This document shows, one piece after another, positions 1 to 64,000 of a stretch of DNA of 64,000 nt. The notes below the pieces were generated by a model, which had not been told where the DNA came from, did not search any database, and saw only the letters and a list, made by a program, of their open reading frames with translations. The stretch spans positions 3,096 through 67,095 of the forward strand of contig JBBRPA010000013.1 in assembly GCA_038228695.1 (NCBI GenBank), given 5' to 3'. A program made the position numbers and the translations under genes. Positions within the stretch are counted from its first letter, which is position 1. Every line of letters starts with the position of its first letter. Source of the stretch: Chthoniobacterales bacterium (lineage in GTDB: Bacteria > Verrucomicrobiota > Verrucomicrobiia > Chthoniobacterales > DASVRZ01).

Positions 1-866
1 ACCACGTCAACGAGCGGATCCTTGTCCTGGCCAACGGCAGAAATGCGGTCGCCGACCTTCAGTTTGGCGTCGCGATCAGCCGGGCCGCCCGGGACAATTT
101 CCGCGACCTTGGTGTAGCCTTCCTCGGATTTGAGGACCGCGCCAATGCCGACGAGGGAAAGCTTCATCTGGATGTTAAAACTGTCCTGCTGCGATTTCCC
201 GAAATACTCCGAGTGTGGGTCGTAACTGGTCGCGAGCGCGTTGAGGAAAAGCTCGGTCTGGTCGTTGCGGTCGCGCTCGTTGATGTTACGCAGGATCTGA
301 TCGTAACGGCGCGTGACCGCTTTGATCGGTGGATTGATTGCGTCCTTGTTTAGCCTCTCGGTTAGGACCTCGTTTTTAATCCGTTTCTGCCAGAGTTCAT
401 CAGCCTCCTCGGCAGTTTTTGGCCGGGGAAGTTCCTTGCGATCTAGGGCCACCGTTTCCTCTTGGGTGAAGTCAAACTTCCCTTCGAGCGCCTTTTTGAT
501 CCACGTCACCCGATCGGCAACGCGCTTTTTGTAAAGATCGTAAATTTCAAAAGCGGGATCGACGTTTCCGAGCAGGATGTCGTCGTCGAGCTGGGTGGCG
601 TATTTTTTCCGGAAATTCGCCACATCACCCTCGGTAAAGAAGAGCTTCGCGTAGTCCAGATCCTCGATGTAACGATCAAGCGTCTTGGCCGACATGGCGT
701 CGTCCAGTTTTGTTTGGGTATATTGGCCTTGCTCGAGCAGTTTGGCGACGGTCAGGGCGACCTGCCCGTTATCCGGTTCGGCTGCTTGCAAAGTGGAAAA
801 AGTGAACCCGCAGAGAGCGGCCCAAGTGACGAAGGAAACGGCGATCCGAGATGAGGATGGAATCAT
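1..866 (-). CDS. prc: Tail-specific (C-terminal processing, S41) protease Prc, N-terminal part; the ORF runs off the window start
   Basis: Absent from the ORF track because there is no stop in the window. My translation from the ATG at 866 gives MIPSSSRIAVSFVTWAALCG (signal-like), then FLNALATSYDPHSEYF and LSLVGIGAVL..VPGGPADRDAKLKVGDRISAVGQ (PDZ). This is collinear with E. coli Prc. Confidence 0.85.
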   Translation of the reverse strand, partial: MIPSSSRIAVSFVTWAALCGFTFSTLQAAEPDNGQVALTVAKLLEQGQYTQTKLDDAMSAKTLDRYIEDLDYAKLFFTEGDVANFRKKYATQLDDDILLGNVDPAFEIYDLYKKRVADRVTWIKKALEGKFDFTQEETVALDRKELPRPKTAEEADELWQKRIKNEVLTERLNKDAINPPIKAVTRRYDQILRNINERDRNDQTELFLNALATSYDPHSEYFGKSQQDSFNIQMKLSLVGIGAVLKSEEGYTKVAEIVPGGPADRDAKLKVGDRISAVGQDKDPLVDV

Positions 867-972
867 TATAAGCTGGAAGCGTGACAGATTTGGCTGGAAA
901 TGCAATTGGCGATGGGTGAGAGCTTGGGGCGGAATTCTGAGAAGACCACCCCGGCGTTCAACTGATCCCAAA

Positions 973-1611
973 ATGCATATGACCAACTTTGACTCATTTA
1001 CCGGAGGAGTGTTCGATACGAATTGCTTTTATCTGGAGGCTCCGGAGGGGCATCTGCTGATCGACGCTCCGGCGGGTGCGCTGGAATGGTTGGAAGCAAA
1101 AGGCCATCGCGTCGATCTGCTCCTGCTGACGCACGGACATGTGGATCACATCCTCGATGCGGCGAAAATCCAACGGCGTTTCGGTTGCCCGGTTGGCTAC
1201 CATCGGGATGGGGAGGAAATGTTGAAGGATCCGGAGTTTTTTCTGCGGTTTGGTTTTGCGCTGGAGGTCGAACCGCTCACCGCTGGGGGATTTTTCATTG
1301 AGGAATCGCCGTCGGAGACGTTTTTGGGACGCGCGTTCCAAGTTTTGCTCGTGCCGGGGCATTGTCCGGGGAGTTTGTGCTTCTACGACCGGGCAGCTGG
1401 CCAGCTTTTTGGGGGCGATGTGCTTTTCGCTGGAGCCGTCGGGCGTTGGGATTTGCCGGGTGGCGACCGCGATTTATTGCTGAATGGAATCCGACAGAAA
1501 GTTCTCCCACTCGGCGACGACGTGAAGGTGTTTTCGGGTCATGGCCCCGCCACAACGATCGGCCAGGAGCGACGGACGAATCCTTATGTGATGCCGGGTC
1601 GGCCGGACTAG
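973..1611 (+). CDS. MBL-fold metallo-hydrolase (glyoxalase II-like)
   Basis: LLLTHGHVDH metal motif, VPGHCPGS, SGHGPATTIGQE. I start it at the MHMTNFDS ATG (973) because the track start at 685 would overlap prc. Confidence 0.85.
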   Translation: MHMTNFDSFTGGVFDTNCFYLEAPEGHLLIDAPAGALEWLEAKGHRVDLLLLTHGHVDHILDAAKIQRRFGCPVGYHRDGEEMLKDPEFFLRFGFALEVEPLTAGGFFIEESPSETFLGRAFQVLLVPGHCPGSLCFYDRAAGQLFGGDVLFAGAVGRWDLPGGDRDLLLNGIRQKVLPLGDDVKVFSGHGPATTIGQERRTNPYVMPGRPD

Positions 1612-2894
1612 GCGAGAGCGGCGCGGACGCGGTCTGCCTTGAGGCCTTTACCCACGATGGCGAGGCCGATCTTGGCCGGATCGAGGACATTCGCGGCGGT
1701 CTCGCGCAATTCGGCGGCCGTTACTGCGGACAAGCGCGTTTGCAATTCCGTCGGGTCGATGGCGCGTCCGTAGCCAAGGATGGATTCCCCTAGCCACATC
1801 ATCTGGTGCGTCGTGCTTTCGAGGCAAAGCTCCGTATGGCCGATGCTGTAATCTTTTGCCTGTTGCAACTCGCGGGCGGTGATTCCGCGTTCGGAAAGCT
1901 TCCGAAACTCGCGCACCATCAGGCGAACGGCTTTTTCGACTTTGCCCGCATCGAGCCCGACGCTGATGCTGAGCAAGCCCGTGTCCTCGAGAGACATGGT
2001 CTCAGATTGGACGGAATAACAGAGGCCGTGGTTTTCGCGGAGTTGCTGAAAAAGGCGGCTGCTCATGTTTTCCCCGAGGACGACGCTGAGCAATTTCAGC
2101 GCGAAACGACCCGGGTCGCACCGACTAACAGCGTGGGCGCCGAGGTTGAGGTGAGATTGCTCGGTATCGGCCTCGACTACCCGGATCTCCGGCTGCCAAT
2201 GCTGCCCGTTCCATTTTCCAAACGGCGGGACGAGCCCTGGCTTGAGTCGCGAGGCAGAGTCTTGAAGTGCGGCGAGCGCTTCCCCGTGAGTGACGTTGCC
2301 GGCGACGGTGATAAGCACGGTAGATGCATTATAGGTTTTCTGAACGAAATTTTGCAGCTTGCGGCGGTCGAACGTGGCCAGCGTTTCGACCGATCCCGTC
2401 AGCGGACGGCCAAGCGGGTGCCGCGACCACATGACCTCGGTCAACACCTCCTCAGCGTGCTGCGCGGGTTGGTCCCGATACATTAAAATCTCCTCGCGGA
2501 TAACCTCCCGCTCGCGCTCGATTTCGTCAGGGGCAAACTGCGAATTCAGCATCATGTCGAGGAGCACATCCCCAAGTAACGGCAGGTAACGCGCCCCCGC
2601 CTTGGCGTAGTAACAGGTGTGGTCCTCCGTCGTGAAGGCGTTGATAAATCCACCAATTCCCTCGACGGCCTCGGTGATCTGGCGGGCCGTGCGTTTCTTG
2701 GTTCCCTTAAAAAGCATGTGCTCGACGAAATGCGAAATGCCACATTCCCCGGCTTCCTCGTGGCGCCCTCCAACGGCCACCCAAACGCCCACGGCGACCG
2801 ATTTCATATGCGGCATGGCCGCGGTGGCAATGCGGGCCCCATTCGGCAGCGTGCTGACTTCGTAAATCCCCTCCCGAACCGACGGATGGATCAC
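1608..2894 (-). CDS. M16 (pitrilysin/insulinase) family zinc peptidase
   Basis: HFVEHMLFKGT (HxxEH) motif and two-domain length. The track start at 2966 overlaps ispD by 67 nt. A GTG at 2894 lies 5 nt after the ispD stop and is preferred. Confidence 0.85.
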   Translation of the reverse strand: MIHPSVREGIYEVSTLPNGARIATAAMPHMKSVAVGVWVAVGGRHEEAGECGISHFVEHMLFKGTKKRTARQITEAVEGIGGFINAFTTEDHTCYYAKAGARYLPLLGDVLLDMMLNSQFAPDEIEREREVIREEILMYRDQPAQHAEEVLTEVMWSRHPLGRPLTGSVETLATFDRRKLQNFVQKTYNASTVLITVAGNVTHGEALAALQDSASRLKPGLVPPFGKWNGQHWQPEIRVVEADTEQSHLNLGAHAVSRCDPGRFALKLLSVVLGENMSSRLFQQLRENHGLCYSVQSETMSLEDTGLLSISVGLDAGKVEKAVRLMVREFRKLSERGITARELQQAKDYSIGHTELCLESTTHQMMWLGESILGYGRAIDPTELQTRLSAVTAAELRETAANVLDPAKIGLAIVGKGLKADRVRAALA

Positions 2895-2899
2895 AGGAG

Positions 2900-3619
2900 T
2901 TAGCTTACGGTTTCGCGATTTGCGTTGAGGAAGGTGAGGGCCAGTTGTGCCAGAGCGATGTCGCATGAATAAGTGATCTTAAAATTGAAATCCCGGGCGG
3001 TAATCAATTTCACCCGATCACCAAGTTTTGCAACCGCCGAAACTTCGTCCGTGACCGCCTCGCCCGTGGCGGAAATTTTCGCATAAGCTTCCCGAAGTCG
3101 TTCGACCGGAAAGACTTGCGGCGTTTGCATCGCCCACAGCCCCGCACGATCCACCGCCTCCGTGACGAATGATCCAGCATCGGCCCGTTTCAACGTGTCC
3201 GCCACCGGCACGGCCAAGCTGGCAGAACCTCCCATTTCCGTTGCAGCCAACACCGCCATCAAATCCCGAGGCGACAAGAGCGGCCGGGCCGCATCATGAA
3301 CCGCTACCCGGGTCATCGCGGGATCGACCAGTGCCAACCCCTCCGCGACGGAGGTATGACGTTCGGGGCCGCCCGCCACGACGTGGGTTAGCTTGGTCAA
3401 ACGGGCTGTCCCGGCGGTAAAATCCGCGAGGTTTTCCTGGGAGGCAACGAGGATGATTTGCCTAATCTCGGGGCAATTCTCGAACGTCTGCAAACAGTGT
3501 AAATAGACCGGCAACCCGCCCAGATCGGCCCGTAACTTGTCGAACCCCATCCGCTGACTGCTCCCACCAGCGACGACAATGACCGCAACCGACGGCTGCG
3601 CTTCGGCAGGAACTCCCAT
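2900..3619 (-). CDS. ispD: 2-C-methyl-D-erythritol 4-phosphate cytidylyltransferase
   Basis: VAVIVVAGGSSQRMGFDKL N-terminal nucleotide-binding motif; 239 aa; IspD-like throughout. Confidence 0.9.
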   Translation of the reverse strand: MGVPAEAQPSVAVIVVAGGSSQRMGFDKLRADLGGLPVYLHCLQTFENCPEIRQIILVASQENLADFTAGTARLTKLTHVVAGGPERHTSVAEGLALVDPAMTRVAVHDAARPLLSPRDLMAVLAATEMGGSASLAVPVADTLKRADAGSFVTEAVDRAGLWAMQTPQVFPVERLREAYAKISATGEAVTDEVSAVAKLGDRVKLITARDFNFKITYSCDIALAQLALTFLNANRETVS

Positions 3620-4072
3620 TTAGGCGAGCGCTTTTTGGATCGCCTGACTGAGGGTTTTGCCATCCACCTGCCCTGCGGCCTTGGCCGTGGCTACTTTCAT
3701 GGCGAGGCCCATCTGCGCTTTAGTAGTGGCACCCGACTCGGCGATTGCCTCCGCCACGAGGGTATTTAACTCGCTCTCTGAGAGAGCTTTAGGCAAGTAG
3801 GCGTTGAGAATTTCCATCTCCGCTTTCTCCTTTGCGGCCAGTTCTGGACGTCCGCCTTTTTCAAAACCTTCGACCGAGTCCTGCCGTTGTTTGACTTGTT
3901 TGCGGATCACTTGCATCGACTCGGGATCGTCCAGTTTGGCATCGGCGCCGCCCTTTTCGATCGAGGCGTTTTTCAACGCGGATTTGAGCAAACGAAGCAC
4001 GGAAAGCCGGTCGGCCTCCCTAGCGCGCATCGCGTCTTTGATGTCGGAATCAATCTGGTCTTGGATGATCAT
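3620..4072 (-). CDS. GatB/YqeY domain protein
   Basis: 150 aa; IKDAMRAREADRLSVLRLLKSALKN is a typical YqeY N-terminus. The gene abuts the ispD start. Confidence 0.85.
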   Translation of the reverse strand: MIIQDQIDSDIKDAMRAREADRLSVLRLLKSALKNASIEKGGADAKLDDPESMQVIRKQVKQRQDSVEGFEKGGRPELAAKEKAEMEILNAYLPKALSESELNTLVAEAIAESGATTKAQMGLAMKVATAKAAGQVDGKTLSQAIQKALA

Positions 4073-4084
4073 AAGAAGGGAAAT

Positions 4085-4375
4085 TTACTGGGCGGCTGCG
4101 TTTTGTTGGCGGACCCGGCCTTTTTTGGTCTCGGCCGATTCGCGAATTTTTGCGACCTCGTAGGCGAGCTGTTTTTGCAAACTCTCCATTTCGGAGAAAT
4201 TGCCCCGGGCTTTTTCCTTAGCGATTTCGCCTTGGAGAAAGAGTTCTTTTTCCGCGACTTTGGCCAGCGCGGCGGATTCGATTTCAGCGATTTCGTCTTT
4301 TTGGGATTCGGTCAGCACGACGCTGGGTGCCGTTTTTTGCAGGCGCTCCATGGCGAGTTCGTAGGCGGATTTCAT
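4085..4375 (-). CDS. Hypothetical coiled-coil protein (96 aa)
   Basis: Clean ORF at the head of the yqeY-ispD-M16 gene string, with charged heptad-like sequence. I recognise no family. Confidence 0.5.
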   Translation of the reverse strand: MKSAYELAMERLQKTAPSVVLTESQKDEIAEIESAALAKVAEKELFLQGEIAKEKARGNFSEMESLQKQLAYEVAKIRESAETKKGRVRQQNAAAQ

Positions 4376-4424
4376 CGGACACCCAGTATAATGCGAGGTC
4401 GATTTCCTGCAATAAAAAGACCAA

Positions 4425-4943
4425 GTGCCGCCTTTTGGTTCGCCTTTCTGGCATTCTTCCTGCGCAACGGCAGCCCATGTCGAAACGTTCAGGCGTCATG
4501 CTCATTGTGGTGGGATTGCTGGCTTGGTCGTATTTTGCCCGGCCGGTCTATTCCTGACGACCGCCCTCGAACCGCGTATCCGCTGCGCCGTGGTCTCCGC
4601 TTATTTCAGCGATCGCGACACGGTCTTGAATGACCACGAAATCGATTTTCTCGACTGGCGCTTCCCGTATTCCACTTCCGTCTTGCGGGATGAAAACATC
4701 GCGGCGTTGATTTGTCCGCGACCACTTCAAATTCAATCTGGCACGCAGGATCAACTTTTTCCCGCCGCCGGGGGACGCGAAACCGCGGCCAAAACAGGGA
4801 ACCTTTACGACAAACTTGGGGTCAAAACGAACTTCTCCTATTACGAATTCACCGGCCGCCATGATTTCGAGGGCACCGCCGCGTGGAGTTTCCTCGAACA
4901 GCATTTCGCTCCACAGGAAATTGGCGGAGGGAGTGGGATTTGA
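4425..4943 (+). CDS. Alpha/beta hydrolase (dienelactone-hydrolase-like) C-terminal fragment, probably truncated
   Basis: AHCGG nucleophile-elbow-like motif, TALEPRIRCAVVS, and a C-terminal FTGRHDF (His) region. Only ~50 nt separate it from the divergent gene, so the N-terminal ~100+ aa of the fold are missing. The 3' end runs 22 nt into tRNA-Ser. Confidence 0.45.
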   Translation: MPPFGSPFWHSSCATAAHVETFRRHAHCGGIAGLVVFCPAGLFLTTALEPRIRCAVVSAYFSDRDTVLNDHEIDFLDWRFPYSTSVLRDENIAALICPRPLQIQSGTQDQLFPAAGGRETAAKTGNLYDKLGVKTNFSYYEFTGRHDFEGTAAWSFLEQHFAPQEIGGGSGI

Positions 4944-5010
4944 ACCCACGGAGGCTTGTGACCTCTCCGGTTTTCAAGACCGGTGCAATAAACCGCTCTA
5001 CCATCCCTCC
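4922..5010 (-). tRNA. tRNA-Ser (anticodon UGA), CCA encoded
   Basis: Reverse complement is GGAGGGATGGTAGAGCGG...CCGGT-CTTGAAA-ACCGG (anticodon loop with UGA), a long variable arm, GTGGG-TTCAAAT-CCCAC T arm, and acceptor TCCCTCC-G-CCA. Confidence 0.9.
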
Positions 5011-5150
5011 GTTTCTGACTGCGCCAGATTAGCCCAGTTTAATTAAACGACAAGTCGCAATCACCCGGCTTTGCGCTCTTGCTGTTCCCCCGTTTCTGTC
5101 GCAAACTAACCTCGCGCCAAATACCGCGCTTTAACAACTCACACACCCTT

Positions 5151-5435
5151 ATGAACATTAAAAAATCCCTCGTCATCATCGCCACGGCAGCCAGCCTGAA
5201 CTTCACCGCTGCGTTCGCCGCTGGCCCCAGTTCTTACCAAGTCACCGCACCCATTGTCGCGGTCACCGATACCATGATTACCGTGCAAAAAGGCAAGGAA
5301 CGCTTTGAAATCGCGCGCGACGCCAGCACGAAAGTCACTGGCGAACTGAAAGTCGGGAGCAAAGTCACTATCTACTACAAGATGACGGCCGCGAGCATCG
5401 AAGCCAAAGCGGATAAAGCCGCTGCCAAGCCCTAA
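5151..5435 (+). CDS. Small secreted protein (94 aa)
   Basis: MNIKKSLVIIATAASLNFTAAFA signal peptide followed by a beta-rich domain. Internal ATG chosen over the track start at 5079. Confidence 0.6.
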   Translation: MNIKKSLVIIATAASLNFTAAFAAGPSSYQVTAPIVAVTDTMITVQKGKERFEIARDASTKVTGELKVGSKVTIYYKMTAASIEAKADKAAAKP

Positions 5436-6139
5436 ACGCTGGTTTCTCCATTCTCAACGCCAGACCGCTCGTCCGCAAGGGCTGGCGGTCTTGCTTTTTC
5501 GAGGCACCACCACGCGACGACGACTCCGATCCACGCACCGAAACAGACGTCCGAAAGGTGATGCGCATCAATTATCATCCGGCTTAATGCCATTACGACC
5601 GCAGGGACGAACCAAAGCCACGCGGCAGGTCGGCGCCGCAATCCGAGCACAGCTAGAAAGCCGACCGCCGTCGCGGTGTGTCCGCTCGGGAACGACGCGA
5701 ATTTATTTTTGCCGAGAAGCCATTTCCCCTCGTGACGAAGTCCATACCAGCCGGGAGCAACCGCCTTGTTATTCGGACGAGTCCGGCCCGTGGTCAGACG
5801 CAGCGAATTGGCCGCTAGTCCCGCGAGCGTCGAGGCGATCATCATGAGCGCGACGAGGCGAAAGAGCGTCCTTCGTTTTTTCCACCAGGCCCAAACTAGA
5901 AACGGCAACGCCGACGCCATCAGCCATGGCCAATCGCCAAAATTGGAGATCACGCCCGCCACGTTTTTCAAACCCTTCGTCCGATGCTCTGCAAGGAAAC
6001 GCATGGCCGCGTCATCGCAAAGAAATGTGAGCCCACAGAGTGCGCCGAGCGCGAGGAACAGGAGAATCGCCCCGCGGCGTTGCAGCCCGGCAGCGGTTTG
6101 CGTTTGCCTTGCGGCATTTTCCTCGTTAGGGCTGATCAT
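5432..6139 (-). CDS. PAP2-family phosphatase (membrane)
   Basis: FPSGHTA and SRMIIDAHHLSD (SRx5Hx3D) acid-phosphatase motifs. I start it at MISPNEEN (6139) to avoid a 5' overlap with the divergent glycosyltransferase. Confidence 0.8.
   Translation of the reverse strand: MISPNEENAARQTQTAAGLQRRGAILLFLALGALCGLTFLCDDAAMRFLAEHRTKGLKNVAGVISNFGDWPWLMASALPFLVWAWWKKRRTLFRLVALMMIASTLAGLAANSLRLTTGRTRPNNKAVAPGWYGLRHEGKWLLGKNKFASFPSGHTATAVGFLAVLGLRRRPAAWLWFVPAVVMALSRMIIDAHHLSDVCFGAWIGVVVAWWCLEKARPPALADERSGVENGETSV
5462..5499 (+). terminator. Candidate intrinsic terminator after the small secreted protein gene
   Basis: AGACCGC (5462-5468) pairs with GCGGTCT (5485-5491), followed by TGCTTTTT. It lies inside the 3' end of the convergent PAP2 gene. 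Confidence 0.4.
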
Positions 6140-6176
6140 CCCGCCTTTGTAGCAGAATTCCCGGAAACCGCCACGC

Positions 6177-7601
6177 ATGACCGCCGATTTCATCTCCCGT
6201 CCAACTTGGCGGCACTATCTCCTGCTCTTTTTTGCGGCGGCAGGATTCCACTTCGCGGGGACGTGGTCGTTGCCGTTGATCGACCGCGACGAACCGCGTT
6301 TCGCCGAGGCCTCGCGGGAAATGATCGAGCGGCAGGATTTCGTAGTGCCGTATTGCAACAACAAATACCGCTTCGACAAGCCTCCCCTCACCTATTGGTT
6401 GCAAAGTTCGGCTTACCGATTATTCGGCGAAAATGAAGCCGCCGCGCGCCTTCCATCCGTTCTCGCCGCCGCCGCGGTGGCCGTCATTTTGCTCGCTTGG
6501 GGCAGCCGCCTAAAAGATGCCTCGCTCGGCTGGAAAGCGGCGTTGATTTTTTCCACCAGCCTACAGGTCGCACTTCACGCGAAGGCCGCCGTCGCCGACA
6601 TGCTCCTTGTCCTCTTCGTCACTCTAGCAGCGTGGGCCGGTTGGGAACTGGCACGGGCCGGTTCTCGAATCGTGCTCTGGTGGATGGTATTTTTCGGGGC
6701 GCTGGCCCTCGGATTTCTTGCCAAGGGCCCCGTGGCCTGGCTGCCACTCATCCCGGTGGCGCTCCGCATCCGTTCGGGAAAAATGGGCGCCAGTTTCCTT
6801 GGCGGAATCCTTCTCATGACCGGGCTCGTCGCGCTCTGGGGCGTCCCCGCCCTCGAGCGGACCAACGGGCAATTTTTCAACGTCGGTATCGGCAAACACG
6901 TCGTCGGACGGTCTGTCGCCACCATGGAGGGCCACGGGGCAAAAGGTCTGCTCGGTTATTTCGCCACTTTGCCATTTTATTTCGTGACCATTTTCGCTTC
7001 CTTCGCCCCTTGGTCGTGGTTTCTGCCTCGCCTCGCCCGCCATTGGAAGACCCTCCGGACGGGTGCCTGTGACCTCTACCTGCTGGGCCTAGTGGTTCTC
7101 TACTTCGGAGTTTTCACCCTCGTGAAAACCAAGTTGCCGCATTACACCCTGCCGGCCTTCCCCATGTTGGCCTTGCTGGTCGGCAACGCCCTTGGCCCGG
7201 GGCAAGTGCGCCGGTTCGCCATCGGCATGGCGGTCGTGTTGCTCACGCTGGCCCTCGCCGTTTTTCCCTTCGCCTCGCGACTTTTTCCCGCGCCTTCGCT
7301 CGCCGCCCAAAGCGCGTCCGTTTTGAAACCGGAAATGGAGTTCGCGAGCATCGATTTCGTTGAGCCCAGCCTTTATTGGTCGTTCCGCAAATACGTCCGC
7401 GGTTTCCATCGCGAGGTCGATCTCCGGAAAGCCCCCAAATGGATGGAAAAAAGCGGGCCACGTTTTTACATATTGCCCACGGATGAAATTGCCCGCGTGT
7501 TTCCGCAGCCCGATCCGGCCTGGAAAATTTTCCGCCATCGCGGGCTCAATTTCGCCAAGGGCACCCGCACGGATCTGACGATGTTAGTCAAGACCAACTA
7601 A
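6177..7601 (+). CDS. ArnT/PMT-like (GT39/GT83) membrane glycosyltransferase
   Basis: RDEPRFAEASREM...FDKPPLTYW N-terminal motif and many hydrophobic segments; 474 aa. Confidence 0.85.
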   Translation: MTADFISRPTWRHYLLLFFAAAGFHFAGTWSLPLIDRDEPRFAEASREMIERQDFVVPYCNNKYRFDKPPLTYWLQSSAYRLFGENEAAARLPSVLAAAAVAVILLAWGSRLKDASLGWKAALIFSTSLQVALHAKAAVADMLLVLFVTLAAWAGWELARAGSRIVLWWMVFFGALALGFLAKGPVAWLPLIPVALRIRSGKMGASFLGGILLMTGLVALWGVPALERTNGQFFNVGIGKHVVGRSVATMEGHGAKGLLGYFATLPFYFVTIFASFAPWSWFLPRLARHWKTLRTGACDLYLLGLVVLYFGVFTLVKTKLPHYTLPAFPMLALLVGNALGPGQVRRFAIGMAVVLLTLALAVFPFASRLFPAPSLAAQSASVLKPEMEFASIDFVEPSLYWSFRKYVRGFHREVDLRKAPKWMEKSGPRFYILPTDEIARVFPQPDPAWKIFRHRGLNFAKGTRTDLTMLVKTN

Positions 7602-7663
7602 CTCAGCTAACGCAGCAAGTTTTTCTCATTTCCCAAAGGCTGTCCACGGTGTATCGTCACTCC

Positions 7664-8335
7664 ATGAATCGTCTGCGGCTTCTCGCTGTCCTTTTTGTTT
7701 TCACGACCTCTCTGCATGCCGATCTCGTCATCGTGCAAGACGTGGACGCGGTCGGCCAAAAACTCACCATGACCATGAAAACCAAAGGCTCTCTCATGCG
7801 CGTCGATGTGAACCCGCAGATGAGCATGATTATCGACGGAGCAACCGGTGATATGAAAACCCTCATGCACGAGCAGAAAATGTTCATGACGATGAACGTG
7901 GAATCGATGAAGGGCATGATTGCCGCCGCCACGAAAACCACCGATCCTAACGTCAAGCCCATCATCAAGCCGCTCGGCAACCACGAAAAAATTAACGGCT
8001 TCGACACCGAGGAATATCTCATGACGCAGGGCGACGTGACCTCCCATCTCTGGATTGCAAAGAACCATCCGCACTACGAAGCGTTTGTGAAAGCGATGGA
8101 AACGATGCGCAAAGGGCCGATCGGACAAATGAATCCACAGATGCAAATGGACATGAGCCAGCTTCCAGGCATGCCGTTGAAATCCATCGTGGAAATGAAC
8201 GGCAAAACCACCGCAACAAGTATGATCCGGTCCGTCGATGAAACGGAATTGCCTCTAACCGATTTCGAAGCTCCCGCCGATTATAAAGTGTTCTCCATGC
8301 CTGCGATGGGGCCCGCGAAACCCGATTCGCCATAA
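7664..8335 (+). CDS. Secreted Met-rich protein, DUF4412-like
   Basis: MNRLRLLAVLFVFTTSLHA signal. The repeating beta pattern and Met-rich loops resemble DUF4412 proteins; this is from memory and not searched. Confidence 0.6.
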   Translation: MNRLRLLAVLFVFTTSLHADLVIVQDVDAVGQKLTMTMKTKGSLMRVDVNPQMSMIIDGATGDMKTLMHEQKMFMTMNVESMKGMIAAATKTTDPNVKPIIKPLGNHEKINGFDTEEYLMTQGDVTSHLWIAKNHPHYEAFVKAMETMRKGPIGQMNPQMQMDMSQLPGMPLKSIVEMNGKTTATSMIRSVDETELPLTDFEAPADYKVFSMPAMGPAKPDSP

Positions 8336-8356
8336 ACCAACGTCGGGAGGTTTCCC

Positions 8357-8920
8357 ATGGAACTCGTTCTCGCCTCCACCTCACCACGAAGAATCGACCT
8401 CCTCACCGCGATGGGGAGACCCTTCCGCGTCGTCGCCCCCGGCTGTGAGGAAAGTGTCGCCGGCCATTTTACGCCCCGCGAACTCTCCCTCCTCAACGCC
8501 AAACGCAAATCCCACGCCGTCGCTGCGTTTGCCCCCACCGCAATCGTCATCGGCGCCGACACCGTCGTTGCGCTCGACGGCGAATGCATCGGCAAACCCG
8601 CCGACCTGGACGAAGCCCGCCGAATGCTCCGCAAACTCAGCGGCCGCACGCATCAGGTCGTCACCAGCGTTTGGATTTCGCGCCTCCATCCGTTTCACAT
8701 GGCCGCCTTCACGGAAATCAGCGACGTCACTTTTCGCCCCTTAAGTGCGCGCGAAATCGACGAGTATTTGAAAAAAATCGACCCGCTCGACAAGGCCGGT
8801 GGCTATGCCGCGCAGGAGTTTCGCGATGAGATCATTTCGTCAATCGACGGCGCGCTCAGCAATGTCATCGGCCTGCCCACCGAGGCGCTTGAACCAGCAC
8901 TCGAGAATTTTTACGACTGA
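8357..8920 (+). CDS. maf: Maf-like nucleoside triphosphate pyrophosphatase
   Basis: LVLASTSPRRIDLL, IGADTVV, GGYAAQE motifs; 187 aa. Confidence 0.9.
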   Translation: MELVLASTSPRRIDLLTAMGRPFRVVAPGCEESVAGHFTPRELSLLNAKRKSHAVAAFAPTAIVIGADTVVALDGECIGKPADLDEARRMLRKLSGRTHQVVTSVWISRLHPFHMAAFTEISDVTFRPLSAREIDEYLKKIDPLDKAGGYAAQEFRDEIISSIDGALSNVIGLPTEALEPALENFYD

Positions 8921-8926
8921 ACCTCG

Positions 8927-9781
8927 TTGGAACGGAAAATCCTCATTGTCGGCTGCGGCTACATCGGTCGCGAAGTCGCCCGCTTCTTCCACGATTCCGG
9001 TTGGTTAGTTAGCGCCTGGACGAGTTCGCCCGCCTCCGCCGCGCGCGAAGCCGAGTCTGGTTTCCGGGTTTCCGCCGTGGACATTCGCGATGCGGAACTC
9101 GTCCGCCGCATCGGGGAACGGGACGGCCCCTTCGATTGGGTAGTGAACTGCGTTAGCTCGGGCGGCGGCGATGCGGAACGCTACCGCGAAATCTATCTGA
9201 ACGGCACTACTAACATTCTCCGTTCCCTCGTTTTCGGCCGGATCCTTTACACGAGCAGCACCTCCGTTTACGGACAAACCGACGGCAGCGAAGTCACCGA
9301 AGAAAGCCCGACGGAAACCTCCACCGCCACCGGGCGAATCCTGCGCGAGACCGAAGAGTTGGTCCTCGCCCGAGGCGGCATCGTCACCCGACTAGCTGGC
9401 ATTTACGGTCCTAGCCGCGGCGCGATGCTGCGGCGTTTCCAAGCTGGCGAATCCACTCTCGATGGCGACGGCGAACGCTGGCTGAACACGATCCATCGCG
9501 ATGACGCCGTAGCCGCCATCGCCGACCTCATTTCAACCGAATCCGCGACCGGACTCTACAACGTGGCCGACAACGGCGGCATCACCCAGCTAGCGGCCTT
9601 CAAATTCCTCGCCAAAAAACTCAAGCGTCCCCTCCCGCCATCCGTCCCGCCGAATCCGGCACGCAAACGCGGCTTTTCCAACAAACAAGTTTCCAACGCT
9701 AAATTGCGCCATCTCGGCTGGACCGCACAATTCCCCACTTTCCTCGACGGTCTCTCCGCTCCACTCTCGCATGCTGAATAA
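8927..9781 (+). CDS. NAD(P)-binding epimerase/dehydratase-like (SDR superfamily) protein
   Basis: ILIVGCGYIGREVA Rossmann GxGxxG at the N-terminus; TTG start; 284 aa. Confidence 0.75.
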   Translation: MERKILIVGCGYIGREVARFFHDSGWLVSAWTSSPASAAREAESGFRVSAVDIRDAELVRRIGERDGPFDWVVNCVSSGGGDAERYREIYLNGTTNILRSLVFGRILYTSSTSVYGQTDGSEVTEESPTETSTATGRILRETEELVLARGGIVTRLAGIYGPSRGAMLRRFQAGESTLDGDGERWLNTIHRDDAVAAIADLISTESATGLYNVADNGGITQLAAFKFLAKKLKRPLPPSVPPNPARKRGFSNKQVSNAKLRHLGWTAQFPTFLDGLSAPLSHAE

Positions 9782-10616
9782 TACATCTTAGTGCCGCTCG
9801 CAGATCTTCCACACTTCCCTCGCACATCAAAGAACCTCCCAATCGGGGGTTGATCTCAAAAACGACGATTTTCCCTTGGGCATCTAACAGAAAATCGAAA
9901 TTGCACGGTCCTGAAAATTCTAACGGCTGTAAAAATGTTTCTAGCTCACTAACAAACGACGACGGCATTTCAACGCGTTTGGGAAATTTGGCCGTGATTG
10001 ATCTCCGAATCACTCGTGCCTCTTCATGTTCGTAAACATAGACGCAGTGCCACAAAACCCGACCCTTTTTACAAACGCAATACGCCGCATATTGCCGCAA
10101 CGAAGGAATAAATCTCTGCACAATATATGGCGCCCGAACAAATATTTTTCGCGCCAATACTTCCTTGGCCTCTTCGAGTGACAAGACAATTTCAATCCCG
10201 TTTCCTGCGTTTAAATTCGTCCGTTTTATAACGCAGGGAAAACTGGCCTCTTCGATGGAGCGAAATATTTCCGGAGAACGATCCTCGCAGCCGATCGAAC
10301 GCACGTAATCCGCAAAGACCGCCTTATCCCGCAACGTTTTCAACGCCTTATCACTCGGAGCCAATGTCCTAAAATCACCCGGGCGCGACGCGATATGATC
10401 CTCCATTAACGGAATCACCACCGTCCGCATTTTACGATTTTTCCTAGCAGGTATTTCGTTCGCTTTCTGAACCTGCAACACCTCCCCAACCTCGGATGTT
10501 TTTTCCCAAACCGCCGCCTCGGGAGCCAGTGCGCGCATCCACTCGCGGCTATGCGCCCCAAAAATCACCACACGAACCCTCCGTTTTCGAAAAAGTCCGC
10601 GTAACCACAACAACAT
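9699..10616 (-). CDS. ATP-grasp domain protein (orphan)
   Basis: C-terminal VFEINPRLGGS ATP-grasp signature; 305 aa. The gene body is ~40-47% GC (hand count on 60-nt samples) against ~60% in the flanks. Confidence 0.7.
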   Translation of the reverse strand: MLLWLRGLFRKRRVRVVIFGAHSREWMRALAPEAAVWEKTSEVGEVLQVQKANEIPARKNRKMRTVVIPLMEDHIASRPGDFRTLAPSDKALKTLRDKAVFADYVRSIGCEDRSPEIFRSIEEASFPCVIKRTNLNAGNGIEIVLSLEEAKEVLARKIFVRAPYIVQRFIPSLRQYAAYCVCKKGRVLWHCVYVYEHEEARVIRRSITAKFPKRVEMPSSFVSELETFLQPLEFSGPCNFDFLLDAQGKIVVFEINPRLGGSLMCEGSVEDLRAALRCIIQHARVERRDRRGKWGIVRSSRDGAI

Positions 10617-10706
10617 CGCCTTTTCTATTCAGATAGAATCCAACACGGCGATAGAATTTTTATCGCTGCCTAATTCACTGATGAGAGGGCAACCCAGGAT
10701 CGGCGT

Positions 10707-11819
10707 TTATTCGAGCCGGCCTTCGATCAATCCTAAAGGAAGCGCGGCGGGTTGCTCGGGTTTGGACTCGATGGTGACACTCTGTTTCGAATCGGAGGAT
10801 TTCTCGAAGGCGTGCATCACTTCTAGGGCGTGGTAGGCAAGCGCGCCACTTGAGCGATGCGGATGTTTTCCGCCGCTGAGAATCGCGTAGGCCATGTCGG
10901 CTGCACCGATGCTGCGACTGTTTTCCGCATACTTGTGGCTGAGGGCCTGCTCGCGCCATTCACCGGAAGTCGGGGTCCACACTTCGACAGGTCCGCCAAA
11001 GGTGTTAGGATCGGGCACCTTCATCGATCCTTCGGTGCCGTAGAGTTCAATCGGAGAGTGTCCGTGACGTCGGACATCGAAAGAGATCGTCATCGTTACC
11101 ACCGCACCGGAGTGGAACGTAAGCGTGCCAGAGCAATGAGTCGGAACTGAAACCGGGAGAATTTTTCCAAACTGTTCCTTGCAGGTGGCGATCCGCTCCG
11201 CATAGGCCCGACTGGTCACCGCGATGACTTCCTTCACCGGGCCTAGGAGATGAACTAGCGCCGTGATGTAGTAGGGGCCCATGTCGAACATGGGACCTGC
11301 GCCTTGTTCATAAAAGAACGCGGGGTTCGGATGCCAGCTTTCCGGGCCACTTGCCAACATGAAGGCAGTGCCGCTAACCACTTTGCCGATCCAGCCGTCA
11401 TCGACGATTTTGCGACTGGTCTGAAGTCCGGCCCCGAGAAACGTATCGGGCGCGCAGCCAACCATAAGGCCTTTTTCCTTGGCGAGATCGATGACTTGCT
11501 TGGCGTCTTTGAGGTGCACGGCCAGCGGTTTCTCACAATGCACGTGTTTGCCAGCATTCAGCGCGGCCAGACTCACCTCTGCGTGGACAGCCGGGATTGT
11601 TAGGTTAATGACTAGATCAACGTCCGGATTGGCGAGCAATTCCTCGACCGTTTGGGCGAGGCAGGCGTTTTCCGTTGCTTTCACAACAGCAGCTTCCATG
11701 TTTAAATCCGCACAGGCAACGACTTCGAGAATCTCGAACATTTTAGCACCGTTAAAGTAGGCCTGCGAAATGTTACCGCAGCCGATGATCCCGATTCTGA
11801 TTTTTGATTTTGTTGCCAT
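10707..11819 (-). CDS. Gfo/Idh/MocA family oxidoreductase
   Basis: IRIGIIGCGNISQAYF Rossmann N-terminus, EKPLA motif; 370 aa. Confidence 0.9.
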   Translation of the reverse strand: MATKSKIRIGIIGCGNISQAYFNGAKMFEILEVVACADLNMEAAVVKATENACLAQTVEELLANPDVDLVINLTIPAVHAEVSLAALNAGKHVHCEKPLAVHLKDAKQVIDLAKEKGLMVGCAPDTFLGAGLQTSRKIVDDGWIGKVVSGTAFMLASGPESWHPNPAFFYEQGAGPMFDMGPYYITALVHLLGPVKEVIAVTSRAYAERIATCKEQFGKILPVSVPTHCSGTLTFHSGAVVTMTISFDVRRHGHSPIELYGTEGSMKVPDPNTFGGPVEVWTPTSGEWREQALSHKYAENSRSIGAADMAYAILSGGKHPHRSSGALAYHALEVMHAFEKSSDSKQSVTIESKPEQPAALPLGLIEGRLE

Positions 11820-11834
11820 AAAAGAGATAATTAA

Positions 11835-12650
11835 TTATTTTTTTCCGTGAGCGATGCCGGCGCGGGTTAGGTAGTTATAACTTTCCTCAATCGCTTTCAT
11901 CATGTTGCCAGCGTAGCTGTCGAGTTCGACGGCAATGTATTGGGCGTAAGTCGCGGCCTTGGACGCCGCTAGAAGATCCACCTGACCAGTGCCGGCGGGA
12001 AGGAACGGAGAGGAATTGCTGACCATAATCTTGCCGTCCGCAGTCTCGGCTTCAGTGAAGACATCGTCACCGCAAACCATACCGTCCTTGAAGTGCAGGG
12101 CCTTGCCGCGGACGCCGATCTCTTTGAGGAAAGCCACGGGGTCGAGTCCCGCCTTGGCAACCCAAAACACATCGGCTTCCCAGAGCACGGTGTCCGGCGT
12201 ATTCTCCAAAAAGATCTGATAGCCGGGACGTCCATCGACTTCGATCAGGTCCCAATCATGGTTGTGGTAGCCGATCTGCAAACCCTGCGCAGAGGCATTT
12301 GCGGCGGCCTCGCAGTAGAGTTCCGCAGTGGCCTTGATGGCATCGGCTGAGATGAAATTGGCCTTAAACTCAGGCGGACAGCCGGTGATGATCACTTGGT
12401 GACCAAGGAGCAAGGCGTCCTCAATGATCTGGTTTTTGGTTTCTCCGATCGGAAGCGCTCCATGGCAGGTAGGTGCTTGGAGGCCGAGCTCCTGAAAAAG
12501 TTTCGCAGCCTGCGCTGGAGAGGAACCAGGAAAACCCGCCGGTTCCACACAACCAAAGCCCATCGCAGCGATCGCGCGGATGGTGCCTTCGTAGTCGGCG
12601 GCAGCTTGTTCTCTAACGCTGTAAAGTTGGACGGTAATCTGTGGGGTCAT
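11835..12650 (-). CDS. Sugar phosphate isomerase/epimerase (xylose isomerase-like TIM barrel)
   Basis: 271 aa with a family-typical pattern (GFGCVE, GYHNHDWD, IAVELD). Co-oriented with the Gfo/Idh/MocA gene. Confidence 0.85.
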   Translation of the reverse strand: MTPQITVQLYSVREQAAADYEGTIRAIAAMGFGCVEPAGFPGSSPAQAAKLFQELGLQAPTCHGALPIGETKNQIIEDALLLGHQVIITGCPPEFKANFISADAIKATAELYCEAAANASAQGLQIGYHNHDWDLIEVDGRPGYQIFLENTPDTVLWEADVFWVAKAGLDPVAFLKEIGVRGKALHFKDGMVCGDDVFTEAETADGKIMVSNSSPFLPAGTGQVDLLAASKAATYAQYIAVELDSYAGNMMKAIEESYNYLTRAGIAHGKK

Positions 12651-12746
12651 ATTTTTGGAGAATCGATGCAGTTGATTAAAACAATGGAAGTTCTTGCGAT
12701 TTGAGGAGATTATCAGGATAGTTTTCCGACGAAATTGACAAAAACT

Positions 12747-13532
12747 ATGAAAAATGGTTCTGGAATGAGAACGTCGCTGGAAGCGGTCGGATATTTCTTC
12801 AGCGGACCGGGTGGCGCACCGAGCGCTTTTACCATTCCGGCGAACACGCTTTTATTTGAAATGATCACCGAGGGCGCGGTCTATGCGCCGAGCGGGGACT
12901 CGCTGCACGGCGTGGGGACCGTGTTTGTGCATCACCCCGGAGAACAAACGATTTCCCGGACCAAGGGAGACGGCCATTACGCTTGTATGGTGGCCCGGTT
13001 TCGACTCAACCGTGTGCCGCAGGATGTCGGATGGCTGCGATTTTTTCAGTGGGCTCATACGGAAGCGGCGCTGCGGTTCTCGGAGGAGATGCTCTTTGCT
13101 TTTCACCAGACAGATCTCGATCGGCAGGTGCTGGGCGATTTGATCTGGAGCCAGTTCCGTTTTCAATTGGAAGACTTCCGGCGTCAGGCGAGGAATCAGG
13201 AAATTCCACCCCGTGTGGCAGTCGTGTTGACCTATCTGGAAAAAAATTATGCCAAATCAATCGGGATCGAAGATCTTGCGGCACGAGTGGGCCTGAGCGC
13301 CTCCCATCTCCATTCGGAATTTCGCGACCATGTGAGAATGACGCCGCATCAGCATCTCATCCAACTGAGAATGCGGGCGGCGAGGCATCGTTTGGTGACG
13401 TCAACGGATCCCGTCAAATCCATCGCGTTGGACGTTGGCTATGCTAACACGGAGAACTTCTGCCGGGCCTTCCGAAAACATTACGGACTCACTGCAGCGG
13501 CCTACCGTCGAAAATTCATGCCTCACACGTGA
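12747..13532 (+). CDS. AraC-family transcriptional regulator
   Basis: C-terminal double HTH (IEDLAARVGLSASHLHSEFRDHVRMTPHQHLIQLRMRAARHRL ... GYANTENFCRAFRKHYG). Divergent from the sugar operon. Confidence 0.85.
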   Translation: MKNGSGMRTSLEAVGYFFSGPGGAPSAFTIPANTLLFEMITEGAVYAPSGDSLHGVGTVFVHHPGEQTISRTKGDGHYACMVARFRLNRVPQDVGWLRFFQWAHTEAALRFSEEMLFAFHQTDLDRQVLGDLIWSQFRFQLEDFRRQARNQEIPPRVAVVLTYLEKNYAKSIGIEDLAARVGLSASHLHSEFRDHVRMTPHQHLIQLRMRAARHRLVTSTDPVKSIALDVGYANTENFCRAFRKHYGLTAAAYRRKFMPHT

Positions 13533-13657
13533 GACTGATTTGCGGAACCAAAACATCCCCATTTTCTCGCCCCGCCAATTTGTCTTGTGGCTCGACGCTA
13601 TTTGACGGGCTTTTTGGTTGAGTCCGGTCTTTTTCTGCCGAAGATAGGAGCTCTTCA

Positions 13658-14944
13658 ATGCACTCTTTCCAATACCAAAACGGACGTCTCGTTTGCGAAA
13701 ACGTCGATCTCGAGACCCTTGCCCACGAGCACGGCACCCCACTTTACGTTTACTCGTCTGCCACCATTCTTGACCACTACCGCCGACTCGATGCGGCCAT
13801 GGAAACGCTGCCGCATCAGATTTGCTATGCGGTCAAGGCCAACTCCAATCTCGCCGTCCTCGCGCTCCTCGCCAAGGAAGGCAGTGGTTTTGACATCGTT
13901 TCCGGCGGCGAACTTTTTCGCGTGTTGAAGGCCGGCGGCGCGGCGGCAAAATGCACCTTCGCTGGGGTCGGCAAAACCACCGAGGAAATCGAATACGGCC
14001 TTCGCGAGGGCATTTATAGTTTCAACGTAGAATCGGAGGCTGAGTTGCTCCGGATTAACGAAATCGCCCAACGCCTGAACCTGCGCGCGCCCGTCGCCAT
14101 TCGCGTCAACCCCAATGTCGAAGCCGGGACGCACAAATACATTTCCACCGGCAAGAGCGACAACAAGTTCGGCATCGACATCGAACGCGTCCGCGACGTT
14201 TATGCCGCCGCCGCTAACCTGCCGCACCTCCACCTGCGCGGCGTCCAGATGCACATCGGCTCGCAAATCACCAAAAGCGGCCCATTTGCAGCCGCCGTAA
14301 CGAAGATGCTTCCGCTCGTGGCCGATCTGCAACGCGAACACGGGATTGAATTTTTCAGCATTGGCGGTGGCCTCGGCATCGTTTACCACGACTCGATCGG
14401 GGCCGGTCAGGAAGCTTGGTGGAAACAAGAGGAATCGCCCGCGATCACAATCGAGGAATATGCCCAATCCGTCGTGCCGCTTCTGAAAAATCTCCCTGTA
14501 AAAATCCTCTTCGAGCCAGGTCGCCTGATCGTTGGCAACGCCGGGGTGCTCCTCACGGCAGTCCAATTTGTGAAACAGGGCGCGAGCAAAAAATTCGTCA
14601 TTGTGGACGCCGGGATGAACGACCTGATCCGCCCCGCGCTGTATCAGGGTTATCACGAAGTGGTCCCGCTCCGCCAGCCGGAGGACGCAATCACCGAGCG
14701 AATCGACCTCGTCGGGCCGGTCTGTGAAAGCGGTGATTTTTTTGCCCAAGATCGCGATGTTGCTCAGCTTGGCCAAGGTGAACTGGTCGCTCTCATGAGC
14801 GCCGGAGCCTACGGTTTTGCCATGGCCTCGAATTACAACTCGCGGCCTCGCCCGGCGGAAATCATGATCACCGGAGACGCGGCCAAAGTCGTCCGCAGGC
14901 GCGAATCCCTCGACGAAATCATCGCCGGCGAATCTATTTCCTAA
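13658..14944 (+). CDS. lysA: Diaminopimelate decarboxylase
   Basis: GTPLYVYS, YAVKAN (PLP Lys), SIGGGLGI, GPVCESGD motifs; 428 aa. Confidence 0.92.
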   Translation: MHSFQYQNGRLVCENVDLETLAHEHGTPLYVYSSATILDHYRRLDAAMETLPHQICYAVKANSNLAVLALLAKEGSGFDIVSGGELFRVLKAGGAAAKCTFAGVGKTTEEIEYGLREGIYSFNVESEAELLRINEIAQRLNLRAPVAIRVNPNVEAGTHKYISTGKSDNKFGIDIERVRDVYAAAANLPHLHLRGVQMHIGSQITKSGPFAAAVTKMLPLVADLQREHGIEFFSIGGGLGIVYHDSIGAGQEAWWKQEESPAITIEEYAQSVVPLLKNLPVKILFEPGRLIVGNAGVLLTAVQFVKQGASKKFVIVDAGMNDLIRPALYQGYHEVVPLRQPEDAITERIDLVGPVCESGDFFAQDRDVAQLGQGELVALMSAGAYGFAMASNYNSRPRPAEIMITGDAAKVVRRRESLDEIIAGESIS

Positions 14945-14953
14945 AATCCTAAC

Positions 14954-15730
14954 ATGCTCAAAGTCACCGTCTGGGGCGAAAACGTCCACGAACAAAAACA
15001 TCAGGTCGTCCGCGACATTTACCCAGACGGCATGCACGAATGCATCGCGGCCGGACTGCGCGAGGACGCCGCTTTAGAGGTCCGCACCGCCACCCTGCAA
15101 CAACCCGAGCACGGCCTGACCGAGGACATCCTCGCAACGACTGACGTGCTCACCTGGTGGGGCCACTGCGCCCACGGGGAGGTTAGCGATGCAATCGTGG
15201 ACCGGGTGCAGGAGCGCGTCCTTCAAGGGATGGGCCTCCTCGTGCTGCACTCGGGGCATTACTCGAAAATTTTCAAGCGCCTCATGGGCACCTCCTGTTC
15301 GCTCACTTGGCGCGAGGCCGGGGAACGGGAGCGCCTCTGGGTTTGCAACCCCGGGCACCCGATCGTTCAAGGGCTCGGCCCCTTCATTGAACTTCCCAAC
15401 ACCGAGATGTATGGCGAGCCGTTCGGAATTCCGACACCCGACGAGCAGATTTTCATCAGTTGGTTCGAAGGCGGCGAGGTCTTCCGATCCGGGGCGACTT
15501 GGAAACGCGGCAACGGGAAGATTTTCTATTTCCGACCCGGGCACGAGACCTATCCGATTTATCACAACGAAAGTGTAAAACTCGTCCTGAAAAACGCGGT
15601 TCACTGGGCCGCGCCCGACGGCAGCCGATGGATCGACAGCGCCCCAAATATCCCGATCGAAAAAGCCCGGGAAAAGATCGTCCAGCAAGGTGGATCGCTC
15701 CACGCCAAAGGCGAAGCAGGTTTCAAATAG
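14954..15730 (+). CDS. ThuA domain protein
   Basis: [14 protein letters not shown] start and class-I glutamine-amidotransferase-like ThuA pattern; 258 aa. Confidence 0.85.
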
Positions 15731-15879
15731 AAAAAAATCCCCGGATGGGGCTGATTAGCAAGCTTCTTGCTATTAAAGGCGTCGAACATGACGTCTTCGG
15801 AGAAATTATTGGATGAACTGCGCACTTTTGTCAGGGCGGAAGCCGGTGCGCAGGAACTCAACGTGCCCCTCTAATTTCC

Positions 15880-17925
15880 ATGGCGCGCCTTTATCCCAAC
15901 CAGCTTGTCGGAGTCGTTTCGCCGGAAAATGCGAAGGTCTTCGGGGCTTTGCGACGGTTGCCCGGTGACCAGACGCACATTTGGCGGGCGCTCACCGCAG
16001 GCGATCCGTGGCGGCCCGATTGGATGATTCTGCATCAGGAACGGGTGTGCTTTCTCGTCGCTGTCTCCCAACAAAGTTTACCGGGCGATCTCTTCGGCTC
16101 GCAACCCTCTGAAGCTCCCGGCGCGATCGAGACCCAGCGGCTAAACACTTTTTTTGAAAACCTGACCGCCGACGCGGCCTATCTCAACAAACCGCTCCGT
16201 CCTCCGATCTTTGGCGTGGTGATTTTCCCCAACATTCCGCACGAATATTTCGATCAATTTCCCCCGAACCCCGATGTCGCCCTTTGGGGCCGGGAGATGC
16301 TGTATCCCTCCTTTATCGAGGAAGCTCTGGAAAAAACCGGCAGCGACGGTGTTTTCCCGACCGTCTGGCTCGACCTTTTGCGCCACAAGATTTGCCCCGA
16401 ATCCCAAATTCCGCGCGACCTGACCGTGACCCCGAAACGTCCCCAACGGCGCGATCTCGCTCCGCGTCACACCCGGCAGTTGCTCGATCTCGACCAAGAA
16501 CATCTCGTCAAAACCGACTTGTTGATGAACGACGATGCCAGCAACGTCACGCGCTCCGGGAACCTCCGCCTCGTCACCGGCGTCGCGGGCAGCGGCAAAT
16601 CGCTCGTCCTGCTCTACCGCGCCCGACTCCAGGCCACCCTTTGCAACGAGGCCCGCATCCTGACCCTTTCCCACAACCGCCCGATCACCTTCGAATTGCA
16701 ATCGCGCCAAGAGCGAATCATGCCCGGCACATGGCTCCGCTGGCAGACGTTTTACCAGTGGTGCCACAGCCTGCTCCCGCAAACCGAAAAAATCTTGTCC
16801 GACTGGGAGCGCAAACCCTGGATTCAGGAACTGGCCGCCTTGCATCCCACCATCGCCAAACTTCCCGCCGAATTTCTCGTCGATGAACTCGATTGGATTC
16901 GGGAGCAAGCTTTCAGCGCGGAGACGTCCTATCTGATCGCCGCCCGCCGAGGCCGACACCGTCCGCTCAATCTCGACCAACGCAAAGCCATGCTCGAGTT
17001 GCTCGCCGAATATCGCCATAAACTGGCCGCCACGGAGCATTGCGACTGGACGAGTGTCCCCGAAAATGTCTGGCACGCCCTCCGCGGCGGACGCATTCAG
17101 AGCGAGGCTTACGATCATATTTTCATCGATGAAGCGCAATTTTTTCCGCCGCTCTGGTTCAAGGTGATCCTGCATTTTCAGAAACCAGCGCACGGAACGA
17201 TCTTCCTCGCGGCGGACCCGACCCAAGGTTTCCTGCGGCATCGCACCTCGTGGCGGGATTGCGGCATCGAAGTTCGAGGACATTCCGCACGGCTGAAAAA
17301 AGGTTACCGAAATTGCCGCGAAATCCTCGCTTTTGCCTCCGCATTTTTCCGCCGCCGCCTGCCGGATCATGACGCCGACAATAATCTGCCGAACGATTTT
17401 GATCTGCAAGGGCTGCCGATTGGCCTGCCCCCGGAATTCATTCACGTCCATCATCAACAGGATGAACTAACCTGCGTGACGCATCAGGTTCTCGAGACGA
17501 TTCGCCATGGGCAGACGCCCGCGAGCCTGCTCGTGCTTTTCAAATCCGGCACGGCGGTAACGGAATGCGTGGAGCGGCTCAACGATCTGCACGGAAGTCC
17601 GATCGCCTGGAATGCAAAGGAACCGGGGCAGCCTCGTCAGCCGATGGTCCGCGTTTCGACCTTAAATGCCGCCACCGGACTCGAGAGCCAGATGGTCTTT
17701 CTTTGCGGACTCGACAGTTTGCTGGAGGAGGAGCACCGACTCGGCCTCGAAGAAAGCGAGAAAGACGAGATCATCCGAAGCAACACCCGGAAAATTTACA
17801 TGGCTCTGACCCGGGCCAGTCGGCAGGTTTACCTTGTTTACCGACACCCAAGCACGCGGGAGTTGCTGGAGGGTCTGCCCATGGAGAAAACCGCCTCGCA
17901 ACTCCTCCGCCTCGCCGCCGCGTAA
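15880..17925 (+). CDS. SF1 (UvrD-like) helicase with NERD-like N-terminal region
   Basis: Walker A LVTGVAGSGKSL, motif II IFIDEAQFF, LAADPTQG, YRNCREI, STLNAATGLESQMVFLCG, IYMALTRASRQVYLV. The N-terminal ~200 aa carry a PDWMIL..FLVAVS pattern resembling a NERD/PD-(D/E)xK core. Confidence 0.75.
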   Translation: MARLYPNQLVGVVSPENAKVFGALRRLPGDQTHIWRALTAGDPWRPDWMILHQERVCFLVAVSQQSLPGDLFGSQPSEAPGAIETQRLNTFFENLTADAAYLNKPLRPPIFGVVIFPNIPHEYFDQFPPNPDVALWGREMLYPSFIEEALEKTGSDGVFPTVWLDLLRHKICPESQIPRDLTVTPKRPQRRDLAPRHTRQLLDLDQEHLVKTDLLMNDDASNVTRSGNLRLVTGVAGSGKSLVLLYRARLQATLCNEARILTLSHNRPITFELQSRQERIMPGTWLRWQTFYQWCHSLLPQTEKILSDWERKPWIQELAALHPTIAKLPAEFLVDELDWIREQAFSAETSYLIAARRGRHRPLNLDQRKAMLELLAEYRHKLAATEHCDWTSVPENVWHALRGGRIQSEAYDHIFIDEAQFFPPLWFKVILHFQKPAHGTIFLAADPTQGFLRHRTSWRDCGIEVRGHSARLKKGYRNCREILAFASAFFRRRLPDHDADNNLPNDFDLQGLPIGLPPEFIHVHHQQDELTCVTHQVLETIRHGQTPASLLVLFKSGTAVTECVERLNDLHGSPIAWNAKEPGQPRQPMVRVSTLNAATGLESQMVFLCGLDSLLEEEHRLGLEESEKDEIIRSNTRKIYMALTRASRQVYLVYRHPSTRELLEGLPMEKTASQLLRLAAA

Positions 17926-18065
17926 GCGGTAGGCAACGGCCGAACGTGTTCAGCCCATCAGGAAACAACACGCCCTGCGCCCCTTGAAGGTAACGCTTTC
18001 CTTCCACGCTTTCCCCTTCCCCTATTCCGTTAAATAATATTTGCTGCTCTGATTCCCTCTGCTTC

Positions 18066-20243
18066 ATGGCGCGTCCCTCTTCCTTTGGATCCTCTCACGA
18101 TAAATCCTCCGCCAATCTCTCCCAATTCGAAACCGATCTCTGGTCTGCTGCTGATAATCTTCGGGCCAACTCCAAGCTGACCTCCAGCGATTACTTTATG
18201 CCCGTGTTGGGCATTATCTTTTTGCGGCACGCGGCCAACCGCTTTGATGCCGCCTCCGTGCAGATCGCCGCTGACCAAGCATCAGGCACCATGCCCAAAC
18301 GCAAAATCCTGCCTGCCGACTACATCCGTCGCCGAGCGCTTTTCCTGCCGGAAGCCGCCCGTTACGACACCATCATGGCCAAGGCCACTAGCGACCCCGG
18401 CGGGCTGCCCACGCTTGTCACCGAGGCGATGACCGCCATCGAGCAGGACTTTGAGCCGCTGCTGAACGTGCTTCCCAAAGACTACGGCATCTTTGAGCCG
18501 AAGGTGCTGGAGGAGTTGATGCGTCTCTTTAATAGCGAGCAGATCAAACATGCCACGGGCGATGTTTTCGGCCGCATCTACGAATATTTCCTCGCCAAGT
18601 TCTCCATCCAAAAAGCGCACGACAACGGCGAATTCTTCACGCCCTCGTCGATCGTGCAACTCATCGTCAACGTCATCGAGCCAAACCACGGCAAGGTGCT
18701 GGATCCCGCTTGTGGTTCCGGCGGCATGTTCGTCCAGTCCAGCCACTTCATCGAGCAGGAGGGCGGCGACACCACGAGAAAAGTCGTCTTCTACGGGCAG
18801 GAAAAAAACGGCGACACCATCCGCATCGCGAAGATGAACCTCGCCGTCCACGGACTGGAGGGGAAGATCGCCGAGGCCATCACCTACTACCAGGACGAGC
18901 ACAACCTCGCCGGTCACGAAAAGCTCGCTCCAGGAGAGTGCGACTTCGTCATGGCCAATCCGCCGTTCAACGTCGATCTCGTCGATGCTGAGCGGATCAA
19001 GACCGACGCGCGCCTGCCCTTCGGCCTGCCAGGCGTGAACAAGGACAAGCGCGTCTCCAACGGCAACTACCTCTGGATCTCCTATTTCTGGAGCTACCTC
19101 AATGCGACTGGCCGCGCCGGGTTCGTCATGTCCTCCCAGGCCTCCAGCGCGGGCAATGATGAAAAAACCGTGCGCCAGAAGCTGGTCGAGACCGGCGACG
19201 TGGACGTGATGATCTCCATCAAGGGCGGCTTCTTCTACACCCGCACCGTGCCCTGTGAGCTTTGGCACTTCGACCGCGCCAAGCCCGCTGAGCGCAAGGA
19301 TCAGGTGCTCATGCTCGATGCCCGCAGCGTCGGCCAGCTCATGAAAGGTTCTCGCAAGGTTCACGAGTTCACGCCGGAGCAGATGCGCAACCTCACCGCC
19401 ATCGTCTGGCTCTACCGGGGCCAGCAGGAGCGCTTCCTCGCGCTGGTGCAGGATTACTTTGAAAAACACGCCGCCGAGTGCGCCGCAGTACCGGAAAAAC
19501 TCAGCGCCTTCGACACCGCGTTGACCGCTCTGGATGCTCCCTTTGCCGCCCTCGCCAAGACGGTGGAAGCCACGCCCGATCTCGATAAGGGCAAAGTGCA
19601 GGCACTTACCGACACCCTGGCCGAACTGCGCGACGCGCGGAAAGCCTGCGCCACCGATGCCCAGACCCTGCTCGCGGACCTCGCCGCCTCCGTGAAGGCT
19701 TTGCAAAAATCCTCGCCTGCCACCAACGCCGCCCAGCACAAGGCCCGGCAAAGCTTCGATCCCGCCGCCGACCGCGCCAAGGGCCTGATCAAGCAGGTGG
19801 ATCTGCTCTACAAACTCGCCAGCCGCGCCGCGACTAGCGGTGCCGACCTCGCAGCCGCTGAAGCTGTCTCTGCGGTCTATGACCGGCGCTCGACCAGCCG
19901 CTTCATCAAGCAGCTCGACGAAGCACGCCGCGCCGCCGTGGAGAAGCTCAAGCACGCCACGTATTTCCACCGCCAGATCGGCTGGTTGCAGGATCGCTTC
20001 CCAAAGGCGGCGATGCAGCCCGTGCCCGGACTGTGCAAGGTCGTCACGCGGAGCGAAATCGCCACTGCCGACTGGAGTCTAACTCCCGGTCGCTATGTCG
20101 GCGTTGCCCCGGCGGAAGTGGACGAGGATTTCGATTTCGAGCAGGCCATCACCGAGATTCACGAGGAACTCGCCGGGCTGAACAGCGAAGCGGCGGAGCT
20201 GGCTGCGACGATTGAGAAGAACTTGGAGGAGCTGGGGATATGA
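18066..20243 (+). CDS. hsdM: Type I restriction-modification system methyltransferase subunit
   Basis: GEFFTPSSIV, DPACGSGGMF (SAM motif I), ANPPFN (motif IV); 725 aa. The 3' end overlaps the hsdS start (ATGA). Confidence 0.92.
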   Translation: MARPSSFGSSHDKSSANLSQFETDLWSAADNLRANSKLTSSDYFMPVLGIIFLRHAANRFDAASVQIAADQASGTMPKRKILPADYIRRRALFLPEAARYDTIMAKATSDPGGLPTLVTEAMTAIEQDFEPLLNVLPKDYGIFEPKVLEELMRLFNSEQIKHATGDVFGRIYEYFLAKFSIQKAHDNGEFFTPSSIVQLIVNVIEPNHGKVLDPACGSGGMFVQSSHFIEQEGGDTTRKVVFYGQEKNGDTIRIAKMNLAVHGLEGKIAEAITYYQDEHNLAGHEKLAPGECDFVMANPPFNVDLVDAERIKTDARLPFGLPGVNKDKRVSNGNYLWISYFWSYLNATGRAGFVMSSQASSAGNDEKTVRQKLVETGDVDVMISIKGGFFYTRTVPCELWHFDRAKPAERKDQVLMLDARSVGQLMKGSRKVHEFTPEQMRNLTAIVWLYRGQQERFLALVQDYFEKHAAECAAVPEKLSAFDTALTALDAPFAALAKTVEATPDLDKGKVQALTDTLAELRDARKACATDAQTLLADLAASVKALQKSSPATNAAQHKARQSFDPAADRAKGLIKQVDLLYKLASRAATSGADLAAAEAVSAVYDRRSTSRFIKQLDEARRAAVEKLKHATYFHRQIGWLQDRFPKAAMQPVPGLCKVVTRSEIATADWSLTPGRYVGVAPAEVDEDFDFEQAITEIHEELAGLNSEAAELAATIEKNLEELGI

Positions 20244-21385
20244 TCGCAACGCTTCGATCCCGCAGTTGGCGAGATGCCAAACTAGAAGAGCTAGTGTTCT
20301 TCCAGCGTGGTTTTGACATTACGAAAGCTCAGCAGCGGGACGGAGAGTATCCAGTAATTTCCTCCTCTGGCGTAGCGAGCTACCACGATGAATTTAAGGC
20401 GTCAGGCCCTGGGGTCGTAATCGGACGGAAAGGGACATTGGGAGCGATTCATTTCGCGCCGAGTGACTACTGGCCACACGACACGACGCTTTGGAGCAAG
20501 GACCTTCGTGGAAATAATCCGAGCTTCGTCTTCTATTATCTACACACACTCAACTTGGAGCGATTCGATGTTGGCAGCTCCAACCCAACACTGAATCGAA
20601 ATCATATCCACGACCTGCCAATCAGGCTCCCGTCCCGCAGCATTCAAGACCGCATCGCCGCGATCCTCACCGCCTACGACGAGCAGATGGAGAACAACCG
20701 GCGGCGGATGGGACTGTTGGAGCGGGCGGCGCGCTTGCTGTATGAGGAATGGTTCGTCCGCCTCCGCTTCCCCGGCCACGAACACACCCCCATCCACCAA
20801 GGCATCCCCAAGGGTTGGGGGAGGAAACGGCTTGACGCCCTCGCAGATGTAAACCGAGCTTCGCTTTCCGGTGGCCACGACGGCGAGATTGAATACGTGG
20901 ACATCTCGGCCGTCGGGCCCGGAGAAATCACCGAGACGAAGATTCTTGAGTTTCGAGATGCTCCCAGCCGAGCCCGTCGCATCGTTCAGCATGGGGACAT
21001 AATCTGGTCGTGTGTGAGGCCCAATCGTCGTTCACATGCAGTCATCTGGAATCCGCCAGAGAACCTCATCGTCTCGACTGGCTTCGCAGTTCTGACGCCG
21101 ACGAACGCGCCGACCAGTTTCGTTTACTTCGCCACTTCGACCGATGACTTTGTTGGCTACTTGGAAAATCATGCGAAGGGAGCGGCGTATCCGGCAGTCG
21201 TTTCCGGTGATTTTGAGCGCGCATCAGTGCTCGTTCCTAATAAGTCGCTCGTGAAAGCTTTCGATGAGGTTGCGGCACCCACATTCTCGCAAATCCACAA
21301 CCTCCAAAACCAAAACCAAAAACTCCGCGCCGCCCGCGACCTGCTGCTGCCACGGTTGATGAGCGGAGAGATTGAAGTCGTTTAA
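20240..21385 (+). CDS. hsdS: Type I restriction-modification system specificity subunit
   Basis: Two target-recognition halves are separated by the conserved helix RIAAILTAYDEQMENNRRRMGLLERAARLLYEEWFVRLRFPG. The C-terminal helix is LQNQNQKLRAARDLLLPRLMSGEIEV. Confidence 0.88.
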   Translation: MIATLRSRSWRDAKLEELVFFQRGFDITKAQQRDGEYPVISSSGVASYHDEFKASGPGVVIGRKGTLGAIHFAPSDYWPHDTTLWSKDLRGNNPSFVFYYLHTLNLERFDVGSSNPTLNRNHIHDLPIRLPSRSIQDRIAAILTAYDEQMENNRRRMGLLERAARLLYEEWFVRLRFPGHEHTPIHQGIPKGWGRKRLDALADVNRASLSGGHDGEIEYVDISAVGPGEITETKILEFRDAPSRARRIVQHGDIIWSCVRPNRRSHAVIWNPPENLIVSTGFAVLTPTNAPTSFVYFATSTDDFVGYLENHAKGAAYPAVVSGDFERASVLVPNKSLVKAFDEVAAPTFSQIHNLQNQNQKLRAARDLLLPRLMSGEIEVV

Positions 21386-21476
21386 AACCGCCCCGAAATT
21401 CCAGAAATGACCTTAAAATTGCATTTTAGTTAAAATACACTTTGCTTATTTGCTCTTTTTTATTCACTTTTCGTCC

Positions 21477-22919
21477 ATGCTGAGCACGAAATCAGACCTC
21501 TTGGGTGTCTTGCGTCAGTTCAACCCGTGGTGGCGTGGCGAGCGCCAGAGTGGCTTGCCCGACTGGAAACGGGCAGCGTTTGGTGAAGTGAAGCAGTGGG
21601 TGCAAAATCCACCCGCGCCGCGTGCCGTGCTACTGAGCGGAGCGCGGCAGATCGGCAAGACCACTTTGCTGCTCCAGACCATCGAGAGTCTGCTGGAAGA
21701 GGGCGTGCCGCCGGGACAGATTCTGTATGCGACCTTCGACCATCCTCTGCTCAAGCTGGCAGGTCTGGATGGGTTAATGGATCTGTGGAGGGAAGTGGAG
21801 CCGGCGCAAGCGGGGCCGGAATACGTGTTTCTGGATGAAATCCAATACACCAAGGACTGGCAAACCTGGCTCAAGCATCAGGTGGATTTTCAAAAACAAC
21901 GTCGCATTGCGGTGACGGGGTCGGCCACGCCACTGGTGACCGAAGGGCAGGAAAGTGGCACCGGACGGTGGCACACGGTGCGTCTGGCGACGCTTTCGTT
22001 TTACGAATACCTGCAAATAAAAAAAGTGGCGGCGCCTGATTTGCCCGAAGTCGGATCGCTGCAAAAACTGCGGTCCTGGAGCGCGGCGGATTTCGGACGC
22101 ACGGCCGCGGCGGCGAAGCCATTGACGGGACATTTTCATGATTATCTGCTGCGCGGCGGCTTCCCGCAGTGTGCGCTGGTGGATGGCGTGGTAGCGGCGC
22201 AAAAACTCTTGCGCGAGGACATCGTGGACAAGGTGCTCAAACGCGACATGACCGCACTCTACGGTGTGCGGCGGGTGCTGGAATTGGAGCAGACCTTTCT
22301 CTACCTGTGCCTCCATGACGGCGGACTTCTCGACATGACGGAACTGGGAAAAAATCTCCAAGTGAAAAAACCGACCGCTACCAACTACATCACACTGCTG
22401 GAAGCGGCGCACCTCATCCACCGGCTGCCGCCCTTCGGCTACGGAAAGGAAATTCTACGCGGTCGATCCAAAGTCTATCTAGCAGATGCCGCCATCGCTC
22501 CAAGCGTGCTGTTGAAAGGGAAGTCGATGTTAGAAGACTCGGTGGCGATGGGAGCGGCGGTGGAGACGGCGTTTTTCAAACACGTCTTCACGCGCTATTA
22601 CCAACAGAGTGTGGGCTTCTCCTACTGGCGCGGCAAAAAAGACCAGGAGGTGGACATCATCGCCGAGGTGGAAGGACGACTGGTGCCCTTCGAAGTCAAA
22701 TACCGGAACCAAGCCACGGGTTGGGCGGAACTAAAAGGCATGGTGGAATTCTGCCGCGAGCGAAAGGTGTCGCTTGGTTACGTGGTGACGAAGGAGTCCG
22801 AAGACTTTGGGATCATGGAACGGGAGATGGAGCCCGGCGTCATGCTCCAGTTGGTTAAAATCCCAGCACCGCTGGCGTGTTATTGGTTGGGAAAAACAGA
22901 AATCACCGCACAATCTTAG
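21477..22919 (+). CDS. AAA+ ATPase with C-terminal PD-(D/E)xK-like domain (COG1373 / AAA_14 + DUF4143-type)
   Basis: Walker A LLSGARQIGKTTLL, Walker B YVFLDEIQ, C-terminal EVDIIAEVEGRLVPFEVKY (D...ExK). Preceded by a 90-bp AT-rich spacer. Its stop lies 8 nt before the hsdR ATG. Confidence 0.85.
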   Translation: MLSTKSDLLGVLRQFNPWWRGERQSGLPDWKRAAFGEVKQWVQNPPAPRAVLLSGARQIGKTTLLLQTIESLLEEGVPPGQILYATFDHPLLKLAGLDGLMDLWREVEPAQAGPEYVFLDEIQYTKDWQTWLKHQVDFQKQRRIAVTGSATPLVTEGQESGTGRWHTVRLATLSFYEYLQIKKVAAPDLPEVGSLQKLRSWSAADFGRTAAAAKPLTGHFHDYLLRGGFPQCALVDGVVAAQKLLREDIVDKVLKRDMTALYGVRRVLELEQTFLYLCLHDGGLLDMTELGKNLQVKKPTATNYITLLEAAHLIHRLPPFGYGKEILRGRSKVYLADAAIAPSVLLKGKSMLEDSVAMGAAVETAFFKHVFTRYYQQSVGFSYWRGKKDQEVDIIAEVEGRLVPFEVKYRNQATGWAELKGMVEFCRERKVSLGYVVTKESEDFGIMEREMEPGVMLQLVKIPAPLACYWLGKTEITAQS

Positions 22920-22926
22920 CAAGACC

Positions 22927-25900
22927 ATGATCACTGACATCAACAGCGAAGACCGCTTGGTGCAGACGACATTCGCGCGCCACTTGGAGGACGTGCTCGG
23001 CTGGGATAGCGTCTATGCCCACAACGAGGAAACCTTTGGGCCGAATGGAACCTTGGGCCGTGCCACTGAGCGCGATGTGATGCTAGTGCGCGACCTGCGA
23101 GCCGCGGTGCAACGCCTTAATCCTAACCTGCCCGAATCCGTCCGCGAGCAGGCGGTCGAGAAAATGACGCGGGTGGACTTCGCCCGCTCGCTTATTCAGC
23201 AAAACAAGGAATTCCACGACTTCATCCGCAACGGAGTTCCAGTCGAATGGCGCGACGCCGCTGGTCAGACTCGCCACGCCCGGGCGCGAGTGATGGATTT
23301 TCGCCATGCGGACAACAACCGATTCCTAGCGGTGCGCGAACTAAAGATCCAAGGGCTGCGTGTGCCACACTACAACCGCCGCGCCGACGTTGTGTGCTTC
23401 GTCAACGGATTGCCTCTGGTCTTCATCGAACTCAAGGCGGTCTATCTAAACATGCGGGCCGGCTTCGACAACAACCTCACCGACTACCTGAGCGAGACGA
23501 GCATTAACCATGCTTTCCACCACAACGCATTTCTGATTGTTAGCAACGGGAATCACGCCCGCTACGGATCGATCACCAGTAAGTGGGAGCATTTCGCGGA
23601 ATGGAAGCGAAACGACGAGAAAGAAAAAGGCAATGTGGACGCCGAGGTGCTACTCGACGGAATGTTAGCTAAGAATCGCCTCGTGGACTTGGTGGAAAAT
23701 TTCATTTTATTTGACGACAGTCGTCCCGGCGGCACACGGAAGATCGTTGCCAGGAATCATCAGGTGCTCGGGGTCAACGAGGCCGTCGCCTCCGTGGTGC
23801 GGCAGGAGGAATTGAAACTGGCATTTCCGGCCAACAAACGCATCATCCGCTACATCGCGCAGGAAACCATTTTGGACCGGGTCGCTGAGGAACCTCCGCC
23901 GGAATCGCAGGAGGCCAAGGACCGCCTCAGACTGTTGGACGCTCCCGATGAACTGCCTCTGGTGCAACGCGCCCACCCCGACCTCGGACGGCTCGGCGTT
24001 TTTTGGCACACCCAGGGCAGCGGCAAGTCCTACTCGATGGTTATGTTTACGGAAAAAGTCCGGAGGCATGTGCCTGGCAATCACACCTTTGTCATCATGA
24101 CCGATCGCGAGGATCTCGATGATCAAATCTGGCGGACGTTCACCGGTTGCGGAATGGTGGAACCCAAGACGACGCCTCGTGCCGGTTCCGGACGGGAACT
24201 TAAGGCGGCCCTGCAAGGGAACCACAGCTTCGTCTTCACGCTCATCCATAAGTTCAACCAACCCGTTGATGAAAAAGATCCCTACAGCGAGCGCGACGAC
24301 ATTATTGTCATCTCCGACGAGGCGCACCGGACGCAGGCGGGAAAGTTCGCCCGAAACATGCGGCTGGCGTTGCCAAATGCATCGTTCCTCGGCTTCACCG
24401 GCACTCCGCTTTTCAAATACGATCATCTCACGAAGCGAATATTCGGCGGTTACATTTCGCAATATGACTTCAAGCGGTCGGAGGAAGACAATAGCACGGT
24501 GAAGTTAGTTTATGAGAATCGCGGCGAGAAACTCGGCGTTGCCCGGCTAGATTTGAATGATCGCATCGCTGAGAAAATCGACCAAGCCGGATTGGACGCC
24601 GAACAAGAGGCTTTGTTAGAAAAACTGCTGGGGCAGGACTACGAAGTCGTCACGGCCCGAGACCGCCTCAACAAAGTGGCGGTGGACTTTGTGGATCACT
24701 GCGCTGCCCGTTGGGAGTGCGGTAAATCCCTGCTGGTATGCATCGACAAGATTACTTGTGGCAGAATGTGGAAACGCGTGAAGCGACTGTGGAAACGCAA
24801 ACAAGCCATCGTCGTTGCGGAGATCGCTCGAAAGGAAATCGCGCTTAAGTCAATGCTAGACCTAGATCAGCGAGAAACGGCAGTAAACGAGCTTGACTGG
24901 CTAAAGCAGCAAGCGGCGTGGATGGAAAACACCATCATCGAAATCATTATCAGCGAAGCACAAAACGAGGTGCGCGATTTTGCTAAGTGGGGAATCAATA
25001 TCGTCCCGCGTCGCATGGTGATGAAGAACGGCTTCGAGACGGAAGACGGCAAACGACTGAACGTGGAGGACGCCTTCAAGAACGACCAGCACCCGTTTCG
25101 TATCGCCATCGTTTGCGCCATGTGGCTGACCGGATTCGATGTCGAGTGTCTGCAAACACTCTATATCGACAAGCCGCTGAAAGCCCACACGCTCATGCAG
25201 GCGATTGCTCGCGCAAACCGCATTTACCCCGGCAAGGATTGTGGCGTGATTGTGGACTACAACGGAATGCTCAAGAGTCTGCGTTCGGCTCTGGCCCAAT
25301 ACGCGGTAGGAGATGGGGCCGACGAACAGCCCGACCCGGCCATTCCTTTGGAAAAGTATGTGCCCGGCCTCGTCGAGGCCATTGAGGAGGCCGAAAGCCA
25401 TTTGATCGGCTTGGGGTTTGATCCCGAACGGCTGGTCGGCGCCACGGGATTTGCCAAGATTGCAGCGTTGCGGGATGCCGTCGATGCGCTCTACACGTCG
25501 GATAAGGATAAGCGGCGCTATCAGATTGCAGCTCGGGAAGTCTTTTCCCGAATGAAGACTTTAATGCTAGAGCCTTCGGTTCGGCCCTATTACATCCGTC
25601 ACGATAATATCGAAGCCATCTACAAAAAACTGGATGAGCGCCGCGACACGGCAGATGTCACCGATGTTTTGAAAGAACTGCACAATATCGTCAACGAAGC
25701 GATTCGTTCCCAATCACCCGGAAAAGACCAAGCTGAGGGACTAAAGGTTGACCTCAGCCAAATCGATTTCGAGAAGCTGCAGGAGGAATTTGCGAAAAAA
25801 GTTAAGCGGAAGCGAAAGGCATTGCAGGACATTCGGGATATGGTCGAAGAAAAATTGGCGAGGATGCTCGCTGCCAACCCGATGCGGATGGACTTCTACA

Positions 25901-26337
25901 AGAAGTATCAGGAGATCATCGCGGACTATAACCGGGAAAAGGACCGCGCCACCGTGGAAGAAACTTTTGCCAGAGTCATGAAACTCGTGGCGGAAATGGA
26001 CTACGAAACGCAACGGCATGTCCGCGAAGGATTGACTGAGGAAGAGCTAGCGTTCTTCGATCTTCTAACAAAGGAAAACATATCGAAGGCTGACCGGGAG
26101 CGCGTGAAGCAAGCTAGTAAAGGGCTTCTAGCCACACTCCAAAAGCAGTTGGCCTCGATGCCGGCATGGACCCAAAACGCGACGACGCAGGCCGACGTGA
26201 AAGTGCTCATCCTCGATACGCTCTACCAGTCGTTGCCGCGCCCGCCATTCACCGATGAAGAAGCCGATGCGTTGGCTGAGAAGCTCTACGGTTTCGTATG
26301 GCAACAAAGCGGGCAGGGGCAACTCATCGCGGCGTGA
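22927..26337 (+). CDS. hsdR: Type I restriction endonuclease subunit R
   Basis: N-terminal nuclease ADVVCFVNGLPLVFIELK, helicase motif I HTQGSGKS, motif II ISDEAHRTQ, long C-terminal HsdR tail. Starts at MITDINSEDRLVQ rather than the track start at 22807. Confidence 0.92.
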   Translation: MITDINSEDRLVQTTFARHLEDVLGWDSVYAHNEETFGPNGTLGRATERDVMLVRDLRAAVQRLNPNLPESVREQAVEKMTRVDFARSLIQQNKEFHDFIRNGVPVEWRDAAGQTRHARARVMDFRHADNNRFLAVRELKIQGLRVPHYNRRADVVCFVNGLPLVFIELKAVYLNMRAGFDNNLTDYLSETSINHAFHHNAFLIVSNGNHARYGSITSKWEHFAEWKRNDEKEKGNVDAEVLLDGMLAKNRLVDLVENFILFDDSRPGGTRKIVARNHQVLGVNEAVASVVRQEELKLAFPANKRIIRYIAQETILDRVAEEPPPESQEAKDRLRLLDAPDELPLVQRAHPDLGRLGVFWHTQGSGKSYSMVMFTEKVRRHVPGNHTFVIMTDREDLDDQIWRTFTGCGMVEPKTTPRAGSGRELKAALQGNHSFVFTLIHKFNQPVDEKDPYSERDDIIVISDEAHRTQAGKFARNMRLALPNASFLGFTGTPLFKYDHLTKRIFGGYISQYDFKRSEEDNSTVKLVYENRGEKLGVARLDLNDRIAEKIDQAGLDAEQEALLEKLLGQDYEVVTARDRLNKVAVDFVDHCAARWECGKSLLVCIDKITCGRMWKRVKRLWKRKQAIVVAEIARKEIALKSMLDLDQRETAVNELDWLKQQAAWMENTIIEIIISEAQNEVRDFAKWGINIVPRRMVMKNGFETEDGKRLNVEDAFKNDQHPFRIAIVCAMWLTGFDVECLQTLYIDKPLKAHTLMQAIARANRIYPGKDCGVIVDYNGMLKSLRSALAQYAVGDGADEQPDPAIPLEKYVPGLVEAIEEAESHLIGLGFDPERLVGATGFAKIAALRDAVDALYTSDKDKRRYQIAAREVFSRMKTLMLEPSVRPYYIRHDNIEAIYKKLDERRDTADVTDVLKELHNIVNEAIRSQSPGKDQAEGLKVDLSQIDFEKLQEEFAKKVKRKRKALQDIRDMVEEKLARMLAANPMRMDFYKKYQEIIADYNREKDRATVEETFARVMKLVAEMDYETQRHVREGLTEEELAFFDLLTKENISKADRERVKQASKGLLATLQKQLASMPAWTQNATTQADVKVLILDTLYQSLPRPPFTDEEADALAEKLYGFVWQQSGQGQLIAA

Positions 26338-26391
26338 TAGCCGCATCAATTGGAAACGAACGGCTAGATACAGCGAGAACGCAGCGGTCGC

Positions 26392-29300
26392 CTACGGCTT
26401 TGCAAGCTCGGCGACGGGCGCTTCAACCGCCGGTTTGGGCGGTGCTGCGATCGGGCTGACTTTCCAGAATTTCGCTAGATGACCGGGCCAGTCGGCGAGA
26501 ATTTCCCAGGCGCGTTGGCTTTCGGTTTCCTCGAGGTGACGGTAGATCAAGCTCTGGATGAAGGTGATTTCGGCCGGTTCGGACAGGCGCTCGTGCTTGA
26601 TCAATTCCGGATTGTAGCGGCCCGGGAACTGGTCGTGCTGATCGAGCACGTAAGCCACGCCGCCGGTCATGCCCGCGCCGAAGTTTTTGCCCGTGCCGCC
26701 GAGGATGATGACGGTGCCGTTAGTCATGTATTCGCAGCCGTGATCGCCGATGCCTTCGACGACCGCGATGCCGCCGGAGTTGCGCACCGCGAAACGTTCT
26801 CCAGCGCGGCCGTTGACGAATAAATGTCCGCCGCTCGCTCCGTAAAGCACGGTGTTGCCGACGATGACGTTGTCCTGTGGGATAAATCCGCGTTTGGCGG
26901 GCGGGCGGACGATAATCTCGCCGCCGCTCATGCCTTTGCCGACGTAATCGTTAGCTTCGCCGGTGAGAACCATGCGAATGCCTGGGCTGAGAAACGCGCC
27001 GAGGCTCTGGCCTGCGGTGCCGGTCAGTTTGAGTTCGATTGTGCCCTCGGGTAAACCTTCCTCGCCGTATTGGTAGCCGAGTTCGCCCGAGACTCGCGTG
27101 CCCACGCTGCGGTTGATATTTTTCACCTTGTAAGTGAGCGAGACGGACTGGCCGTCGGTGATCGCATCCTTGGCATCCTGCAAAATAATATCATCAAGCG
27201 GACGTTCCGCCGGGCCTTCGTTGCGCTCGCGAGTGGCGTGGCGCGGGGCGGAAGGATCATCCCCACTCACGTCGGTGAGTAGCGGAGAAAGATCGAGCAG
27301 GTTGGCCTTCGGATGACCGGGGATTTCCTTTTGCGCGAGCAAGTCGGTGCGACCGATCATTTCATTGACCGTGCGAACGCCGAGCGCCGCCATCATTTCG
27401 CGCATCTCTTCCGCGACGGCGTTGAAGAAGGCGATGATGTTTTCCGGTTTGCCCTTGAATTTGGCGCGGAGTTTTTCGTCCTGTGTGGCCACGCCCACTG
27501 GGCAGGTGTTGACGTGGCACTGGCGCACGTAAACGCAGCCGGCGGCAATGAGTGCGGCGGTGCCAAAGTTAAATTCCTCGGCTCCTAACAATGCCGCGTA
27601 AATAAGATCCTCGCCGGTGCGCATACCGCCGTCGGTCCGGAGTGTAACGCGGTTGCGGAGTCCGTTGAGCATGAGGACTTGGTGCGTTTCGGCGACGCCG
27701 AGTTCCCAAGCGCTGCCGCAATGTTTCACCGAGCTGAGCGGCGACGCGCCCGTGCCGCCTTCGTGGCCGCTGACGAGAATGATGTCCGCGTGGGCTTTAG
27801 CTACGCCCGCGGCAATTGTTCCGACGCCCGCTTCGGCGACGAGTTTCACGCAGATCCGGGCGCGGCTGTTGACCTGCTTAAGATCGTGAATGAGCTGGGC
27901 TAGATCTTCGATCGAGTAGATGTCGTGGTGCGGCGGCGGAGAAATTAGGGTCACGCCAACGACCGTTTTCCGGAGCCGAGCAATCGTGGTGGTGACCTTA
28001 TGCCCGGGAAGCTGGCCACCTTCGCCGGGTTTGGCTCCCTGGGCCATTTTGATTTCGATTTCCTTGGCGCTGGCGAGGTAGGCAGCGTTGACGCCGAAAC
28101 GTCCGGCGGCCACTTGTTTGATCGCGCTGTTGGCGAGATCGCCATTGGGTCGGCGAGTGAACCGCTCAGGGTCCTCCCCGCCTTCGCCGGAGTTCGATTT
28201 GCCACCGATCGCGTTCATAGCGATGGCGAGACATTCGTGGGCCTCGGGGCTGAGTGCTCCGAGCGACATGCCCGCGGTCGTGAAACGGCGACGGATTTCC
28301 TCGATCGGCTCGACCTCGTCGATGGGAATGGGCCCCGATTTGGCAGGAACAAACGCGAGCAAGTTGCGCAAGGAATGCGGCGACGAGGCCAGCACGGCTT
28401 GGACGTAGGCTTTGTAATCGTCGGCGTTGCCGGTCTTGACGAAGGTGTGGAAATTTTTGATCACTGGCGGATTAACGGCGTGCGTTTCCCCGTTGCGACG
28501 GAATCGGTAGAAACCCGGGTCACCGAGCGCGGGTTCTTTGGCCGGTTCTTTGGCCGGTTCTTGCGGAACCGCTTCGCCAAAGGCGAGTTGATGCCGCGTA
28601 ATGCTCTCCTGCGCAATTTCGGGGAACCCAATTCCTTTCACCTGCGAGGAAGTGCCTTTGAAACATTTGCCGATCACGTCCTCTGCGATGCCAATGGCTT
28701 CGAAAGTCTGCGCGCCACGGTAGGAACTGACCACCGAGATGCCCATTTTCGACATGATTTTGAGCAACCCTTTGTCGAGCGCCGATTGGTAATTGAGAAC
28801 GGCTTTGGGGTATTCCGGCATGGCACCGGGCGCGGCTTTTTCGATAATTTCCCGCAGGGTTTCGAAGCCGAGATACGGGTTAACCGAACTCGCGCCGTAG
28901 CCAATCAGGCAGGCGACTTGATGCACGTCGCGCGCCTCGCCCGTTTCGCAAATGATGCTGGCCCGCATCCGTTTTCCTGCGGCGGTGAGGTGATGGTGAA
29001 TCGCACCAACCGCTAGCAGCATAGGCACACCGATGTGCTGTGCATCGACCGCGCGATCGGAGAGGTTAATGATCCGGGCTCCCGCATCGACGGCGGTCTC
29101 CGCTTCGGCGCAAAGACGAATAATCGCCTGCTCCAAACCACCAACGCCCTCGCTGGCGGGCCAAGTCGCGGAAAGAGTGATGAGTTTAAACTCCGGATCG
29201 GTCAGTTTCTTCAATGTCTCCAACTCGTGATCGAGCAAGATCGGCGACGAAGATTCTACCAATTTCGCGTGCTCCGGCGTCTCGCCGAAAAGATTTTTGC

Positions 29301-30969
29301 GCCAGCCCAGAATGGTGGCCAGGGACATAACGAGTTTTTCGCGAATCGGATCGATCGGCGGGTTGGTCACCTGTGCGAAAAGTTGGCTGAAATAGGTGTA
29401 AAGCAGGCGGGGCTGCAACGAGAGAACTGCCAAAGGCGTGTCGTCACCCATCGAGCCGATGCCCTCCGCGCCGTCCTTGAGCATCGGTTTGATGATGAAA
29501 TCCAACTCCTCCGAAGTGTAGCCGAAGGAGATCTGTTTTTGCGTGAGCGAGAGAATGTCGAGGTCGCCGTCTGGAGCGGTCACCGGACCCTTGGCGAGCT
29601 GATTGAGGTTAACGAGGTTGTCCTTGATCCACTGTCCGTAGGGCTGGAGCACAGAAAGTTCAGCCTGAATGTCGGCCTCGCGGAGGAGACGACCGGCGAC
29701 CGTGTCGATTGCGAGCATTTCGCCCGGGGCCAAGCGGCCTTTTTCGATTACGTTCGCGTCGTCAATGTCGGCGCAACCGACCTCGGAACCGAGATGGAAA
29801 ACTTGGTCTTTGGTGATTTTGTAACGCGCCGGACGAAGTCCATTGCGATCGAGGCTCGCGCCGACCGTCAGGCCATCGGTAAAAACGAGGGCAGCCGGGC
29901 CATCCCACGGCTCGTTCAGGCAGCGGTGATACTGATAAAACGCGGTCATTTCCGGCGTCATTTCCGGTTCGCTCCGCCAAGCGGGTGGCACGAGCATTTT
30001 CATCACATGAAGCAGGCTGCGTCCGGAGTGGACGAGCACCTCAAGCGCATTATCGAGGCTGGCCGAATCGCTTCCACCGGGCTGAATGATCGGTTTGAGC
30101 AGATCGATGTCGTTGCCCCAGAATTCGGCGCTCAACTCGGATTCGCGAGCCCGCATCCAGTTGCGGTTACCGCGGACGGTGTTGATTTCGCCGTTGTGCG
30201 CGAGCATGCGGAACGGTTGCCCGAGAGCCCAAGTCGGAAAAGTGTTCGTGCTGTATCGTTGATGATAAACGCAGATCGTGGTCTCGTAATCCGGGTCGGA
30301 AAGATCTTTGAAAAATTTCTCCAGCGAAGGCGAGATGAGCAGTCCTTTGTAGGAAATGGTCCGCGACGAAAACGAAGGAATGTAGAAATTCTTGATCTCA
30401 TCCCGGGCGGCGACTTTTTCAATCTCGTTCCGAGCCAGAAAGAGCTGGCGCTCAAACTCCTCGGCATCCATGTCCGCCGGGCGGCCGAGCATGACGTGTT
30501 CGATTTGCGGCAGGCTGCTCGCGGCCTTGCTTCCGAGCACATTTTCGTTGATCGGGACGTCGCGCCAGCCGAACAGGAACAGCTCCCGCTTCGCCGCCAC
30601 TTCCTCGATAATGGCCCGGGCGCGCTCTTGCTGATAGGCATTGTCGTGCGGGAAAAATATCACACCCACACCAAGGTCCCCGTCTTTGTAGAGTTGATGC
30701 CCCAACTTCGAGAGTTCGCGTCGGAACAATTTGTAGGGAATCTGGGTGAGCACTCCCGCGCCGTCGCCAGTTTTTTCATCGGCATCGACCGCGCCACGGT
30801 GGGCCAGACGGCAAATGGAGGTCAATCCATGGCGCAAAATCGAGTTGGAACGTTTTCCATCGATCGCTGCGATCAAGCCCACGCCACAGGCGTCGTGCTC
30901 GTTTTCAGGTTGATACATCGAGCCAGAGTGGGCGTTGGCAACGTCGAAGGCAGTTTGGTCTAGTCTCAT
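26392..30969 (-). CDS. gltB: Glutamate synthase large subunit
   Basis: Ntn-amidotransferase start ..NEHDACGVG, FMN/Fe-S central region and C-terminal GXGXG domain; ~1525 aa from MRLDQTAF. The track start at 31122 adds 51 unlikely residues. Confidence 0.95.
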   Translation of the reverse strand: MRLDQTAFDVANAHSGSMYQPENEHDACGVGLIAAIDGKRSNSILRHGLTSICRLAHRGAVDADEKTGDGAGVLTQIPYKLFRRELSKLGHQLYKDGDLGVGVIFFPHDNAYQQERARAIIEEVAAKRELFLFGWRDVPINENVLGSKAASSLPQIEHVMLGRPADMDAEEFERQLFLARNEIEKVAARDEIKNFYIPSFSSRTISYKGLLISPSLEKFFKDLSDPDYETTICVYHQRYSTNTFPTWALGQPFRMLAHNGEINTVRGNRNWMRARESELSAEFWGNDIDLLKPIIQPGGSDSASLDNALEVLVHSGRSLLHVMKMLVPPAWRSEPEMTPEMTAFYQYHRCLNEPWDGPAALVFTDGLTVGASLDRNGLRPARYKITKDQVFHLGSEVGCADIDDANVIEKGRLAPGEMLAIDTVAGRLLREADIQAELSVLQPYGQWIKDNLVNLNQLAKGPVTAPDGDLDILSLTQKQISFGYTSEELDFIIKPMLKDGAEGIGSMGDDTPLAVLSLQPRLLYTYFSQLFAQVTNPPIDPIREKLVMSLATILGWRKNLFGETPEHAKLVESSSPILLDHELETLKKLTDPEFKLITLSATWPASEGVGGLEQAIIRLCAEAETAVDAGARIINLSDRAVDAQHIGVPMLLAVGAIHHHLTAAGKRMRASIICETGEARDVHQVACLIGYGASSVNPYLGFETLREIIEKAAPGAMPEYPKAVLNYQSALDKGLLKIMSKMGISVVSSYRGAQTFEAIGIAEDVIGKCFKGTSSQVKGIGFPEIAQESITRHQLAFGEAVPQEPAKEPAKEPALGDPGFYRFRRNGETHAVNPPVIKNFHTFVKTGNADDYKAYVQAVLASSPHSLRNLLAFVPAKSGPIPIDEVEPIEEIRRRFTTAGMSLGALSPEAHECLAIAMNAIGGKSNSGEGGEDPERFTRRPNGDLANSAIKQVAAGRFGVNAAYLASAKEIEIKMAQGAKPGEGGQLPGHKVTTTIARLRKTVVGVTLISPPPHHDIYSIEDLAQLIHDLKQVNSRARICVKLVAEAGVGTIAAGVAKAHADIILVSGHEGGTGASPLSSVKHCGSAWELGVAETHQVLMLNGLRNRVTLRTDGGMRTGEDLIYAALLGAEEFNFGTAALIAAGCVYVRQCHVNTCPVGVATQDEKLRAKFKGKPENIIAFFNAVAEEMREMMAALGVRTVNEMIGRTDLLAQKEIPGHPKANLLDLSPLLTDVSGDDPSAPRHATRERNEGPAERPLDDIILQDAKDAITDGQSVSLTYKVKNINRSVGTRVSGELGYQYGEEGLPEGTIELKLTGTAGQSLGAFLSPGIRMVLTGEANDYVGKGMSGGEIIVRPPAKRGFIPQDNVIVGNTVLYGASGGHLFVNGRAGERFAVRNSGGIAVVEGIGDHGCEYMTNGTVIILGGTGKNFGAGMTGGVAYVLDQHDQFPGRYNPELIKHERLSEPAEITFIQSLIYRHLEETESQRAWEILADWPGHLAKFWKVSPIAAPPKPAVEAPVAELAKP

Positions 30970-31144
30970 GGTGGTCGAGGATTGGTTGGAGCGGGAGTTT
31001 AATTGATACTCCCAAGGGCTGACAACCGGAAATTTCGTTGAAAGCAAACTTTTTTGTCGGGATGAATTCTTTTTTTGTCCAAAAACAATCGTTTCCAACG
31101 TTTTCTGCTTGTTTTTCGCCATTTCGATAGAATTATTTGTCCAG

Positions 31145-31747
31145 ATGAACCCTCCGCCTTTCGGCCCTTTCGACGATCAGGAAATTTTAATCATTCGCCA
31201 GCTCGTCCGCGACCCCCGTCAATCCGACACCGCTATCGCCGAAACCACCGGCGTCAGCGCCCGGACGGTCAACCGCAAACGCCAGCGACTCGAGGAGGAA
31301 GGCATCATTTCCTACCACACCCAAGTGAACCTTTCCGGGGAAGGAACGGGGCAATTTCAGGCCCGCCATCTTTACACAATCCAATTTCGCGTGGGCGTCA
31401 CACATAGCCAGTTGGTGGACGAGATCCGCCAGGAACCCAACGTGCGCACGATTTTCACGGAATTGATTTTTGAAAGTCACATCGCCGAGATCGACGGAAA
31501 ACTCGCGTTGCTCATGTTCATCGAGGGCCAGAGCGACCGCGAAATCGTGGAAACCTTCCAGTCAAAAATCATCCCCAGCCTGCTGAAAAATCACGGCTCC
31601 GATTCGATCGAGGAAATCTCCACCACGCGCGTCCTTTCCCCCATCCGCATCATGCGAAACTACCTCCCACTGGTGAACATGGAGGCCGGCTTCATTAAAA
31701 AAGATTGGCCCGATGAGGCGATCTTCGTCGGTCAGCAACAGGTCTGA
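31145..31747 (+). CDS. Lrp/AsnC-like transcriptional regulator (long form)
   Basis: N-terminal HTH FDDQEILIIRQLVRDPRQSDTAIAETTGVSARTVNRKRQRLEEEGII followed by an effector-like domain. Divergent from gltB. Confidence 0.65.
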   Translation: MNPPPFGPFDDQEILIIRQLVRDPRQSDTAIAETTGVSARTVNRKRQRLEEEGIISYHTQVNLSGEGTGQFQARHLYTIQFRVGVTHSQLVDEIRQEPNVRTIFTELIFESHIAEIDGKLALLMFIEGQSDREIVETFQSKIIPSLLKNHGSDSIEEISTTRVLSPIRIMRNYLPLVNMEAGFIKKDWPDEAIFVGQQQV

Positions 31748-31789
31748 ATCGGTGCGTGGCCGCTTTCCACAGAAAAAGAATGGAGCGGA

Positions 31790-32176
31790 TTATTGTGGAG
31801 GCGCCTCCGTCATCGCCTGAGAAAATCCAGATTGGTAGCCGGCGGCGAAATCTTCTGACTCGGTTTTGTCGGAAGTTTTTAGCCTAGCCTCATCGCCCGC
31901 TTGAAATGCGAGAACTTTTTCGACGGGTTTGGTGAAATTTTTCGCCTTCGCTTCTAGGCCCTTTTGATATCCGAGATATCGTCCTTCGTCGTATTTCGGT
32001 CCGCGCAGATCGATCTCAACGAAGCTAGGAGATTTATTTTCCGCTGCACGGCTCGCCTCGGGTTTTTTCGTCGCGTAGGACGACATTTGAAATCCTGTCC
32101 AGATGACGAATGCCACCGTGATGAGCAATCCCCAGATGCCGCGGTGCGGCGGGGGTGGAGGCAGCTTGAACGGCAT
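31790..32176 (-). CDS. Hypothetical membrane-anchored protein
   Basis: Pro-rich N-terminus, one hydrophobic helix (IWGLLITVAFVIWTGF), charged C-terminus. I recognise no family. Confidence 0.5.
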   Translation of the reverse strand: MPFKLPPPPPHRGIWGLLITVAFVIWTGFQMSSYATKKPEASRAAENKSPSFVEIDLRGPKYDEGRYLGYQKGLEAKAKNFTKPVEKVLAFQAGDEARLKTSDKTESEDFAAGYQSGFSQAMTEAPPQ

Positions 32177-32193
32177 GGGCGGCGCGACCCGTT

Positions 32194-32781
32194 CTATTTC
32201 TTGCCGTGCGCTTCGACTTGGATTTCCACCTTCACCGTGTCGCCCAAAACTTTGGAACCTTCTATCACGCTATTGTAGCTCAATCCGTATTCGGTACGGT
32301 TCAACTCCGTCGAGGCGCTCCAACCCGTTACCGGTTCGCCTTTCATACCGATGCCTTTTCCGAGGAAGGCTACTTTCAGCGCTACTTCTTTGGTCACGCC
32401 GTTCATGGTCAGGTCGCCGGTCACCACGGCGGTTTTTTCACCAGTCAGGACGACTTTATTGCTTTTGAAAGTGATGGTGGGTTTTTTAGCCACGTCGAAG
32501 AAATCCGCACCGCGCAAATGTTCATCGCGCTTCTTGTTCGCCGTGTCGATTGAAGCAGTCTGAATCTTCACATCGACCACCGAATTTTCCGGTTTTTCGG
32601 GATCGACCTGCACGTTGCCGCTAAACTCATTGAACCGGCCGCTAGTATCGCTGAAGAGATGCCGAATCTTAAACCCGATCGTGGAATGAGAGGGATCAAA
32701 CTCGTACACTTCGGCGGCGCTGAGCGACAGGCAGGATACACCCAGTAAAACAACAACGGAGAGAAGTCGGTGGATTTTCAT
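32194..32781 (-). CDS. YceI family periplasmic protein
   Basis: Signal MKIHRLLSVVVLLGVSCLSLSA, then YEFDPSHSTIGFKIRHLFSDTSGRFNEFSG, the YceI signature. Confidence 0.88.
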   Translation of the reverse strand: MKIHRLLSVVVLLGVSCLSLSAAEVYEFDPSHSTIGFKIRHLFSDTSGRFNEFSGNVQVDPEKPENSVVDVKIQTASIDTANKKRDEHLRGADFFDVAKKPTITFKSNKVVLTGEKTAVVTGDLTMNGVTKEVALKVAFLGKGIGMKGEPVTGWSASTELNRTEYGLSYNSVIEGSKVLGDTVKVEIQVEAHGKK

Positions 32782-32827
32782 GCCGCTTAGACTTCCCGAA
32801 AATCGATATTGTTCAAACAAATTCGAC

Positions 32828-33688
32828 TTAAGCGCCGACGGGATGCCAGACGGTTTTGAATTCGATGAATGAGCGGATGTCGTGCAACCCCGCCGCGCTC
32901 ACCCAGGCACCATCGGCGACGCGAATTTTTACTCGTTTGACACTGGCCGCCCCGCCCGTTTCCAACGCGATCGCATCCTCAGCAGAGACCGCCGCGTCAA
33001 GCCCGCGCAAATGCGTGTGGGTGGCAAAGGTCTCGACCAGTTCTTTGCGAAAACCAGTGAGAATGTTCACCACACCTCCGGGCAAATCGGAAGTAGCTAA
33101 CATTTCGCCTAACACAATCGCTGGATAGGGAGTCACCTCAGAAGCCAAGGCCACAACGGAATTTCCGCTAACAATGGCGGGAAGAATTTGGGCGAGCAGA
33201 CCTAACAAGGCCGGGGTGTTCGGCGCGATGATGCCAATGATTCCGGTGGGCTCGCTGATGGTGAAATTAAAATAAGGCGCTGCGACCGTGTTCGAGTTGC
33301 CGAGGACTTGGTCGTATTTGTCCGCCCATCCTGCAAAATGAACGATCAGATCAATCGAACGCGCAACCTCCTCCTTGGCCGAGGCTGGGGTGACCCCTGA
33401 AGTGCTAACGAGAGCGGTCTCCATCTCTGCGGCGCGCGCCTCGATCATTTCGCCGAGGCGATAAAGAATCTGGCCACGGTTGTAGGGGGAGCGCGCAGCC
33501 CAACCTGCACCGGCCTTGGCGGCCACCTCGACGGCGTTGCGCAGATCCTTCCGGGTGCATTGCGGAATATTGGCGAAAAAGGCCTTGGACTTGGGATCGT
33601 GAATCGGAAACACGCGTCCGCTTTCGGAGCGGATGAACGCTCCGCCAACATAGGCTTTGGGAGTTTTGGTAATGGGTAAACGGCTCAT
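32828..33688 (-). CDS. Aldehyde-dehydrogenase-like protein lacking the catalytic domain (286 aa)
   Basis: ALDH N-terminal/NAD-binding half (YVGGAFIRSESGRVFPIHDP, PYNRGQILYRLGEMIEARAAEME, FAGWADK, IAPNTPAL). It ends ~40 aa after the LETGG (ELGG-equivalent) position, with no catalytic Cys segment. Confidence 0.75.
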   Translation of the reverse strand: MSRLPITKTPKAYVGGAFIRSESGRVFPIHDPKSKAFFANIPQCTRKDLRNAVEVAAKAGAGWAARSPYNRGQILYRLGEMIEARAAEMETALVSTSGVTPASAKEEVARSIDLIVHFAGWADKYDQVLGNSNTVAAPYFNFTISEPTGIIGIIAPNTPALLGLLAQILPAIVSGNSVVALASEVTPYPAIVLGEMLATSDLPGGVVNILTGFRKELVETFATHTHLRGLDAAVSAEDAIALETGGAASVKRVKIRVADGAWVSAAGLHDIRSFIEFKTVWHPVGA

Positions 33689-33696
33689 AATTTTTT

Positions 33697-34177
33697 AACC
33701 ACGAATGGACACGAATGGACACGAATTAGTGACAAATGATTCATAGGACGAGACGCTGCCACTCGAGTTTCTTGCGGTGGAAATTAAGCATTTGACCACG
33801 CTCGTGATCTCCAATGCGTTCGATAACTTTGGCATCGACGATTACAGAGTCAGCAATGATCAGATCAGGAACAAACTCAGAAACTTTAACCCCTTTGTAT
33901 CGCACGTCATATTTCCGTTGCTGCTCGCAAGGAATCCCTTGCAAACCAAATTCCACTACCAGCGAATTCTCGTAAGTCTTTTCGTTCAAACCGTGCCCCA
34001 GTTGATTCATCACCTCCAAGGCACATCCAACGATTGCATAGACTAACTTTCCATGGAGAAGCGGCGCTTCCTCCTCCCACTCCAATTCACAGACACGGCT
34101 GGAAGCAACCAAGCTAGGTTCAGCCACCCGCGTTTTTCCCTCTCCCCATTCGTGTCCATTCGTGTCCATTCGTGGTT
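33697..34177. mobile_element. Cassette bounded by 30-bp perfect inverted repeats, carrying a GxxExxY gene (IVS/MITE-like)
   Basis: Left arm 33697-33726 is AACCACGAATGGACACGAATGGACACGAAT. Right arm 34148-34177 is its exact reverse complement. Each arm is ~2.6 tandem copies of the 10-mer ACGAATGGAC. Confidence 0.7.
33741..34169 (-). CDS. GxxExxY protein (PD-(D/E)xK-like; family known from 23S rRNA intervening sequences)
   Basis: LGHGLNEKTYENSL contains the G-x-x-E-x-x-Y motif, followed by VPDLIIADSVIVDAKV; 142 aa. The start codon lies inside the right repeat arm (MDTNGHEW). Confidence 0.85.
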   Translation of the reverse strand: MDTNGHEWGEGKTRVAEPSLVASSRVCELEWEEEAPLLHGKLVYAIVGCALEVMNQLGHGLNEKTYENSLVVEFGLQGIPCEQQRKYDVRYKGVKVSEFVPDLIIADSVIVDAKVIERIGDHERGQMLNFHRKKLEWQRLVL

Positions 34178-34185
34178 GAATTCTT

Positions 34186-35703
34186 TCAGGAAATTTTCAC
34201 GTAATCGAACAAACCCTGACGTCCACCCTCGCGGCCAAAGCCGGATTCTTTGTAGCCACCAAACGGCGATGCGGGATCAAATTTATTGAACGTGTTAGCC
34301 CAAACGACGCCCGCCTGAATGGACGCGGCCATTTTCAAGATTCGCGAGCCTTTGTCGGTCCAGACTCCGGCGGAGAGACCGTAGGCGGTGTTGTTAGCTT
34401 TTTCGATCGCTTCCTCAGGCGTGCGGAAGGTGAGAATAGAAAGGACTGGGCCGAAAATCTCCTCGCGGGCGACGCGATGACTTTGCGTTACGTTGCTGAG
34501 CAAGGTGGGTTTGAAGAAAAATCCCTGCGCTGGGAGTTTGCACGATGGCTGGTAAAGATCTGCCCCTTCGAGAACGCCGACGTTGACTAGCTCGGTGATG
34601 CGGCCCAATTGTTCGCGGGAATTGACCGCACCGATGTCGGTGTTCTTATCGAGTGGATTGCCGACCCGCAACACATCGATGCGGCGGCGGAGTTTTTCGA
34701 TGAACATTTCCGCAATAGATTCTTGCACTAACAACCGGCTGCCCGCGCAACAGACATGCCCCTGATTGAAGAAGATTCCGTTCACCACTCCTTCGACAGC
34801 TTGATCGATTGGCGCATCCTCAAAGACGATGTTAGCTGCCTTGCCGCCTAGCTCCATGGTTAGTTTTTTTCCGAGGCCCGCGAGTTGGCGAATGATGAGT
34901 TTGCCGACGTCGGTCGACCCGGTGAAGGCAACTTTCGCAGCGAGCGGATGTTTGACCAGAGCCGAGCCGGTTTCCCCAGCTCCGGTAACGAAATTCACCA
35001 CGCCCGGTGGTAGATCGGCCTCCTGCAAAATCTCCGCGAGCTTGAGCGCGGTGATCGAAGTCGTTTCGGCCGGCTTGAGCACAACGGTGTTTCCGGCGGC
35101 GAGCGCGGGGCCAAGTTTCCACGCGAGCATGAGCAGCGGAAAATTCCACGGAATGACTTGGCCGACGACGCCGAGCGGCTCGATTTTTTGCGCAGGAATG
35201 GCGTAAGCGAGCTTGTCCGCCCAGCCAGCGTGATAGAAAAAATGCGCCGCCGCGGTTGGCACGTCAAAATCGCGCGATTCCTTGATTGGTTTGCCTCCGT
35301 CGATCGTCTCCGCAACGGCAAATTCGCGAGCACGATCCTGCAAGAGACGAGCGATGCGGAAGAGATATTTGCCGCGCTCGCGCCCCGGCATTTTACCCCA
35401 AGTCTTGTCGTAAGCGCGTTTCGCGGCCTGATAAGCGGCATCGACATCCTCGGCGCCTGCTAACGCGATGTTAGCAATCTTCTTTTCCGTGGCCGGATTA
35501 ATCGACGGGAATGATTTACCACTTTTGGGGGCGACGAATTTTCCGTCGATAAAAAGCGAATAGTCGGCCTTGAGTTTCGGGTCGGCTGTTTCGGGTGCGG
35601 GATCGTATTCCCAGAGATCACCGAAGATGAGCTCGGCCCCGCTTTTCGAGGGAGCTTTAGGCGATGATTTTTGCGCGGTGGCGCGGCGTTCCTTGACTTT
35701 CAT
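34186..35703 (-). CDS. Aldehyde dehydrogenase (NAD(P)+), full length
   Basis: FTGSTDVGK, ELGGKAANIV, catalytic GHVCCAGSR, EEIFGPV, FGGYKESGFGRE. The ATG at 35703 (MKVKERR) lies 4 nt after the deoC stop. Confidence 0.9.
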   Translation of the reverse strand: MKVKERRATAQKSSPKAPSKSGAELIFGDLWEYDPAPETADPKLKADYSLFIDGKFVAPKSGKSFPSINPATEKKIANIALAGAEDVDAAYQAAKRAYDKTWGKMPGRERGKYLFRIARLLQDRAREFAVAETIDGGKPIKESRDFDVPTAAAHFFYHAGWADKLAYAIPAQKIEPLGVVGQVIPWNFPLLMLAWKLGPALAAGNTVVLKPAETTSITALKLAEILQEADLPPGVVNFVTGAGETGSALVKHPLAAKVAFTGSTDVGKLIIRQLAGLGKKLTMELGGKAANIVFEDAPIDQAVEGVVNGIFFNQGHVCCAGSRLLVQESIAEMFIEKLRRRIDVLRVGNPLDKNTDIGAVNSREQLGRITELVNVGVLEGADLYQPSCKLPAQGFFFKPTLLSNVTQSHRVAREEIFGPVLSILTFRTPEEAIEKANNTAYGLSAGVWTDKGSRILKMAASIQAGVVWANTFNKFDPASPFGGYKESGFGREGGRQGLFDYVKIS

Positions 35704-35707
35704 AATG

Positions 35708-36637
35708 TTAGTAAGCGGTGGCGGCCTCGGAGAAATACCATGGCGCTTGGTAGGCTCCGGTGCGCTCTTTTTCGAGTTGGCGGACAAGGTCGTTGAGCAA
35801 AGCGCTAGCTCCGAAACGGTAGCGCGAGTTGGTCAACCAAGCGTCGCCCAGCGTCTCCTTAACTGCGACGAGAAAATGCAACGCCTGCTTAGCGGTGCGA
35901 ATGCCGCCGGCGGGTTTCATGGCAATGGCGCGGCCCGTATTTAGATAGAAATCACGGATCGCTTCGAGCATGACCTGGGTGTTAGCTAACGTCGCATTAA
36001 CCGTCACTTTTCCAGTGCTAGTCTTAATGAAATCGCCCGTTCGGATCACTTCCATAGCAAGAAAGGATGCGACGCGGATGTGATCGTAAGTTTCCAGTTC
36101 TCCGACTTCCAAAATCACTTTCAACCGCGCCTCTCCGCAGGCCTCCACCACCCCGACGATTTCGTCCTGCATCGCGCGATATTCGCCAGCCAGAAATAAG
36201 CCACGGTTGATGACCATGTCGATTTCGTCTGCGCCATCGCCCACCGCGCGTTTCACTTCTTCAAGCCGGAGGCGCAAGGGACTTTGGCCGGAAGGAAAGG
36301 CGGTGGCCACGGACGCGATTTTGACCGGACTAACCGCGCCGAGCGCCTTTCGCGCGTGCCGCACCATAGCTGGATAGACGCACACGGCAGCCGCGCAGGG
36401 CACTTCGCGATCATCGGAGGGCGTGAGCGCTTTTTGACAGAGCGAAATAACTTTCCCAGGCGTGTCTTTCCCCTCGAGCGTAGTGAGATCGACCATCGAA
36501 ACCGCTGTCTTCAAGCCCCAGACTTTGGAGGCTTTCTTGATGCTGCGGGTGGTAAATTTGGCGACGCGCTCCTCGATTCCCACCTGATCAACAGGACCGA
36601 TTTCACGAAGTTTGCGCAACAAGGGGGCGGAACTCAT
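35708..36637 (-). CDS. deoC: Deoxyribose-phosphate aldolase (long form)
   Basis: VDLTTLEG, FPSGQ, DEIDMVINRG, FIKTSTGK (Schiff-base Lys), MKPAGGIR. Start taken at MSSAPLL. Confidence 0.88.
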   Translation of the reverse strand: MSSAPLLRKLREIGPVDQVGIEERVAKFTTRSIKKASKVWGLKTAVSMVDLTTLEGKDTPGKVISLCQKALTPSDDREVPCAAAVCVYPAMVRHARKALGAVSPVKIASVATAFPSGQSPLRLRLEEVKRAVGDGADEIDMVINRGLFLAGEYRAMQDEIVGVVEACGEARLKVILEVGELETYDHIRVASFLAMEVIRTGDFIKTSTGKVTVNATLANTQVMLEAIRDFYLNTGRAIAMKPAGGIRTAKQALHFLVAVKETLGDAWLTNSRYRFGASALLNDLVRQLEKERTGAYQAPWYFSEAATAY

Positions 36638-36723
36638 AGCGGAACAGGCTAGTCTTTTTGAGCGAGCGTGCAAATCATTCCGCTGGGCTGGTCATGTAGC
36701 GGAATTTCGGGTAGGTAAGAGGC

Positions 36724-39117
36724 ATGGCGGAATCCGGTTCGGATGATTTGCAGGGAGTTTTGCGGGAGCAAGAGGAGTTGCGCCAGCGCCTCATCGCGCT
36801 CGATCGCAAAATCGAGGAACTGCGTTCGCCAAAAATCGATCTGCCGCCACCGTTGCCTACTTTAGTAAAGGAGAAGCCCTCGGTTCTCGCGGAGGCGGCT
36901 GCAAATAGGTCCTCTGAGACCTTTGGGACTCATGAGCCAGATCAGACCAATGTGTCTACAAACGTCGTGCCGAAATCTTCGTGGGAGTTTCAACTGGGCA
37001 CGGTCTGGCTGGTGCGAATCGGTATTGTCGTTTTGCTGACGGGCTTGGTTTTTCTGGGGAATTTTGCTTATCGCCACCTTGTTTATTTGCTGGGGCCGTT
37101 TGTGAAGGTGGCGTTTCTTTATTTGCTCGGAGGCGGTCTGGTCTGGATCGGGACGCGACTCGAAAAAGGAGCGGAGGCGTTGCGAAATTATGGACGCGTG
37201 TTGCTCGCGGGTGGCGCGGCGCTGGTTTACTACACGACTTACGGGATGTCGTTCGTGGAGCGACTGCGGGTAATCGAGAGTCCGCTAGTCGGCGGCGTGC
37301 TCTTACTAGTCGTCGGCGGAATGGTCCTGCGGTTGGCGGAGAAGCGGCAGATGCAGTCGGTGGCGTTGATGGCGATTCTGCTTTCTTATTATAGCGCGGC
37401 GATCAATCCGCTGGGGTGGTTTTCGCTTTATTCGAGTCTGCTCCTGACGGCGGCGGCGGTGTGGGTTTTGCTGAAACATCGCTGGACGAAGGTGAGTTTC
37501 CTGAGTCTGGCAGGGACGTATGGGAGCTTTCTGTTTTGGCAGATGAACCGTTCGGGCGGCTCGCCAGTCGCGTTCTGGCCGGCAGCGGCGTTTCTTTTCT
37601 GCTACTGGCTGCTCTTTACCGCGGCGGTGTTTCTGAGTCGGTCGGAGCGGTTTCCGCCGTCTGAACGGACACCGTTTCTCACGATCAACAACGGCGCATT
37701 CTACGCCCTGGCTTGGCAACTCATCCACGCCAGCCATCCGGGTTGGGACGGGCGTTTTTCGCTCGGTTTCGGGGCAATTTTGCTCGTGCTCGCAGCGGTC
37801 GCCCGACGGCGGGAGAGCGGCGATTTATTTCTCGATGGCGTGTATCTGACGCAGGGCTTGGGCGTAATCACGTTCGGATTGTTGACGGAATTGCACGGCT
37901 ATCAACTGGCCGTTGCGCTGGCGATCGAGGGAACGATGATGTTGTTCGCGATCAACCGTCGCCACGGCTGGATTTACGAAGTGGGCGCGGCGGTGGTGAC
38001 GCTGCTGGGTTTTCTTACCGGATGGACCCGGGGCCTTTCCCTCCAGCACGAGCAGTCGGTCTGGTGGACGTTGTTGGGAATCTTCGTGGCCGACGCCTGG
38101 TTGGAACGACATTGGAAGAAACGGACCACGCCCGTGGCGGTGAGCTGGCCGGCGGTGGGATACAGTGCGCTGGCTGTTTTCCAACTGATCCTGATTTTCT
38201 CGAAATACCGGCCGGCCGGTGGGCGGGAGATGGATTACTGCCTCGCGACGCTGGCTCTGCTAGGTTTGGGTGGGCTGCTGAAGTTGCGCGAACTGGCGGT
38301 GGCGGGTCAGTTTTTGACCGTGCTGGTTTCGGGTCTTTATCTGATTTACCAACCGGGCGGTGGCCATCCGGCAGCGACGCATTTCGCAGCGATCGCGCTG
38401 CCCTTGGTGCTGGTGCATTGGTGGCAATGGCAAAGGGTGGAAATCGGCTACTACGACTGGCGGAAAGGCGGTCAGTGGATCTTCACGTTGCTTTTCCTCG
38501 GGGTCGCTGGGCGCTGGATATTTGATCACGCAGCGGGGGCGCGGCTGAGTTTCTATCTGGCGGCGTTTGCGCTCGGGGTAATGCTCCACGGCCGTTGGAC
38601 GGGAATCCGAATCCTGTCGCTCGGGGGACTGGCCGCGCTATGGGGCTCGGTGGCGGTTTTCTTCCTCCACGCCGTGACGCAGCCGCCGACGTTTTCCTGG
38701 CTGGCTGCGGGTGCGGTAGCGATTTATCTAATCACCGAGCGGTTGATCCGCCATGATTTCGTGCCCGCTTTTTTTCGCGGAACGGTCCGGCGCGGGTTGA
38801 TCTTGGCCGGGACACTTGGCGTTTGGCTGGAATGGAATCGCTGGATCGGGTTTTCCGGGTCGCATTTTCCAAAAACGCTCGCATGGGCGGCCATCGGAAC
38901 TGGGGCGTTGTGCATTGGCCTCGCGCTGCGGGAACGGACCTACCGCTTGTGTGGCCTGGGCCTGCTCGCGCTGTCCGTTTTGCGTATTTTCCTGAATGAC
39001 ATCTGGGGCCTCGATCCGATCTTCCGGATTCTGAGTTTCACCGGTCTGGGTATCGCGCTGCTCGGGCTCGGATTCATCTACAACAAATTCGCCGATAAAT
39101 TAAGGGAGTGGCTCTAA
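36724..39117 (+). CDS. DUF2339-like polytopic membrane protein
   Basis: N-terminal coiled coil (LRQRLIALDRKIEELR) followed by >20 hydrophobic segments; 797 aa. Confidence 0.8.
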   Translation: MAESGSDDLQGVLREQEELRQRLIALDRKIEELRSPKIDLPPPLPTLVKEKPSVLAEAAANRSSETFGTHEPDQTNVSTNVVPKSSWEFQLGTVWLVRIGIVVLLTGLVFLGNFAYRHLVYLLGPFVKVAFLYLLGGGLVWIGTRLEKGAEALRNYGRVLLAGGAALVYYTTYGMSFVERLRVIESPLVGGVLLLVVGGMVLRLAEKRQMQSVALMAILLSYYSAAINPLGWFSLYSSLLLTAAAVWVLLKHRWTKVSFLSLAGTYGSFLFWQMNRSGGSPVAFWPAAAFLFCYWLLFTAAVFLSRSERFPPSERTPFLTINNGAFYALAWQLIHASHPGWDGRFSLGFGAILLVLAAVARRRESGDLFLDGVYLTQGLGVITFGLLTELHGYQLAVALAIEGTMMLFAINRRHGWIYEVGAAVVTLLGFLTGWTRGLSLQHEQSVWWTLLGIFVADAWLERHWKKRTTPVAVSWPAVGYSALAVFQLILIFSKYRPAGGREMDYCLATLALLGLGGLLKLRELAVAGQFLTVLVSGLYLIYQPGGGHPAATHFAAIALPLVLVHWWQWQRVEIGYYDWRKGGQWIFTLLFLGVAGRWIFDHAAGARLSFYLAAFALGVMLHGRWTGIRILSLGGLAALWGSVAVFFLHAVTQPPTFSWLAAGAVAIYLITERLIRHDFVPAFFRGTVRRGLILAGTLGVWLEWNRWIGFSGSHFPKTLAWAAIGTGALCIGLALRERTYRLCGLGLLALSVLRIFLNDIWGLDPIFRILSFTGLGIALLGLGFIYNKFADKLREWL

Positions 39118-39120
39118 AAT

Positions 39121-39152
39121 AAAAAAGGCACGACCGAAGCCGTGCCTTTTTC
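39121..39152. terminator. Bidirectional intrinsic terminator between the DUF2339 gene and acpP
   Basis: AAAAAA-GGCACG-accgaagc-CGTGCC-TTTTT. The A-tract and T-tract flank a GC stem, so it works on both strands. Confidence 0.7.
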
Positions 39153-39173
39153 AAAACGATGGGGAAGAAGTCC

Positions 39174-39416
39174 TTACTTGGCTTTTTCTTCGATGTATTT
39201 GACGACATCTCCGACGCTTTGGAGTTTCTCCGCGTCTTCATCGGGAACTTCGACATTGAATTCCTCTTCGAATGCCATCACGAGTTCGACCGTGTCCAAG
39301 GAATCGGCACCGAGGTCTTCGATGAACGAGGCCGAGGAAACGACTTGCTCTGGGTTGACGCCGAGTTGCTCGACGATGATATCTTTAACTTTTTCTTCGA
39401 CTGATTTATCCGACAT
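39174..39416 (-). CDS. acpP: Acyl carrier protein
   Basis: 80 aa; [19 protein letters not shown] with the phosphopantetheine Ser. Confidence 0.95.
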
Positions 39417-39579
39417 AATTTTTTTGAGAGTTGGTGAAAGCTAGGGTTATTGCTAAGGGGCTACGCTTAATAACGTTCGGGCGGCTTGGCAACATATAAA
39501 TTTTGAGTTTTTTTTCTTTTTCGCACGCCTTTCAGAAAATACTCCGGTAACTTCTCGTCCCCAAGCCAAAAAAACCACC

Positions 39580-41409
39580 ATGAGCGACGATCAAAAACCC
39601 GCACCCGACACGTCCTTGAACACGCTGGACCTCAAGTTCTTGCCGTCTTGGTTGAAAGAAGACAGCAGCGCCCCGCCCAATTACGCAAATTTCGATGGCG
39701 AAGACCGTCCCTCTGGGCGGGATCGTCGCGACGGACGTAGCGGTGACCGGCGCGGACCACGCCCCGGCGGACCTTCCCAAGACAAACGCGGCTCGCAGCG
39801 CCCCCCGCAAGGCGCACGCCCGGGGCCTGGCGGTCAGCGACCTCCGGAAAACCGCGGTCCGCGCCGCTCCGAAGGTGGCCGGCCCGACTCAAAAGGCCCC
39901 CGTCGCAGCGGTCCGCCCGATCGGCAGCAAGATCGACGCTCCGATCAACGCCCAGCGCACCCAGAGGAACGGCCCGCCCACGTCACGGTCAGCTTTTTAC
40001 CGGAGGAACACGCGCTCGAAAAAGTCACCGAGCAACTCAAATCTGCACCAATCGCCTACCCGCTTTTCGGCGTCGCGAAAATGTTTCTGCAACGTCCCGA
40101 GCGCCATCATGTCGTCGTAAAGACCCAACCCGGCGCAAAGCTCTTTAAACTCGAAAGCACGTCGCATCTTTCCACCGACCGCCACCGCTTGGAACTGATC
40201 GCCTTCCAGGAATTGTGGAAAAATTATTTCCGCGTCGAAGTCACCGAAGCCCCAGAGATCAAAGGCAACTTCACCTCGGTCGCCCGGAGCCGCCTGACCG
40301 GCAAAGTTTTCGGCCCGACCAGCCACCATTCCTTCCAACCCGCCCTCCACAAGGAATACGAGGAGCGCTTCAGCCGCCGGATGAGTTTTGCGGAGTATAA
40401 GAGCAACCTCGAAACCACGAACAATCCCGAGGCCATCGAGCTCTGGAAAACCGAATCGCGCCGCGTAGAAAAGTATCATCTGCTGACGGAATCGGAAATC
40501 GCCGCCCTGTCCGCGCCTCCCGTCGAAGTATCGGAAACTCCAGAAACGCCGTCCACTGACGCGACCGCCGATTCCGCAATTTCCGCTCCTGCCGCCGAGG
40601 AGAATGGCGAGCCCGTTGTCGAGGATTCTGCGACCGTCGAAGCCCCTGCCGAAACAGTCGAATCCACGAGCGCCGAGTCGGCACCTGAACCGGAGGCTAT
40701 CGCCGAGGTCTCCACCGAACTGGAAACCGAACCCACCGCCGAACCATCCGAAGAACTTGCCGCAACGCCCGCACCATCCGGAAAGTCATTCGCTACTAAA
40801 GCCGAAGCCGAGGACCATTTTCGCAAGGAGATTTTACCGACTCTGATTGTCGAAGTAGAAACCGAGACGCTCACCGGACCTGCCGCGCGCCATCTCACCG
40901 ACCGCCGTTTGGGTGCGTCCATTCGCACGGCTTGGGAATCCGAAAGTCGCTACCCACTCGGCCTCGTCAACGCCATCCGGGTGAAGTTCAACGAGCAAAA
41001 CCTCCACATCTTCAAATTCAAGAAGAAGGTCCTGCTTATTTCCTCGCTGAAACCTGCCTATTTGGACGACCGATCGGAGTCCCTCTCGCCTTCCATCAAG
41101 ACCGTTTTGCAAACCATCCACGCCCAACCCGGAATCGACCGGAAAGGTCTGGCCGAGAAAATTTTGGGCAACAATGTGGGCGCCACCGAGGACGAAAAAC
41201 TCTCTCTCAAGCACTCCTTAATCAGTGATCTTTACTGGCTCGTTCGTCAGGGAAACGTGATCGAGTTTTCAGACGGAACCTTCGATTTGCCGATGGGCCC
41301 GAAGGCGCTCCAAGCGGAAGCTGCGGCAGAAGCCAAAGCGAAAGAAACGCCAGTTCTGCAAGCCGAAACTGCGATTGAATCCACGTCGAACCTCGAACAG
41401 GAGCAGTAA
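39580..41409 (+). CDS. Hypothetical protein with an Arg/Gly/Pro-rich N-terminus and an acidic low-complexity linker
   Basis: 609-aa clean ORF. Residues ~40-130 are RGP-rich and ~315-400 are Glu/Thr/Pro/Ala-rich, with two apparently folded regions between and after. I recognise no family. Confidence 0.7.
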   Translation: MSDDQKPAPDTSLNTLDLKFLPSWLKEDSSAPPNYANFDGEDRPSGRDRRDGRSGDRRGPRPGGPSQDKRGSQRPPQGARPGPGGQRPPENRGPRRSEGGRPDSKGPRRSGPPDRQQDRRSDQRPAHPEERPAHVTVSFLPEEHALEKVTEQLKSAPIAYPLFGVAKMFLQRPERHHVVVKTQPGAKLFKLESTSHLSTDRHRLELIAFQELWKNYFRVEVTEAPEIKGNFTSVARSRLTGKVFGPTSHHSFQPALHKEYEERFSRRMSFAEYKSNLETTNNPEAIELWKTESRRVEKYHLLTESEIAALSAPPVEVSETPETPSTDATADSAISAPAAEENGEPVVEDSATVEAPAETVESTSAESAPEPEAIAEVSTELETEPTAEPSEELAATPAPSGKSFATKAEAEDHFRKEILPTLIVEVETETLTGPAARHLTDRRLGASIRTAWESESRYPLGLVNAIRVKFNEQNLHIFKFKKKVLLISSLKPAYLDDRSESLSPSIKTVLQTIHAQPGIDRKGLAEKILGNNVGATEDEKLSLKHSLISDLYWLVRQGNVIEFSDGTFDLPMGPKALQAEAAAEAKAKETPVLQAETAIESTSNLEQEQ

Positions 41410-41431
41410 GCCGCCTCAAACGACTTCACCG

Positions 41432-41881
41432 ATGCCTGTCTTCGAACGCGTGACCGAACTGGCAGCCGTTCCAGAGGAGGTTTTCACCTTCCACGAAAAC
41501 CCTCAGAACATCCGCAAAATCAGCCCGTTTTTTCTTCACGTCGTTGAAGTTATGGCAAGCCCCGAGGCCAAAATCAATGACGTGTTCACGCTCCGCCTCC
41601 GCATCTTCGGCTGGCCTCTGACTTGGACAGGGAAATGGGCTGAAGTCCAAAACCCGACGCTCCTGATCGACACGGCATCGCTGTTTCCATTTCGCAAATG
41701 GCGTCACGAACATCATTTCGAGGAGATTTCAGGCGGAACCAGGATGCGCGATGTGGTGACCTATGAACTTCCCTTCGGCTGGCTCGGGCGGGTTTTGGCC
41801 AGCACGGTTTTCCGACTGCAACTGATCATCATGTTTGCCGGACGACACAGCGCCACGAGAGCGTATTTCGCCCGCCGGTGA
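41432..41881 (+). CDS. SRPBCC (START/cyclase-dehydrase-like) family protein
   Basis: MPVFERVTELAAVPEEVFTFHENPQN...WRHEHHFE pattern typical of SRPBCC ligand-binding proteins. Confidence 0.75.
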   Translation: MPVFERVTELAAVPEEVFTFHENPQNIRKISPFFLHVVEVMASPEAKINDVFTLRLRIFGWPLTWTGKWAEVQNPTLLIDTASLFPFRKWRHEHHFEEISGGTRMRDVVTYELPFGWLGRVLASTVFRLQLIIMFAGRHSATRAYFARR

Positions 41882-41887
41882 TCGGCT

Positions 41888-43984
41888 TCAGTTCTCCTCC
41901 AAGTGGGCGCTGATTGCCTTGAGAAAGCGCGGCAGAACGGTTTCCGCCTTCACCGGACCCACGCCTTTGATCCGCAGCGCCGCCTCAGCCGTTCGCGGCT
42001 TCAATCGGGAAAATGCTTCGAGCACCACATCCGCAAAAATCACATACGACGGAACCTTGTTTTCCTCCGCCAAATCCGCCCGGACCCGCTTCAAGCTGGC
42101 CAGCAAATCGTGGTCAACCGGAATAGCTAGCGCCCCTGCGGGATCGCCCACTGCGAGTTCCATCGTCTCGGGCCAGCGCAACGTGTAATCGCGCTCGCCT
42201 TTCATGACCTGCCCTCCAAACGGAGTCAGCGTTAGGAGCGGATACGGCCCGCCCGTGGCCAGCACCAATCCGCTCTCCTGCAGACTGCGAAAAAGCTCGT
42301 TGAGATAGGCCGCCCCGTGAGATTTGAGTAATCCGTGGGTAGAAAGTCGGTCCAGCCCCGCGCCAAGAATTTCCCGGGAACGGCTCCCCAGCAGCGTCTG
42401 CACGATCCGACCTTTGCCGTAGCGCGCCTGCCAATCACCGCCGACAAGCTGACTCATCCGGGCCACGCCGCTAAGGGCTTTTTGGACAAGAACCGCCTCA
42501 AACTCCGTCGGCCCTCGCGCCCCAGAACGGTCGTCGGAGCTGCAAATATCGCAGTTACCGCAACGGGTCGCCCCTTCGTCGCCGAAATACTCGAGGATCA
42601 TCTCCTGCCGACAACGGCGGCCGTAGCATAAATCCACCATCGCCCGCAGTTTTTCGCGGTCGCGCTTTTCTTTCTCCTTGAGCGGCTCGAAATCGATTTT
42701 TAACTCCCGCGCGCTACGCTCCTTCTGCAGCACGCGAGTCCCCCGCACGCGCTGGCCCGGCACGTCAAACCGCTCGATCGCGCCCGCCCGGTCGAGCACG
42801 GAAAGCGCCGATCCGACCGACATTTCGTTCACGTCCTCGCCCACCGCCTCCGCAATCTCGCGAATCGGTTTCATGATCACTCCCTCGGCGTCGCACAAAC
42901 CACGTAGCCGCTCGTAAACGTCCAAAATCAATTTCGACGACGGATTACTGCCTTCGATGAAAAAATCCTGCACTCGCGTGTCGGCGAAGTTGAAGAATAA
43001 CTCGCAAACCGCCGGTTCCCCGTCGCGGCCAGCGCGGCCTGCTTCCTGATAGTAGGCCTCGACGCTGCCTGGAAGCTCGAAATGCGCTACGAAACGGATG
43101 TCCGAGCGGTCGATTCCCATTCCAAAAGCGTTCGTCGCGATCGCGAGATCCGCCTTTCCATCGACGAACTGATTTTGCGCCTCGGTGCGCGCCTCATCGC
43201 CTAGGCCGCCGTGGTAAACGACCAGTTTGACGCCTTTTCCCTGCAACTCGGCCGCCACCGCTTCGACGCGTTTGCGAGTCGCGCAATAAACCACTCCGGT
43301 GCGGTGCTCGGCGATGAGCGCTTTTAGCCGATCGTATTTCTGCGCCTCGGAAGTCGTGTGCGTAATCCCAAAACGGAGGTTAGGCCGGGCAAAACCAGCG
43401 ACAAATTCAACCGGATCGCGCAGTTTCAGTCGTTGCAGAATGTCCGCCCGAACGACCGGCGTGGCCGTCGCAGTGAAAGCGGCCGCCTGAGGATGACCGA
43501 GTTCCTCGAGGACGTTCCCGAGCCGAAAATAATCGGGGCGGAAATCATGGCCCCACATGGAAAGACAATGCGCCTCATCGACTGCGAACAGCGCAATCTT
43601 GATTCCCGCCAACGTCCGCATGAACGCCTGGCTGCGAAATCGCTCCGGAGCGATGTAAACCAGCTTGTAGCGCCCCTGCTCCATTCCGCGCATGACTTCG
43701 CGCTGACCTTCGAGCGAGAGCGAACTGTTGATCAGCGCCGCCGGAATCCCCTTGTCGGCAAGCCCATCGACCTGATCCTTCATCAGCGCGATCAAAGGCG
43801 AAACCACAATCGTCACGCCTTCGAGCAACATCGCCGGCAATTGGAAACAGAGCGACTTGCCGCCGCCCGTCGGCATGACCGTTAAAACGTCTTTCCCGTC
43901 GAGGATGGCGCGAACAACCGACTCCTGGGCATCGAGAAATTCCCGAAACCCGAAATGTTTTTCTAAAGCAGCGCGCGCATCCAC
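41888..43984 (-). CDS. recQ: ATP-dependent DNA helicase RecQ
   Basis: PTGGGKSLCFQLP, DEAHCLSMWGHDFRPDY, Zn-binding CRRCRQ...CGNCDIC, C-terminal HRDC region; 698 aa. Confidence 0.93.
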   Translation of the reverse strand: MDARAALEKHFGFREFLDAQESVVRAILDGKDVLTVMPTGGGKSLCFQLPAMLLEGVTIVVSPLIALMKDQVDGLADKGIPAALINSSLSLEGQREVMRGMEQGRYKLVYIAPERFRSQAFMRTLAGIKIALFAVDEAHCLSMWGHDFRPDYFRLGNVLEELGHPQAAAFTATATPVVRADILQRLKLRDPVEFVAGFARPNLRFGITHTTSEAQKYDRLKALIAEHRTGVVYCATRKRVEAVAAELQGKGVKLVVYHGGLGDEARTEAQNQFVDGKADLAIATNAFGMGIDRSDIRFVAHFELPGSVEAYYQEAGRAGRDGEPAVCELFFNFADTRVQDFFIEGSNPSSKLILDVYERLRGLCDAEGVIMKPIREIAEAVGEDVNEMSVGSALSVLDRAGAIERFDVPGQRVRGTRVLQKERSARELKIDFEPLKEKEKRDREKLRAMVDLCYGRRCRQEMILEYFGDEGATRCGNCDICSSDDRSGARGPTEFEAVLVQKALSGVARMSQLVGGDWQARYGKGRIVQTLLGSRSREILGAGLDRLSTHGLLKSHGAAYLNELFRSLQESGLVLATGGPYPLLTLTPFGGQVMKGERDYTLRWPETMELAVGDPAGALAIPVDHDLLASLKRVRADLAEENKVPSYVIFADVVLEAFSRLKPRTAEAALRIKGVGPVKAETVLPRFLKAISAHLEEN

Positions 43985-44082
43985 CGGACGCTCACTTTTT
44001 CTGAATCAACCGACCGACGCAAGGCGCGATTCCTCGGAAACGGCCAGAATCGGATAATCGGTGTAGCCTTCCGTTCTGCCGT

Positions 44083-44208
44083 CTAGCATTTCGATTCTTT
44101 TTTACAGCACGACATCTTTTCCGAGGATGTGTCGCATTTTTTGCCCCCGGTGGCGCAACCAGAAAGTGTCAGGGCAACGAGAGTGGTCAAGAGAGCGAGT
44201 TTTTTCAT
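44083..44208 (-). CDS. Small Cys/Lys-rich lipoprotein (41 aa)
   Basis: Below the ORF-track cutoff. My translation is MKKLALLTTLVALTLSGC (lipobox) ATGGKKCDTSSEKMSCCKKESKC*. Confidence 0.5.
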   Translation of the reverse strand: MKKLALLTTLVALTLSGCATGGKKCDTSSEKMSCCKKESKC

Positions 44209-44222
44209 GATCTTACCAACCG

Positions 44223-45077
44223 TTATGAAGCTCCCGGTGTCAAGGATAGTGCTCCGGCTAGGCAGATACTTTCCAAGGCGCGGGAAATTTCGACCTCTTG
44301 GCGTTTGCGGTTCAGGAAAAAACTAACCTTGCTGTAGCCCGCTGCCTGCAAAAGACCCAGCGCGGCCGGATACTCCGCCCCGACGCGATCCGGACGATGA
44401 GCGTCCGCTCCGATCACGACCGGGATTTGGCGTAGCGCCATTTCCGCGAGAATCTCGGGACCAGGATTCATCTCGGGAATCGTTTTGAGCAGACCGGAGG
44501 TGTTCAGTTCCATCGCGCAGCCGGTGACGGCGATGCGGTCGAGAGCGCGTTGGATATCCGGCAGAATCCGTTCGATCTGCCATTCCTTTGACGACTCGTT
44601 TTTGACGAGATCCGGATGAGAAATCGTGTCAAAAAGTCCGGTCTCAGCCGCGAGCGCGAGGTGGTCGAAATACGTTTGCTGATACGCAAACCACGAACCT
44701 GTGAAAAACCGCCCGCGATATTCCTTCACCTGCGTGTGCACCGAACCCAGGACGTGATGAAACTCCGCACGTTGGAGCAGTTTTTCGACATCGGATTCGA
44801 GGCCGGGCGCAAAATCGCACTCGATCCCAAGACGGACATCGACCCGTCCTTGCCAAGCATCCCGAGCCTGCGCGACGAGTGCCAGATAGTCCTCAAATTG
44901 ATCCTCCCGCATTCGGACGTGCGCCGAGTAACCATGCGGAATCGGATTATGGCAGGTCACGATGATGCCACGGAGATTTTTCCGCTCCGCTTCGGCCGCA
45001 TACTCACCTGGTTCCCCGAAGGCATGCTTACACAACGGCGTGTGCATGTGGCTTTCGTAAAGAAGCGGTTCGGGCAT
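44223..45077 (-). CDS. Histidinol-phosphatase, PHP (HisJ) family
   Basis: LYESHMHTPLCKHA PHP N-terminal His cluster, VLGSVH, IGADAH; 284 aa. Confidence 0.85.
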   Translation of the reverse strand: MPEPLLYESHMHTPLCKHAFGEPGEYAAEAERKNLRGIIVTCHNPIPHGYSAHVRMREDQFEDYLALVAQARDAWQGRVDVRLGIECDFAPGLESDVEKLLQRAEFHHVLGSVHTQVKEYRGRFFTGSWFAYQQTYFDHLALAAETGLFDTISHPDLVKNESSKEWQIERILPDIQRALDRIAVTGCAMELNTSGLLKTIPEMNPGPEILAEMALRQIPVVIGADAHRPDRVGAEYPAALGLLQAAGYSKVSFFLNRKRQEVEISRALESICLAGALSLTPGAS

Positions 45078-45091
45078 GGAAGGGCTATTTT

Positions 45092-45230
45092 AACCTCGAA
45101 TGGACACGAATAAACACGAATAGAAGAAGAAATAAGCCAAAAACGAGATCGATTTGGGTCTGACTCGAAGGCCAACAATCAGTTTAACTCCCCTTTTTAA
45201 ATTTGTGTCCATTCGTGTCCATTCGTGGTT
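45092..45230. mobile_element. Cargo-less copy of the ACGAATGGAC inverted-repeat element (139 bp)
   Basis: Left arm 45092-45121 is AACCTCGAATGGACACGAATAAACACGAAT (3 mismatches to the canonical arm). Right arm 45201-45230 is ATTTGTGTCCATTCGTGTCCATTCGTGGTT (1 mismatch). The 79-bp interior has no ORF. Confidence 0.6.
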
Positions 45231-45236
45231 AAAAAA

Positions 45237-46958
45237 TCACAAATCCAAGTCGGTCACCGCTCCGAGCGAAGCGGTGCTAACCATCTTCGCGTATTTGGCG
45301 AGGACACCTTTTTTGTAACGCGGCGCAGGTGCCTTCCAGTTCGCGCGCCGTTTTGCCAGTTCCTCGTCGGAGATGTTCACGTTAATCTCGCGCGTCTCCG
45401 CGTCGATCGTGATCCTGTCGCCGTTTTCGATCAGCGCGATATTGCCTCCGACATACGCCTCGGGCGTCACATGGCCGACCACGAAACCGTGACTACCACC
45501 AGAAAAACGTCCATCGGTTAGGAGCGCGACGGTTTTGCCGAGACCACGGCCCATCACAGCGGAAGTCGGCCCGAGCATTTCGCGCATCCCGGGACCACCC
45601 TTTGGCCCTTCGTAGCGAATCACGATCACATCACCCGCAACCACGGTTCCATCGAGAATACTCTGCATACCCGCTTCCTCGCTTTCAAAAACCCGGGCCG
45701 TCCCAGTGAAGAGCAATCCTTCCTTGCCAGAGATTTTCGCCACCGCGCCCTCAGTCGCAAGATTCCCATAGAGAATAACGAGGTGACTGTCCTTCTTGAT
45801 CGGGTCGCTGAGGGGCCGGATGATCGTTTGCCCTTCGGGATAAGGCGCGACATTGGCGAGATTTTCGGCCACGGTTTTGCCCGTCACGGTTAGGCAATCG
45901 CCGTGCAACAGACCCGCGTCGAGCAGAGTTTTCATGAGCGGCGTAATGCCCCCGATGGCGGCCAGTTGCGACATGAGATATTTCCCACTTGGCTTCAAGT
46001 CTGCGAGCACCGGAACGCGCTTCCCGATTTCGGTGAAGTCGTCGATCTTCAGCGCGACACCTGCCGAATGCGCCATCGCTAGCAAATGCATGACCGCATT
46101 GGTCGAGCCACCAAGGGAAATGACCACCGTGATCGCATTCTCAAACGCTTTCCGCGTCATAATGTCGAGCGGACGGATGCCGCGTTTCAGCAACTCCACC
46201 ACGGCCGCCCCTGCATTCGCGCAATCGGCCATTTTCGCTGGAGAAATCGCCGCCTGCGCCGAGCTGTTGGGCAAGCTCATGCCGAGCGCCTCAATCGCCG
46301 AGGCCATCGTGTTCGCTGTATACATACCGCCGCAGGAACCCGCGCCCGGAATCGCTTTCGACTCAATCTCATGGAACTCCTCGCGCGTGATTTTGCCATT
46401 CGCATGCGCACCGACCGCCTCGAAGACCGACACCACGTCGAGCAGACGCTCCGTCTTTTGCCCCTCCAAAATCCCGGTGATGCAACCCGGTAAAATCGTG
46501 CCGCCATAGACGAAGACCGCCGGACGATTCAACCGCGCCATCGCCATGATGCAGGCCGGCATATTCTTATCGCAACCACCCACCGCCACCACCCCGTCAA
46601 AGCCTTCGCAGCCCACCACCGTCTCGATGCTGTCGGCGATGACCTCGCGCGACACCAGCGAATATTTCATCCCCTCCGTCCCCATTGAGATCCCGTCGGA
46701 GATCGTGATCGTATTAAAAATAACCGATTTCCCACCTGCCGCATCGACGCCTTTACCGGCTTCGATGGCTAGCTTGTCGATATGCATGTTGCAGGGCGTC
46801 ACCATGCTCCAAGTCGAGGCGATGCCGATCTGCGACTTTGCAAAATCCTCCTGCTTGAAGCCGACTGCGTAAAGCATGGCGCGCGACGGGGCGCGTTGAT
46901 CGCCATCGAGCATGACGGAAGAATGGGGACGTGGAGAGGTGTTTTTCGGGTCGGACAT
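45237..46958 (-). CDS. ilvD: Dihydroxy-acid dehydratase
   Basis: [41 protein letters not shown] motifs. Start taken at MSDPKNTS (46958). Confidence 0.93.
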
Positions 46959-47237
46959 AGGAAAGAAAGGTGTAAATCGCGCCACGAATTATGGCAAATG
47001 GGAAATGGCTATCCGAGCTTGAGCCCATTGTTACCAAACCGGAGTTTCCGAAGGAGGGATAATGGCGAATTACCGATGCTGTTGGTAGGTGGCTTCCGCT
47101 TGAAAGCCGATAACATCGACGGTTCCGGCGATTTCATTTTGAAGGAGGGGCCCGTGTTTTCCACCATCCGCGTGTCTTCCGGTTGCGCGGCACGCTCTTT
47201 TATCAAACCACCGTTCGAGTGAACTGTGGAATCTCGT

Positions 47238-47519
47238 TTATTCCCCAAGCCGGGTTTGGAAAACTTCGTAAATCCATTGGCGCGGCCCCGCGAAGATGCA
47301 GGTGGTGGTCGGGATGCCTTCGATCATTTCATACTCGAAAATGACGCGGTGCGACCCGACCCGAAGCCGATGGAAGCCCTCCAGATTGTCGACGAGGGAT
47401 TTGATGTCGCCACGTTCTCTAGCCAAGCCTTTGATCGCCAGAGAGAGGGCGCGCCGGGGTTGGGGAGGCAGCGTGCGCAGGTAGTCGAACACGGCCTGTT
47501 GCAGCCGCACCCGCCTCAT
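47238..47519 (-). CDS. RelE/ParE-family type II toxin
   Basis: 93 aa; ...FHRLRVGSHRVIFEYE... core. The start overlaps the antitoxin stop by 4 nt. Confidence 0.85.
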   Translation of the reverse strand: MRRVRLQQAVFDYLRTLPPQPRRALSLAIKGLARERGDIKSLVDNLEGFHRLRVGSHRVIFEYEMIEGIPTTTCIFAGPRQWIYEVFQTRLGE

Positions 47520-47764
47520 AGGGTGTCGAGCACGGAGACGTCGTGGTAGATGCCGCGTCCTTCGCGATGGGCGCGGATGGCTTTCATGGCCTCGGGATCA
47601 GCGAGGATTTCCATGGTCTCAGCGATCGCTTCCAATCTCTCGATCGAAAGCATCACCGCGACGGCTTTTCCCTGCTTGGTAATGGTGACGGGATGATCGG
47701 CGACTTCTTGGACAACGATCGAGAATTTTTGCTGCGCGTTTTTGATGGTGTAGGAATCGGGCAC
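47516..47764 (-). CDS. Phd/YefM-family type II antitoxin
   Basis: 82 aa; NAQQKFSIVVQEVADHPVTITKQGKAVAVMLSIERLEAI, a typical Phd/YefM N-terminal domain. Confidence 0.85.
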   Translation of the reverse strand: MPDSYTIKNAQQKFSIVVQEVADHPVTITKQGKAVAVMLSIERLEAIAETMEILADPEAMKAIRAHREGRGIYHDVSVLDTL

Positions 47765-47789
47765 GCTTGCTATGTATGCCCTTTTTTCG

Positions 47790-47824
47790 GAAAAAGGAAG
47801 AGATATTAGAGGCTCTTCCCTTTT
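47790..47824 (-). terminator. Candidate intrinsic terminator after leuA, which may overlap the toxin-antitoxin promoter
   Basis: The minus strand reads GGGAAGAG-cctctaatat-CTCTTCC-TTTTT. Confidence 0.5.
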
Positions 47825-47872
47825 GGGGTCAGGCCAACGTAGAGCCTGTCGCTCGATGGGGCTTACACGCGG

Positions 47873-49573
47873 TTAAAGTCGATTGAGGGCGCTGAGGATG
47901 GCTTGGATGCTAGCTAGTTCGATGTTAGTGTTTTCGGCAGCACCCCATTTGGTCTGGCCGTTTTCTAACTTGATTTGAATGTAGGCGATCGCGCTGCTGT
48001 CGCTGCCGCTGCTGAGGGCGTGCTCTTTGTAGTAGGCGACAGAAAATGAGGGGACGCCCGCTTTAACGAGCGCATCCACAAACGCAGCGATCGGGCCGTT
48101 GCCTTCGCCAGTGAGGGCGAGAGGTTGGCCGTTTCTTAAGACAGAGGCGCGGCAATGGAAAGTGCCAGCGGTGCCGTCGGCGTGGAAATGAACGAGCGAC
48201 CACGGCGTTTCCGTTTCGATGTATTCCTTCCAAAACATACCGCGCAATTCGGCGGCGGTGACTTCGCGGCCAAGCGCATCGACGGCGTCGTTGGCGATGG
48301 GGCCAAATTCGCGTTGCATGTCTTTTGGAAGTTCGATCCCGTATTCAGCTTCTAACAAATAAGCGACGCCGCCTTTGCCGCTCTGGCTGTTGACGCGAAT
48401 GACTTCGCGGTATTCGCGTCCGATGTCGGCGGGGTCAATAGTTAGATAAGGCACATCCCAAGTTTCGCGGCTCTTGTTTTCCGCTTTGGTTTCCCATTCG
48501 GCGAGGCCTTTTTTAATGGCGTCCTGATGTGAGCCACTGAAGGCAGTGAAAACGAGTTCGCCGGCGTAGGGATGACGCGGGGGAACAGTCATGCCCGTGG
48601 TGCGTTCGTAAACGGAGATGAGTTCGCTGATGTTAGTAAAATCGAGGCCGGGATGGATGCCGTGCATGTAGAGGTTGAGCGCGACCGTGACGATGTCGAG
48701 GTTGCCGGTGCGTTCGCCGTTTCCAAAGAGGGTGCCTTCGACGCGGTCGGCGCCGGCAAGCAAGCTCAACTCGGTGGCCGCAACGCCGGTGCCGCGGTCG
48801 TTGTGGGTATGTAGGCTGAGCGTGACGCTGTCGCGACGATGGATGTGGCGCGACATCCATTCGATTTGGTCGGCGTGAATGTTAGGCGTCATAGCCTCGA
48901 CTGTGTTAGGCAGGTTGAGGATCATTTTGTGATCCGGCGTCGGCTGCCAGAGATCGATGACGGCGTTTGAGATTTCCAAAGCGAAGTCGAGTTCGGTGAG
49001 CGAAAAAGATTCGGGCGAATATTGCAGACGGACGTTAGTTCCGCCATTTCCCTGAAGGCGCGGGAGGCGATCGAGGATCCATTGGGCACCTTGCAACGCG
49101 ATCGATTTGATTTCCTCACGCGATTTGCCGAAGACGACGCGGCGCTGGGCGGGCGAGGTGCTGTTGTAGAGATGGATGATGACGTTTTTCGCGCCAACGA
49201 GGGATTCGACGGTGCGTTCGATGAGGTCCTCGCGGCATTGGACGAGGCATTGGATGGTGACATCATCGGGGATACGGTTTTCCTCGATGAGCCGACGGTT
49301 GAAGGCGAACTCGGTGTTGGAGGCGCTGGGGAAGCCGATTTCGATTTCTTTGAATCCGCAGCGAACGAGGGCGTCGAAGAGTTCGAGCTTCTGGGAGACG
49401 TTCATCGGGACGGCGAGGGCTTGGTTGCCGTCGCGAAGATCCACGCTGCACCAGATGGGCGGCGCGACTAGGGTGCGCGAGGGCCATTGGCGATCAGGCA
49501 AAGGGACAGGCGCGGAGGATCGGTATTTTACGGATGGATTGGGCAACATGGTGGAGAAAGATAGGGTAGGCAT
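47873..49573 (-). CDS. leuA: 2-isopropylmalate synthase (long, actinobacterial-type LeuA)
   Basis: LPDRQWPS..PIWCSVDLRDGNQAL, HTHNDRGTGVA, C-terminal regulatory domain; 566 aa. Confidence 0.93.
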   Translation of the reverse strand: MPTLSFSTMLPNPSVKYRSSAPVPLPDRQWPSRTLVAPPIWCSVDLRDGNQALAVPMNVSQKLELFDALVRCGFKEIEIGFPSASNTEFAFNRRLIEENRIPDDVTIQCLVQCREDLIERTVESLVGAKNVIIHLYNSTSPAQRRVVFGKSREEIKSIALQGAQWILDRLPRLQGNGGTNVRLQYSPESFSLTELDFALEISNAVIDLWQPTPDHKMILNLPNTVEAMTPNIHADQIEWMSRHIHRRDSVTLSLHTHNDRGTGVAATELSLLAGADRVEGTLFGNGERTGNLDIVTVALNLYMHGIHPGLDFTNISELISVYERTTGMTVPPRHPYAGELVFTAFSGSHQDAIKKGLAEWETKAENKSRETWDVPYLTIDPADIGREYREVIRVNSQSGKGGVAYLLEAEYGIELPKDMQREFGPIANDAVDALGREVTAAELRGMFWKEYIETETPWSLVHFHADGTAGTFHCRASVLRNGQPLALTGEGNGPIAAFVDALVKAGVPSFSVAYYKEHALSSGSDSSAIAYIQIKLENGQTKWGAAENTNIELASIQAILSALNRL

Positions 49574-49590
49574 CTTAGCACAAGGGAAAG

Positions 49591-49626
49591 ATAGGTCCTA
49601 TAGGACTTATGGGACCTATATAAGGT
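49591..49626. repeat. Degenerate 9-bp tandem repeat (ATAGGNCYT, ~3.5 copies)
   Basis: ATAGGTCCT ATAGGACTT ATGGGACCT ATATAAGGT fills most of the 42-bp ybeY-leuA spacer. Confidence 0.6.
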
Positions 49627-50074
49627 GTAGCTGTGCGAAGATTTCGCTCTGCACCCGGTGCATTTCTTCGTGTTCGTCCGGCGAGGTGTCGTCGTAGCCA
49701 CGGAGATGAAGCAGACCGTGGAGGATGTAGAGAGCGATTTCTTCTTGCGGAGTGTGATCAAATTCGGAGGCGTGGCTGGCAGCGGTCTCGGTGCTAATAA
49801 GAATCTCGCCGTGCTCGAAGGTGAGGACGTCGGTTGGGCCTGCAATGTCCATGAATTCGACGTGAAAATAGGCCATGGCTTTGTCGGAGATCAGCGCGAC
49901 GGAGACCTCGTCGAGGTAGGGCAAGACGTCGCCGGGCTGGGGAGCGATATTCATCACGGCAACGACCGCGCGGGAGGCAAAGTCTTTTAGCCCGGGGAGA
50001 TCGACCGGGACCCGACGCTGGCGGTTTTGCAAAACCACCACGGGTTTTTCGCGCAGAGCAGGCACGGCGGGCAC
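49616..50074 (-). CDS. ybeY: rRNA maturation endoribonuclease YbeY
   Basis: HGLLHLRGYDD metal-binding motif; 152 aa. Last gene of the phoH/HD-hydrolase/ybeY string. Confidence 0.9.
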   Translation of the reverse strand: MPAVPALREKPVVVLQNRQRRVPVDLPGLKDFASRAVVAVMNIAPQPGDVLPYLDEVSVALISDKAMAYFHVEFMDIAGPTDVLTFEHGEILISTETAASHASEFDHTPQEEIALYILHGLLHLRGYDDTSPDEHEEMHRVQSEIFAQLHLI

Positions 50075-50085
50075 GGAGAAAAAAG

Positions 50086-51702
50086 TTAGGCCGCCGCGGC
50101 GGATTTCTTGTCGTCGAGATTGGCGATGTCTTTCTCTGCGCGCGGCTCGTCCTTGCTGTCCTTGGGATAGGCGATGCGGGTGTGGAGGATGTTTTTCAGC
50201 GAGAAGCGGAAGCTTTCGCCGATGATGCGGATTTCGCGGAGAGTCAGATCGCAGTCATCGAGTTGGCCGTCCGCGATGCGGGCGTCGATAATGTCGTTGA
50301 CGAGCTGCTCGATCCGTTGCGGCGTGGGTTTGTTCAGGCTGCGGGAGGCGCTCTCAACAGCATCGGCGAGGCTGATGATTCCGGCCTCTTTAAATTGCGG
50401 GATGGGGCCGGGGTAGCGGAAGCTTTCCTGCCGGACTTCGGGGATGTCTTCCTCGCGCATGTTCATGATCTTGCCCCCGGCTCGGGTGTCCTCTTGCTGC
50501 TGCTGAGCGCGCTTGTAGAAATAGGAAACCAACGAATTGCCGTGATGCTGCTGGATGACGTCGAGGATCTGGTGGTTCAGCTTGTGCTTGAGCGCGAGAT
50601 CGACGCCCTCTTTGACGTGGGCGATGATAATGAGGGCGCTCATGGTTGGCGCGAGGTCGTCGTGCGGGTTGCGATCCTCGTTGATGTTCTCGGTGAAATA
50701 CTCGGGTTTGACGAGTTTACCGACGTCATGAAAATAAGCGCAGACCCGACAGAGAGTAGCATTGGCCTTCACCTTCTCTGCAGCGGCCTCAGCGAGACTG
50801 GCCACCATCAGACTATGATGATAGGTGCCCGGTGCCTCGGTCGAGAGACGGCGCAAGAGCGGGTGATTGAGATCGGCGATTTCCAGCCAGGAGATGTCGG
50901 TGGTAATTCCGAATGGCGTTTCCAAAAGAGGCAACGCGCCGCCCACGAGCACGGCGGTGATCATTCCGCTGCCGATCGCCGCAAGTGTCTGCCAGCCGAA
51001 AAGGTTCCAATCGGTGCTAGGCAGATCCATCAAATTCAGGGTGATCAATCCGAAGCTAAGGGCGAGTAACCACGTGGCGACTCCGACGTAAAAACCGGCG
51101 CGCAACAACCGACTGCGACGCCGCACTTGGAGCGTGACGAAGACGGAGATGAATCCGCTAATCAGGCTCAACACGAGAATGAAAGCGTCGATTCCGCGGA
51201 AGAGAATGGAAGTTAGCAAACTAACAAAAACTGCGGCAAACAGCCCCAGATTCCGACCGAGCAGCACCGAGATCACGAGCGGTGCGAACGAATAAGGAAT
51301 GAGCAGAATCGGCACGACTTTCCAAAGGACGCTGTCGTTCGTTTTAGAGATTTCAAAGCACACCTGCATCACCAGTTTGCAAACGGTCAAGTGCGCGAGG
51401 ATGACGCCAAAAATCAGCAGCACCCGGCCGTTGCTCCGGAAGGTCTCAGGATGTCCGATCCAAAGCTGCGCGATGGCCGTGCTGAGAATAAGCAGGCTAA
51501 TCAGAAAAAATTGCGCGGGCGACTGTTGCTGTCCGTAGAAAATCAGGCTAGCGAGGCCGCCAATGAAAAGGCCGAGGATGATCATTTTCACCCATGGGTC
51601 GGTAGCGAGCGTTTGGCGGAATTCGCTAGTCGTCTTCTGGCGACGCGTCTTGGCCGAGGACAACCCTTGCTTAATCAGTTTTTTCTTGGCGAATCCAAAC
51701 AT
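50086..51702 (-). CDS. 7TM-HD (HDIG) membrane phosphohydrolase, PgpH-like
   Basis: Multiple TM segments followed by HHSLMVA...YFHDVGK HD domain. Start at MFGFAKKK, 8 nt after the phoH stop. Confidence 0.85.
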   Translation of the reverse strand: MFGFAKKKLIKQGLSSAKTRRQKTTSEFRQTLATDPWVKMIILGLFIGGLASLIFYGQQQSPAQFFLISLLILSTAIAQLWIGHPETFRSNGRVLLIFGVILAHLTVCKLVMQVCFEISKTNDSVLWKVVPILLIPYSFAPLVISVLLGRNLGLFAAVFVSLLTSILFRGIDAFILVLSLISGFISVFVTLQVRRRSRLLRAGFYVGVATWLLALSFGLITLNLMDLPSTDWNLFGWQTLAAIGSGMITAVLVGGALPLLETPFGITTDISWLEIADLNHPLLRRLSTEAPGTYHHSLMVASLAEAAAEKVKANATLCRVCAYFHDVGKLVKPEYFTENINEDRNPHDDLAPTMSALIIIAHVKEGVDLALKHKLNHQILDVIQQHHGNSLVSYFYKRAQQQQEDTRAGGKIMNMREEDIPEVRQESFRYPGPIPQFKEAGIISLADAVESASRSLNKPTPQRIEQLVNDIIDARIADGQLDDCDLTLREIRIIGESFRFSLKNILHTRIAYPKDSKDEPRAEKDIANLDDKKSAAAA

Positions 51703-51712
51703 CGTAAAAAAG

Positions 51713-52687
51713 TTAGACCGTGCGTTCGGGATGGGCGTCGCGGAATTTTTTGTAGGCGCCAATAATGGACCGAACGAGCTCGTGACGCACGACATCGCGC
51801 TCCTCGAAAGTGATGAATCCGATCCCGGGCACTTTTGCGAGCGCGTCGCCGGCTTCGATCAGGCCGGATTTTTTATTGCGCGGCAGATCGATCTGCGTTC
51901 GGTCGCCGGTAACGACGCAACGCGACTCAGGTCCGAGTCGAGTTAGAAACATAAACATCTGCTCCGTGGTCGTGTTTTGAGCCTCGTCCAAAATGACAAA
52001 CGCGTCCTGCAACGTTCGCCCGCGCATGTAAGCGAGCGGAGCGATTTCAATCACGCCGCGCTCGGTATAGCGCTCGATTTCCTCCGGCTCGAGCATGTCG
52101 TAGAGGGCGTCGTAGAGCGGGCGGAGGTAGGGTAGGATTTTGTCGTTCAGATCACCCGGAAGGAACCCGAGCGCCTCGCCCGCTTCGACAGCCGGGCGGG
52201 TGAGAATGATGCGGCGAACTTTTTCCTGTTTGAGCGCGGAGATGGCGAGGGCCATCGCAAGATAGGTCTTGCCAGTGCCAGCGGGACCGAGGCCGAAGGT
52301 TAGATCGTGATCGAGAATAGTCTGGACGTAGCGTTTCTGGCTAGCGGTGCGGGCAATGATCGGGGGCTTGCGGACGGAGCATTGGATTTTGATCGAGGCC
52401 AGTTGCGAGAGCGATTCGCTAGACCCGTCGAGGACGGAGTTGAGCGCGTAGAGAAACTCTTGGCGGCGAATCGGCGTGCCTTTTTTATGGGCGTCCTCCA
52501 ATTGCCCAAGGAGCGATTTCGCATGCGCCACCGAGGCATCGTCGCCCTCGAAGCGGATCCAGCCATCGCGAGTGGTAACGGAGACGGCGAGTGATTCCTC
52601 AAGCTTTTTCAGCAAACGCGGATCGTTCGCATAGAGCGATTGAAGCGTCCGGGCGCTGTCGAATTCGATGGTTTCCGTGGCTGGCAT
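51713..52687 (-). CDS. phoH: PhoH-family ATPase
   Basis: GPAGTGKTYLAMA Walker A, ILDEAQN; 324 aa. Confidence 0.9.
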   Translation of the reverse strand: MPATETIEFDSARTLQSLYANDPRLLKKLEESLAVSVTTRDGWIRFEGDDASVAHAKSLLGQLEDAHKKGTPIRRQEFLYALNSVLDGSSESLSQLASIKIQCSVRKPPIIARTASQKRYVQTILDHDLTFGLGPAGTGKTYLAMALAISALKQEKVRRIILTRPAVEAGEALGFLPGDLNDKILPYLRPLYDALYDMLEPEEIERYTERGVIEIAPLAYMRGRTLQDAFVILDEAQNTTTEQMFMFLTRLGPESRCVVTGDRTQIDLPRNKKSGLIEAGDALAKVPGIGFITFEERDVVRHELVRSIIGAYKKFRDAHPERTV

Positions 52688-52766
52688 GTGTGGCTAAAGC
52701 CTCGGAAGTTTAGCAGCGAACGCGGTTTTTACAAAAGCGTAAACTTTTAGGGTCGGACTGCCCTGC

Positions 52767-53354
52767 CTACGCGGTTTTTTTCAAAACGAAACGCTGACTG
52801 AATTTTCCGCTATTGTGGGCCCGACAGCACTTCAGGCAGGCCACGGTACGCCGGATGGGTCGGACCCGTGGATAAACCGCGCGGCAATGGACGCATTCGT
52901 AAAAGTGTTTCCGGGCTATTTTCCGCCGGGGAAGTGGCAGATCGTGGCAGCGCGTTTCGTCGCGCAAGCCAAGATCGCGGCACGCCTGTTGCCATTCCAC
53001 GCCATGCGGCGCAATTCGACGCCGGCGATGCCGGGAGTGGGCCAATAAATGGGCCAACTCGTGCCGCAGCGTGCGATCCACTTCCGCTGCGCTAAAATCC
53101 AGCAAACGCGGGTTGAGCATAACGATATTTTCCCGGTAATGAGCCAAGCCTACGGTGGTCGTAAGTCGCGAATTCCAAACCACTTGCACTTTTCCTGCCA
53201 CCTCGGCGGCTCCTGCTTGGACCAAGAGCGTCGCTGACCGCGAAATCAGCGCTTCATCGGGTCGAAGCCCGTTTCGGCTGTTGCTTTTGGGGGCCGGATT
53301 CCTGAACAGGTCAAGGAAGAGTTGGCCCGCCTGCTTGATGCTCTTTTTGACCAT
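52767..53354 (-). CDS. SprT-like zinc metalloprotease domain protein
   Basis: HELAHLLAH (HExxH) plus a C-terminal Cys4 ribbon (CVHC...CLKC). Confidence 0.75.
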   Translation of the reverse strand: MVKKSIKQAGQLFLDLFRNPAPKSNSRNGLRPDEALISRSATLLVQAGAAEVAGKVQVVWNSRLTTTVGLAHYRENIVMLNPRLLDFSAAEVDRTLRHELAHLLAHSRHRRRRIAPHGVEWQQACRDLGLRDETRCHDLPLPRRKIARKHFYECVHCRAVYPRVRPIRRTVACLKCCRAHNSGKFSQRFVLKKTA

Positions 53355-53366
53355 GGCAAGTGTTCT

Positions 53367-54497
53367 TTAGGACTGTAAATGTCCGACGACCCGGGCTACG
53401 CGTCCAATGGTTTCCTCGATTTCGTCCATCGTGTTGGCGCGCCCGAGGGAAAAACGAACGGTGGCCCCCGCGACCGCCTCGGGAACCCCCATCGCCATGA
53501 GCACGTGCGACGCTTGAATACTGCCGACCATGCAAGCGGACCCGCTGGAAACACAAACCCCAGCCAAGTCGAGGCCGATCAACAGCGCCTCACCATCCAG
53601 ACCCGGAAAACTGACGTTTAACGTGTTGGCGAGCCGTTTTTCGGGGTCGCCGTTCAGAATGGCCGTGGGATCGAACGCCTGAATACCAGCCCAAAGCCGA
53701 TCGCGCAGGGAGCGCTCGTGGAGTTGCTCGGCGGAGCGCTTTTCCTCTGCCTCGGCAGCGGCGGCGGCCATGCCAGCGATCGCAGCGACATTTTCGGTGC
53801 CAGGGCGGCGCTGATTTTCGTGCGCGCCTCCGTGGTGCAACGTCCGAATGGAGACGCCAGCCCGCAGATAGAGCAAGCCCGCGCCGAGTGGACCGTAAAA
53901 TTTATGCGCCGCAAAGGAGGCGGCATCAACGAGCGCGAGGTCCACTCTTTCCTTACCGAGCATCTGGATCATGTCGCTATGGAGCAGGACACCCTTTTCG
54001 CGACAGATCCGGCTGATTTCCGCCAGAGGCTGGAGAACGCCCGTCTCGTTGTTCGCAGCCATGATCGAGCAGAGCGTCGTGTCCGAACGAATAGCGTCGC
54101 CAAGGTCTTCCAAACGAACCAATCCCAGCGGGTCAACCGGCAGATACGTGACTTCGAACCCCTCATGACGCTCGAGATATTCAAACGCCTGAAGCACCGC
54201 ATGATGCTCCGTTTTTGCCGTGATGAGATGTTTCCCCTGCCCCGCGAGCTCACGAGCCAAACCCAGAATAGCCAAGTTATCCGACTCCGTTCCCCCGCCG
54301 GTGAAAATCAGTTCGTGTGGCTTAACGGAAAAAAACCGGGCCAGCACATCCCGTGCGTCGTCCAGCGCTGCTCGGGTCACCCGACCAGCCGCGTGAATGC
54401 TCGACGGGTTGCCGTGATGCTGCTCGAGATACGGCCGCATCGCCGCCAAAGCCACGGGAGAGAGCGGTGTGGTCGCGTTGTGATCGAGGTAAATCAT
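53367..54497 (-). CDS. Cysteine desulfurase (NifS/IscS-like, class V aminotransferase)
   Basis: MIYLDHNATTP, FAAHKFYGP (PLP Lys), SSGSACM (catalytic Cys); 376 aa. Confidence 0.9.
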   Translation of the reverse strand: MIYLDHNATTPLSPVALAAMRPYLEQHHGNPSSIHAAGRVTRAALDDARDVLARFFSVKPHELIFTGGGTESDNLAILGLARELAGQGKHLITAKTEHHAVLQAFEYLERHEGFEVTYLPVDPLGLVRLEDLGDAIRSDTTLCSIMAANNETGVLQPLAEISRICREKGVLLHSDMIQMLGKERVDLALVDAASFAAHKFYGPLGAGLLYLRAGVSIRTLHHGGAHENQRRPGTENVAAIAGMAAAAAEAEEKRSAEQLHERSLRDRLWAGIQAFDPTAILNGDPEKRLANTLNVSFPGLDGEALLIGLDLAGVCVSSGSACMVGSIQASHVLMAMGVPEAVAGATVRFSLGRANTMDEIEETIGRVARVVGHLQS

Positions 54498-54624
54498 GGA
54501 AGCCGCAAACTATAACACAGCCCGCTGACGGCAAGTCTTCGCGATGCTTGCTTCTTGCAAAAAACCAATCGGGTCCAGCAAGACTTTCAAATCCGAATAC
54601 TTTGTCTAGTAACCCAACACCGCC

Positions 54625-56925
54625 ATGAAGCCCTCCCACTCCTGCTGCCACGACCACTCTGACCAAGCAGTCATCCCGTCGTTAACGGCGAAATATTTTT
54701 GCCCGATGTGCGAGGGTGTCGAATCGGCCAACCCGGGCGATTGCCCAAAATGCGGTATGGCGCTGGAACGCAACCCAACATGGAAACCGGCCACCGGAAA
54801 GATGACCTACACTTGCCCGATGCACCCGGAGATCGAGCAAGACCATCCCGGCGATTGCCCGATCTGCGGCATGGCACTGGAACCAAAGGGACTACCAGCG
54901 GACGACCACGACGACGACCAAGAGATTCGTGCTTTGTCGCAAAAGTTCTGGATCGCTGCCGCGCTCACCTTGCCGGTCTTCATTATTGCGATGGCCCACT
55001 GGGTTCCGGGTTTCCATCTGGAGAAACTCCTCCCGAAGAGTGTGTCGAAATGGATCGAGGTGGCCCTCACTATTCCAGTGGTCTTCTGGGCCGGCGGAAT
55101 GTTTTTTACCAAAGCCTGGCGCTCGCTGAGGGGCTGGAACCTCAACATGTTCACCCTGATCGCGACCGGTGTGGGCGCGGCTTTTATCTACAGCGCGGTC
55201 GCGGTGTTAGCACCCGGAGTTTTTCCCGAGTCTTTTCGAGTCCATGGTGAGGTCGGGCTCTACTTTGAAGCCGCCGCCGTCATTACCGTGCTCGTTCTCC
55301 TCGGACAACTGTTAGAAGCCAAAGCGCGCAGTCGCACCGGCCAAGCCATTCAGTCCCTGCTCGGATTGGCCGCCAAGACCGCCCATCGACTGATCGACGG
55401 CAAGGAATCCGATGTCCCCGTGGACGAATTGAAGAAAGGCGATCTGCTCCGCGTCCGGCCTGGTGAAAAAGTGCCGATCGATGGAGTCATCACCGAGGGT
55501 CATAGCAACCTCGACGAGTCGATGATCACGGGCGAAGCCCTCGCCGTTGGCAAGAAGGCGGGGGACACCGTCATCGGTGCAACGATCAACCAGACCGGCA
55601 GCTTTGTGATGCGGACCGAGAAAGTCGGCTCGGAAACTCTCCTTTCCCAAATCGTCCAGATGGTGGCCGAAGCCCAGCGCAGCCGCGCCCCGATCCAGAA
55701 ACTCGCGGATTCCGTAGCGGGTTGGTTCGTCCCGATTGTCATCACGATTTCCATCATCACATTTATCGTCTGGGCGATTTTCGGACCCGCCCCGGCTATG
55801 GCCTACGCCCTCGTCAATGCGGTTTCGGTGCTGATCATTGCCTGCCCGTGTGCACTCGGACTCGCCACGCCCATGTCGATCATGGTCGGCGTTGGCCGCG
55901 CCGCGCAGACCGGCATCCTGATTAGAAATGCCGAAGCCATCGAGATCACCGAAAAGGTCACTCATTTAGTCACCGACAAAACCGGCACTCTCACGACCGG
56001 GAAACCGCGCGTCACCCACCGCAAGACGGTGAATGGCATCGCGGAAACGCACTTGCTACAGCTAGCCGCTTCCGTCGAGGGAAATAGCGAACATCCCCTC
56101 GCCCGAGCCATCGTCGATCAAGCCCGGGAAGGCGGCATCGATCTCCTCGACGTGAAGGATTTCGCCTCGACCACCGCCGGTGGCGTCACCGGAACCGTCG
56201 ATGGAAAAACTATCCGCGTCGGCAAAGCGGGATTCCTCGAAGAAAACGGCATCGCGCTCCCCGATGATCTCGTCGAAGCAGCCGCCGCGTGGCAGGAACA
56301 AGCTCGCACGGTCGTCTGGATTGCCATCGATCAGACCGCAGCCGGGATCCTCAGCATCGCCGATCCGATCAAAGAAAGCACCGCCGAAGCGATCCAGGCG
56401 CTCCACGCCCTTGGAATTAAGGTCATCATGTGCACCGGTGACAACCGCAAAACCGCCGAGGCCGTCGCTCGCGAACTCGGCATCGACGAGGTTCACGCCG
56501 AAGTCGTCCCTCACGACAAGATCGAGATCGTCCGGAAACTCAAAGCCACGGGAGCCATTGTCGCCATGGCCGGAGACGGCATCAACGACGCCCCGGCCTT
56601 GGCAGAGGCGAACGTCGGCATCGCGATGGGCACTGGCACCGATGTCGCGATCCAAAGCGCCGGGATCACCCTGGTAAAGGGAGACCTTATAGGCATCGCC
56701 AAAGCCATCCACCTCAGTCGCGCCGTCATGGGCAACATCCGACAGAACCTCTTCTTTGCCTTCATCTACAACACCGTCGGCGTCCCCGTGGCCGCCGGAA
56801 TTCTTTACCCCTTCTTTGGCCTGCTCCTGAGCCCGATGATCGCCGGAGCAGCGATGAGCGTTTCGTCCCTTTCCGTCATCTTGAATGCGCTCCGCTTGCG
56901 CGCTCTTACCCTCGAAACAAAATGA
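54625..56925 (+). CDS. copA: Copper(I)/silver-translocating P1B-type ATPase
   Basis: [11 protein letters not shown] (CPC), [15 protein letters not shown]. The N-terminus has two CPM(C/H)...PGDCP(K/I)CGMALE metal-binding modules. Confidence 0.92.
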
Positions 56926-57051
56926 TCGCAGCGACGAATCGACCGGAATAAATCCGACCACCGAGCCTCCCATTTTCGTTACATAACGCACCCCTTCCCC
57001 ATCGCCGCGGATTCCCTGTGGAAATGGGGGAAAACAAGCAACACCCAAAAA

Positions 57052-57318
57052 ATGAAAAATAAACTCAGCATCCTAATCGTTGGCAGCCTCATGGCCCTCG
57101 CATCCATCCCTGCCCACGCCGATAAAACCATCGCCGACAACGACCGTTTGATGGCCCAGCGCGCCCAAGTCGCCGAAATCGTCAAGACCGACGACGGCTG
57201 CAAAATGATGTGCGACGAAATGATGAAAAACCCCAAGTCGAAGAAAATGATGTGCGACATGGTCATGAAAGATTCCGAGTGCATGAAAATGATGCACGAC
57301 GGAATGAAAACGAAGTAA
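57052..57318 (+). CDS. Small secreted Met/Cys-rich protein (candidate Cu(I) binder)
   Basis: Signal MKNKLSILIVGSLMALASIPAHA. The mature part has 13 Met and 4 Cys in three MMCD/MKMMHD-type units. Confidence 0.65.
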   Translation: MKNKLSILIVGSLMALASIPAHADKTIADNDRLMAQRAQVAEIVKTDDGCKMMCDEMMKNPKSKKMMCDMVMKDSECMKMMHDGMKTK

Positions 57319-57416
57319 CCACTTCCTTATCCCCCCAAGCAGCAGCCTGTCGGAGCGCCCGGCAGGCTGTTTCTCCACCAGCGCACCTCGTTCCTCCCTT
57401 CTGCCCACTTACAATT

Positions 57417-58058
57417 ATGAAAACGCTTCCCTTTATCGCGAGTCTTGCCTTGCTCATCTCTCTCCCATCTGCAGTCGTCAGAGCCGAGGATGGCGACAAC
57501 GAAAAAGGTAAAAACAAGAAGCACCGCGACAAAGACGAGGAGCGAGGCCAAAAAGGGCAGGATCATGCCAATCGCAAAGACGATCATCGAGATAATCGCG
57601 GAGATAATGGAAACCATGGCGACAACGATCGGAAAGCGCGTGTGGTCGTCGTGCACGACAACTACCGCCAACCCAGTCGCCGGGATCGCCGCGATGAACG
57701 CCCCGTTGTTCAAGTAATCGAACGCCGCGACAGTTCACGCTACGACCGACAATCGTCGAGCACTCGTTATGTGACTCAAGATTACCGGCATTTCGACTAC
57801 CGCGATGTGAATCGGGATGTGAGCTATCGCAGCCGTTATCCCCAACAAGTGGTGGTCTATGAGAATCGCCCTTATCATTACAATTACTACGACCTCCAAG
57901 TCGTGCTGGCTCGCGAGGGCTACTACGATGGCGACGTCGATGGCATCTGGGGCCCACAAAGCAGGTCCTCGCTGCGACGCTATCAGGTCGATCAAGGTTG
58001 GAGAAACGATGATCAGGTCGATGGCCGGTTGATCGTCAATTTCAACCTCGGGTACTAG
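57417..58058 (+). CDS. Secreted His/Asp/Arg-rich protein with a C-terminal peptidoglycan-binding-like domain
   Basis: Signal MKTLPFIASLALLISLPSAVVRA, a charged low-complexity region (HRDKDEERG..DDHRDNRGDNGNHGDNDR), and C-terminal LQVVLAREGYYDGDVDGIWGPQSRSSLRRYQ (PG_binding_1-like). Confidence 0.65.
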   Translation: MKTLPFIASLALLISLPSAVVRAEDGDNEKGKNKKHRDKDEERGQKGQDHANRKDDHRDNRGDNGNHGDNDRKARVVVVHDNYRQPSRRDRRDERPVVQVIERRDSSRYDRQSSSTRYVTQDYRHFDYRDVNRDVSYRSRYPQQVVVYENRPYHYNYYDLQVVLAREGYYDGDVDGIWGPQSRSSLRRYQVDQGWRNDDQVDGRLIVNFNLGY

Positions 58059-58422
58059 CACTCCTTCTCGAAAATAGCGCCACCCGGGGAGCAGCATTTT
58101 CCCAAGTGCCAAGCACTAGGTCTAACTCGCCGTCGTCGGTGAACCCTGCGAACAGCAGCGTTGTAAAATTCTCTATTTTGCCTAGCCTGCGACTCCATCG
58201 GATACCGGATGATGTGACACACCGCTCCACCTAGGCGTCTGGCAAAATACCCAGATACCAATTCCAATGGTGGGCGCTCTGCTTCGTCGGGAGCGGCCCG
58301 TCGAATACTGCCCGCCGGGGAGGAGACTTTTAAGAAGGCACCGAAAGCCGCCAAAACCAGCGGCCAAAGCGAACTGTGGTTGTAGGTAAGATCAGGTTAT
58401 TTTCTAGAGGGATTGCTCGAGA

Positions 58423-59088
58423 TTAAGCCGGAAGCCTGCCACAGCATCCTTCCTCGCGCATGCAGCGGCAGCCGAGCACGGCAATCAACGCACCGCAAAA
58501 CGGGGCGACGAGATAGAGCCAGAGATGGGCGACATTTCCTGAGACCAAGGCAGGGGCAAGGGAGCGGGCGGGGTTCATCGACGCACCGGAGATGGGGCCG
58601 GCAAAGAGGGCTTCCAGCGCGATGACGGCTCCGATAGCGATACCTGCGGTGATGCCGCGTTCCTTGCCTCCGCTGGAGACGCTGAGGATGACGAACATGA
58701 GAATGCCGGTGAGGACGAATTCGAGGAGGAAGGATTGCCACTCCGATCCCGCCGGAAGGGTGGCTCCCAGCGTGGTGTGCGTCGGGAAGAGCACGTGCAA
58801 AAGTCCGCTCGCCAGCAACGCACCGACTAATTGACTGCCAATGTAGGGCAGAACTTGACGACCGGAAAAGCGGCGGGCGGCGAAGAAACCGAGGGTGACG
58901 GCAGGGTTGAGGTGCGCGCCGGAAATGTCACCCAACGAGTAGATCATGGCGAGAACGATGAGGCCAAAGGTAAGGGCAACGCCGAGGTGGGTGACGCTGC
59001 CGCCAGTGAGATCATTGATGACGATGGCGCCCGTGCCAGCAAAGACGAGGCAGAAGGTGCCAAAGGCTTCGGCGAGGAGTTTTTTCAT
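58423..59088 (-). CDS. MIP-family channel, NIP-like aquaporin with a Cys-rich C-terminal tail
   Basis: Two NPA boxes (GAHLNPAVT and GASMNPARSLAPA); 221 aa from MKKLLAEAFG. The tail is GCRCMREEGCCGRLPA. Confidence 0.88.
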   Translation of the reverse strand: MKKLLAEAFGTFCLVFAGTGAIVINDLTGGSVTHLGVALTFGLIVLAMIYSLGDISGAHLNPAVTLGFFAARRFSGRQVLPYIGSQLVGALLASGLLHVLFPTHTTLGATLPAGSEWQSFLLEFVLTGILMFVILSVSSGGKERGITAGIAIGAVIALEALFAGPISGASMNPARSLAPALVSGNVAHLWLYLVAPFCGALIAVLGCRCMREEGCCGRLPA

Positions 59089-59125
59089 AGGCGATAGTCT
59101 GTCAGACGGTGGGGAAATCGTCACC

Positions 59126-59407
59126 TTAATCCACGTAGCGTTCGAGGACTTGGAGGAGGTCGTGGAGGCGTTCTTTGGCGTCGGCGGAGTTTTGCGCTTC
59201 CTCGATGCAGTGGTGGAGGTGCGAGTGGATGAGTTTTTCGGCGAGCGATTTCAAACCTTTGCGGGCGGAGATGATCTGCATCAGCACCTCGGAGCAGTCG
59301 CGGTCGGCGGCGAGCATTTTTTCGATGCCCCCGAGTTGGCCCGCGACTTTGCGGGTGCGGAGGATGAGGGCCTGACGTTCGGCGGGAGGGTGTTGGTGTT
59401 CGCTCAT
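59126..59407 (-). CDS. CsoR/RcnR/InrS-family metal-sensing repressor
   Basis: 93 aa from MSEHQHPP, with Cys38, His63 and Cys67 (the 25/4 spacing of CsoR family ligands) plus N-terminal His4/His6. Confidence 0.88.
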   Translation of the reverse strand: MSEHQHPPAERQALILRTRKVAGQLGGIEKMLAADRDCSEVLMQIISARKGLKSLAEKLIHSHLHHCIEEAQNSADAKERLHDLLQVLERYVD

Positions 59408-59455
59408 GGCGGAGTGTAGAACCTGCGGCGGCGGTTGCAAAGTAGTTATTGCTAA

Positions 59456-59475
59456 TAAGGGGTAGGGGGGTATGG
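59456..59475. promoter_or_regulatory. Candidate CsoR/RcnR-type operator (G-tract flanked by TA)
   Basis: TAAGGGGTAGGGGGGTATGG lies in the 64-bp regulator/rcnA divergent spacer and touches the first rcnA ATG. Confidence 0.35.
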
Positions 59476-60290
59476 TCAGGGGGATGAATGATTTTTCCCA
59501 ACTGCTCTCCCAAGGCGCAGCGCATGCGTGGTTTTTCCTGCCGACCGCGGTGTTGCTCGGCGCGCTCCACGGGTTAGAGCCGGGGCACTCGAAGACGATG
59601 ATGGCGGCGTTCATCGTGGCGGTGCGCGGGACGATCGGGCAAGCGGTGTTACTGGGACTCTCAGCGGCGTTTTCGCATTCGCTGGTCATCTGGGCGCTGG
59701 CGGCGGTGGCGCTGAAATTTGGCAGTCGGTGGAATGCGGAATCGACGGAACCGTATTTCCAGATCGGGTCGGCGGTGATGATCGCAGGGCTAGCTCTTTG
59801 GATGCTCTGGCGGGTGCGGCGGGAGGCGCGCGAGGAAGCGGCGCACGAGCGGGAACATGAGGCGCATCACCACCACGGGCATGACCATGAACACGAGCAT
59901 GCGGAGTATCAGGATGCCCACGAACGGGCGCACTCGCAGGAGATTGAGCAGCGGTTTGCCAATCGGCAGGTAACGACGGGGCAGATCGTGGTCTTCGGTT
60001 TGACGGGCGGGTTGCTGCCGTGTCCAGCGGCGTTTTCCATTCTGATTATCTGTCTGCAGCTCAAGCAGTTTACCCTCGGTTTTGCGATGGTGCTGGCGTT
60101 CAGTGCAGGTCTTGCACTGACGTTAGTCGCGAGCGGCACGTTGGCGGCGTGGAGTGTGCGCCATGCAGAGAAGCGTTGGAGCGGGCTGGGAAAACTGACG
60201 CGGAAGCTGCCCTATCTGTCGGTGGCGTTTCTGCTGCTGGTCGCGAGCTACATCGGGTGGCAGGGCTGGTCCGGACTAAACGCCCGTTAG
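59472..60290 (+). CDS. rcnA: Nickel/cobalt efflux protein RcnA family
   Basis: HGLEPGHSK motif, His-rich loop HEREHEAHHHHGHDHEHEH, C-terminal GLLPCPAA. The start may instead be the ATG at 59484. Confidence 0.85.
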   Translation: MVRGMNDFSQLLSQGAAHAWFFLPTAVLLGALHGLEPGHSKTMMAAFIVAVRGTIGQAVLLGLSAAFSHSLVIWALAAVALKFGSRWNAESTEPYFQIGSAVMIAGLALWMLWRVRREAREEAAHEREHEAHHHHGHDHEHEHAEYQDAHERAHSQEIEQRFANRQVTTGQIVVFGLTGGLLPCPAAFSILIICLQLKQFTLGFAMVLAFSAGLALTLVASGTLAAWSVRHAEKRWSGLGKLTRKLPYLSVAFLLLVASYIGWQGWSGLNAR

Positions 60291-60319
60291 TCAGCGATCG
60301 CCGGGGCCGAGACTTCCGA

Positions 60320-61780
60320 TTATTTCATCGCTTCCACAGCCATCACTCCCGCGCCGCGCGCCCCAGTCATGGTCGCGATGGTGTCGTTTTCCGTGATTGC
60401 TTCGCTGGTGTATTCCGGCGGCATCGGCGGTGGAATGGACTTGGTCGCTTTCGCAGCAAACTCCTCGGGGAATTTCGCGAGAAAGCTCTGTGTCGGCCAA
60501 CTGCAGGCTTCGCCGAAGGCACAAATGGTCTTGCCCGCGATGTTGTCGGCCACACTTTTCAAGACAGACGGGTCCTGCTCCACTCCCCCACCCGCAACGA
60601 TGCGGTCGGTGATCTTCTTCATCCAGAGGCTGCCCTCGCGGCAGGGCGTGCATTGGCCGCAGCTTTCGTGAGCGTAAAATTCATTGATGTTGTTCAGCGC
60701 CCAAACCATGTCGCGCGAATCATCCATCACGATGACTCCGCCGGAGCCAGCCATCGAGCCAACGGCGGCGAGGGTGTCGAAATCGAGCCGGATGTCTTCG
60801 AGGCCGATCTGTTTCTCGACCATGGAGCCATCGGCGGCTTTCTCCTTCAGGGTGTATTTTTCGCCCGCACGAAGAACTTTGGCAGAGCTGCCACCGGGGA
60901 TGACGGCTTTGAGTTTCCGTCCTTTTTTCAGGCCGCCGCAGAAGTCTTTAATCAGTTCGCCGAAAGTAATCGAGCCGACCTCGATCTCGAAGTAGCCAGG
61001 TTTGACGACATCGCCGCTAACGCAAACAATGCGGGTGCCGGTGTTGTTCGGACGCCCGATCTTGGCGTATTCCGCGCCGCCCATTTTTACGATGTGCTTC
61101 ACGTGGCAAAGCGTCTCGACGTTATTCACGATGGTCGGGCACTGGTAAAGGCCGAGCACAGCCGGGAAGTAGGGCGGTTTGATGCGCGGGTAGGCGCGCT
61201 TGCCTTCGAGCGATTCGATCAAACCGGTTTCCTCGCCGCAGATGTAGGCACCTGCCCCACGATGGACGTAAACCTCGATCTTGTGCCCTGTGCCAAGCAT
61301 GTTCTCGCCGAGGAATTTTTTGGCTCGGGCCTCCTCAATGGCGCGTTCCATGATTTTTGCCGCCTCCGGGAATTCGCCGCGAATGTAAACGTAGGCGAGG
61401 TGGACGTTCAATGCCCAGCAGGAGATGAGGATGCCTTCGAGAAGCTGGTGCGGATCCTGATGCAGGATGTAGCGATCTTTGAAGGTGCCGGGCTCGGATT
61501 CGTCGGCGTTGCAAATGAGATAGATCGGCTTGGGGCCGTCCTGTTTGATGAAGCCCCACTTCACACCACAGGGGAAGCCGGCACCGCCGCGTCCACGTAG
61601 GCCAGAGGCTTTGACCTCGTTGACGATGTCCACCGGCTGCATCGTGATGGCTTTGCGCAGTTCCGCGTAGCCGCCGTCCTTGAGATAGGTGTCGATGTCG
61701 TTCGACCAGTCAGGACGATCGACGTTTTTGAAGATCATCCGGCGTTCTTTCGGATGCGGTTTTTTAATGAGAGAGACCAT
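60320..61780 (-). CDS. nuoF: NADH-quinone oxidoreductase subunit F (51-kDa flavoprotein)
   Basis: GLRGRGGAGFPCGVKW (FMN/NADH site), ESCGQCTPCREG (4Fe-4S), and a ~45-aa C-terminal extension. Confidence 0.92.
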   Translation of the reverse strand: MVSLIKKPHPKERRMIFKNVDRPDWSNDIDTYLKDGGYAELRKAITMQPVDIVNEVKASGLRGRGGAGFPCGVKWGFIKQDGPKPIYLICNADESEPGTFKDRYILHQDPHQLLEGILISCWALNVHLAYVYIRGEFPEAAKIMERAIEEARAKKFLGENMLGTGHKIEVYVHRGAGAYICGEETGLIESLEGKRAYPRIKPPYFPAVLGLYQCPTIVNNVETLCHVKHIVKMGGAEYAKIGRPNNTGTRIVCVSGDVVKPGYFEIEVGSITFGELIKDFCGGLKKGRKLKAVIPGGSSAKVLRAGEKYTLKEKAADGSMVEKQIGLEDIRLDFDTLAAVGSMAGSGGVIVMDDSRDMVWALNNINEFYAHESCGQCTPCREGSLWMKKITDRIVAGGGVEQDPSVLKSVADNIAGKTICAFGEACSWPTQSFLAKFPEEFAAKATKSIPPPMPPEYTSEAITENDTIATMTGARGAGVMAVEAMK

Positions 61781-61795
61781 GGTTTTGCGAAAATG

Positions 61796-62320
61796 TTAGA
61801 CGGCGTATTCCTCTTTATCGGGGCAGTTTTCGAGGAGCTCGGTGGCATCCTGATGGGTCACGCCCTCGTGGAACTCATCGTTGATCATGCAGACCGGCGC
61901 GGTGCCGCAACTGGCGAGGCATTCGACGAATTCGATGGAAAATTTTCCGTCCTCACTCACGGAGATCGGATCGCCATGGCCGCCAGCGCCGTGGCCGTGC
62001 CGCGTGATCCCGGCGCGTTTGCAAAAATGCTCCATCAACTCATACCCGCCGCCCATCGCACAGGAAAGGGTCCGGCAGACGCGGATGTGATTCAGACCGG
62101 CTGGTTTGCGGCGGAACATGGGATAAAACGTGACCACCTCGAGAACGTTAATCGGCTCCAATTCCAGCTTTTTCGCAATCCAGTTCATCGACTCGTCGCT
62201 GATGTAACCCATTTCCTCTTGGAAAAGGTGAAGCAATGGCAGCGTGGCGGAACGCTTGGAGACGGGGTAATGCGAGATCGTGTCGTTGATCTTGGCGGCG
62301 AAGTCTGAAGGAAGGTCCAT
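61796..62320 (-). CDS. nuoE: NADH-quinone oxidoreductase subunit E (24-kDa, 2Fe-2S)
   Basis: VCRTLSC...ECLASCGTAPVCMIND cysteine pattern; 174 aa. Confidence 0.92.
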   Translation of the reverse strand: MDLPSDFAAKINDTISHYPVSKRSATLPLLHLFQEEMGYISDESMNWIAKKLELEPINVLEVVTFYPMFRRKPAGLNHIRVCRTLSCAMGGGYELMEHFCKRAGITRHGHGAGGHGDPISVSEDGKFSIEFVECLASCGTAPVCMINDEFHEGVTHQDATELLENCPDKEEYAV

Positions 62321-62540
62321 GTAATCGATGAGTCCGGTTTGGCAGGGCCTCTACATATCCGAGAATAGAACGCTGCGGAAATGAAAAAAGTTGCCTTGCA
62401 TAGGTTATTCAGGGTGGCGACCGCAAAATGATCCTTTTTTTCGACCACGAGCGCCCCTGGCGCGCCTTCAGCCGGGTTCTGCCATCCAAAAGCCGCGATC
62501 GTAACCAACCCGCTAAAAAATCATTACAAAACGGTAACGT

Positions 62541-62556
62541 TTGGCACAGTGGTTGC
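62541..62556 (+). promoter_or_regulatory. Sigma-54 (-24/-12) promoter upstream of the prepilin-like gene
   Basis: TGGCAC-AGTGG-TTGCT matches TGGCAC-N5-TTGCW with exact spacing. It lies ~70 nt upstream of the ATG at 62626, followed by an AT-rich leader. Confidence 0.55.
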
Positions 62557-62625
62557 TTTATTTCACTTAATGGGAAAATCCCAGTATAGAAAAATACTAA
62601 ACTAATAATAATAGAAACCAATAAT

Positions 62626-63051
62626 ATGTCAGACAAACTTAAAAAGATCGGGGGTTTTACTCTCGTTGAAATCATGATCGTCGTTGCAATTATCGCTTTG
62701 CTCGCGTCAGTGGCTGTTCCCAGCTTTCTGCGCGCTCGCAAGCGCTCCCAAGCCACCGCTTGTAAGAACGACCTGCGCTTGATCGACACAGCCGTCGAGC
62801 AATATGCAATCGAGAATAATAAGGGCGCTGGCACCCTGCCCACGTCGCCACAGCTCGCGCCTTACCTGAAAACCGGCACCAGGCTCTACAACTCCGCCAT
62901 TGCAGCTCCCGTGACCTCGCTGGACGATACCTTGGGAAATCCGATCATCATTCCTTCGGTGGACAATCTGCCGAAAATTCCGACGACCACCAATAGCGCT
63001 CTCTCAGATGTCGCGAACGCCAGTTTCTGGGCTCCTTACTCGATTAACTAA
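62626..63051 (+). CDS. Prepilin-type N-terminal cleavage/methylation domain protein (pseudopilin/pilin-like)
   Basis: MSDKLKKIGG|FTLVEIMIVVAIIALLA, a class III signal; 141 aa. Confidence 0.85.
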   Translation: MSDKLKKIGGFTLVEIMIVVAIIALLASVAVPSFLRARKRSQATACKNDLRLIDTAVEQYAIENNKGAGTLPTSPQLAPYLKTGTRLYNSAIAAPVTSLDDTLGNPIIIPSVDNLPKIPTTTNSALSDVANASFWAPYSIN

Positions 63052-63076
63052 GCCCACAAATCGCTTAACCTAAGGC

Positions 63077-63116
63077 AAACCCCTTCAAGGAAACTTGAAG
63101 GGGTTTTCTTTTGTTT
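63077..63116 (+). terminator. Intrinsic terminator after the pilin-like gene
   Basis: AAACCCCTTCAAG-gaaa-CTTGAAGGGGTTT followed by TCTTTTGTTT. Confidence 0.75.
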
Positions 63117-63304
63117 CGCACCAAACTCTCGATGAGAGCATTTTCGCTTTAGAGGGACGCGCTGGCGCAGTTTGAAAGGGGAGTGTCGGCGCGTCCGATT
63201 CTCTCTGCGCGCGGGATGAGTGCGGCTATGCCGGGATTGCAAATGAAGTGTCCCGCGAGGACGCAGGACAACACACGCGAGGGCGCGCAGGGTCCCCATT
63301 CCCC

Positions 63305-63871
63305 TTATTTTGCGGTCATCCAATGCCAGGAGCAGAGGCTTGTCTCAAGGGTATCGCTGAAGGCATCGAACAAGGGCGCGGGCGCGCTGGTCACGATTTG
63401 TAGGCAGTATTTGTCGAGGTTGACATAGGTCACGCGCACGGTCTGGTTCACGCCGTAAAAGGCGTAACTGAGATTGGCGGTATAAGATTCGCGTCCACCG
63501 ATAATGTGCTGGCCGGACGTTTCCGTGAAGGCGAGGACTTGGCTGTCGGCAGGAGCAAGGGAACGGGCGAAGGTTTGGAAGTTCTTCAGGCTGCCCGCAT
63601 TGAAGGGACCGGGAGATGGAATCGGCAGCGCGGTGAATTCCACGGTGGCTTGGCGCGTCTTGGGATCCTCGAGGAGCAGTTTGCTGCCAGTGCCGGTGCA
63701 TTTCCAACCATTGGGAGGCCCATAAGCCACGCGCCGCCCCTCGTCCTCGAAGCTGTAATAGTGGATCGGGTAGGTATCGATCATTTGCGTCTCCTGCGTC
63801 GGGACGAAATTGATCGCAAAGGCGGCGCGAGCGCCAAGCAAGAGTAAAGCGCAACCAGAGAGCGGCTTCAT
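63305..63871 (-). CDS. Hypothetical secreted protein (188 aa)
   Basis: Signal MKPLSGCALLLLGARAAFA. The start overlaps the upstream gene's stop (ATGA). I recognise no family. Confidence 0.6.
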   Translation of the reverse strand: MKPLSGCALLLLGARAAFAINFVPTQETQMIDTYPIHYYSFEDEGRRVAYGPPNGWKCTGTGSKLLLEDPKTRQATVEFTALPIPSPGPFNAGSLKNFQTFARSLAPADSQVLAFTETSGQHIIGGRESYTANLSYAFYGVNQTVRVTYVNLDKYCLQIVTSAPAPLFDAFSDTLETSLCSWHWMTAK

Positions 63872-64000
63872 TGCAGGAACCAGCGGCTGTCGATCTTCGA
63901 GTAGGAAACGAGATACGGCGTGCCGGGAGGAGGACTGTTCAGGAGGCGACTATCGAAGTTCCAGCGACGCAAAGGCGGACTGTAAACATTGGATTTTCCC
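63868..64000 (-). CDS. 3' end of an unidentified CDS entering from beyond the window end
   Basis: My translation gives ...KSNVYSPPLRRWNFDSRLLNSPPPGTPYLVSYSKIDSRWFLQ*. The reading frame is open to the window edge and is translationally coupled to the next gene. Confidence 0.35.
   Translation of the reverse strand, partial: GKSNVYSPPLRRWNFDSRLLNSPPPGTPYLVSYSKIDSRWFLQ

Follow-up and report, generated by a model that had tools for sequence, protein, structure and literature searches.

An ATPase-nuclease gene of the PDC-S01 family with a portable leader in a cargo slot between hsdS and hsdR

PDC-S01, a family of predicted defence genes, was defined by the embedding of its members in BREX, DISARM or Type I restriction-modification (R-M) loci (Payne et al. 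2024). It reportedly ranks fourth in frequency among the predicted defences of prokaryotes, and in rumen genomes it is said to outnumber every other single locus. When one representative was expressed in E. coli B, it did not figure among the candidates protecting against T4, T5 or T7, and a Thermus gene of the AAA_14 + DUF4143 architecture showed 6.6-fold induction by plasmid DNA. PrrC, the other family relevant here, is found almost only within Type I systems (Payne et al.). The searchable literature yielded nothing functional on PF13635/PF13173 or COG1373, and the earlier remark that this architecture has no assigned mechanism still holds there.

Here we analyse a gene of this architecture in a 64,000-nt stretch of DNA from a Chthoniobacterales bacterium (the window), which the original prediction read as a possible R-M-guarded effector comparable to PrrC. 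The reading that we consider probable is instead an autonomous PDC-S01 cassette lodged in a generic cargo slot, most likely with a role in defence.

The gene and its predicted product

The ORF, on the + strand, codes for 480 aa and extends from 21477 (ATG) to 22919 (TAG). It lies between hsdS and hsdR, and the Walker A, Walker B and D/ExK motifs originally ascribed to it are all present as quoted. The flanking HsdM, HsdS and HsdR are bona fide by Pfam, PADLOC and NCBIfam, with HsdR scoring 441 bits against TIGR00348 (cut-off 284). An alternative TTG start at 21450 is mechanically possible and would lengthen the ORF; the ATG at 21477 is taken as the start because homologues start there and the DNA upstream of it is conserved and non-coding. 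The hsdS stop codon (21383–21385) leaves a 91-nt spacer before the ORF, with a G+C content of 33% as compared with 57% for the whole window, so that the description of this spacer as AT-rich was accurate. The close packing of the ORF against hsdR, whose ATG lies at 22927, likewise stands, with the distance corrected from 8 to 7 nt (an off-by-one). The features of the locus are as follows:

18066–20243, + strand: hsdM, Type I methyltransferase, 725 aa (Pfam, PADLOC, NCBIfam)
20240–21385, + strand: hsdS, specificity subunit, 381 aa (Pfam, PADLOC); its conserved 3' end is the left border of the cargo slot
21386–21476, + strand: AT-rich leader, 91 nt, 33% G+C, which moves with the gene (composition, conservation)
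21425–21450, + strand: dyad element, 26 bp, TTTAGTTAAAATACACTTTGCTTATT, putative operator (conserved at a fixed distance from the ATG)
21441–21446, + strand: putative -35-like hexamer TTTGCT, within the right arm of the dyad
21464–21470, + strand: weak -10-like box TCACTTT, which would set the transcript start at or beside the ATG (leaderless mRNA)
21477–22919, + strand: PDC-S01-family gene, 480 aa, predicted AAA_14 ATPase, lid, winged helix and PD-(D/E)xK nuclease (ORF, Pfam, PADLOC, AlphaFold2)
21621–21986, + strand: AAA+ core, residues 49–170, with Walker A G55–T62 and Walker B Y116–E121 (Pfam AAA_14)
22266–22481, + strand: predicted winged-helix DNA-binding domain, residues 264–335, recognition helix about 298–310 (model secondary structure, Cdc6/Orc1-like architecture)
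22611–22865, + strand: predicted PD-(D/E)xK nuclease domain, residues 379–463 (invariant D393/E406/K408, Foldseek)
22927–26337, + strand: hsdR, restriction subunit, 1136 aa (Pfam, PADLOC, NCBIfam); right border of the cargo slot

No second copy of the gene was found across the window, and a search of 15–27 kb for repeats marking a transposon-like unit returned short chance-level matches only. By G+C and skew the ORF is not compositionally foreign, the dip being confined to the leader. The window DNA itself was found in only one DNA sediment metagenome.

Profile matches place the gene in the PDC-S01 family (AAA_14 + DUF4143, COG1373), in agreement with its earlier description as defence-associated. 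The PADLOC PDC-S01 model PDLC04787 aligns residues 48–443 with profile positions 27–390 of 412 (1.7e-50), six more PDC-S01 models also match, and the other PADLOC matches at E<=0.01 are two marginal ones, to Csa3 and mad8. The candidate is not new, as PDC-S01 has already been catalogued and the embedding argument already published. AAA_14, AAA_16 and DUF4143 are the only Pfam domains of the protein. The two named in the original prediction score far above their gathering thresholds: AAA_14 (residues 49–179) at 3.2e-29 and 102 bits against a cut-off of 27, and DUF4143 at 5.3e-34 and 117.7 bits against 28.1.

The AlphaFold2 model of the full protein (pLDDT 81.8, pTM 0.83) describes a Cdc6/Orc1-like AAA+ ATPase with a lid and a winged helix, fused to a C-terminal PD-(D/E)xK nuclease. 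In Foldseek searches the AAA+ part matches Cdc6/Orc1, Apaf-1, ORC4, RFC and RuvB, and residues 271–318 within the winged helix give a weak Pfam match to MarR. The C-terminal domain was proposed to fold as a nuclease, and in its model (pLDDT 83) all top Foldseek matches are indeed PD-(D/E)xK nucleases, namely McrC (4e-4), Hjc, AF1548, Bax1, DdmD, EcoT38I and BamHI; it also has a weak match to UPF0102, and DUF4143 has been listed among PD-(D/E)xK families (PMC3424549). A sequence search of the PDB matched designer pentatricopeptide repeats only, and these matches are spurious, each stretch having an E-value of 0.4–2 summed over repeats.

All predicted catalytic residues of both the ATPase and the nuclease are intact. 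Walker A (GARQIGKT) is encoded at 21639–21662, Walker B (YVFLDE) at 21822–21839, and the nuclease motif EVD...FEVKY contributes D393 (22653), E406 (22692) and K408 (22698). In 60 orthologues K61, D120, E121, D393, E406 and K408 are invariant, as is the flexible loop 152–164 of the AAA+ core. Among 86 diverse representatives of the family, the ATPase residues are retained almost throughout (K61 in 83, D120 in 86, E121 in 81) and the nuclease triad less so (D393 in 74, E406 in 62, K408 in 57). Since a minority of the distant members lack part of the triad, DNA cutting may not be the output of the whole family.

Genomic contexts and the cargo slot

Homologues of the protein numbered 4260 at E<=1e-5 among the candidates scored, and cluster representatives at E<=1e-3 numbered 7918. 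The orthologue set comprised 80 loci from 80 species, defined at the species level, with proteins at 62–96% identity, and drew on Verrucomicrobiota, Planctomycetota, Acidobacteriota, Proteobacteria, Ignavibacteriae and other phyla. Hosts of an orthologue include Aromatoleum evansii KB740, Nitrosomonas nitrosa Nm90 and Pseudacidovorax intermedius DSM 21352. Embedding between hsdS and hsdR is seen in three of the 80 (L003, L005 and L006), two others merely flank Type I genes, and 75 have no Type I gene within 10 kb. No neighbour gene is conserved among the 80 loci, and relatives at 94% and 86% identity sit among housekeeping genes. The closest orthologue (L001, 96% amino acid identity) is intact and under purifying selection, with 132 synonymous and 23 nonsynonymous codon differences from the window gene. 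It adjoins a scar in which 15 codons of hsdM are fused to the last 16 codons of hsdS, and hsdR is gone. The last ~60 nt of hsdS are ~91% identical in L003 and L006, and remnants of this segment persist at scars in L001 and L004.

The hsdS-hsdR junction was surveyed in 80 Type I loci whose HsdR is 68–81% identical to that of the window, and both borders were readable in 59. In 10 of these the gap between hsdS and hsdR is below 100 nt, cargo-free relatives having the two genes 12–20 nt apart, and in the other 49 it holds cargo of 0.1–5.3 kb. Occupancy within this one Type I family is therefore 83%, with at least nine kinds of cargo: AbiEi/AbiEii (11 loci), PDC-M19/DUF488 (7), GmrSD (6), Zeta toxin (4) and AAA_15/OLD-TOPRIM (3), along with SMODS+S_4TM (CBASS parts), Piwi+SIR2 (pAgo), AIPR and HipA, each seen once. 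The junction serves as a generic slot in which unrelated defence genes turn over fast. The 480-aa gene itself was found as cargo at none of the 59 readable junctions.

These contexts bear directly on the PrrC-like reading, by which the product would be an abortive-infection effector held latent by the Type I R-M proteins and freed when a phage inhibits restriction. Its appeal lies in position: the window gene occupies the slot of PrrC in the prr locus, three orthologues have that slot in common, the packing with hsdR is tight (7 nt), and PrrC is itself a near-exclusive resident of Type I loci. Against this, 75 of 80 orthologues lack a Type I gene within 10 kb, an intact and selected copy persists beside a deleted R-M locus, unrelated autonomous systems fill the same slot at 49 of the 59 readable junctions, the gene brings along a leader and putative promoter of its own, and neither a domain in common with PrrC nor a PADLOC match to it was detected. 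The dependence on R-M that was suggested at first finds no support in these data, and we consider a PrrC-like effector very unlikely. Type I embedding here amounts to a generic cargo slot, a clean negative for a PrrC-type partnership, and the slot is now quantified in one Type I family. In the identity of the family and the autonomy of the cassette we have high confidence.

The association of the orthologues with defence genes is moderate, not strong. Immediate neighbours include Type III methyltransferases (4–5 loci), Type I genes (3), JetA (2), SoFic (2) and PIN (2), and most of the 80 loci have no recognisable defence neighbour at +/-1. The family occurs on 148 plasmids and is rare in phage records (9 metagenomic fragments). 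Alternatively, the gene might have no part in defence and act as a selfish or maintenance factor for mobile DNA, for example an ORC/Cdc6-like ATPase acting in the replication, partition or addiction of islands and plasmids and hitch-hiking in variable regions. Such a role would suit a protein with the fold of replication initiators, the plasmid copies, which often lie beside IS elements, T4SS or relaxase genes, and one relative in an island with excisionase-like and RepA/DnaB-like genes; the negative heterologous phage test and the loss of the nuclease triad in some family members point the same way. We nevertheless judge it unlikely: no integrase, transposase or origin consistently lies alongside, many copies are solitary among housekeeping genes, nearly everything else found in the slot of the Type I family belongs to known defence or toxin systems, and within this orthologous group the triad is invariant. 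For the autonomous cassette, the balance tips slightly towards a role in defence.

The leader, its dyad and a proposed mechanism

Nucleotide similarity to orthologues in unrelated contexts runs from 21391 (in L002) to 22915, and the conserved positions of the leader are about -92 to -1 relative to the ATG (70 loci). Leader and ORF form a self-contained cassette, at about 21391–22919. The promoter that the original prediction placed in the spacer gains substance from the conservation of the whole AT-rich leader with the gene across phyla, although the promoter itself remains putative. Rfam detected no RNA family in 15–27 kb, and the leader is therefore not a known riboswitch or sRNA.

The most distinctive part of the leader is its 26-bp dyad, present once in the window, where a second copy was looked for and not found. 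In 70 of 81 loci it keeps a constant spacing (-52 to -50) from the ATG; in 77 of 81 its PWM score is higher than that of every one of the 810 shuffles; and in 71 of 81, as compared with 40 expected, its symmetric positions 6 and 21 are complementary. The beta-proteobacterial variant of the element is weakly palindromic. Upstream of three distant plasmid-borne family members the dyad is absent, and we found instead a terminator with a short inverted repeat, a weak inverted repeat and three direct repeats, respectively; the element is thus specific to the orthologous group of the 480-aa gene.

A -35-like consensus, TTK.AC, occupies positions -36 to -31 across the loci (for example, TTGACT in L017) and is followed after a 17-nt spacer by a -10-like consensus, TAAaaT. 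Of 70 loci, 65 have the pattern nAnnnT beginning at -13 or -12, 45 have TAnnnT, and just 14 have Shine-Dalgarno-like words. An arrangement of this kind points to a leaderless mRNA. In the window itself the -10-like box is a poor one, and 21407–21436 is chosen instead by a generic promoter scan. Metatranscriptome contigs cover the orthologue of Nitrosomonas nitrosa, but they either extend across the upstream region or begin at points that are not informative, so that a transcription start could not be called from them.

Placed as it is over the -35-like box, the dyad is consistent with control of the gene by the winged helix of its own product. In the recognition helix, residue 298 (K or R) tracks dyad position 21 (C or A); this covariation is confounded by phylogeny and comes down to roughly two evolutionary events. 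On these grounds we tentatively propose that the dyad may be the protein's own operator, with a chance somewhat below even. No description of a portable leader with a dyad was found in the searchable literature.

An operator and a winged helix would also be expected of a restriction controller, a DNA-binding ATPase with a promoter and operator that set the timing of hsdR expression, much as C proteins do in Type II systems, with the nuclease secondary. The gene's putative promoter does lie directly upstream of hsdR, with no terminator between them. For most orthologues, however, there is no hsdR that could be controlled, hsdR in cargo-free relatives is expressed directly behind hsdS across a gap of 12–20 nt, and the conserved ATPase and nuclease would be left unexplained; we regard such a controller as extremely unlikely.

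For the autonomous cassette, the likeliest function is that of a putative ATP-dependent DNA nuclease acting on its own. The cassette would bring its own sigma-70-type promoter, whose geometry predicts a leaderless or near-leaderless mRNA, and the dyad over the -35 box would serve as the site for a dimer of the protein's winged helix, resulting in autoregulation. Because hsdR starts 7 nt past the ORF stop, the same promoter may also feed hsdR, on top of read-through from hsdMS. The protein would bind DNA via its winged helix, ATP would drive the assembly or remodelling of an oligomer on the DNA, and the nuclease domains would then cut, in the manner of a restriction enzyme that combines an AAA+ motor with a PD-(D/E)xK nuclease, such as McrBC. 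The target would be invading DNA, and the action independent of the neighbouring R-M proteins. That ATP-dependent DNA cleavage is the effector step is a cautious proposal, for which we put the chance at roughly one in three. A more speculative and rather doubtful extension would make PDC-S01 a self-regulating, sequence-reading module: the dyad moving with each gene would be its protein's own recognition site, through which a leaderless promoter would be repressed, and the same DNA-reading head would direct ATP-dependent cleavage of foreign DNA. If this self-recognition reading were true, the dyad would provide, as a defined DNA ligand, the first experimental handle on a defence candidate that is among the most abundant of the uncharacterised ones in bacteria and archaea. 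What is new here is the operator-like dyad and putative leaderless promoter that move with the gene, a testable lead; current views are not overturned, and the range of worthwhile experiments is narrowed.

Comparison with known systems

The gene has the architecture and the embedded-in-Type-I logic of PDC-S01, and nothing excludes its membership; the portable leader with its dyad is an additional feature of this orthologous group (about 481 aa, 62–97% identical across phyla) within the family.

PrrC combines an ABC/Rad50-type NTPase with a tRNA-Lys anticodon nuclease domain. In the E. coli prr locus (EcoprrI) it has the same hsdS-hsdR position as the gene described here, and in both proteins an NTPase domain is followed by a nuclease domain. 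The 480-aa protein, by contrast, is predicted to consist of an AAA+ NTPase and a PD-(D/E)xK nuclease, shares no domain with PrrC and is not matched by the PrrC model in PADLOC. R-M embedding is near-obligate for PrrC, as opposed to three of 80 orthologues for this gene.

In Cdc6/Orc1 and in the STAND NTPases (Apaf-1, MalT, Avs), an AAA+ base, a helical lid and a winged helix follow one another in the same order as in the model of our protein. The best full-length Foldseek matches are 2qby_A (1.5e-7) and 3sfz (3.7e-7), plus 8bob and 9jap, all with low TM-scores (0.2–0.35), and the PDB sequence search gave no true match. The 480-aa protein differs from both groups in its fused C-terminal nuclease and in having no TPR, WD40 or LRR sensor repeats by Pfam.

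With McrBC it would have in common the pairing of an AAA+ NTPase and a PD-(D/E)xK nuclease, and for the C-terminal domain no structure matches better than McrC. This likeness is structural only and modest (4e-4), with no McrB or McrC sequence match by Pfam or PADLOC, and no sign of modification dependence was seen. In contrast to McrBC, both activities would reside in a single polypeptide, whose ATPase is Cdc6/Orc1-like, not McrB-like. As an analogy for NTP-driven DNA cleavage, McrBC is nevertheless a plausible working model.

The ATPase-nuclease gene and its family

The PADLOC models of PDC-S01 match the ATPase protein nearly end to end (1.7e-50), which makes the gene between hsdS and hsdR a new member of this known but uncharacterised candidate family. 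PDC-S01 is one of the 145 "phage defence candidates" of Payne, Hughes, Fineran and Jackson, who collected genes nested in BREX, DISARM and Type I R-M systems by "guilt-by-embedding" (bioRxiv 10.1101/2024.01.29.577857). Embedding in Type I R-M is therefore already the published basis of the family, and the original prediction, which argued from the position of the gene, is a rediscovery. The present analysis adds a quantified cargo slot, a survivor without its R-M system and a portable operator-like leader. Later surveys describe PDC-S01 as an ATPase fused to a PD-(D/E)xK domain, rank it fourth by frequency among predicted prokaryotic defences (PMC12988326), and report that no other single locus is as frequent in rumen genomes (PMC13356809). 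Steczkiewicz et al. placed DUF4143/COG1373 among the PD-(D/E)xK families with unknown function (PMC3424549). Our literature search found no mechanistic study of AAA_14+DUF4143 or PDC-S01 proteins; the sole experimental test of PDC-S01 that it found is the challenge of a cold-seep gene in E. coli B with T4, T5 and T7, in which the gene fell outside the four protective candidates (PMC12881386). Thermus thermophilus TT_P0211 (AAA_14+DUF4143) rises 6.6-fold in the presence of plasmid DNA (PMC4406477).

21477-22919, plus strand: ATPase-nuclease ORF, 480 aa, ATG to TAG
15880-17925, plus strand: NERD/UvrD-like helicase gene, 681 aa (PADLOC C3a187, 5.5e-28; weaker GajB hits)

The ATG at 21477 is the start in all homologues, with the DNA 5' of it conserved as non-coding; an alternative TTG start at 21450, which would lengthen the ORF, is mechanically possible. 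All three motif strings quoted for the ORF (Walker A, Walker B and D...ExK) are present. Pfam assigns AAA_14 to residues 49-179 (3.2e-29) and DUF4143 to residues 255-410 (5.3e-34), the latter enclosing weak MarR (271-318) and UPF0102 (384-415) matches. The flanking hsdM, hsdS and hsdR are complete (Pfam, PADLOC, NCBIfam). The end of hsdS at 21385 leaves a 91-nt spacer before the ATG (33% G+C versus 57% window-wide), and hsdR starts at 22927, 7 nt after the ATPase-gene stop.

The island comprises five genes, with housekeeping-type ORFs on both sides. The helicase gene, directly 5' of hsdM, may be a further defence gene; tblastn found no counterpart of it in any of 160 related loci. A 19-nt near-repeat (AAAACCGCCYCGMAAYTCC, 84% identical) occurs at the end of the helicase gene (17887-17905) and just past the hsdS stop (21384-21402), the latter copy forming the left edge of the cassette; such a short two-copy match is possibly due to chance.

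Predicted structure and catalytic residues

An AlphaFold2 model built on 60 orthologues (pLDDT 81.8, pTM 0.83) has the following parts:

N-terminal helices, carrying an invariant NPWW motif
Residues 49-170: AAA+ core
Residues 195-262: helical lid
Residues 264-335: winged helix, recognition helix at about 298-310
Two linker helices between the winged helix and the nuclease domain
Residues 379-463: alpha/beta nuclease domain

The best PDB match of the whole model in Foldseek is origin-DNA-bound Cdc6/Orc1 (2qby_A, 1.5e-7), and others include Apaf-1, ORC4, RFC, RuvB, DnaA, MalT and Avs5. Initiators and STAND NTPases share the AAA+, lid and winged-helix plan of the model; TM-scores are low, as expected for multi-domain proteins. 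The loop PLVTEGQESGTGR (residues 152-164, window 21930-21968) is invariant in the 60 orthologues and is the sole segment with pLDDT below 50; its G163 and R164 are retained in most distant family members as well. Possible roles are an arginine finger or a contact loop for DNA or a partner.

When the C-terminal part (residues 366-480) was modelled separately (pLDDT 83), its top Foldseek matches were exclusively PD-(D/E)xK nucleases, so that the model bears out the nuclease fold suggested by the original prediction, at modest E-values. Among them were McrC of McrBC (4e-4 and 7e-4), archaeal Hjc resolvases, AF1548, Bax1, the DdmD nuclease, EcoT38I and BamHI. In 86 diverse full-length cluster representatives of the wider family (28-60% identity), the ATPase residues are near-universal (K61 in 83, D120 in all 86), and the nuclease residues D393, E406 and K408 are found in 74, 62 and 57, respectively. 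Judged from this alignment, the nuclease triad is intact in the window protein and in most, not all, family members, being incomplete in roughly 15-30% of distant representatives, where alignment error is possible.

Linkage to Type I R-M and the hsdS-hsdR junction

A scan of one genome per species yielded 80 orthologues (62-96% identity) from Verrucomicrobiota, Planctomycetota, Acidobacteriota, Beta- and Gammaproteobacteria, Geobacter, Ignavibacteriae and others, and every 20-kb locus was searched with the window's HsdM, HsdS and HsdR. Only three, all in Verrucomicrobiales (L003, L005 and L006; 85-88% identity), have the gene between hsdS and hsdR. In L026 it lies directly upstream of a different hsdM...hsdR, in L017 an hsdR-like gene lies upstream of it, and nothing matching the three proteins was found within the remaining 75 loci. 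Clustering of five genes on each side gave no conserved neighbour. The commonest families among 148 immediate neighbours were Type III methyltransferases (4-5), Type I components (3) and DUF4400 (3), followed by JetA, SoFic and PIN (2 each). These neighbourhoods have a dilute flavour of defence and mobile elements. Overall, a defence role is slightly more likely than not, and maintenance of mobile DNA, as a role other than defence, is unlikely.

From the R-M side, we surveyed 80 metagenomic loci with 68-81% HsdR identity to the window protein. The junction was readable in 59, which retain both the 3' end of hsdS and the 5' end of hsdR. In 10 of these, 12-20 nt separate the two genes; the other 49 (83%) have inserts of 0.1-5.3 kb, mostly same-strand. 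The hsdS-hsdR junction of this Type I family is a cargo slot:

AbiEi/AbiEii: 11 loci
PDC-M19 (DUF488): 7 loci
GmrSD: 6 loci
Zeta toxin: 4 loci
AAA_15/OLD-TOPRIM (AriA/GajA-like): 3 loci
SMODS with S_4TM effector: 1 locus
Piwi with SIR2: 1 locus
AIPR: 1 locus
HipA: 1 locus

No relative of the ATPase gene was detected in the 80 HsdR-selected loci (tblastn, 1e-5). In L081-L083, whose HsdR proteins are the most similar (77-80%), the cargo is different or lacking; cargo turnover thus outpaces divergence of the R-M genes. The slot can also hold more than one insert, since L006 has an extra ~1.15 kb between hsdS and the ATPase leader (8850-10000), with a minus-strand ORF at 9367-9792. At its 3' end, hsdS is ~91% identical over ~60 nt, including in loci where no alignment is possible for the remainder of the gene, and we infer that this end and the 5' end of hsdR could serve as anchors for cargo exchange by homologous recombination.

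The closest relative, L001 (96% identity), has a frame ...YFIPVLGIIFLRHAA/SDLLLSRLMSGEIEVG ending in a stop just 5' of the conserved leader (L001 4590-4690), which fuses 15 residues from the N-terminal region of HsdM, in frame, with the 16 C-terminal residues of HsdS; hsdR is absent downstream. By this scar, the R-M system has evidently been deleted and the ATPase gene kept, the gene differing from the window's by 132 synonymous and only 23 nonsynonymous codons. An hsdS 3' scar also persists in L004 (86%), where the gene is flanked by a glycosidase gene and menaquinone-pathway genes; L002 (94%) has housekeeping surroundings without a scar, and Mrr, HipA, WYL and SIR2 genes share an island with a 93% relative.

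The original prediction suggested that the gene could encode a PrrC-like second-line effector guarded by the R-M proteins. The position of the gene is good circumstantial evidence for a defence role but no evidence for PrrC-type dependence on R-M. The domain content is unlike that of PrrC, linkage to Type I R-M is lacking in most orthologues (3 of 80 embedded), and L001 keeps an intact copy, under selection, next to the scar of its lost R-M system, so R-M proteins are unlikely to be needed to keep the protein harmless. The PrrC analogy therefore fails and a guarded effector is highly improbable; we hold the PDC-S01 identity and the autonomy of the gene with high confidence.

The portable leader and a proposed mechanism

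When the window is compared with orthologues that have unrelated surroundings, nucleotide similarity starts at 21391 and ends at 22915 (L002), so the mobile unit consists of spacer plus ORF. Alignment of the 140 nt upstream of all 81 start codons gave these features:

21385-21476: AT-rich leader, travelling with the ATPase gene across phyla (~95 nt upstream of the starts in the 80 orthologues)
21425-21450 (-52 to -27): 26-bp dyad core, TTTA[AG][TG]TAAAGT[AG]TA[CG]TT[GT][AC][AC][TC]TAAA
-36 to -31: -35-like TTK.AC, inside the right arm of the dyad
17 nt beyond the -35-like box: -10-like box, consensus TAAaaT

Conserved positions run from about -92, and the stretch from about -80 to -10 is 60-77% A+T, versus ~42% farther upstream. 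The 26-bp element begins at -52 to -50 in 70 of the 81 loci and outscores all 810 shuffled controls (PWM) in 77; the window has no second copy. It is a near-perfect palindrome in many loci (TTTAAGGTAAGTA/TACTTGCCTTAAA in L049, TAAGTCAAGT-ac-ACTTGACTTA in L017), with weak symmetry in the beta-proteobacterial variant. Covariation links symmetric positions 6 and 21, which are T-A in 45 loci and G-C in 26, and complementary in 71 of 81 versus 40 expected under independence. A second small leader motif, gcCCC.aAAA, is seen near -85.

A match to nAnnnT begins at -13 or -12 in 65 of the 70 loci, and Shine-Dalgarno-like words are found in just 14 of 70. From the -35/-10 geometry, transcription is predicted to start at or beside the ATG; such a leaderless mRNA would explain the rigid leader spacing across phyla. 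The window's own -10-like box (TCACTTT) is poor, and a generic promoter scan favours 21407-21436. Metatranscriptome contigs place an orthologue's gene in RNA libraries, without a callable transcript start. The cassette would bring its own promoter, which would probably also drive hsdR, because hsdR lies 7 nt downstream and no terminator stands out between them in the promoter/terminator scan. That the gene serves as a controller of hsdR is very improbable.

Residue 298, which opens the recognition helix, has the top normalised mutual information with operator position 21 (0.91), and tracks it in L016, L022, L042 and L060, whose other clade-marker residues are those of the opposite clade. This covariation, amounting to about two independent events, is suggestive of self-binding, which is also the most economical reading since the winged-helix protein is the sole constant companion of the dyad. 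The dyad is thus a putative operator of the protein itself, an assignment we make tentatively, and the protein may repress the cassette promoter through it. Distant plasmid-borne members have other upstream repeats, which hints that other subfamilies carry their own. On Roseivivax plasmid pTHAF197b_b (L163 4830-4950), three direct repeats ACTTTCAATYGGTC and no dyad precede a distant member; downstream of that member come a restriction endonuclease gene and a Qat system.

The protein would assemble on DNA in an ATP-driven manner, and this would set its nuclease domains to work on invading DNA; the predicted ATP-dependent DNA cleavage is possible, if rather doubtful. Cdc6/Orc1 offers an analogy for ATP-dependent engagement of DNA by AAA+ plus winged helix, and McrBC for an AAA+ motor that licenses a PD-(D/E)xK nuclease.

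Follow-up and report, generated by a model that had tools for sequence, protein, structure and literature searches.

What is a small nuclease-like gene, enclosed by a perfect inverted repeat, doing between two aldehyde dehydrogenase (ALDH) genes of one operon, and by what route could it have come to lie there? The question is raised by a 481-bp unit near the middle of the DNA analyzed here, a stretch of 64,000 nt referred to below as the window. A sequence-only reading of the window had described this unit as a 142-aa GxxExxY ORF between perfect 30-bp inverted arms, placed 8 nt behind the stop codon of a full-length ALDH gene and 8 nt ahead of the start codon of a second, ALDH-like gene. Direct reading of the sequence and a repeat finder confirmed the arms, which consist of AACCACGAATGGACACGAATGGACACGAAT (33697-33726) and its reverse complement (34148-34177), and both spacings were indeed 8 nt (Table 1). 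Each arm comprises 2.7 tandem copies of ACGAATGGAC; if the flanking bases are counted, the inverted repeat reaches 33 nt (97%), and 421 nt separate the arms. The two longest inverted repeats of the 64-kb window are the arms of this cassette and a second copy of the same arms, and a chance origin is excluded because a perfect 30-mer inverted repeat is unexpected in a sequence of this length. The cargo was correctly placed on the strand of the operon, as deoC, both ALDH genes and the GxxExxY ORF are all encoded on the minus strand, but in transcript sense the arm that was named first in that reading (33697-33726) is the 3' one.

Table 1. Coordinates of the cassette, its host operon and the second arm pair in the window
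Feature	Positions	Strand	Remarks
3' arm (transcript sense)	33697-33726	minus	exact reverse complement of the 5' arm; ends GGTT
5' arm (transcript sense)	34148-34177	minus	AACC and three 10-nt units (ACGAATGGAC); holds the cargo ATG (34169-34167)
GxxExxY cargo ORF	33741-34169	minus	142 aa; predicted minimal PD-(D/E)xK nuclease domain
ALDH stop codon TGA (34186-34188) and 8-nt spacer AAGAATTC ahead of the module	34178-34188	minus	
A-rich spacer of 8 nt, AAAAAATT, and start codon ATG of the short ALDH gene (33686-33688)	33686-33696	minus	
Full-length aldehyde dehydrogenase (ALDH)	34186-35787	minus	upstream host gene
Short ALDH-like gene	32828-33688	minus	downstream host gene; 286 aa
deoC	35708-36673	minus	first gene of the operon
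Second arm pair	45088-45234	minus	cargo-less 147-nt hairpin; fills the gap between ilvD and a PHP phosphatase gene

The full-length ALDH has 505 aa in the public gene call (533 aa as the longest ORF), and the spacer ahead of the short ALDH gene carries no Shine-Dalgarno sequence. Folding of the whole cassette as RNA closes the arms into a 30-bp stem (-187 kcal/mol, z -5.65). A search of the entire window against Rfam at the gathering score returned tRNA only, and a search with the module at E<=1 returned nothing relevant. Neither an integrase nor a cassette array adjoins the unit, and the view of it as a stem-bounded module between two co-transcribed genes, devoid of a recognizable transposase or integrase as cargo, is supported.

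The ORF contains the sequence GHGLNEKTYEN, in which GLNEKTY represents the GxxExxY motif, and it scores well above the cut-offs of both profiles for this family, PF13366 (PDDEXK_3; E 5e-24, 85.3 bits, cut-off 22) and TIGR04256 (GxxExxY protein; E 1e-25, 90.3 bits, cut-off 35). Catalytic-type residues are present in the form of PDL and VDAK. The match covers only positions 2-91 of the 116 profile positions, which falls short of a full-length domain. The start codon of the ORF (34169) sits within the arm. Relative to intact proteins of 130 aa, an insertion of 29 codons follows the arm, and the in-frame loss of 14 aa, MLN[YLRI..VGVILN]F, has taken away both the tyrosine of QxxxY and the strand that comes next. 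The AlphaFold2 (AF2) model of the window protein reaches a pLDDT of 45.7 versus 86.6 for the intact relative P0020, obtained with a comparable alignment. The copy in the window is probably a degraded member of the family, and its nuclease activity appears likely to have been lost.

Intact relatives are typically about 130 aa long and begin with MDTNGHE. These residues are encoded by the arm itself (CGA ATG GAC ACG AAT GGA CAC GAA), which places the start codon within the stem. In the alignment of the relatives, E37, D76, D86, K88 and Q100 are invariant and Y104 is nearly so, giving the pattern E...D...DxK...QxxxY that is conserved across GxxExxY proteins. The closest folds to the AF2 model of an intact relative are those of Cas4 SSO0001, LHK-Exo, lambda exonuclease and MGME1, with weaker matches to Hjc and to tRNA-splicing endonucleases (probability 0.7-0.8); a sequence search of the PDB with the intact relative gave no match. 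By motif and predicted fold, the GxxExxY protein is a minimal PD-(D/E)xK domain of the RecB/Cas4/lambda-exonuclease type. PF13366 itself was listed with function 'unknown' in a survey of PD-(D/E)xK proteins (PMC3424549). Purifying selection on the gene is strong (dN/dS about 0.06, with saturated synonymous sites), and the arms have stayed near-identical despite this saturation. Because neither PADLOC nor PHROGs contained a match for the protein, nothing suggests a known defence system or a phage gene; IMG/VR and a phage collection likewise yielded no GxxExxY relatives.

The arms are not unique to this locus. When one genome per species was scanned for the 20-mer ACGAATGGACACGAATGGAC, at least 120 stretches of DNA matched. 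The matches listed come mostly from Verrucomicrobiota, the others from Planctomycetota, Kiritimatiellae/Victivallales, Hydrogenedentota, Acidobacteriota, Armatimonadota, Chloroflexota, Gamma- and Deltaproteobacteria, Methylomirabilota and Bacteroidales, and they include an isolate genome, that of Nitrosomonas halophila Nm1 (Proteobacteria). Among them are 50 arm pairs that enclose interiors of 10 to 900 nt and whose outer ends are sharply conserved as (A)ACCACGAAT... and ...ATTCGTGGTT. In the metagenome from which the window derives, coverage at the arm positions is 3-5 times that of their surroundings, and many contigs continue from them into other flanks. With the second arm pair in the window, these matches settle the uniqueness check that had been proposed in favor of a dispersed repeat.

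An arm consensus derived from 58 non-redundant modules consists of AACC and three 10-bp units, each made of the conserved 8-mer ACACGAAT and two variable nucleotides. Positions 1-4 (AACC, with GGTT opposite) are invariant, and the 8-mer recurs with a period of 10 nt and is conserved across more than 10 phyla; the two nucleotides between the units vary and are often unpaired. Beyond the ends, the inverted repeat extends by 1-2 weakly conserved bases, T[T/G]AACC...GGTT[A/C]A (117 elements). Positions 5/15/25 and 8/18/28 change together throughout the units of both arms, so that variants such as CACGAAT, CGCGAAT, CACGGAT and CACAGAT are matched in the opposite arm, and the arm type tracks the clade of the protein in its tree. 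In 53 arm pairs, 92.1% of the cells are paired, and 82 cells show changes on both sides, as opposed to 31 in shuffled pairs, with none of 500 shuffles reaching as high a number. Such covariation would be expected equally from a stem and from two ends that are bound by one protein. Mismatches of the G:U type (74) are as frequent as those of the A:C type (77) and thus give no sign that the sense RNA alone has been under selection. The conservation of the 8-mer, the freedom of the intervening positions and the lack of a G:U excess argue for recognition by sequence, and this comparison of arms points to sequence-specific recognition sites, probably in the form of DNA, besides or instead of an RNase III substrate. 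Conserved sequence at a spacing of one helical turn, with free positions in between, resembles a series of iterated sites for protein binding no less than it resembles a stem.

The cargo is as recurrent as the arms. A jackhmmer search that started from the window protein and covered all ORFs of the 120 loci listed (out of at least 120) found GxxExxY ORFs or fragments only at arms. Three arm loci among those listed hold full-length copies (L041, L037 and L101) and about 5-7 hold internally deleted fragments (L067, L085, L087, L091, L031, L048 and L115), and GxxExxY is the sole recurrent cargo among the 120 listed. In the reverse direction, flanking arms were present at 75 of 80 metagenome loci that encode relatives of the window protein. 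Among culturable bacteria, Oleiharenicola lentus (P0081) has an intact module. The GxxExxY fragments retained within short hairpins show that these hairpins are deletion relics of full modules. The hairpin at 45088-45234 begins 2 nt past the ilvD stop codon, ends about 10 nt before the next ATG and folds at -57 kcal/mol (z -6.1). Its arms are absent from two relatives (L211 and L213, 77-78% identity at the ilvD-PHP gap); a clean empty site was considered for this gap and rejected, because the relatives that lack the arms carry other sequence there. Of the gene pairs around short hairpins, 28 are co-directional, 9 convergent and 3 divergent, which is no informative departure from the genome expectation.

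The position of the modules relative to the host genes is tightly constrained. For 49 of 55 modules, a long host ORF on the same strand has its stop codon between -30 and +40 nt relative to the left end (18% for random positions), with peaks at -2, -12 and -22. At -2, the host stop codon, T|AA, takes in the first bases of the module, and at -12 and -22 the host ORF stops at the TGA of the arm unit cgaATGAac, where ATGA serves as both host stop and cargo start. On the other side, a same-strand ORF or ATG follows 4-33 nt past the right end in 32 of 53 modules (16% for random positions), and in 17 of these 32 the ATG lies 8-9 nt past it. In 43 of 56 modules, cargo and upstream gene point the same way. 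A simple pattern scan of the module revealed neither a consensus sigma-70-type promoter nor an intrinsic terminator. Target-site duplications are absent, as direct repeats of 2, 3 and 4 nt flank 6, 3 and 0 of 117 elements, respectively; in the window, the inserted DNA exceeds the AACC..GGTT unit by about 20 nt. The sharp stop/start geometry could stem from selection after insertion instead of targeting.

A like arrangement is found with distant GxxExxY genes of isolates (26-34% identity), each of which has arms of its own sequence. The module of Bacteroides finegoldii lies between radA and a gene for an FAD protein, where the radA stop codon is followed by 1 nt, the arm TTCACCACAGAGGACGCAGAGGACACGGAG, the complementary arm (30 nt at 90%), 5 nt and the next ATG. 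Sphingomonas parapaucimobilis YK209 carries a module between fabD and fabG with arms of 25 nt at 92% (TTCACGCGAAGGCGCGAGGACGCGA), and the GxxExxY gene of Treponema saccharophilum has 16-nt arms. The architecture therefore belongs to the protein family and not to a single clade.

Comparison of orthologous loci showed that the module is a DNA insertion. In the closest relatives for which the context is available (L122/L123, 79% identity, and L125/L126, 82%), the two ALDH genes overlap by ATGA and hold no insert; the search for empty junctions that the sequence-only reading had called for thus succeeded in L122 and L125. The short ALDH was not truncated by the insertion, as it is one of a genuine, conserved family of proteins 286-295 aa long. 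Modules occupy the same ALDH junction in L129, L127, L131-L136 and L197. The host-gene tree places the filled window locus as sister to the empty clade and the filled L129 locus outside both; the window and L129 share an unusual N-terminal extension, ELEWE.EEP. Empty sites could be ancestral and not the products of excision.

At the ALDH junction, the tree of the modules is largely congruent with that of the hosts and amino acid identities are similar. Congruent trees, purifying selection and near-identical arms are taken together to indicate long residence with occasional loss, which, as judged from these alignments, suggests long vertical residence and a selected function at this junction instead of frequent jumping. 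Other comparisons speak for movement. Between L132 and L134, dS is 0.02 for the module versus 0.40 for the adjacent gene, and identity is 98-100% in the module versus approximately 92% in the flanks, or 99.5% versus 93%. For most orthologous pairs, similarity is higher by 6-10 percentage points inside the module than in the flanks, and modules that are 80-87% identical in nucleotide sequence occur in unrelated flanks. The low module dS, the similarity of the interiors and the unrelated flanks indicate, at the level of sequence comparison, that modules have been replaced or converted at the same site and have spread to new ones. One locus, L175, came with 'RNA' runs, but these consist of long contigs, are probably DNA and show an allele in which 2.8 kb replaces the module, and on this ground RNA processing was rejected as their explanation. 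An rRNA context had also been suspected for L175 and was rejected by Rfam.

We favor, at about an even chance of its being right, a reading of the 481-bp unit as an ageing, partly decayed copy of a group of palindrome-ended modules of approximately 430 bp, which have the GxxExxY nuclease as their only conserved cargo, would be expressed by read-through and would be spread by that nuclease. According to this proposal, the module would be transcribed through operon read-through, and translation of the nuclease would be coupled to that of the upstream host gene by termination-reinitiation, with the ATGA of the arm acting as stop and start in many copies. In the mRNA, the arms would pair as a 30-bp stem and bring the host stop codon near to the next start codon; the stem could in this way preserve a coupling that was once given by the ancestral ATGA overlap, and it would also make a plausible substrate for RNase III. 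The nuclease would recognize the iterons, either in double-stranded DNA or once extruded into a hairpin, and the DNA breaks made by it might lead to the spread of the module to new junctions and to copying between alleles of one junction. Internal deletion turns modules into cargo-less hairpins such as the one at 45088-45234. The predicted enzyme is the obvious candidate for moving the module, although it could instead be a passenger or act on RNA. The earlier remark that the means of movement is unexplained remains largely true. A further-reaching proposal, which we hold to be less likely than not, is that GxxExxY modules make up an unrecognized class of autonomous bacterial mobile elements, with a minimal PD-(D/E)xK nuclease as the only gene in about 430 bp, a start codon embedded in the iterons and insertion, in many phyla, at operon stop/start junctions that leaves no duplication; they would do no harm to the host, as the RNA hairpin would bring its stop and start codons back together and preserve their coupling.

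Other readings share part of this evidence. The arms might constitute an RNA element like the intervening sequences (IVSs) of 23S rRNA, that is, a double-stranded stem cut by RNase III to excise the cargo transcript, with the spread of the DNA due to an unrelated cause. The perfect 30-bp stem and the whole-cassette fold of -187 kcal/mol (z -5.65) speak for such an element; the compensatory changes between the arms and the sense orientation of the modules within operons (that of the upstream gene in 43 of 56) agree with it, and so do the Coxiella IVS, an element of 428 nt with tandem repeats ahead of its ORF and an RNase III cut at the first of them (PMC4990558), and the co-transcribed Correia elements, which are likewise cut by RNase III (PMC2649163). 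RNase III has no need of a particular sequence, yet the 8-mer has been kept in more than 10 phyla with a 10-bp period, while each arm unit leaves two positions free, which often do not pair. Nor is there a sense-strand RNA signature, with 74 mismatches of the G:U type against 77 of the A:C type. Since, in addition, none of 214 loci lies in rRNA and a cut in the stem would part two translationally coupled host genes, we regard this reading as unlikely on balance. We hold it to be distinctly improbable that the module is a domesticated, now immobile device of benefit to the host, in which GxxExxY, as an RNA endonuclease or RNA binder acting on its own arms in the manner of Cas6, would set how strongly the flanking genes are expressed relative to each other. 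Strong purifying selection (dN/dS about 0.06), an amino acid divergence that equals that of the neighboring housekeeping gene over deep splits and the largely congruent module and host trees at the ALDH junction are in keeping with domestication, and the PD-(D/E)xK fold does include RNases, with tRNA-splicing endonucleases matching at a probability of 0.7-0.8. Both the E-D-DxK-QxxxY motif and the top structural matches nevertheless point to DNA nucleases, many copies, that of the window among them, have decayed to fragments or bare hairpins, related modules sit at unrelated junctions in many phyla, and sister lineages thrive without any module.

The favored reading of a nuclease-spread module must also be set against an ordinary family of miniature elements of the MITE type, moved in trans by an unlinked transposase, with GxxExxY as an often-captured passenger. 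Terminal inverted repeats, many short copies without cargo, intergenic sites and the presence of multiple copies in the source metagenome speak for such a family. It is very improbable all the same, given the absence of a target-site duplication, GxxExxY as the sole cargo, with its start codon built into the arm, arm types that co-diverge with the protein, and GxxExxY remnants in the short copies, which mark these as derived from full modules; a non-exhaustive look at the loci examined found no transposase with matching ends. The chance that the whole arrangement is a fortuitous inverted repeat or an assembly artefact is negligible: although a Logan contig from the same sample breaks at the arm, a sign that assemblers struggle with the repeat, the same architecture recurs in hundreds of independent assemblies, isolate genomes included, and a 70.8-kb contig spans the unit.

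Literature searches for GxxExxY, PF13366, TIGR04256, the repeat and its peptide translations retrieved no description of this architecture, and what we have found is apparently a widespread module family that is undescribed so far. It provides concrete, testable biology, namely the role of cargo in a palindrome-ended module with conserved iteron ends and a fixed intercistronic geometry, for a very large protein family (PF13366/TIGR04256) that is almost absent from the literature. It would also explain the odd low-complexity end peptides (MDTNGHE..., ..IRVHSW) of hypothetical proteins of Verrucomicrobiota, Planctomycetota and Bacteroidota, provides a model of the possible origin and spread of 23S rRNA intervening sequences, and may reveal a new route of mobility by DNA breakage and rejoining, together with a mode of insertion into operons that avoids polar effects.

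The sequence-only reading had likened the unit to the intervening sequences of 23S rRNA, a comparison that holds for the anatomy and fails for the location. The IVS of Coxiella burnetii is a stem-bounded insert of 428 nt; tandem heptamers stand just upstream of the start of its S23p ORF, and RNase III cleaves the insert at the first of these (PMC4990558). The modules resemble such IVSs as stem-bounded inserts of about 430 nt in a transcribed unit, with one small, decay-prone ORF, tandem short repeats right before its start and a sporadic, horizontal-looking distribution. Unlike them, the modules lie between protein-coding genes and not in helix 25 or 45 of 23S rRNA, and rRNA motifs were found in none of 214 related loci. 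The cargo, too, is different, as IVS ORFs are documented in the literature searched for the four-helix-bundle S23p family only, whereas the modules carry a predicted PD-(D/E)xK nuclease and have sequence-conserved iterons for arms.

With REPIN/RAYT systems, the modules share a small gene set between inverted repeats, copies of which also lie scattered as short intergenic hairpins, the lack of a target-site duplication and long persistence with vertical inheritance (PMC3116915, PMC3337134). The enzyme, however, has a predicted PD-(D/E)xK fold and is not an HUH (IS200/IS605-like) tyrosine transposase, and the arms, built of three 10-bp iterons and ending in AACC, lack the GTAG/CGTC tag of REP sequences (PMC3733652). 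In contrast to the single-copy RAYT, the module gene is present in multiple copies and dispersed together with its arms, and the short hairpins appear to be deletion relics and are not proven independent replicators. Correia elements and other MITEs (100-160 bp) are similarly bounded by inverted repeats, located beside genes and co-transcribed, and their RNA hairpins can be cleaved by RNase III (PMC2649163, PMC10969869), but Correia elements duplicate TA and have no ORF, whereas the modules leave no detectable duplication and in their full form encode a nuclease. Integron attC sites (GTTRRRY core, intI arrays) were rejected because tandem 10-mers stand on both sides of the ORF and single copies are scattered between housekeeping genes, and a CRISPR-like reading was rejected on anatomy. 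Free-standing homing endonuclease genes offer another parallel, as they are small nuclease genes with presence/absence at one exact site and, as in at least one case here (dS 0.02 versus 0.40), can be more alike than their flanks; they differ from the modules, which have long inverted repeats and occupy many unrelated junctions, and GxxExxY is not a member of the LAGLIDADG, GIY-YIG, HNH, His-Cys box or I-Ssp6803I-type PD-(D/E)xK homing families. For all the features that it has in common with 23S rRNA intervening sequences, REPIN/RAYT systems and Correia elements, the module belongs to none of the three.

The GxxExxY modules of L132, L134 and L136, three related loci from outside the window, are 99.5% identical between lineages, as opposed to about 93% for the genes that flank them, and the corresponding dS values are 0.02 for the module and 0.40 for the flanking genes. 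The contrast is a signature of a homing-like process or of recombination.

At L175, the module is exactly replaced by ~2.8 kb of other sequence in a closely related strain (sludge runs), and this junction is polymorphic for different inserts. In one lineage, represented by L127, a gene for an MFS transporter separates the short ALDH gene from the module; on the downstream side of the module, this junction has thus acquired additional DNA.

The Aldedh match of the short ALDH is restricted to Pfam positions 2-216 of 461. This half-domain protein belongs to a conserved family of 286-295 aa, in which an ATGA overlap with the upstream full-length ALDH gene is normal; this suggests a role as a non-catalytic partner subunit.

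Features in the window and in related or arm-bearing loci
Feature	Locus	Position	Strand	Remarks
tRNA gene	window	4925-5010	-	sole Rfam match in the window
286-aa "ALDH"	window	32828-33688	-	N-terminal half of Aldedh domain plus C-terminal tail
Hairpin	window	45088-45234		147 nt
Palindromic element	L213	2300-2440		Chthoniobacterales relative
Modules	L132, L134, L136	about 2493-2926
Module	L175	474-975
Junction with MFS transporter gene	L127	2120-3950
Arm array	L024	4575-4960
Arm array	L006	61-181
Arm array	L057	6357-6444		9 ten-mer units
Arm array	L077	4874-4958		8 ten-mer units
Nested hairpins	L069	4997-5394

A second pair of GxxExxY-module arms, without cargo, forms the window hairpin, which takes up precisely the gap that separates ilvD from the gene for a PHP-family histidinol phosphatase. 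The equivalent gap in L213 harbors an unrelated palindromic element with 27-nt arms (TTCGGGAGCGCACGCGTCTCGCGTGCA and its complement). This gap seems to be a collecting site for hairpin elements from different families.

Arm sequences were also found expanded into direct arrays at L024, L006, L057 and L077. The L024 array comprises seven ~53-nt direct repeats, each consisting of the left arm and a fixed 23-nt spacer, followed by one reverse arm. In L069, a GCAGAGAAC-like hairpin of another arm type is nested in the interior of an ACGAAT-type hairpin; this nested hairpin is similar to the arms that flank the GxxExxY gene of Bacteroides finegoldii.
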